From positions 6,377 through 70,376 of the forward strand of contig NW_019218122.1 of NCBI RefSeq assembly GCF_002571385.2: a stretch of 64,000 nt of DNA, written 5' to 3'. The first letter of the stretch is position 1, and every line of letters begins with the position of its first letter. The notes beneath the pieces are model-generated. The model saw only the letters and a program-made list of their open reading frames with translations, ran no database searches and was not told the origin of the DNA. The DNA comes from Stylophora pistillata (Eukaryota). This document shows, one piece after another, positions 1 through 64,000 of the stretch. The translations under genes and the position numbers were made by a program.

Positions 1-429
1 TCATTTATTTCGAAGAATAAATAGCTTGTGATTCTCGAGCTAATGAATCGTTGTCCTTTCATACCGTCAAGTCAGGCGCTACGGAGATATAAATCCGATT
101 GCTCGCATAAACAATGAACAAACAAACAAATCAAAACAATCAAATCAAATACGTATTCCCCCACTCCTTTCAAATTTCTCCTTTGGATGTGCTGTGCACC
201 GGCAGTTACGTTTTTGATAGATGGAAATGAGACATACTCACGTCATGTGTCCTTTCGAGAGAGGGATGTGGAATCGTTTCCCGATCATTGGCTCCTTATC
301 GCGCCTAAGACTTGATTAAAACTGAGGGATACCCTGTCATCTGATTGAGGGATGCCCACCTTATCATCTGCAACTAAGAAACAATGGAGGTGCTACTATC
401 ACCGTAATTTTCATAAATTTCACGCAAAC

Positions 430-1060
430 AGATAGATAGCTTTATTAAAAAATCCATTGCAGCCAAAAGGCTGAATTACGGACTGTACAAATGTTTACTT
501 AATACAAAATATAAAAAGAATGAAAAACTAATTAAAAAAAGGCTAAAAATACTGCATATGTATATATATTAAAATTCATGTACGAAAGAGCAAAAATACT
601 ATTGATATATATTATATATATTATACGTAGTGAAATTTAAGGAATAGACGCATTATACGTGATAAAGCCATTTGGAAATAGCCGCGTTGTACATGATAAA
701 ATTATTCTTTAGTCTATTTGTTCTGCAGAAAGGTACGTTAAAAGCGCGCTTTTTCCTTAAGGCTATGGTACTAAGATTACATGACGGCAAAAGGCCATGT
801 AATTTGTGGCAGCTGTTGTCTTTGATCTCACTGAATAGGCGCTCCGTCAGCAATTGGCCCCGTTGGTAGAGGGTGGCAATATTGCACTCTTTAAGAGCTT
901 CTTGGTAATGGAAAAATTATTCTAAGTGCGCGGCGCTGAATTTTCTCTAGCTCTTCAGAGAGATACTGTGGTAGACCATTGTGGAAAACTTGGCAAGCAT
1001 ATTCAGACACGGGCCGGATACATGTAGTATAGAAACAAACTAGCTGCGCAGGATCTCGTA
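430..1060 (-). mobile_element. 3' fragment of an L2/CR1-group LINE (region C-terminal to RT)
   Basis: ORF 891-1214 contains YTTCIRPVSEYACQVFHNGLPQYLSEELEKIQRRALRIIFP, typical of L2/CR1/Crack ORF2 C-termini. The minus strand ends in AATAAA followed by a short (CTAT)n tail near 430-446. Confidence 0.8.
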
Positions 1061-1684
1061 TCGTTTTCCGATCTAAAATTCGTACAATGGCATAAGAGCT
1101 GTCATGCCCCCTAACCATTAAGTAGCCCTCCGAAAACTGCACATTTACATGAGGTACACACACTACAAGGGAAATTAGTAAGTAGCCATCAACTTGAGTA
1201 GGAACTATAAACAACTTCTATGCCAACGGTGATGGGGTCGTTAAAGCTTAGGGAAAATCCCCAAATTTAACTGTAAATATACTTTTTATGAATTTCGAAA
1301 ATGGCATATTCAAGTAATTAGAAAGAAGAACTGCGAGAGCGACACCGCAATAGAAAGCCTCCAATTGCGTTTTCTTTGAGTTTTTAAACTGATGGTTCTT
1401 AAATGCCAGAGACAAGTGCTAGAAATTTATGACATGAAACGTCTAAGCACTTTAAACTATCGTTGGTTAACAAATTAAGTCACACGAGACGAGGAAGCAT
1501 CAGCTTACGGAATCGCTAAGAATGGCAGTGTCCCTTGCCATTCATCTTGTTTTCAGTTCGCAGCTTCATTTCCCTTTCAAAAAGCTGTTTTCAGCCCTAT
1601 TAGCAAGGAAAACAATGAAAACACCGGAAAAATAAGCAAACATTGTTTCGTCGTGTGCTCTGATTGCCCGGCTGACAGCAATCG

Positions 1685-1862
1685 CGAGAGTCACGGCACA
1701 GCCATGGGTACCAAAGTGGCCCCTTCCTTTCCTAACCTTTGTTTGGGTCTTTTCGAAGCTAATACTTTGAAAAATGCCCCATTTCAACAACACACTTGGT
1801 TTAGATACATCGACGATATTTTTATGATCTGGACCGAAGGTTTAGATAACCTGAAAATATTC
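1685..1862 (+). mobile_element. Penelope-like element reverse transcriptase fragment, cut by an assembly gap
   Basis: Translation HGTAMGTKVAPSFPNLCLGLFE...WFRYIDDIFMIWTEG shows the PLE RT motifs GxAMG and RYIDDIF. Confidence 0.85.
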
Positions 1863-1873
1863 NNNNNNNNNNN
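1863..1873. other. assembly gap (N run)
   Basis: 11 N characters. Confidence 1.
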
Positions 1874-2273
1874 TCCACGGTTGCTTGCTGAACATTTCAC
1901 AGTTGAAATAGTGACTGACTTCGCGACAAACTTGGCGGAAGTCATCATCAGAATCATGTCACACAAAGCTAAACAAAGAACATCAAACAAACATAACAAA
2001 AACAAGTCCAGCTCTTCCTCGATTTCACTTTATTGGGTCTTTGCAAAACTTACAATTATATAGGAGTCAACCTTTTCATGCATTACACTACCACAGCAAT
2101 TCGTAAAAATCAAACTTATCGATAATTTGATTCTATAATAAAAACGTTCATGAAAGGCAAACTTGTTAAAACATCAGGAAAAAGTCCAAAAAGGGGTAAT
2201 TATGCGAAATTAATTGTGTTCTATCTAACAGTTGACATTTTTGAACCAAGTGTTATGATCGCCCACTACAAAA

Positions 2274-3719
2274 TCAAGCTACGGTTTTAAAGGAGCTTTT
2301 GAACACGCAGGTGCATTCAGTGACTATAAAGTCTTTGAATTCCTGCAGAACAAAATTCCCAGTAGTTTCGTGCACCTTTAGGATATGCAGGCTCTTGAAG
2401 GCGGATGGCACACAGCAGTACTCTTCAGCCTTACTGTTGTTTTTGGCTAGGTAATATAGGTACTTAAGGTAACCATGGTTCGTGAAACGGCGAGGTCCAC
2501 CACTTAAGGGAGAATCGCATTTGCCGTCTCAGTCGTAGGCATTGAAGGTGATTGGCTGGAGTATCATCCCATCAGGAAATTGACGGGTCTCGATGTGAAA
2601 ATCTCGTCTTGAGCAAGCCAGCTTCTGAGCAGTAGAACGGGATACGATTTGCTGCTCTGATGAACGTCGGTTTCTGCAAAACAATGAAATAGTTATTTTA
2701 GTCAAAAATGTTATTTTTGAAGAAAAACTTGAAGAGATAAACAAGTCTGGGTGGGGCTTCTAATAATCTCCAATACAAGTGTACTCAACTTAAATTTTGG
2801 ATTTTAAGATGTTAATGGATTAAAACAAGAGCAAGATAGAACAAAACATATCAAATCAAAGCTATTCCACTTTGACGAGTCGAACCGATGGGCACTTTTA
2901 AAAGAGGATTTTTTCCAGCCTACCAATGGACCGTTGCCTTCAACGTGAGGGGAAATTGATTTAACTAACACACCTTTCAGCATGGAGGTCGGATACTAAG
3001 TGATCTTCTCTAATAATCACCATCAGCGGTAGGGCAAACTTTCTAATGGTGTTTTCCCTGGGGAACTTTGTAGGATCGGCCGTCTGGTAGACTGCTTTGA
3101 AACTATGGTCGCTTTCAGGGTGTTGAAGCCAGTGGCGCGCGATTTCCGTAACGTCCAACACGATTACGTTTCGGGTAAAACCTGGAATCGCTCTGGCCTG
3201 AGCAACCATCTTCTTGGTCATCGCATCGTAAAAAGACAAGAAAAATGGATGCCCATAGGGAGCTGGGTTGATCATTTCCAGATATATCATAGCCTTAGTG
3301 CGGTCTAGCTTGTCAGCTCGTCTATGATAATGGCGGAGGTCGAAACGAACGACGTTGGAATCGCGAGTAGCTGAAAAACCAAAGAAAAAAGTATTACCCA
3401 TACTTGTGTTTTTGAGGGTAGCTCGTCAAACACGGTTAATGCTATGAAAGACACAAGAATGCGTGGGAAAATATTTTCAAAAGAGTCCATAGAAGTAAAA
3501 AGAAAATGAACAATTACCGTTTCCTTTAAGACATACGAAACCGTGGGGCTGTCCATGGTGCTCCTTGTAGATGGTTTCCAACATTTCATCTTCAACGCGC
3601 GCGTTTTTCTCGAAAAGAATGTTTTCAGGCTCGATATTTTCCTTAGTCACAAATTTAGCGTGTACAAGGAAAGTTGTTGTCGCAGCGAAAAACATCAGAA
3701 AGCTAGCTGAAGGATACAT
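2274..3719 (-). pseudogene. divergent TGF-beta/BMP-superfamily ligand gene, 3 exons, with one in-frame TGA at cystine-knot Cys2 (nonsense allele, base error or recoded codon)
   Basis: Exons 3719-3518, 3370-2974 and 2673-2274, GT-AG, phases consistent, 999 nt in total. Signal-peptide-like N-terminus MYPSASFLMFFAATTTFLVHA; prodomain motif LDVTEIARHWLQHPESDH; furin site RNRR; mature domain ACSRRDFHI...QPITFNAYD*DGKCDSP...NHGYL...YCCVPSAFKSLHIL...DFIVTECTCVFKSSFKTVA-stop. TGA at 2529-2531. AATAAA at 2029-2034 (minus). Confidence 0.85.
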
Positions 3720-4099
3720 CTTGTTGATACTGCTCTCCCCTTCACTGCGTTTCTCCGACAGGACAGTAGAAATGACGAGCAAGATTGCTTGCAACAACTT
3801 TTAACCATACGAAACTGATAACGATAAGAAAAACTGAGACACTATTATTTCCTGCGAGTTAGTGTGTCCAGGTCTAACAAAGATAAGCAATGCAATCTAT
3901 TTCAAGCGAAAAAAACTTCTAAAAACAAAAACATTTTCCCTTGAAGGGGATTGTTGACCCAACTCGAAAACTTGGGCAGACTAAACAAGTGAAACATAGG
4001 ACGAAAGACAACTGAACAATTTCATTTATCTTGAAGTAATCTTTGCTGGATCTTTAAAAATCCACCAGCGAAGTGTCGAGTAGTTAAACTCAATTTGGG

Positions 4100-4780
4100 A
4101 ACTAGACTGGATGGATTACCAATGTTACTGCGTACAGCGGTAACATTGTCGTAATCCAGTGTTACCAAATGTTAAAATAATTGGTACCAACACCCTGACC
4201 AAGGGGGTGGGTTAGCAGCTTGTTGAATCAAAAGCCCCGACAAAAGCATGAAATTTTACACCACCACATCGAAGCAGTTCCATTACTGCGCCCCTCTGGC
4301 AGCAAAAACAGATGCTGATAAGCGATTATGAATAATTAATGACGGGAATTGACATGGTCACTAAAAAGGACACCCTGACCAAGGGGGTGGGTTAGCAGCT
4401 TGTTGAATCAAAAGCCCCGACAAAAGCATGAAATTTTACACCACCACATCGAAGCAGTTACATTACTGCACCCCTCTGGCAGAAAACGGGAAGCTGATAA
4501 AGGGATTATGAGTAGTTAATGATGGGAATTGACAGTTTCTTATCAACATTCAAACGGGTCATTGTAAAGAACAAAAAAGCCGGCACTTGCACTTTTCAAT
4601 ACAGGTGGTTCATCGCACGCAACTTTTCGTTTGTTTATACCATGTAAGGAAATGTATTTGCTCCAAAGGAAGTTTTTATTATCTCATTGATCAACACCAC
4701 CTCCAAGTGAGCCGTGCTCTTTGCCAAATCTTTAACTGACGCGTAACCTTAGAACTTGTTGTTGTTGAGAGTATTCAAGG
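4100..4780. repeat. segment with a 180-bp tandem duplication (units start 4191 and 4371), paralogous to 7007-7400
   Basis: caccctgaccaagggggtgggttagcagc occurs at 4191 and 4371. The anchors actagatggattaccaatg, cccctctggcagcaaaaacagatgctgataagcg and ctcattgatcaac recur at 7007-7390. Confidence 0.85.
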
Positions 4781-6134
4781 TTACTTCCCACCTTCAGATG
4801 CCGAAAAAAAATGTTTTTTTCGTTTGTTTTACTAAATTCAAGTCAAAAATTTCACCTAACGTTTCGAAAAAAATCTAAAAACTGCAAAAGCGTTCAGTTA
4901 TTTAGGAAAACGCATTTTCAAATAAAAGTTACTAGATCAGGAAGGTGCCATAATCTCTTACCTGGGAGAGCCCCTAGGGGAATTTTCGCGGCAACCGCTC
5001 CTCTTCATATTAATTGCGCACAAATTCACACGTGGAAGCTTTTTACTTGTGGAAACATCTTTGCTCATGGAAAATTCAAAAGCAGAAAAAAGTCCCTGGG
5101 TAAAAAAAAAAAGGAAAAAATAGGCTAAAAGAAGAAAGAAGAGTACCATTCTGTCAAGAAGAGAAAAACATCATTGGTGAAAGCGACTGGGATTCCGCTC
5201 CACGCTAGCGTCCTGATTTCGAACAAAGAAGTCATGGTAAAATCAAAATCTTTCGTACATTAAGTTAAAACTAGGTTTCTTTTTATGTATGCAAGTACCA
5301 GCCTTCATACAAAAACATTTACAATCGCTTCAAATCGTAATTTTGAAAGCTGTCCGTGTCGATTCGTTGTCTTGCTTCTCGGCATATTTTTTGGTTTTTC
5401 CATTTTTACCGCGGGGTTTTAGTCTGCCTATTATTGTGTTGTCCTCCTCAAGGCTGCACTGAGCGATCGAGATATAAAAAAAACATGTCCGTAATGAGTT
5501 ACTTTTCCATTGGTTTGCGATTTCAGGAGGCGAGATAAATCTCCTGATGTGGCGCTGGTTGTTTACAAACCTTTTGGAGCTAAAATCTCGCATTTGATTG
5601 TGAGAGGAATACATACACTTTGAGCGAATTCAGAGGGTATGCAGATTTAACCAATTATCGTGAAATTTCGCTGAAAGATTCCAGGGATAATGACAAACGA
5701 AAGAGTGTTGGGATATTTTGATATTTAAATTTTTTTCCATGTCACGGTGGCGTCCATTTACGCAATACGTCTCGCATATTTTAGGCTTCTCTAACTTTAG
5801 ATCCGGATATCTAGACAACCTATCAGAATATCGGAAAATGAAGCCTGACACATTTGTTGATTGATTGCCTTGTGAATAAGACTGTGCAGCCATTTTGCTC
5901 GCGCTGCGGGATCCGATGCCCGATAAATTCAATAGAAGGACCCTCGGTCGTTTCACGCCTTTTTGGCTCCTGACATTTCCTAAATGAAAACATCACTTAT
6001 ATTATATTTTTTAACGTAAACCATATTTACTCACCTTTCTTCTTATGTGTAGTTTGTTAGGAATTTCTTTCAACTAGCGCGCGTACGAGTTTTTTCCGAA
6101 GGACACTCGCGAAGGAGTAAAGTAATATTATTTC

Positions 6135-7880
6135 AAGCTGAGCTTTTTTCAATGAGAAACGAAAAGGTGGCACGTTTATCCCTACCATTGAAATGGGGGA
6201 GTTCTCCTGTTACTATTAAAGCTTTTAATCACTTCAGTCTTTGAACATAGATACCGTCACTCGAAAGGGAAAGAGACGCAATAATAAGTGGAAACTCTTG
6301 CTAGCTCTGTCCAAGAGAAAACTATTGAGTAATCGTGCATTATCCATAGAGTAATTTGATGTCAAAGAGGCAACGAATAAAGAAGACGAAACCCAGGCTA
6401 AATGATGAAATGTTTTGCTCAATAGTGATCTGATCCGAACAAATATAAACTCGAGTTACGGAATTCTTTCCACCCTACTGTTATCCGTGTGTGCTGTAAT
6501 GGTAGTTTATTATGCTTTTAGATATGCTAGTGGACATATTTTTAGATTTTTTTTTACAATTTTTTTATTTCACCAATCCTCCCTAACGAAATCAACAACG
6601 AAAGTCCAATATCCCATGACGCAAGGTCAATCCTCCCTAACGAAATCAACAACGAAAGTCCAATATCCCATGACGCAAGGTCAACCATGAGTGGATCGAT
6701 ATCAAGAGAAAACACTATTCTGCAGTTACAACCTGTGAAATTCTTAGGAGGAAATGCATACTGCATTACGCTGCATGGATATGTATTCAAATAGGGGACG
6801 TAGTGAACCATGCTTTTTAATTTTGTCTTCTGTTATAGTTTGCACTAAAGTAAACTTTTTTTTCCGCCTAAGAGCTTTATCAGCGTGAGTATTCGATAAA
6901 TATCCTGGATGGAAACTTTTATTCTTAAAATCTCAAGGGATCAGTCGAAATTACATTAAACGCAAGGGCCAAATATTTAAACAAAGTTAAGCCGTTGTTT
7001 ACTAAACTAGATGGATTACCAATGTCTCTGCGTACAGCAGTGGTATTAAGGGTGTGGTTAGCAGCTTGTTGAGTCTAAAGCCCCGACAAAAGCATGAAAT
7101 TTCACCCCAACATATCGAAGCGCTTCCATTACTGCGCCCCTCTGGCAGCAAAAACAGATGCTGATAAGCGATTATGAATAATTAATGACGGGAATTGACA
7201 TGGTCACTAAAAAGGACAAAAAATCCGGCACTTGCCCTTTTCAATAGTTTATGCCATGTAAGGAAATATATTTGATCCAGAGGAGATTTTTTATCGTAAT
7301 TATATATCTCATTGATCAACATCACCTCCAAAATCTTTAGCTGATATTTCGCTGACGCGTAACATTAGAGCTAATTGTTGTTGAGAGTATTTAAAGATGA
7401 ACTTTTTTCAATGAAAGACGAAAAGGTGACATGTTTATCCCCACCATGGAAATGGGGGAGTTCCCCTGTTACTTGTAAACTTTTTATTTATTTCTTTGAA
7501 CACAGACACACTCGAAAGGGACAGAGACACAAAATGAGTGAAAACTGTTGCTAGCTTTGTCTAAGAGAAAACTCTCGAGTTAACACAAGGTGATCTTTAT
7601 CCATACAGTAGTCTGATGTTAGAGAGGGACTGGGCAAGAGGAGTTGAAGGAGATACAGTCCAGACTAACAGATTAAACGATGAGATGTTTTGCTCAATAA
7701 TGATCTGTTCCGTACGAATATAGACTCGAGCTACGGGATCATTTCCACCCCACTGTTATGCGTATGTGCTGGAATGGTAGGCCATGACCCCCAAGAAATT
7801 TATCAAGATCCTTTCTTAATTGCCCTGCGAATTTATCATCTTCAATTACTTCTAGTTATTACGTTTTTAGATATGCCAGT
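6135..7880. repeat. diverged direct duplication 6135-6535 / 7400-7885, plus a 54-bp tandem repeat at 6574-6684
   Basis: Shared anchors gacgaaaaggtg.ca.gtttatccc.acca.ggaaatgggggagtt and gttttgctcaata.tgatctg. The unit caatcctccctaacgaaatcaacaacgaaagtccaatatcccatgacgcaaggt is present twice. Confidence 0.85.
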
Positions 7881-8599
7881 GGACGTTACTAATACACGAA
7901 ATGCAGTTACTTTGCTTAACCTTTCCAAGTTGGAAGACAACGACAGTTCCCTCCGACAGAAAAAATCGATAAACATAATTTTTGACATCGTGCCAAGGTG
8001 GTTGAGCTGCCATCATGTCCGCAGGCTAATTTTGTCCGTAGACAAAACATCCTGCTTGACACGGGACTGATCTAGACCAACATCAAGACATTCGAAATGA
8101 CCTTTAATTTGTGCGCGTCTTTTACGAGATAAACGAAGAGCCCTCTAAGACTCATCAGAGTACAGATACAAGTTGGAAATTGGCGATTTCTGCTGTTTTG
8201 GACTTGCATTGCCATCACTGTTTTTCCCGTTATCAGACGGAGTCATCTGATACCAATAATATGTATGCAACGCTGTGATGAGAAGTTTTTGCGTTGCTAA
8301 CATTCCAAGTAAATCACCCCATAATCCCCCTGCCCATTTGGCTCGATTTCCGCCGCTCTCTCGGGTCCGGTCTTTTTCGTTCCTCCCCGGGGAGGAGCAC
8401 GGGGTCCGGTTCCCGAACAGCGACTGTTAAAGCCTACCTGTCCATCGAAGCATTTACCTTAATTTTCTCGCGGGTAATCTGTTGATTTTGCATTAAACTC
8501 GCGTCACTGAGGGTAATAGGGAGGTGCGAGTTATGTGACAATTTTAAAATCTATTGGTAGTTGACTTGAAAAAAATTCTCACCAATCTGCGTTTCCACC

Positions 8600-9253
8600 T
8601 CTCAAATGAATTTTATTGTATTAAGAGTGCCACAGAGCGGCACGAAAATTTGAGCCGACTCGGGTTTATTTCATGCATAATTAGTTGCGTGACGAACAAA
8701 TTTTTATCTGCAAGCATGTAAACAAAACTTTCATGGTGACAAAAATAATCCAAGGAGATCCGGCGCATCAGTAACAAATTTCCAGTTAACACTAGCTTGA
8801 GCATAAGGGAACTTTCCCCGTTTTAAGGGACTTGTTAGGCCCAGTAGAACCGGAGACATCAGTTTTATTTTGAGAAATCGCCGTTAGTGGTATGAAAGCT
8901 CACACGCATCAATGGAATATTGAAGATAGTCAGTGAGATTTGGGCATGGGCTTTATAATTTTTATCAATAAAGTACATGCTAATATAGAGACAGAATTGT
9001 ACACGCGTCTGAATTTCTTTGACCTTTAAACTCGACGAAGAAGCTTTCAAGTTTTCGAAAGTTAGATCAAACAACTTTTGAAAGACTGAAATACATCTCC
9101 TTAGCGTCACGTTTTCGACACCGAAAAAAGTTGAATAACCGTACGGGTTATCCACCAGTGCGGGTAATCTGTTGACTTTTTTTTTCGCCGTATGCAAAAA
9201 TAAACCGGTGCGGGTAATCGGCCGTGCGGGTAAACGGCCGGAAATTACGGTAG
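8600..9253. mobile_element. right end of a probable Tc1/mariner (pogo-like) non-autonomous element
   Basis: Ends in gtgcgggtaaacggccggaaattacggta (reverse complement TACCGTAATTTCCGGCCG..., a pogo/Tigger-type terminus) with subterminal gcgggtaa repeats. No matching left TIR was seen, so the left boundary is uncertain. Confidence 0.45.
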
Positions 9254-11302
9254 CACTAATAAGCACGATCTGAATGGAAGTTGCCGATTTTCTATGCGAT
9301 TTGTCCTCCACTATGGTGTAAAGGTGCAAACCTGTAATTTTGAAGGGTGGATGTAATTAGCTATTGAATGGAACGAAGCGATGAGAAGAAGAAAGTGCCA
9401 TGTTATGTTAAAAATTCTTAACCTTTCAGAAACAAAGAACTAATTACGTACATGGAAATAAAGACTGTGAAAGATGTTCACCATCTGAAAGAACGTGGTT
9501 TTCTTTGAGGTCTTATCCACGAAACGGAAACTGAGTATTGACGATGAGAGAAGGGAAAGAACGCAGCCATAGGCAAAGAATGCTTCGCACAACCGTCTCA
9601 GTTTAGAGGTTTTCAAAGAGTAACTTCGAATGAATGTAAGTTACAATTTTGAAATTTAGTTCTGGTCTGTTGTGCTCAAGAGATATAATTCGCTAAAATT
9701 CAAAACATTAAGACTCTTGAAATTGTAGAAATTTCGCACGCTATGGATGCAAGGTGAATTAACAAGCTGTATCATTGTGACGACGAAAATATTTGGCTTT
9801 TGTATTTAGAAAGATGGAGAGTCAAATACATGTGCAGGTTTAGAGCTGCTAAGATTTATCTCGAGTTTGAAGACTACTCATCATTGAATCCACGACGGAA
9901 AAGAAAAATTCGCTTAAAAATAGCAATTTGATGGCTGGTCGTTAAAGTTATTCGCAATCGAACCCTGATAAATATTGCACAGTTGATATCTTTCGACGTA
10001 GGGAAATTGACTTTCCAGAGCTTACGTGCGGATTGGGTTTAGGGAAATTTGACCCCAGAAGCTTGACCAATCGAAAGCGCGTCGAATAATTCCAGAGAAA
10101 TCAAGTAAATTCAACTAGAATGTTTGTTAGAAGAAACGGTGAATCAAACAATACGGGAAACGGGATGACAAAATAGACATCGTTGCGAAGCTGTAGTTAG
10201 CCAGATCCTCACTATACTTGCAATATAGACCTGAAAACTGAATGTTCCTGTCGACTAAGCAGACCCACGTGTTTGATTACCCCAACTGCTTACATGTGAA
10301 AAGTGTTTATCACAATGCAAATATTCGCATCCACCCAGTAGAATTGGCAGTTTCTTTGTGAGGAATTCAACTTAACAACGCGAAACCTTTTCAGGATAAT
10401 TATATTTACAATTTATCAGTTACATAATGTCTCATTTTTTGTGTTGGAAATTCGCAACACGATGAGGTTTTAGAATGACCCATTTAAGAGTGGGTCCTGT
10501 CTAATAAGGGTAACTTTTACTGATCAGCCCTGCAAGGTAAAAACATCAGCAGCTCTGATATTTAGCTTGCCTAAATCTGTGTATTAGATTTCATCAGTCT
10601 AAGTGGGGAGAAAAGGCCACAGTTGTATTGCTCATGATCACGGCAACCTTGCAGGGAATTGTCTACAGTTCGAACTCAATTGAACCGTAGTCTCCAAAAA
10701 TTCTAAACCCATTCTCATCAGTCAACTCCTCACTCAACCCGTAGTCGAATGTTTTAATCCCCTGGGGTATGCAATAAATTGTGTATTTGAAATTTCTCTG
10801 ATACTGGCTGGACCAGTGGAACAGCCAAATACAATCGGCAGCTCAGTCAGGGGGGACAAGATTTGCGATGCGAACCAGTTGTTTATACTATTTTAAAAAT
10901 GAAACTTTTACCAGCAATCGAATAAGAGCTGGGTATACCATTTATCTAGTATATTTACTAGCCATTAAGTTACTTCTTATTGCTCAGTGGAGAAGGTTTT
11001 CCTTCTCTTCCGAAGTTAAGAATTTTCAGTTCAACATATAGATTTAAAAACAACCATTCTCTCGAAGATCGCTTACTGAGTCGACGTTACGATAAATCTT
11101 TCAAAGCATCAATCTAATAAGAATTTTGCATGTGATTAGGCAAAAACACAGGTCGAATGAAACTGGACACACTACTGCCTACGGTTTAATTGATAATTAA
11201 ATATTCAGTCGCAAACGACAGTATTTGTTTCTCTCTGAATCATTCCCGTCCTTTAATCACTCGATAAAGTTTGCATTGTCACTTCTAAACTGACGCAAAC
11301 CA

Positions 11303-11506
11303 ATGCTCTTTGTTGTTTTTATCGTTTATTTAATACATTTTCGTTCTAGTCAAGGCGCAGTTATTAAAAGGGCGCACGACACCATTCAAGAGATAAATTT
11401 CTATCCAGAGGAAAGAGATTTATCCAGTAGACAGCATTATCCATGCCAACCGTCAAACAATCAGGATCAGATCATTTGCTTTTCAGAATCGCATACATAC
11501 CAATAA
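11303..11506 (+). CDS. hypothetical 67-aa small ORF with a signal-peptide-like N-terminus (copy 1)
   Basis: ATG start; MLFVVFIVYLIHFRSSQG-AVIKR; two Cys. Start and stop are homologous to the ORF at 14782. No expression evidence. Confidence 0.25.
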   Translation: MLFVVFIVYLIHFRSSQGAVIKRAHDTIQEINFYPEERDLSSRQHYPCQPSNNQDQIICFSESHTYQ

Positions 11507-12593
11507 AATGCGTTTTTAGCCGACGATGACTGAACTCATTTGCTTTATGTTCGAGCTGCTTTTCAACAACAAGACTTCGGTTTCAGCTTTGTAAAGCTTC
11601 CTTGTGATTGATTACACTGTATCATTTTAAGTTTTTACTCTTTTGAAGATCCTTCTTACAAAATAACCTTTTCAACGTAAGTGAGAAGTAAAAGACTATA
11701 AGGTAAGTGAACTCTCGAGACTAATGTGACCCTCAAAGAGTCTCTAGACAGTCAAGACTTATATTTTGGAAGTCTTCATCGCGTACACAGAAGCATTGTA
11801 CACCGACTATGAGGATTTATGGAGTCCCCCATTTTTAACTGCTGGGTATTGAGTTTTAAGTGTTCAGGTGAAGTTCAAACATTATCATAATGAGCGAAAA
11901 AGAAGAACAGCAACCATAAATAACTCTATCGTACATCTGCTGGATATATGAATCGATCAAACAGTGACGAAGCATTTGTTAACTCGTTCGACCACTTTTC
12001 CAACAGCCGGGCAATCGTCGATTGCGGATTGTAATGGTGACACTTAACGAGCAAGAGTTTTGCAGTTCGTTTTCCTCTTCCGTTCGATCAACACTCAGTT
12101 CGTTTAGCTGGTTCCGCACCATAGCTTTCAATTATCGTACTTCCCAGAGTTTCAGCTTTTAGTTTTACATGTTTCACAATGAGATTCGTTAAGGATATTA
12201 CTTTGCTAATCTGGCGATGACACTGGGGAAGGACCGTGACGCGCTCTCCCTAATCTTGCAGACAAACATGGCTAGTACACATCAACCCTTTATTTTACCT
12301 ATACTTTTTCTTAGGTCCGATGTTTGAGGGTTCGCCGACGGAGAAGAGGGAAAAGTTTACTCGAGATTCTAAAGATCGGTCTTCCCTGTAAATACCTATC
12401 ATAATTAATGGCGGCTCGATGAATTATCGCGAGCATGCAATGGCAGGTCGTTTTTTTTCCAATAAGATGACTTTACGGTACTGAGGTCTGTGATTCTTCG
12501 AAGCTTTTCTTTCATCTGACCAATGCACACGGTTTTGGTTACGTTTATCGCATTTCGTACTCGAAATGTGCTCCATGTTGCAGTTTGGAATTA

Positions 12594-13011
12594 CGGTCTT
12601 TTCGTCCAAAAGTCTTTTCGTCCAAAAGTCTTTTCGTCTGAAAGTTTTTTCATCTAAGTCTGTTCATCTAATTGTTAGGTCTTTTCTCGAAGCAAATAAA
12701 TACTTTTAGAAGGCTAGATAAGGCCTAGATCATTTCTTTATCATGTTGGACTATGTTGTTGATTATGTCGGACATTTAGTGATGTTACACATAGCTGTCT
12801 ATTCCGCTTAATAGACGCTTAACGACAAGCCTAATATTCCCATTTCTTTCGCGCGAAATAATTAAACGACAAGTCTTTACTTTTGTCACTATTTAATAAA
12901 ATATATCTCTTTACAACTCCATTAAAATAATGTTATAACTTTCACGAAGAGACTTGATATTGGACAAATGGACCCAAGACTTTTGACGAAAAGAGTTGGA
13001 CGAAAAAACCG
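12594..13011. mobile_element. MITE inserted in array copy A
   Basis: Left end cggtcttttcgtccaa, with tandem aaagtcttttcgtcc subrepeats, is the inverted complement of the right end ttggacgaaaaaaccg. Absent from the homologous position of copy C. Confidence 0.75.
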
Positions 13012-14781
13012 GATACCCTTTGCTTTTACATTACAGCATTCGGTAAAACTTGATACATTTTATTTACCGCACGCTTCCGATGTAACTCTATAACGGAAAG
13101 AAGAAATGAGTCTCACCTCCATCCTTCGATTTTTTCCGTACTCCATGAAGTGTTTTTCTTCCAGAATAGAGCCCAAGATGACAATTCAATCCGATGTACC
13201 TAGAAAATTGTATAGGCTATAATTACCAAGCAACAACAAAGCTGAACGTGCATTCAGCTTTTCGGTTCATCGAAGAATCTCAGCTTCACCGGTCACGTAT
13301 TTACATATTTACTCGCAATCGAGTCAGGACAATGCCATGCGTGGATTGAGTTTAGGGAAATTTAAGCCCAGGAGCTTGAACAATCGAAAGCGCGTTGAGT
13401 AATTCCAGAGAAATCAAGTGAAATCAACTAGAATGTTTATGCAAGAAGCGGTGAATCAAAACGTCCCCTTCGACTTGTCGCACCTTAACCGCTTTACGAT
13501 TTGATCAAGCTAAAACGAAACAGATTTTGCCTGGAAAGCACATTTCATAACCTAACCATTGATATATAGTTTATAGTAGTTACATTTTAACTAGCGCGGC
13601 CACAATCTTTTTCGCGAAGGACACCCTGGAAAGTTTACCGTATCCTTAATTCATGTACCTGCAATGCAGATCTGAAAACTGAATGTTCCTGTCGACTAGA
13701 CAGACCTACATGTTTGGCTCCCCCAACCGCTTACATGTGAAAAGTGTTTATCACAATGCAAATATTCGCATCCACCCGGTAGAATTGAACAGTTTCTTTG
13801 TGCAGAATTCAAACAAAGCGAAACCTTTTCAGGATAATTATATTTACAATTTTTCAGTTACATAATGTCTCATTTTTGTGTAGCAAATTCGCGACACGAT
13901 GAGGTTTTAGAATGACCTATGCAAGGGTGGGTCCTGTCTAATAAGGCTAACTTTTACTGATCAGCCCTGCAAGGTAAAAACATCAGAAGCTCTGATATTT
14001 AGCTTGCCTAAATCTGTGTATTCCATTTCATCCGTCAAAGTAGGGAGAAAAGGCCACGGTTGTGTATTTAAAATCTCTCTGATACTGGCTGGATCAATGG
14101 AACAGCCACATACAAGCAGAAGCTCAGTCAGGCGGGACAAGATTTGCGATGCGAACCGGCTGTTTATACTATTTTAAAAATGAAACTTTCACTAGCAGTC
14201 GAACAAGAGCTGGGTATACCATTTATCTAGTATATCTACTAACCATTAAGATACCTCTTGTTGCTGAGTGGAGAAAGTTTTCTTTCTCTTCCGAAGGTTA
14301 GAATTACAGTTCAACATATAGATTTGGAAACAAACATTCTCTTGAAGATCACTTACTTAGTTGACGCTACGATAAATCTTTCACAGCATTTTGCATGTGA
14401 TTAGGTAAAAACAGAAGTGGAATGGAACTGGATAAACTACTGCCTACGGTCAAATTGATAATAAAATATCTACATGTATTGTGCAGAATAACGCAAAATG
14501 CAAATCAGTTGCCCGCATCCATGTTTTATGATAATGTGTACCTATAAAAAAAATGAAGAAATGTGCGCCCAAAGATTAAGCTGCTTGAACGACTTTCGAC
14601 TCGATGGGTGTAGGAAAAGGAAAGGTAACGTATTATTCTTTAAGATGTTTCGCAATCCTTACTCACGACAAATATTCAACATATTTAGTCGCAAGCAACA
14701 TATTTGTTTCTCTCCGAATTATTCCTGTCCTTTAACCACTCAACAAAGTTTGCTTTGTCATTGCTAAACTGACGCATAGCA

Positions 14782-14988
14782 ATGCTCCTCATTGTTTTCA
14801 TCGTTTATTTAATACATTTTCGTTCTAGTCAAGGCGCAGTTAGTATTCAAAGGGCGGACGGCGCTATTCACGAGATAAATTGCTATCCAGAGGAAAGAGA
14901 TTTATCCTGTAGACAGCATTATCTCTGCCAACCTTCAAATAATCAGGGTCCGATTATTTGCTTTTCAGAATCGCATACATACCAATAA
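14782..14988 (+). CDS. hypothetical 68-aa small ORF with a signal-peptide-like N-terminus (copy 2)
   Basis: Paralog of 11303-11506 with an in-frame 3-nt insertion and the same stop (FSESHTYQ*). Confidence 0.25.
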   Translation: MLLIVFIVYLIHFRSSQGAVSIQRADGAIHEINCYPEERDLSCRQHYLCQPSNNQGPIICFSESHTYQ

Positions 14989-17900
14989 AATGCGTATTTT
15001 TGGCAGGATTACAAAACTATTTCTGTTAGAGCCGCTATTCAATAACAAGATTTTGTAAAGCGTCCTTGTGATTGATGAAAATGCAGTCTAAGTTTTTACT
15101 CTTTTGAAGATCCTTCTTACAAAATAAACTTTTCAACGTAAGTGAGAAGTGGATGACTACAAAGTAACTGAACCCTCGAGACTACTGTGATCTCAAAGAG
15201 TCTCTGGACAGTTAAGACTAATAATCTGGAAGTCTTCATCTCGTGCAAGCATTGCACACCGAATCATGAAGTGTGTTACTTCCAGAATAGAATCCGAGAT
15301 GACCATACAATCCGATGTACCTGGACAATGTTATAGGCTGTAAATACCAAGCAACAACAAGCGCTAGTTCGTTCAGCTTTGCGGTGAAAAATCTCAGTTT
15401 CACCGGTCATGTATTTACCTACCTCACTGTCTGAACTTTCTTTTCCTCTGGTAGGCACAGCTTCAGTTCCAAACTAAACCAAACCTCTTCCCCTGTACCC
15501 AATTCTGCGCGAATGACATTAGACGGCGACTTTTTACCATTGAATAGTAGTTTTTTTTTCAAAGTTGGCTCACAATTGAGTCAGGACAAAGCCATGGATG
15601 GATTTGGTTTAGGGAAATTTGACCCCAGGAGCTTGAACTGACTATCGAAGTGCGTTGAGTAATTCAATCAGAACGTTTATTGGAAGAAGCGGTGAATTAA
15701 ATGATACGGGAAACGGGATGACAAAATAGACATCGTTGCGAAGTTGTAGTTACGCGTATCGGTAAAATTTTATTAACTAAACTTGACAGAAGGATTGCAA
15801 AGTAACCGATGTGAATATTAAAAAAGCCCCACACAATTTTTAAGATCAATCCCTAGACTTTGTGCATAGGTTTTCCTTGTGCGGGTAGATTTGAGACCCG
15901 ATTAATTAGCTCGAAGAAACAGCGTCCGTTTCGACTCGTTGCACCTTTATTGCTTTACAATTTCATCAAGCTAAAACGAAACAATTTATTTATGGAAAGC
16001 ACATTTCGTAACCTATCCAATGATATATAGTTTATGGTGGTTATGTTTTAAATAGCATGGTAACAATTTTCCTCGCCAATTACGCCTATGAAGGTCTACA
16101 GTATTCCTGATGTAATTGCAATATAGATCTGAAAACTAAATGTTCTTGTCGATTAAGAAAGACTTACCTGTTTGGCTACCCCAACCGCTCACATGTGAAA
16201 AGTGTTTATCACAATGCAAATATTCGCATCCACCCAGTAGAGTTCGACAGTTTCTTTGTGAGGAATTCAAACAAAGTGAAACCTTTTCAGTTTCATTTAT
16301 CAGTTACATAATGTCTCCTTTTTGTGTTGCAACTTTGCAACACGATGAGCTTTTAGAATGACTCATTCAAGGGTGAGCCCTGTCTAATAGGGCTAACCTT
16401 TACTGATCAGCCCTGCAAGGTAAAAACATCAGCAGCTCTGATATTTAGCTTGCCTAAATCTGTGTATTAGATTCCTCCAGTCAAATTGGGGAAAAGACCA
16501 CGGTTTTAGCGCTCATGATCACGGCAACCTTGAAGGGCTGAACGTTTACAATTCGAACTCAATTAAACCATAGTCACAAAAATTCTTAATAAACCCATTC
16601 CGTCATCAGTGAACTCCACACTCAACCCGTAGTAGAATATTTAATCCCCCGGGGTATGTAATAAATTGTGTATTGAAAATTTCTCTGATGCTGGCTGAAT
16701 CATTCAATGGAACAACCACATACAATCAGGAGCTCAGTCAGGCGGGACAAGATTTGCCATGCGAACCAGCTGTTTTTCCTTTTTTAAAAATGAAACTTTT
16801 ACTAGCAATCGAACAAGAGCTGGGTGTACCATTTATCTAGTATATCTTCTTGTTGCTGGGTGAAGAAAGTTTTCTCTCTCTTCGGTCGGAAGGTTAGAAT
16901 TTCAGTTCAACATATAGATTTAAAACAAACATTCTCTTGAAGATCGCTTTCTAAGTTGACGTTGCGATAAGTCTTTTAAAGCATCGATTTAATAAGAATT
17001 TTGCACTGTGATAAGGTGCAAACAGAGGAAAAATAGAACTGGATACACGTTTGATTCATAATGACTGAGATATGTATTGTGCAGTTTAACGCAAAATCCA
17101 AATCAGTTGCCCGTTGTCATCCATGTTTATGGTGATATGTACCTATTAGAAAAAATGAGATGTGTGCCGAAAGGTTTAGCTGCTTGAACGACTTATAGTC
17201 TTTCGACTCGATGGGTGTAGGAAAAGGAAAGGTAGCGCATTGTTAATAAACAATCCTTACGCGCGACAGATATTCCACATATTAAATCGCAACCAACATT
17301 TTTGTTTGTCTCTGAATCATCCCTGTTGATCCTTTAGCCACTTGATAAAGTTTGCATTGTCATTTCTAAACTGACGCAAACCATACCAGTAATATGTGTA
17401 TTTTTGGCATGATGACTGAAAATAATTTGCTTTATGTTCGAGACGCTATTCAACAACAAGACGGGCTGATATGTACCTATTAAAAAAATATGAGATGCGT
17501 GCCGAAAGGTTTAGCTGCTTGAACGACTTATAGTCTTTGGACTCGATGGGTGTAGGAAAAGGAAAGGTAGCGCATTGTATATTGCTCATTAACATGTTAA
17601 TAAACAATCCTTACTTGGCTCGCGACAGATATTCCACATATTAAGTTGCAATCAACATTTTTGTTTCTCTCCGAATCATCCCTGTCCTTTAGCCACTTGA
17701 TAAAGTTTGCATTGTCATTTCTAAACTGACGCAAACCATACCAGTAAAATGTGTATTTTTGGCACGATGAAAAAACTAATTTGCTTTATGTTCGAACCGC
17801 TATTCAACAACAAGACTTCGGTTTCAGCATTGTAAAACTTCCTTGTGATTGACGGATGACAATGTATTATTCTACGTTTTTACCCTTTTGAAGATCCTTA

Positions 17901-19024
17901 TTCAAAGGGCGGACGGCACTATTCCAGACTGAAATAAATTGCCCTCCAGAGGATAGGGATTTATCCAGTAGAAAGCATTATCCATGCCAACCTGCACACA
18001 ATCAGGGTCAGATTATTTCCTTTTCAGAATGGCAGACATACCTGTAAAATGTGAAATTTTGGCAGGATGACAAAACTCATCTGCTTTTTGTTCGAGCCGC
18101 TATTCAACAACAGGACTTCGGTTTCAGTTTTGTAAAGCTTTTTTTGTGACGGATGACAATGTATTGTTCTACGTTTTTACTCTTTTGAACATCCTTCTTG
18201 CAAAATAACTTTTTCAACGTAAGTTAGAAGTAGAAGACTATAAAGTAAGTGAACCCTCGAGACTACTGTGAAAAGTCTGGACAATAAAGACTAATAAGTC
18301 TTCATCACGCGCACTGAAGCATTTCATACCGATTATGAGGAGTTATGGACTCCTCCATTTTAACTGCTTTGCTTGGTATTGAGTTTTTTAAAACTCCATG
18401 CTAGGCAGTAAATAACAAACACTTAAAAGTGTTCAGGTGAAGTTTCAAGATTATCGTGACTAACGAAAAAAAAAAAAGGACATCAACAACAGATGGCTCT
18501 ATATCTGCTGGATGTATGAATCGATCAAACAAAGCATTTGTTAACTCGTTCTACCATTTTTCCAACGGCAACCGTCGATTGCGGATTGTAATGGTGACAC
18601 TTAACGAGCAAGAGTTTTGCATTTTTATCTTCCCTCTCCCGTTCGACTAACACTCAGTCCTTTTAGCTGGTTCCTCGCCATAGCTTTCAATTATCGTACT
18701 TTCCAGAGTTTCAGCTTTTAGTTTTACATGTTTTACAACGAGATTCGTTAAGGAAATCACTTCGCTAATCTGGCAATGACACTGGGGAAGGACCGTGACG
18801 CGCTCTCCCTTGCAGAGAAACATGGCTACTACACATGAACCCTTTACTTTGCGTACACTTTTCCTAAGGTCCGATGTTTGAGGGGTTGCTGACAAAGAAG
18901 AGGGAAAAGTTTACACGAGTTTCTAACGATCGGCCTTCTCTGTAAATTCTTATCGTAATTAATGGCGACTCAATGAAGTATCGCAGCATGCAATGCCAAC
19001 CGGTTTTTTTCCAATAAGATGCCT

Positions 19025-19715
19025 TGAATGAATGAATGAATGAATGAATGAATGAAATCTATATTTAAAACACGGTAAAAACATCATGATATGGCAATAG
19101 AAAACAAAGAAGGAATTCATCTAAAGTAAAAATTTTCTATTAACTTGTTTACATATTTGCCGTGTGGGAGCCCAATACAAAGAGCCATTTAACAATTCTT
19201 CTCTTGAAGCTGCGTAGAGATTTTGTTGTGCGAATATCCTCCTTAGGAAGATCGTTCCAAAGAGAAGCTCTGCTATAACTGACTTCAGGAAGTCAGTTCT
19301 TGGTTTCGGCAAGTACAATTTTTGGCTTGCGCCACGAAGATCAAAAGACAACGTTCTCGGAGTGAACATGTTACAAAGATAATTTGGGGCGAGCTTATTA
19401 ACACATTTATACATTCAATTTACCGTTTGCTTCGTCCTCCTTACTGATAAGTTATCCCAGCCGAGAGAGTTGAAGAGATAGCTAGAGTTCGTATTATAAC
19501 TTGATTTAGTAATTACTCTGGCAGCGCGATTTTGTAGTTTTTGTAGTTTCTCACTCAGCTGTTGGGACAAGCCATCCAAAACAACACTGCAGTAATCAAA
19601 ATGTTGTTTGATAAGACCTTCGTATATTTTAATAGCGGTGTGCATTGAGACAAAAGGTCAAATTCGCTTCAGTGCACCGACACTGGAAGAGAATTTTTTT
19701 GAGATTGCGTGTTTA
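19025..19715 (-). mobile_element. 3' fragment of an L2-type LINE with a (TTCA)n tail, inserted in array copy C
   Basis: ORFs 19415-19645 (IYEGLIKQHFDYCSVV...LQKLQNRAARVIT) and 19121-19414 (MYKCVNKLAPNYLCNMF...LPKPRTDFLK); (GAAT)n at 19025-19057. Confidence 0.85.
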
Positions 19716-20559
19716 TTGTATTTCATTACTGTTTTGAGGTCTGTGATTCTTCGAAACTTTTCTTTAATCTGACCCATGAGGCTCACAGTTGCGACTACGT
19801 TCATCATCGCATTTCGTACTCGGAGTTTGCTATACTTTAAATACAGATGGTTTGAAACCTCTTTTCGACACCAAACAGGGGGGTAAAGAATAAAATAAGC
19901 TGGCATTACTATTCACACGAAAGTCACTCAATAGCCCCTTAGTATATTATTGCAGACTAGTTACAAACTATCAGATTAAGATGAACATTTATGAAATAAT
20001 CTACAGGGATTGCCCTTTCTTTTCCATTACAGCGTGTGGTAAAACGCAGCACGTTTTATATACTGCAGGCTTCGATGTAAGAAAAAATAGGTCTTACCTC
20101 CATCCTTCGGCCTCTTCCGTATTCCATGGAGTGTTTTTCTACCAGAATGAAGTCAAACATGACTATACAATCCGATGTACTTAGAACAAGCGCTAGTGCG
20201 TTCAGTTTTGCGGTTCGTCGAAAAATTTCAGCTTCATCGGTCATATATTTACGTAGCTCACTGCAGCTGTTCACTCCACAAACCTCCTCCACTGTACCCA
20301 ATTCTGCGCGAATTTCATTAGTCGGTGACATGTCACTCAGATTCCATTTAACAGTAATTTTTTCTCAAAGTTGGCCCACAACTGAATCATTTTGGCGAAA
20401 AAAATTGTTTCAATTTTCTTATATAGCTTTCACTGTAGAGAATAAGCTACAGCTACCTGTCGATCATAGCTCCCTTGAAGTTCTTGTTTTGGCCTCTGTT
20501 CTTATAATTCTCACACGTTTCCTTGGCGTCTGATTATTTACGTGGCTACAGTCGTGTAT

Positions 20560-21230
20560 TCCTCTAATTTCTCAGTCGGGAGACACTCTTCCTTCCATTA
20601 CTTTCAATAATCTGTCTTTAATAATCGTTTGCCTCACGATGTGGTCACTTATGACGTGAATCGCGACATCTTGACTGCCTACTGCTATGCCTACTGCTAA
20701 CCATCTCCAGAAGATAAGGTAGACTGGTTTCGGGTCTTCTTATAAAGCAGGACGCTCCGCTGCGATTGGGTGGTATTCCACAGCTGTGATTGGTGCGTTT
20801 TGATCCTCGAACAACAAGGCGTACTCGCTGTCTTCAAGTGGGAACTACATGTACTACACAGGTCAGAGCTGGTAAGAGCGAAAGACGCTGGGGATCCGGC
20901 TAAACAAGACGGTGTAGTTTACAGGATTCCCTGTGAATGCAGCAAAGCTTATGTCGGCGAGACTGGAAAACCAATGTAAGACAGGATAAAGGAGCACCAC
21001 CGAGACATCCGACTAACCCGTACCCAGAGCACACCCACACCAACCGCTTTGGAATGATCGTTATCCTCACTGGTACACTCGCAGGATTAAAGAGGCTAAT
21101 ATTTACTTAAGAATTAACCCTAATAACATCAACAGGGACAGTGGAATGGAAATTCCTGAAGCATTGATGCCCATGATCAAAAAACGCAATAACAGGAGAG
21201 GCGTACGACAGCAGACTGCGGAGAGATCCA
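20560..21230 (+). mobile_element. degenerate Penelope-like element (GIY-YIG endonuclease fragment, probable inverted terminal repeat upstream)
   Basis: Translation LVRAKDAGDPAKQDGVVYRIPCECSKAYVGETGKPM*DRIKEH is a PLE GIY-YIG motif. The upstream 20600-20815 segment resembles the element 3' end in inverted orientation (lower confidence). Confidence 0.75.
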
Positions 21231-21614
21231 AACAATTTTTTTTCTGGGGAATTATTGTTGGTTCTGAGACGACTGGCTCTTAGGAAAAGAAAAATCCTTT
21301 AATTTCTAACGCTTACGTCATTCCTTTCAGATAGGAGGGAAGAAAACAGTGGGAAAAAGTAGGAAAATAAGCATTCTGCACGATCTTCTCCAGGGGCATA
21401 ACAATAAAAGTTTGTACGCCTTGCAGTCCTCACTTAGTAAGTAAGTAAGTAAGTAATTTATTTATCCACATTTCACAATTGAGTATAACTCGTCTCAACG
21501 TAACTTCCATATTGCCATCCGGGTTCTGTATTTACATATCTCCCAGAAGCGTTTGCGTCAGTTGTGTATGTTATTTCAATGAAGTGGATTGGAAGAAACT
21601 ATTAATGAAAATGG

Positions 21615-24600
21615 ATGGCTGAGGGAAATAGGACATTCATGAAAAGATTAACCAAGGTAGTTCGATCTGGGCATGGGGGGAGAATGGGTAACATCATTGG
21701 CAAGGAAGAGCCGGTAATCACGGATCGTTTGAAGGCTGACGACTTTGTTTTTACAAAGGTTTGTATTACTAACATTGATCACGATAGTTGTAAATGAGCA
21801 ATCGAGCACAAACGCCGAGGTCGACCAATTTAAAACATCTTTGTGTTTTATTTTTGTCTTCGCAGACTTCTCGTTATGGCTTTCCGTATCAACCAACTTG
21901 TATTGCATACGATCCTGTTCAGAGTATTCTCGCCCTTGGAGCTTACGATGGCTCTCTTCGCATGTATCCTTGTACACTGTAATTTATTTGCATGACGTTT
22001 GCTAGCTAGACTTAATTAATTTGCTAACGTAAGTTCTTTCAGTTGAACTTGTGAGGTTTAAGGGTTTGTACATCCTGGAATATATAGCAAGTTTACTAAA
22101 AGCGCTTTCTCTAAATTTCTATTGTCAAGACTCCATATGCGTACATGTACAGTCAATGGGTAAAGAACAAGTTTACAAGTTTGTGTTTTGGTTTATTTGT
22201 TTCTCGTTATATTCTAAACATGTTGTTAACTTCTGCGACAACTACTAGCGGGATATAAGTTTTCGTTTCTGTGGCCATTTTGAATGTTGCACGTCACCAT
22301 AATTATAGTGAATGATTATTTTTCCTCGATAGCTTTTTATTGAGGCAAGGTATAACTTCTTAAATGCTTATGTGCGATAATTTTCTTTCATCAAACACAG
22401 ACTATTTTTTCAGGATGAACTTACAAATAATCGATTCGCGCCTTGAGTATTAGTTTGGAAACGTTTCTCGTTTATTTTTGTTGGCTTGCTTGCCTCATAC
22501 TTTATGGTCTAGCCGACAGACACTATCAAAACTGAGGCCAAAGGCACATCTTTAGTCCTTGACTGTCTTTGAATTAGATTGGGACAAGCTGGTGTGGAAT
22601 GTCACGTTCAACATGACAGCAGTGCCGCTGTCATAGAACTTATATTCCTTATAAATGAGGTGATTAGCATTTGTTCTTCTTGTTTATTTGTGACACACTG
22701 TCAGACTTACCCTGCAAGTATGCTCTTGCATATATTCTTCAAACAGTTATGTAAGATAATGTATCTCTTACTCAAAGGTATCGTCATGCATGCATGCATG
22801 CATTATTGCTCAGCATTCTAAGTTAGTTTTATGAATTTTGTAGTAATCTTGTTTGGTCCTATTTCAACCCTTATGCTTAAGCCATACAAATTGTATTTCA
22901 ACCTTACACTCCTTTAAAATCATTAATAGGAAAGTTTGTTTATTCCCATCAACTGTCTTTTGTCCTGACTATTTAATTAAAATGTTGGGAGAAGCTACGT
23001 TTCACTCACTTCTCTCAAATGTTAATTTTTAACCCTTCAGCTTCCATGAGTGACCAAGACAGAATTTCTCTTTATAATATCAAGTAGAAAAGAGATGAGA
23101 ATAAAGAAAAATATCAATTAGGAGATTATTAGTTGATCCAATACCAAATTCTCTGAACTAACTGCATAGGATATGTATGACAGATGGTAAGGAGAGTTAC
23201 TTATGTGATCTTTGGAGTAAGAGGGTTAAATAACTATGATAAGTATGGGAATCTAGGTGGACCCCAAATTTGAGTCCATATATTTGTACCATCTAGATCT
23301 AATTTCATTTATAAAAACTTCTGTTATTTGTGTTTTGATTTAACATTCTATTTTTTTAAGGGAGCTTTGATAAGTCTTTGTGAAGATGACTACATTCATT
23401 TGTGGAATTTGCGACAAGCCCAACCTGCCCTTGTGCAATCCTTGCGGTTTAATCGTGAGAAGTAAGTATAAATATTTTGTAGTATCATGTAATTGCATGA
23501 TACTACAGAAGGAGAAGATGATTTCTTGGTCCTTTTTTTTTTTTGCATAGAAAGACAGTATTCAAACTTTGTCATGTACTTTGTACATGTTTATTTAATC
23601 ATATTAGCTTTAAAGAGACAAGAGTTTAATCAAGGGTTGGGTGTAGATACCATGCAGGGACATTATTTTAGATTCCTGTTGTGCCTTTGGAGCTGCTGAT
23701 AAATTGATAAGTTTGCATGGCATATACTGTACAATCATGGGGTTCCAGATGTTTGAAGAAAATTGGGTATATATGTTGTAGTTAAATTTTATCCTTTGGT
23801 CAAATTTTATTTTCCTTTGTTTCAAATTCATTATCATACATTAACATGACAGAGAACAAAGAAAAATAAAATTTGAACCAAGTATAAAATTGAACTACAA
23901 CATATACACTGTATTTAGATTTTTGAGGCAAAGTATGTAATTATGTTAAGTGGAATGCCCTTGTTGTCTTGGTTTTTTAAATGGTCTAATTATTCTTATT
24001 TTCTGTCATAAAATTCCTTTGATGTTAGTTCTGAGATTTTGGTATTGAATTCACTAATCCCTAATTGATAGTCATCTTTATTATCCAACTACACTCTGTA
24101 GAGTACAAATAATGCCATAGATGTGTACAAATATCAGGCGGTATTTGTACTCTAGAGAACCGGTTTGACAGGTTTTCTTGCATCACGTAAGCATAGAATT
24201 GGATTGAAGGTACGAAAACAAAAATGGCAGACAATTTCAATCATATTTCCGACGACAAAGAGTCGGAATGGCTGGCAAATTTGGATCCAGGTTTATTAGA
24301 TGAATTGAACGAAGAAAAACAGTTAGACAACCAGGAAATTTCTTCATTTATTTAAGAAAATAGAGACAGCAACACGACAATGCACCAATTCTGTTCTGCT
24401 TTGCATACTTCTGTCACACACTCCCTGTAAATATCCGCAAAGAAATTCGCCAGCTGAAATAACAGTTTGGCATGTTGGATAATAAGTAACTTATTAGACA
24501 TTTTGTTTTGTAATATCCCTGAGTATTTTTACTCGTTATTTGTATATATGGCACAACTTGTAAAAATACTCAGTGATACTACACAACAAAACATCTAATA

Positions 24601-27600
24601 AGATATATTTATTCTTATTACTTTTCTACTGAATATTGTATTGATATGGTAAGGGGAAATTTTAACTTGGTCACTTATGAGAGCTAAAGGATTGAACCTG
24701 AATCTGAAGCATGGAAATCTGGCCGCCGCATACCTAAGTTCAGATAAAGTGTGACCCTTCCAAAATGTTCAAGTCCAAAATATCCAGTGTTGTCATTATT
24801 GAACAGATGCTAATTGTGTTGTTTCTCATTTCTTTCGTGTTCAGATTAACTTGCATGCACCTTCCATTTTCTTCAAAGTGGCTGTATGTTGGTACAGAAA
24901 AAGGAAATGTTCATGTTGTAAATATTGAGAGTTTTGAGCTATCAGGATACACAATAAATTGGAATAAAGTAATAGAAATGTGAGTACTGTTATACTTAAA
25001 AAAAAAATACAGAAACAACAGCATTTTGAATAAAAATCACATTACATAGTTTTATGAGTTGGCTATAAAGTAATTTCAAGTTTTTCAAACACATTTATGT
25101 TATCATCACTTCACGGGTTTATTGTGAACCGACACAATGACCAGCTCCCAGTTGGCTTGTTAGCTTAGTTGGTAGAGCATTGCACTGGTAGAGCAGAGAT
25201 CAGTGGTTCAAATCCCTTACAGGCCTGAAATTTTTTCAGGCCTTATTTTCACTATTGTTTTAAAAGTAGTATTAATAACTGTGAAGATCGCTCTCATACA
25301 AACTTTTCTGGTATATTTGAATAGTTTTGTTTCATTATGTTTATTGGCTGGTTGTAAGAACCTAAACTACCCTTTCTACCCTTATACACCCTAACATCGG
25401 CATGGATATTCCCCCTACTATTCTTTATACCTTTTCTGAAGGAGTTGGCAAGGAAGAATTGTTTAACAGTTGAGAGTTGTGAATGTGTGATTCAGCAGTG
25501 TCGACGGGATGTTCTATGCTTCAAGGATTTCTTAGTGTATGGAACAAAGAAAGAAACAAATAGATTAACTAATTTAACATTTTAACTTTATTAAAAACGT
25601 GTAAGAGGGGTCATTTTATGAATTTACCTGATTGTTTTTTTGTTATTCTCATTTATAGAAAATGTAAGTCTCACCCAGGTCCAGTTGTACATATAAGTGG
25701 TAATCCAGTGGACCCTAATAAGGTAGGAGCCAGTCATGGTCAGTTTATGTTTGCAGCCCCACTACATCACTGAATTCATCTAGTGGAGGAAGTAATACTT
25801 CTCATCATTTCACTCTCTTCGAGGAGCTTTACAGTCTTCAGTAGAATGTTTGGGGAACCCTTCATCAACAAATCACCCCTCTTCTTCCTCTTTATTGGAG
25901 AACTTGGCACTTTGTTTATGTAGTTTATAGATAGTAATGGGCTGGGGAAGTGAGGGGAAGAGAATCGAGAAGGTCAGTGTGGCTGTTCAGATCTATTTTA
26001 AAGATATCATTGTAAATTTCCTTCTCCTTCCCCCACTGTAACATTGCTTCATAGGGGACATGGAATCTTTTTTATTTACTCAGTAGATAATTATCTGCAG
26101 GGGATAAGAAGGGGGAGGAGGTCAGTGTACCTGTTCAGATTTAGTTATCAACACCTGGTTGCTTTAGAGCACGTGTCTCCCATGTTTTTGTCAAAGATTC
26201 TAGACTTGTCTGGTAGTACAAGTACATGGATTGCTGGCTCTAAATTTTTTAGTTTATATAATTTTTTGTTTAATATTTGATAGATTTATGCATTGATCTG
26301 TTTTAAAATGCATTTATTTTGCAGTTGCTTTTAGGTTTTGAGTCTGGCACAGTTGTTGTTTGGTCCCTCAGAGGGAAGGCAGTAGAGCATAGATGTGTCT
26401 GTGCTCAGGTGAGTTGTCAAAGATCAAACTAGGTAGGATTTGTCAGTTTGGTAGATATTTCAAGGAATAATATACTGACATGTGCCTTTTCACATTGCTT
26501 CACCACTATCTAGAGACTCAGCCTCTAGAGACTCAGTAAATTGTGACCTTGATGTTTGATTTGAGGGTGATATTTTGGTGACAAATTTTATGCTAGTACA
26601 TGGAAGGGTTCAAAGGGTTGTTAATGTTTGTGAGAAGAGGAAGATCTGTGCCTTCATACACGTAGCAGGGTTCCTGCACTCCTTGAATTTAATTTTTTTG
26701 TTTTCAAGGGCTTGAAAACCCTTGAATTTAGACTCAGGTCCTTGAAAATTTCTGAAAAGTCCTTGAAAATAAGTGCAGATGAATCAAAGTTGAAGTTTTC
26801 TCTTGTTTTTGGTGTTGAAGGGCAAGTTTTTAGCATGGATGGCAAAAATGAGTTTTCCTTTCAAATTCTGTGTGCGATTATAATGTTGACACATGATTTT
26901 TATATACATGTATTTTGTACCTGATTGGTGGTTTGAAAGTAATGGTTACCTAGCACATCATCACTCTGATGTGCATGCTGAAAGTCACACTCGCTGGACT
27001 TTTTGGTCAGTCCTGCACACAATGTTTTTTATTTCTATCAGCTCCTAAAAGGTCCTTGAATCTGAGAGCCAAGGTCCTTGAGAATGACCTAAAAAGTCCT
27101 TGAAAGTCCTTGAGTTGGGTTTTGGAAAAAGTGCAAGAACCCTGATACATGTAGGATTGAGAATCGATTTACCCGGTAATTGACAATGTAATTGATTTGG
27201 GATTTGTATTAAAGATTAAAGATTTAAGTCTTCATATTCTATATACAAGGCTAAAAGATTAGGAAAAAAATTATTAAAAAGTTTAAACCAAACGGTTTCG
27301 GCTGTTTGCCATCATCAGGGTTGAAAATAATGACCGTCTTTACATATATATATATATATATCTTATGTGATTCCCGATGGGAAAAGTTTGGAGACATAAG
27401 AAATAACTTGTTTGTTCAAACTGGGGTGGAATTGTTGGACCATTGGCCCCTCTACGATCCTACGTTTGTGGAATGTTTCTGCCGATTTTTCCTCAAGTGT
27501 TTTGCAGGTTCAGAGGTGTGAGTAGGATTTGAATGCTCAGCAATATATACTGCTAAATTTCTCACAGTTTTGCCAGTGTAATCAACGCCACATATATGTA

Positions 27601-30600
27601 TGTACAGACGGTCATTATTTTCAACTCTGATGATGGCAAACAGCTGAAAATGTTTGGTTTAGACATTTTAATAAATAAATTTTTTTCCTATCTTTTAGCC
27701 TTGTATATAGAATATCTTTTATTAAGCGAATATATATGGACATTAAGTCTTCATGTTCCTTTTCTTTTTGTTTCATTCTGTTTTCCTCAGGCTGTGTTGC
27801 CTTTAATTTAGGCTCCACTGTTTGGTAACTCATTTATCATTAAATGACTGGCTTGTTTTTTCTTCATTTAATTAGCCAGTGATCTCAGCATATTGGTTGA
27901 ATGATGGAAAACAGTTCATATGCTCTCATAGTAATGGTACTTTATCAGTATGGAATCTCAAAAACAGTGATAAACCAGTCGAGACATTAACTCCACATGG
28001 TAAGTCATATTTTAGCTAGGATGTGCTTGTATCAACCTCTGAAAGAACACATCAGTCAAACTCCATGAAGAGCACCCGAGTTTGCCATTGCAATCCTGTA
28101 CCAGAAGATAGGTCACACCCTGTGTTAAGCTGCCTACAATATTCTTGAATTTTTTTTTTTTCGTAATTATCTCTGATCAATTGATATCCAAGTTAGCTGT
28201 CTCCATACAAGAGAGTCCATTGAAAGAGCTTTCATTACACATACAAAATATATGCAATACATAGTTTACACGTATATCTGATATCCGAAACCAAAAACAT
28301 TTACTATCTTAGGCAAAAGTGACAAAGGAAGACCATGTCAGCCCATTTTCAAGGTGCAGTGGCTAGCAGTGAGTTCAGGGTATGTGTTGTGGTTCATATT
28401 ATGCCAGCTTGATCACTGGTAGCCTCCCGGTTAGCTCAATGGATAGAGTGCGGGAGGTTGAGGGTTTGAGCCCCGGCTGGACCAACACTCAAGGTCTTAA
28501 AATAATTGAGAAGAATGTGCTACCTTTCTATAGCAGCAAAAAATGGTTAGATATTCTAGTCTTCTCGGATAGGGACGAATAAATGGAGGTCTCATCTCCT
28601 GCAGGGTTAGGGGTAGGAGACTAATTTCCCGCGCACGAGATTACTGTGTGATGGCTGTCCTCCCCTGGGGTGGGATGGACGGGTTTGTTGGAGCTTAAAC
28701 CTCGTAGGGGACCTATGTCCTATTGTTTCTGCTCCAGTACTTTGTACAAATCCTTAAATACTAATACTATACAATACTATAAAATGTGTGGCAGTCAATT
28801 GAGGTTTAATTGAAATGGCTCTGCCAGGGTGTAATATGTGAAATGCTTTCTTGAATAAATGTGCATTTGAATGGAGTTGTGTTCAAAAAATGGTCTCAAG
28901 TTGTTATGATCATGTTGAAAAAAAAAATGTTTGAACTGTAATTAAAAGTGCAAGGTTTTTAAGCAAGATTAAACTTGCATATAAATGGCTTGTTTCTGTC
29001 AAGGATTATTAGCTATTATATAGCTGGCAGTGCGCATGGGCAAGATTAAGTGAAGACTGTGCTCTGATTGGGTACCTGGGATTGCCCATATTGATCCGCC
29101 GCAGGAAAAAAGTGTGTGAAGTTGACTTACAAAGCTCATAACTTTTGGATAATGTTGGTAATGAAGTCACCAAATGCAGCAGAAGACAGTCAAAACAGAG
29201 ACAATTTAACAAATATTATGATGTGAGCATACAAATGTTGAATACTCAATTTTTTGAGTTAATTATTTAGACCTACATGCAATAACTATTGTGTAAGATT
29301 TCACCATCTATGAAAAAAATTGGTTTGCAGAGATCCATTGATGATATTCTCAGGGGGGACGTGTGGTAGCAAGAAGAAAGCACTGACATTAATGCAAGGA
29401 AGTCGCTCCATAAAAGTTCTGTGCACAGACACTGTGGTGGACTTTGTTTGTATCAATTCTACTCCATGGGGAGAAGGTAACTTGTCTTAGCTTCTTTAAT
29501 TTAAAATAAAATTGAATTCACTTTCTTTCATCATGACATGACTGCTACTAACAGCAGGGCATGATCATTTTTTTCCTTCTTCAAAATGTTGTTTCAAGAC
29601 TAACTTTTTGTTAAAAGCTAAAAAAGTCAACCCCATCTCTTCATTACTGGCTTGATGTAACATTTTAAATTAGCTTGGTCACTCAAAATTACATATGGAT
29701 TTGCACCAGCATATGTAAACAAGCTATCATTTCATTGCTTTCAAAAAGATTTGAAGTAGGTGGCTACCTCTGTATAGAACCCACCGGAGAGTAGTATGAG
29801 AAGCCCAGGACGATATCTCTCTGGGGAGAAAATTTACAAACTGTGATCTTTATGAAGGTTGTTTTACCTATTTCTAGGAAAACAATATTTATAAGCCACA
29901 GAGAAATCATCATTGTCTTGTCAATGAAACACATGAGGCCATGACGGAGTTTATTTTCCGTTAAAGTTGGCAATCAAAACTTTTAAGTATAGAAATTCAC
30001 TAGTAAGAATTACGGTGTTAAGACAGACAATGAACTTATAATATGTTACTTGTAGTTTGTGAAACTTGTACACAAAGACTTGATGAAAAGGGTCACATAA
30101 AATCATGCTAACTTTTTATGTAGACAGATAATAAAATGAGTTATTACATGACTCGGGCAGTCAGAGGACCAATAACTAAAATCAACCAATCAAAATGCTC
30201 TATTGCCGGTCAATATTCTCTCAGTATTGGACCGGGCACTGTCCCAAATGGTCCCAAATGATACCACACTTGTGTCCCTTTGAACTTCAGTCGTATAATA
30301 AATCTCTTATTAACCAAGGTTGCGCGGGACCGTACTGGAAGAATATCGGCCCTCGGTCTTTTTTGTACAGACCTTGCTGCGCTTGGTCTGTACTGTCAAG
30401 ACCTCAAGCCAATATTCTCCCAGTATGGCCCTCGCGCTTGGTTAATAAGATATATATACCTTCCATTTGTTAACAGGCAAACCTATAGCTTGACACACAG
30501 GCGAGGTGGCTATGGTGTCAGCTTTTACATGAAATAAATTAAAATAGTAACTTTATCACTTCTAGCAGCAAATGTAGTGTTTATTTTATCAAAAGATCAG

Positions 30601-33600
30601 ACTCCAAGTGTTCAGTGGCTGTTTTTGTTTCTTTATTTGTAGTTAAGCCTCAGAGAAGTGTTTTTCTACGATCATGACAAATTTGTGTAAAAGTTCCAAA
30701 TTTGATTTGCACATGTGAATTTATCTACAAACATAAAAAATTGATTTTCAAGGTTGACCTCTAAGTAATACTTGAGAAGAAACTATCTTTGTTCATTTGT
30801 TGGAAATTATTTGATCATTCTAGTACAGCACGAAGTTGTTTTAAAGTTATTTCTATCAGTAACTAACGATGCGACATTAATTTTTCTACTACGTGGTTGA
30901 TAAATTTAATTTATGCAAAAGCACATGACACAAAGAGAAGTAAATGGCTTGGGTTACACTGAATGACAAAAAACCTTCAGTGAATGAATGAATCAAACAG
31001 ACAGATAACCAAAATTGTAGTGTTTTTCTTACTATCCCAAGAAAAGAAACCATCTAAATGAGGTGAATAGGTCAATAATATATTAATTACTATTTTCTAT
31101 TTTCTCTTTTGTTTGGATTGACGACTTGAGCGTGGTGAAATATGCCCGGTGATTCACAACAGAATACCCACCAGAGCTCCAGCAGGTGCTGGGTCTTATA
31201 AAAAGCACTGTCATTTCAGTAATAATTACCTCAGCCATTACCGCGGGGAAGTGATTCCAATCTGTGATAAGTTTCAAAGACTACCAGTCCTAAAAACAGT
31301 TACATGTGTACTTATAGTGCCAGATCTTTCTCTGTGATTGCACAGAGGCTGCATTGACAACTTCTCAAATATCATTAACAGTGTCCTAATGAAGACTGTT
31401 TGAAATCAAGACTATAGAACTTTCTTGTCAAGAAATAATTTGGATATATCAACAAAGTTGAAATGGTAAATTGTCAAGAAATTGATTTCAAGGAAATTAG
31501 AACAGAGCTGGTATAGCTTCTATTTGCTTGCTTCATTGTGCAACAATTCGGTATTTTTCTCTGGTCATTCTTTTACTTATGAGGTCACCTTCGATTCACA
31601 CACTACTAACTTTGAAAATAAGATTCTGCACAAGTCTTTTTAAGGCTCTGAGCTCAGCATTATAAGTAAACTCTTACAGCCCTTCTGCCTTCTTTTCCTT
31701 GCAGATGCACAAGATCCTAAGGCTGTGGTCGTGTTAACTCCTGTAAAGCTTCTGGTGTTTGACTTACTCTCAGCTTCTGCAAAGTATGTTATGCACAAGC
31801 ATTGATTGGGATTGAAACATGCTGTAGTTTGGAGTGGCTTAATTATTCCTTTACACCTTAACATCAGTATTTATTCTTCACACTGTATTCTATACATTTC
31901 TTATGGTGCTGAGGAGGAGATATTGTTTATTATTACACGACTCGGGCTGTCATAGGGCCAATAACTAAAATCAACCAATCAAAATGCTCTATTGCTGGTC
32001 CAATATTCTCTAAGTATTGGACCGGGCACTCTCCCGAATGGTCCCGAATGATATTGCACTTGTGTCCCTTTGAACTTCAGTCGTCTGATAAATCTCTTAT
32101 TAACCAAGCTTGCTCAGGACCATACTGGAAGAATATCGGCCCGCGGTCTTTTTTGTATGGACCTTGCTGTGCTCAGTCTGTACTGTCAAGACCTCGGGCC
32201 GATATTCTCCCAGTACAGCCCTTGCGCTTGGTTAATAAGATATATGTAATTAATGTAGAACTTCTTTGGTTGGTGATTATTTCCTTTTAATTATTCTTGT
32301 GGCCTTAAGATCTAACTGTTAATTCTCCCCTCTAGCAGCTACACATTTCTTCATAAATTAGCTATGAGAGTCTGGTGTTAGAACAAGAAAAAAAATTCTA
32401 CCTGATAAGTTTCTAATTGTGGAAAGTCATAAAGAAATAATGAGGAAGATGCTAGGCTTTTAAACTTTGTCTACAATAATGGGTGAATGGTTCTAATATG
32501 CAGTGTCGATGTGAGATGAATCCTTCCCACTAATGTAGATTAAAGCTGGTTTTACCCTCTTGTTGTGTGGGTTGGTTGGTTTTAAGATGACAGCCCTTTC
32601 ATATTATGCAGTTGTAGTGAAATTCTCACTTGATGTTTTGAAAATTATGTTACAGGTCCACTGCAATGGAAGTACCTTACACATTTAACATCCATGAGTC
32701 TCCCGTCACTTGCACACAGTTTTACAGTGAGTGTCCACGGGACTTTATGATGGCTTTGGGGTCAACAGCCAGCAGTCGCACACGAAAAAGACAGTTGCAA
32801 AGGGGAGAAAGTACTCAGGTTTGTGCATGTTTTTGTGATGATCTAATGTACTGCATTTTAATAATATCATCTTATTTCCTTTCAACTTTACAGAATTATA
32901 CAGTCTGTCACTGCTGAAAGTAACTATGAAAGAAGACAGATTCTTAGTTTATATACTGATCAGAAATTAGCTTTTATTTATAGTGAATAGATAATGAAAG
33001 GTGGTAGATTCAAAACTCAATTATAAAAGAAGGAAAGATTTTGTTCATTTGTCATAAGTGGGGAACAAAAGCACCTCTGGGAAGGACTCACCATTTAACT
33101 TTGAATTTGTGGGTTCAGTGTCGTTTAGCACTGGGCCACAGAGAGTTTTTCTGAGCTAGGCCAGAGGTTCATGCAAGCATCTTTCATACTGCTAGGATCA
33201 GCAATGTAGAAAGTGAGATAGAATAAATATATGAAAATCATATATTTTGAACTGCGGTATTTGATACGTATGATGGACGATCCTCGCAGTAGATAGCGCT
33301 ATTTGAGCAATAGCGAAATTCAGACCTGAAAAAAATCAGGCCTGTACGGGACTCGAACCACTGACCTCTGCGATACTAGTGCAGCGCTCTAACCAATTGA
33401 GCTAACAAGCCAACTGAGAGCAGGCCGTTAAGTTGATTCGTAATGAACCCGTGAAAGTGATAAATGAGATAGAATAAATATATGAAAATCATATATTTTG
33501 AACTGCGGTATTTGATACGTATGATGGACGATCCTCGCAGTAGATAGCGCTATTTGAGCAATAGCGAAATTCAGACCTGAAAAAAATCAGGCCTGTACGG

Positions 33601-36600
33601 GACTCGAACCACTGACCTCTGCGATACTAGTGTACAGCTCAACGGCCTGCTCTCAGTTGGCTTGTTAGCTCAATTGGTTAGAGCGCTGCACTAGTATCGC
33701 AGAGGTCAGTGGTTCGAGTCCCGTACAGGCCTGATTTTTTTCAGGTCTGAATTTCGCTATTGCTCAAATAGCGCTATCTACTGCGAGGATCGTCCATCAT
33801 ACGTATCAAATACCGCAGTTCAAAATATATGATTTTCATATATTTATTCTATCTCATTTATAAATTCAGACCTGAAAAAAATCAGGCCTGTACGGGACTC
33901 GAACCACTGACCTCTGCGATACTAGTGCAGCGCTCTAACCAATTGAGCTAACAAGCCAACTGAGAGCAGGCCGTTAAGTTGAATCAACTTAACGGCCTGC
34001 TCTCAGTTGGCTTGTTAGCTCAATTGGTTAGAGCGCTGCACTAGTATCGCAGAGGTCAGTGGTTCGAGTCCCGTACAGGCCTGATTTTTTTCAGGTCTGA
34101 ATTTCGCTATTGCTCAAATAGCGCTATCTACTGCGAGGATCGTCCATCATACGTATCAAATACCGCAGTTCAAAATATATGATTTTCATATATTTATTCT
34201 ATCTCACTTTCTACATTGCTGATCCTAGCAGTATGAAAGATGCTTGCATGAACCTCTGGCCTAGCTCAGAAAAACTCTCTGTGGCCCAGTGCTAAACGAC
34301 ACTGAACCCACAAATTCAAAGTTAAATGGTGAGTCCTTCCCAGAGGTGCTTTTGTTCCCCACTTATGACAAATGAACAAAATCTTTCCTTCTTTTATAAT
34401 TGAGTTTTGAATCTACCACCTTTCATTATCTATTCACTATAAATAAAAGCTAATTTCTGATCAGTATATAAACTAAGAATCTGTCTTCTTTCATAGTTAC
34501 TTTCAGCAGTGACAGACTGTATAATTCTGTAAAGTTGAAAGGAAATAAGATGATATTATTAAAATGCAGTACATTAGATCATCACAAAAACATGCACAAA
34601 CCTGAGTACTTTCTCCCCTTTGCAACTGTCTTTTTCGTGTGCGACTGCTGGCTGTTGACCCCAAAGCCATCATAAAGTCCCGTGGACACTCACTGTAAAA
34701 CTGTGTGCAAGTGACGGGAGACTCATGGATGTTAAATGTGTAAGGTACTTCCATTGCAGTGGACCTGTAACATAATTTTCAAAACATCAAGTGAGAATTT
34801 CACTACAACTGCATAATATGAAAGGGCTGTCATCTTAAAACCAACCAACCCACACAACAAGAGGGTAAAACCAGCTTTAATCTACATTAGTGGGAAGGAT
34901 TCATCTCACATCGACACTGCATATTAGAACCATTCACCCATTATTGGAGACAAAGTTTAAAAGCCTTTTTTTTCAGGTCTGAATTTCGCTATTGCTCAAA
35001 TAGCGCTATCTACTGCGAGGATCGTCCATCATACGTAATGTAGAAAGTGTCTGACTGTAAATGAATTAAGAAAAACACTCTAACTTTTCTGCTGGTTCGT
35101 TAAATAAAATTTAATATGTAGTTAATAATTTAAAGTTTTAACATACAAGAAATAAAAAAAAGAAGATACTCCACAATTATCTCTTTGCATGTTTTGAAGG
35201 TGTGGTATACAATTGTGTATTATGCCAGTCCACATGTTGAAATATTTTGTTTTAAGGCCTGGCCCATAGCTGGAGGTATTTTAGGAGAAGCTCTAGAGAA
35301 TAGCACCACTGAGCTCATAATTACTGGGTGAGGATTTTACTTTCTCAGTAAATTACACTGTATGGAAGTTTTAATTTTTGCTAAAAATGAATTGATTGTT
35401 GTTGAATAAAGTTAAGGATCTCAAGATTATTCAGCAATGTTCACTCAGCCTGAGCTGAGGCATTGAACTGTTAACAGTGTAAAAGTATAAATGTTGTTAT
35501 ATTTCTCTTCAATGAACTTGTCATGCATCAAAGAACAAAATCACCTAGCTTGTTGTCAACTGCACATGACAAAAATGAAAATTGAATGAAACAAGATGGT
35601 CACAGTGAACATTCAATTAGAACGAAGCATTGAGCCAGGTTGAATGTCTAACAAGGAGCCAATTGCAGCCAGTTTAATCTGAAAAGTTTAGCCCCCCCCC
35701 CTGCTGTTATCACCTTGCTTAGGGTGATTACATAGAGATGTGACACGATTCTCCACTGATCAGAGGAGAGAATCTCAAAAATCACTTTTCTGAGTAAATT
35801 TGATATACCATTCAAATTTACCCATGACTCTTCCTGAATTTCAAATGGTAACAAGCATGCTGTAATTTTTTTCTGGCCATTTTTGTTCTTGTAGAGGATT
35901 TGTCCAAAAACCAATAAGTGTTGAAGCATTCATGATACAGTCAAACAGTTAATGAATTTAAGTTGTCAGACTTATGTTAGCAAGGCCTTTGTTTTTTGTT
36001 GTTTACCTGAGTACTTAGCTTCAGCACTATCAAATGCCAAACCTAATCCAAGAAAATTGCATTTGTTTGCTATTAATATTTTCAAGATAGATTCTTTATC
36101 ATAACAAAAGCCCCCTTTATTTGTTGTAGTCATTCAGATGGATCTGTAAAGTTCTGGGAGGCTTCATCAGGTTAGCTTTACATTATTAAACTGCATGATA
36201 ATGTCGTCAGAATGTGTGTGATTAGGTATATAGTTAACCCTTTAATTCCCAGAAGTGATTAACATGGAACTTCTCCCTATAATATCCACACTATTCAGCA
36301 AACAGGTTATGAGAATACACAAACTTATCAGGAAGCAAAAATAGAGGTTGATATAATTATGTAGCCAATGCAGTAATTCTTAGCTTCCAAATAGTGATCT
36401 CATTTTTCTGTCTTATGTATTTTAACAGCGGTCTTAAAATGTCTTTACAAGCTTTCAACAAGTAAAGTTTTTGAAAAGAGCTCAAGTCAAGCTGAGAGCA
36501 GTGATGCCAATGACCATTCTGAAAGTAGCAGTAGCAGTGATCATTCTCCACCCTCCATGGTTGACATTGATTGCTATGCTGTCAACATGATCAAACTGTG

Positions 36601-62999: not shown

Positions 63000-64000
63000 T
63001 CAAATCAAATAAAATTTCTGGTCTAAATTACACCATTTACTCTAGACTTTCCTGTGATTCTAAAAATGTGATTTACCTGGCTTCTTGCAAGAAATGTCGC
63101 CTGCAATATGTGGGATCTACTACTACCGACTTTACAGTTAGATTTCGAAATCACAAATCTGCTATGCTCGCAAACAAAACAACTTGTGAAGTAGCGATAT
63201 ACTTTAACAAAACCCTACACACCCCGGATGATTTTTTTGTTCCAGTGCATTGATCAGGTACAGGCCCCTAGAGGCTCTGTAGAGATTGATAGGCTTTTAA
63301 CCACAAAAGATGCTTATTGGAGTGCTCCGTTGTTCTCTTTGGCACCCCATGGTTTGAATAAAAGAAAGGAATTTCATTCAAAAAATAGAATTTGCTATAA
63401 TTAATTTTCCATCTTATATTAGGCGCTACTAATTGATCATTCAAAGGCTCTTTTCTTGGATTTTGTCGGCCCCGTAAGTGTAGATTAGAATCGAAGGCCC
63501 AACCAAGGGATCTTATTATGATTATAGTATCATTTAAGGGCCCCTCCAGGGATTTTGTTGTTAATTTGCCCTTTCGGGCTCCAAAGGCCTTGTTTTGGGA
63601 TTTTGTTATGGTTTACAGTTGTAGTTAAAATTGGGCCTCCCCTTTTTTAATGCTTGCTGCATTGCTTCTTTGCAATCAGTTACACCACTCATTCTAACAT
63701 ATTTAGTATTCTTGTCTCTTAGTTTTTAGGGTTTGTTTCTTGTATTTTGTCCATTGCTTTCTTTGTAATTAGGTTTTTTGTTATCTTTTTATGAGCACCA
63801 GTTCATTAGTCATGATCTATAATTACGTAATCATTAGCACTTCGATCTTATTTAAAATGCTCTTTTTTTATTTCAAAAGTTGTAAATAACGGAAGAAGGT
63901 CTCTGACCGAGATGTTTTCTTTTTTAAAATTTTTTACATTTTTGACATCAGAAGTTGTCCATCCTTGCAATTTTTAAACTTTCTACGTTCGTGTTTGCTG
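63000..64000 (+). mobile_element. Penelope-like element 3' portion (GIY-YIG endonuclease, frameshifted) in an SF3A3 intron
   Basis: SCDSKNVIYLASCKKCRLQYVGSTTTDFTVRFRNHKS...YWSAPLFSLAPHGLNKRKE. A degenerate hammerhead-like motif cggaagaaggtctctgaccgagatg lies at ~63890. Confidence 0.85.

What the first reader, a model, noticed from the sequence alone, without database searches (positions are those of the whole stretch)
2274..2673. TGF-beta-family ligand with UGA exactly at a cystine-knot cysteine: dead allele, or a recoded (Sec/readthrough) growth factor?
Seen: in the last exon the mature domain reads ...FNAYD-TGA-DGKC..., so the TGA (2529-2531) replaces the first Cys of the invariant CxGxC motif. 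The frame then stays open for 84 more codons with all six other cysteines in place (C, GKC, CC, CTC). Signal peptide, prodomain, RNRR furin site, splice sites and a poly(A) signal are intact. The ORF track misses this because it stops at the TGA. Established: UGA aligned to Cys is the classic signature of selenocysteine, and I know of no selenoprotein in the TGF-beta family. Inference: a single TGY>TGA change (recent null allele or consensus error) is more parsimonious, because I could not see a canonical SECIS in the ~250-nt 3' UTR. A last-exon stop would also escape EJC-dependent NMD and could yield a secreted prodomain-only product that might act as an antagonist.
Basis: partly seen in the sequence, partly recalled or inferred. 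Interest (0 to 1): 0.85.

Follow-up and report, generated by a model that had tools for sequence, protein, structure and literature searches.

The report
Assembly error in coral TGF-beta gene
The stop codon inside this coral growth-factor gene stands only in this assembly; DNA and RNA from four other studies read an ordinary cysteine codon, so the gene is intact and not recoded.

Summary
A three-exon TGF-beta-family gene on the minus strand has TGA at 2531-2529, at the first Cys of CxGxC, and 84 open codons follow it.

The stop is not in nature as sampled. Two genomic and two spliced poly(A) RNA data sets from four studies all read A at + strand 2529, which gives TGT, Cys. The locus is single-copy. 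No SECIS was found. A paralogue and the seven database relatives that span the site have Cys there.

The TGA is one of 12 letters private to the window in 2.3 kb. Eight of them sit on sites that vary among the other samples (P about 3e-14). All 10 differences from the nearest haplotype in 2165-2589 are complement swaps (A/T, G/C). This looks like a consensus artefact at variable sites.

An actin copy elsewhere in the genome shows the same TGT-to-TGA change. Five earlier, unchecked scan notes report in-frame stops in other intact genes of this genome.

Verdict: an ordinary, expressed, divergent 7-cysteine TGF-beta ligand. The stop is almost certainly an artefact, less likely a private allele of the reference colony. 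Interest is low.

The parts
3518..3719 (-). Exon 1 coding part: ATG at 3719-3717, a hydrophobic N-terminus that is a likely signal peptide, and the start of the prodomain.
   Evidence: It translates open for 67 codons plus 1 nt. RNA contigs X16 and X17 join 3518 to 3370.
3371..3517 (-). Intron 1 (147 nt, GT..AG).
   Evidence: Skipped in the spliced contigs of X16 and X17. Its ends read GTAATT..TTTCAG.
2974..3370 (-). Exon 2: prodomain.
   Evidence: The frame is open. It has a weak TGFb_propeptide match (E 0.17, below the cut-off). RNA contigs differ from the window at 0 letters here.
2674..2973 (-). Intron 2 (300 nt, GT..AG).
   Evidence: Skipped in X16 and X17. Its ends read GTGTGT..TTGCAG.
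2274..2673 (-). Exon 3 coding part: the RNRR furin-type site (its first codon split across the splice junction), the mature 7-cysteine domain, a 10-residue tail after CTC, and the stop at 2276-2274.
2529..2531 (-). The codon in question. It is TGA in the window and TGT (Cys) in all four public data sets.
   Evidence: table 3: place 2529, T read as A at full depth in X1, X4, X16 and X17. Codon effect.
2018..2273 (-). 3' UTR with AATAAA at 2034-2029. It holds no SECIS.
   Evidence: RNA contig ends lie at 2018 and 2038. The Rfam scans are.
2165..2589 (.). A patch of window-private letters at 2165, 2193, 2206, 2457, 2505, 2529, 2566, 2569 and 2589. Place 2211 is also a complement swap against the nearest haplotype. 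This is the suspected consensus artefact.
   Evidence: table 3, (codon effects; statistics).

Best explanation
The locus is an intact, transcribed, three-exon gene for a divergent TGF-beta-superfamily ligand of the 7-cysteine (BMP/GDF/Nodal-like) type. By inference from the family, it is secreted as a pro-protein, cut at RNRR, folded into a cystine knot, dimerised through the fourth cysteine, and signals through type I/II serine/threonine kinase receptors. The in-frame TGA is not part of the gene. It is a wrong letter in this assembly's consensus. The true codon is TGT, and possibly TGT/TGC in the source colony. It is one of about ten single-letter complement swaps in a 425-nt patch. These swaps fall on positions that vary between haplotypes, as if variant letters had been written in from the wrong strand or an ambiguity had been resolved to a non-allele letter. 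The reads, the splicing, the single copy, the lack of a SECIS and the statistics of the private letters are shown. The step that produced the swaps and the ligand's mode of action are inferred.
For: Reads: at + strand 2529 all four runs read A, not T. X1 has depth 11.1 of 11.1, X4 96.6 of 96.6, X16 53.6 of 53.6 and X17 29.7 of 29.7. The X1 and X4 contigs run unbroken through both introns, so they are genomic. The X16 and X17 contigs skip both introns, so they are spliced mRNA. X1 and X4 split into two contigs where they are heterozygous (2087-2487) but not at 2529.
Copy number: there is one copy in the 398-Mb genome, so the reads do not come from a second locus.
Codon effects: the other window-private letters also damage codons that the reads show as ordinary. 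TTA stands for TTT, GAG for GAC/GAT, CTA for CTT/CTC, ATG for AAG/AGG and GGG for GCG/GAG. Relatives have E-K, N-R and D-R type residues where the window has G-M.
Statistics: 8 of 12 window-private letters fall on the 25 sites that vary among the other samples (hypergeometric P 2.6e-14). 10 of 10 differences from the nearest haplotype in 2165-2589 are complement-type (P about 1e-7 at a 20% natural share).
Run index: the best of 20 holders has only 0.81 of the window's 31-letter words. That is about what these private letters would remove.
Second locus: an actin copy at G000:C234:333571-334338 has TGA where four paralogues have TGT. It also has CAT>CAA and GAT>GAA. 14 of its 15 private letters are at third codon positions, so it is a gene under constraint and not a decaying pseudogene.
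Relatives: the paralogue and the seven database relatives that span the site have Cys there.
Against: The reads of the colony that was actually assembled could not be identified with certainty. X1 is the best DNA holder, but it differs from the window at 10 places in 1.7 kb, so a true private allele in the reference colony is not excluded. Logan contigs drop rare variants and show presence, not absence. The artefact mechanism is inferred from the pattern only, and the assembly pipeline was not examined. Conserved HSP70 genes show no internal stops, so any artefact is patchy, not general.
Confidence: 0.88

Rival explanations
1. The reference colony really carries a private TGY-to-TGA nonsense allele, heterozygous or homozygous. 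Its product would be truncated: a prodomain plus 44 residues of the mature region, with no cystine knot.
For: The window does read TGA. None of the four runs is proven to be the assembled colony. A last-exon stop would escape EJC-dependent nonsense-mediated decay (established knowledge).
Against: The allele is absent from 4 of 4 data sets of 4 studies. The TGA belongs to a cluster of private letters that are all complement swaps and mostly sit as a third letter on known two-allele sites, which real mutation does not produce. The same TGT-to-TGA change occurs in a constrained actin copy elsewhere. No indexed run holds more than 0.81 of the words.
Confidence: 0.1
2. UGA is decoded, either as selenocysteine at the knot position or by programmed readthrough, and gives a full-length recoded ligand.
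For: UGA aligned with Cys is the classic selenoprotein signature. The genome has tRNA-Sec genes (77.8 bits, two loci). The frame is open for 84 codons after the TGA.
Against: The mRNA does not contain UGA, because both spliced poly(A) RNA contigs read UGU. No SECIS family match up to E 10 was found in 1-6000 or in a laxer scan of 1890-2700. No relative shows a stop at the site.
Confidence: 0.01
3. The runs read a second, intact paralogous copy, and the window copy is a pseudogene.
For: Reads were laid at 90% likeness or more, so a very close duplicate could in principle be laid here.
Against: Protein and DNA searches of the whole assembly find only this locus. The next hit has 27% identity. 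The genomic contigs match through the introns and upstream DNA at about 99.4%, with one contig at full depth.
Confidence: 0.01

Closest known systems
BMP/GDF/Nodal-type ligands of the TGF-beta superfamily (Pfam PF00019; solved BMP6, BMP2, GDF5, BMP7)
   Same: It matches the TGF_beta domain. It has the seven-cysteine pattern with a single Cys before CxGxC, then CC, then CxC. A dibasic RNRR site precedes the mature domain, and a prodomain exon lies upstream. The best solved matches are BMP6, BMP2, a Nodal/BMP2 chimera and GDF5, at E about 1e-5. The NAY-C-G-C motif recalls Nodal and the Atlas lists 'Squint' second, but that is a lead only (plus my own recall).
   Different: It is very divergent. 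The best of 1.8 billion cluster representatives has 46% identity. A 10-residue tail follows the last CxC, where canonical ligands end one residue after it. At least six relatives share a tail of this kind. The prodomain does not reach the Pfam cut-off. No subfamily could be assigned.
Eukaryotic selenoproteins with Cys-containing homologues
   Same: In the window a UGA aligns with a conserved Cys, and the frame stays open downstream.
   Different: Transcripts carry UGU. There is no SECIS. There is no UGA in any relative.
Consensus errors at heterozygous sites in draft assemblies of highly polymorphic marine invertebrates
   Same: These are single-letter substitutions without indels, clustered in a patch and tied to polymorphic positions. 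They are absent from reads of other individuals.
   Different: The swaps are specifically complement-type (A/T, G/C). That points to a strand or ambiguity-code mix-up rather than ordinary miscalls. This was inferred and not traced to a tool.
Lefty (from memory, not tested)
   Same: It is a TGF-beta family member with residues extending beyond the last CxC.
   Different: As I recall, Lefty lacks the interchain cysteine. This protein keeps the CC pair.

Membership tests
TGF-beta superfamily ligand | Match to the TGF_beta domain profile above the curated cut-off | tested here: met
   the 84 aa after the TGA alone score 43.3 bits (cut-off 27) and cover profile positions 33-104 of 104.
TGF-beta superfamily ligand | Seven knot and interchain cysteines in the pattern C...CxGxC...CC...CxC | tested here: met
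   The window has six plus the TGA. All four read sets give TGT at the seventh. Relatives align with Cys in each column.
TGF-beta superfamily ligand | Dibasic (furin-type) cleavage site between the prodomain and the mature domain | tested here: met
   RNRR lies across the exon 2/3 joint. Cleavage itself was not tested.
TGF-beta superfamily ligand | Signal peptide and a recognisable TGF-beta propeptide | tested here: inconclusive
   The N-terminus is hydrophobic by eye. The Pfam TGFb_propeptide match has E 0.17 and 12 bits, below the cut-off of 25.8. A relative's upstream ORF does hit PF00688.
TGF-beta superfamily ligand | C-terminus ending one residue after CxC | tested here: not met
   CTC is followed by 10 residues. 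A similar tail is seen in P0001, P0002, P0003, P0004, P0006 and P0009. This is a typical feature, not an absolute rule, so membership stands on the domain match.
TGF-beta superfamily ligand | Binding of type I/II receptor kinases and Smad signalling | not testable with these tools
   This needs a bench assay.
Selenoprotein (UGA read as Sec) | In-frame UGA present in the mRNA | tested here: not met
   Spliced poly(A) RNA contigs of two studies read UGU.
Selenoprotein (UGA read as Sec) | SECIS element in the 3' UTR | tested here: not met
   Rfam scans up to E 10 of 1-6000 and of 1890-2700, on both strands, gave no SECIS family.
Selenoprotein (UGA read as Sec) | UGA or Sec conserved at the site in relatives | tested here: not met
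   The paralogue has TGT. The seven database relatives that span the site have Cys. Gene callers would, however, not report a read-through UGA.
Selenoprotein (UGA read as Sec) | Sec-decoding machinery in the genome | tested here: met
   There are two tRNA-Sec loci at 77.8 bits. This is necessary but not sufficient.
Segregating nonsense allele or pseudogene | The stop is seen in independent individuals, or there are signs of relaxed constraint | tested here: not met
   0 of 4 data sets carry it. Exons 1 and 2 are identical in the RNA contigs. The gene is spliced and polyadenylated.

The most novel reading that the evidence does not exclude
Two readings remain beyond 'artefact'. (a) The reference colony truly carries a private last-exon nonsense allele that yields a secreted prodomain-only product. 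(b) Independently of the stop, this gene belongs to a little-described cnidarian branch of TGF-beta ligands with a tail after the final CxC, so a free C-terminus that canonical ligands lack. Only (a) bears on the finding, and the probability given is for (a).
Probability: 0.08. Interest if true: 0.3.

Novelty: not a real feature. Interest (0 to 1): 0.1.

Why it matters
There is no recoded growth factor here, so the headline claim falls. The practical value is a warning. This assembly holds patches of single-letter complement swaps at variable sites, and these can turn TGY, TAY, CAY and GAY codons into stops or wrong residues without any frameshift. Five other first-stage notes on this genome describe in-frame stops in intact genes, and an actin copy shows the same TGT-to-TGA change. 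Such findings in this genome should be checked against reads before any recoding or pseudogene story is built on them. The gene itself is an expressed, divergent coral TGF-beta ligand with an unusual C-terminal tail, which is of modest interest for cnidarian signalling.

Tried and rejected
- Word-index protein search with the 84-aa piece found nothing in its length range of 46-147 aa. The same search with relative P0006 found only P0006 itself. Exons were searched apart.
- Exact look-up of the exon-2 ORF gave one 891-nt metagenome contig (L003). It stops at 2905 and does not reach the codon.
- A pattern scan of JGI metagenome contigs around the codon, with N at the third base, gave 0 hits.
- The HSP70 test for further in-frame stops gave two 'stops' that lie at the edge of the matches and are intron or boundary sequence. 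It adds no support, so the artefact is patchy.
- The idea that the patch is a gap-closing artefact, because an N run lies at 1863-1873, is not supported. The actin locus has no N within 3.5 kb.
- A fixed mapping of ambiguity codes to letters was rejected, because C/T sites appear as both G and A in the window.
- The bacterial promoter and terminator scan is irrelevant for a eukaryote. One translation was in the wrong frame and was redone.
- Literature searches (one search was malformed) gave nothing specific on this subfamily or on how the assembly was built.
- The Atlas search gave only TGF_beta clusters below the 0.9 score.

Full report
**What is in the window.** The minus strand from 2675 to 2274 reads RNRR, then a mature region with one Cys, then FNAYD, TGA, DGKC. 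It then runs open for 84 codons through CC and CTC to a stop at 2276-2274. The TGA is at 2531-2529, which is TCA on the + strand. The 84-residue piece after it alone matches Pfam TGF_beta positions 33-104 of 104 (E 6.7e-11, 43.3 bits against a cut-off of 27). It aligns with BMP6 starting at the residue after BMP6's first CxGxC cysteine.

**Gene model.** The exons were translated one by one and never joined for a search. Exon 1 (3719-3518) gives 67 open codons plus one base. Exon 2 (3370-2974) and exon 3 (2673-2274) are open apart from the TGA. The total is 999 nt with the stop. Both introns are GT..AG and AATAAA lies at 2034-2029.

**What the reads say.** Twenty public runs from ten studies hold the stretch, several of them labelled coral metagenome. 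I laid four runs from four studies.
- X1 and X4 give contigs that run unbroken through both introns and the upstream DNA, so they are genomic.
- X16 and X17 are poly(A) RNA libraries. Their contigs of 1312 and 1125 nt skip exactly 2674-2973 and 3371-3517 and end at 2018 and 2038, so they are spliced mRNA.
- In all four runs the letter at + strand 2529 is A at full depth, not T. The codon is therefore TGT, Cys.
- X1 and X4 split into two contigs where they are heterozygous (2087-2487). At 2529 they are single contigs whose depth equals the sum of the two haplotypes, so both individuals are homozygous for TGT.

**Not a second copy.** A protein search and a DNA search of the whole 398-Mb assembly find only this locus. 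The next hit is a paralogue with 27% identity on another contig. That paralogue reads FNAYN-C-VGKC and ends with the canonical CGCR.

**No recoding apparatus at the locus.** Rfam scans up to E 10 of 1-6000, and a laxer scan of 1890-2700, on both strands, return no SECIS family. The genome does have tRNA-Sec (two loci at 77.8 bits). Selenocysteine was therefore possible in principle, but the mRNA has no UGA to decode.

**Why I call it an artefact rather than a private allele.**
- In 1890-4200 the window has 12 letters that none of the four runs or the metagenome contig L003 share: 2165, 2193, 2206, 2457, 2505, 2529, 2566, 2569, 2589, 3463, 3770 and 3776.
- Eight of these 12 fall on the 25 sites that vary among the other samples, where the window shows a third letter. 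The hypergeometric P is 2.6e-14. Real mutation does not target sites that already have two alleles.
- Between 2165 and 2589 all ten differences from the nearest observed haplotype are complement swaps (G for C, T for A, A for T, C for G). The chance of that is about 1e-7 if such changes make up 20% of natural differences.
- The swaps spoil ordinary codons. The window has CTA for CTT/CTC, TTA for TTT, GAG for GAC/GAT, ATG for AAG/AGG, GGG for GCG/GAG, and TGA for TGT.
- Where the window has G-M, the reads have A-K or E-R. Relatives have E-K, N-R and D-R.
- Exons 1 and 2 show no difference from the RNA contigs, while exon 3 shows 14-15.
- The best holder in the run index has only 0.81 of the window's words, about what these private letters would remove. 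Apparently no indexed run carries them.
- The pattern fits variant letters written in from the wrong strand, or an ambiguity resolved to a non-allele letter. Under either, 2529 would be a TGT/TGC synonymous site in the source colony. That last step is inference.

**A second locus with the same fault.** Five earlier first-stage notes on this genome report in-frame stops in otherwise intact genes. They are unchecked, and I used them only as a lead. I searched the genome for actin and compared five copies. The copy at G000:C234:333571-334338 has TGA where the four others have TGT, CAA where they have CAT/CAC, and GAA where they have GAT/GAC. 14 of its 15 private letters are at third codon positions. 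That is the mark of a gene under purifying selection, so the stop and the two odd residues look like the same T-to-A fault at T/C sites. HSP70 genes show no internal stops; the two that were flagged lie at the edges of the matches. The fault is therefore patchy. It is not tied to assembly gaps.

**What the gene is.** It is a 332-codon pro-protein with a hydrophobic N-terminus, a prodomain with only a weak propeptide match, an RNRR site and a 7-cysteine mature domain.
- Its closest solved relatives are BMP6, BMP2, a Nodal/BMP2 chimera and GDF5, at E about 1e-5.
- A search of 1.8 billion cluster representatives gives 13 hits. The best has 46% identity.
- Several relatives share the NAY-C-G-K-C and DM(I/V)VTEC-C motifs and a tail after the last CxC.
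- One relative sits behind an ORF with a TGFb_propeptide hit on a 2-Mb contig.
- I could not place it in a named subfamily. The likeness to Nodal is a lead from motifs and an Atlas row.
- By inference from the family, it works as a furin-processed, disulfide-linked dimer that signals through receptor serine/threonine kinases.

**Verdict.** My odds are artefact about 0.88, real private allele of the reference colony about 0.10, and recoding or a second copy about 0.01 each. The finding is not a real biological feature and its interest is low. Its use is as a caution for other in-frame stops reported in this genome.

Noticed in passing
G000:C234:333571-334338 (L009), compared with L010-L013: An actin copy has an in-frame TGA where four paralogues have TGT. 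It also has CAT>CAA and GAT>GAA. 14 of its 15 private letters are at third codon positions. It looks like the same consensus fault as in the window.
   Followed up: partly
same genome, other windows (notes s1-773132, s1-771610, s1-773194, s1-773156, s1-773187): Five first-stage notes describe in-frame stops in intact genes, one of them a TAA at a Tyr codon. Given the fault seen here, they should be checked against reads first.
   Followed up: no
window 4190-4534: A 180-nt unit is duplicated in tandem about 500 nt upstream of the gene's ATG. The two parts of the copies are 97% and 89% alike.
   Followed up: partly
window 1653-2063 (+), across the N run at 1863-1873: A reverse-transcriptase fragment with a weak RVT_1 match and a YIDD-type motif abuts the gene's 3' end. 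In the runs, 1909-1952 continues into other contigs, so it is repeated DNA (tables 7 and 8).
   Followed up: partly
window 56885-57373 (-), beside the N run at 56552-56572: A second weak RVT_1 fragment.
   Followed up: no
window 58414-59616 (-): A 401-codon open exon with a MAP7 (E-MAP-115) domain, E 9.5e-12.
   Followed up: no
window 2694-2709 (intron 2): X4 and X17 lack 7 and 6 letters here relative to the window and X1. This is an ordinary intron indel polymorphism (table 4).
   Followed up: no
G000:C741:15026-15262 (L002 1513-1893, minus): The only paralogue found in the genome is a canonical 7-cysteine mature domain. It follows an RLRR site and ends CGCR.
   Followed up: partly
P0001-P0009; L005 3001-3516: A set of divergent TGF-beta domains from metagenome and Logan assemblies share a tail of up to about 55 residues after the last CxC. 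They may form a cnidarian subfamily that has not been described as such.
   Followed up: partly
G000:C8:264996-265081 and G000:C364:101777-101862: Two tRNA-Sec genes at 77.8 bits, so the coral has selenocysteine decoding.
   Followed up: no
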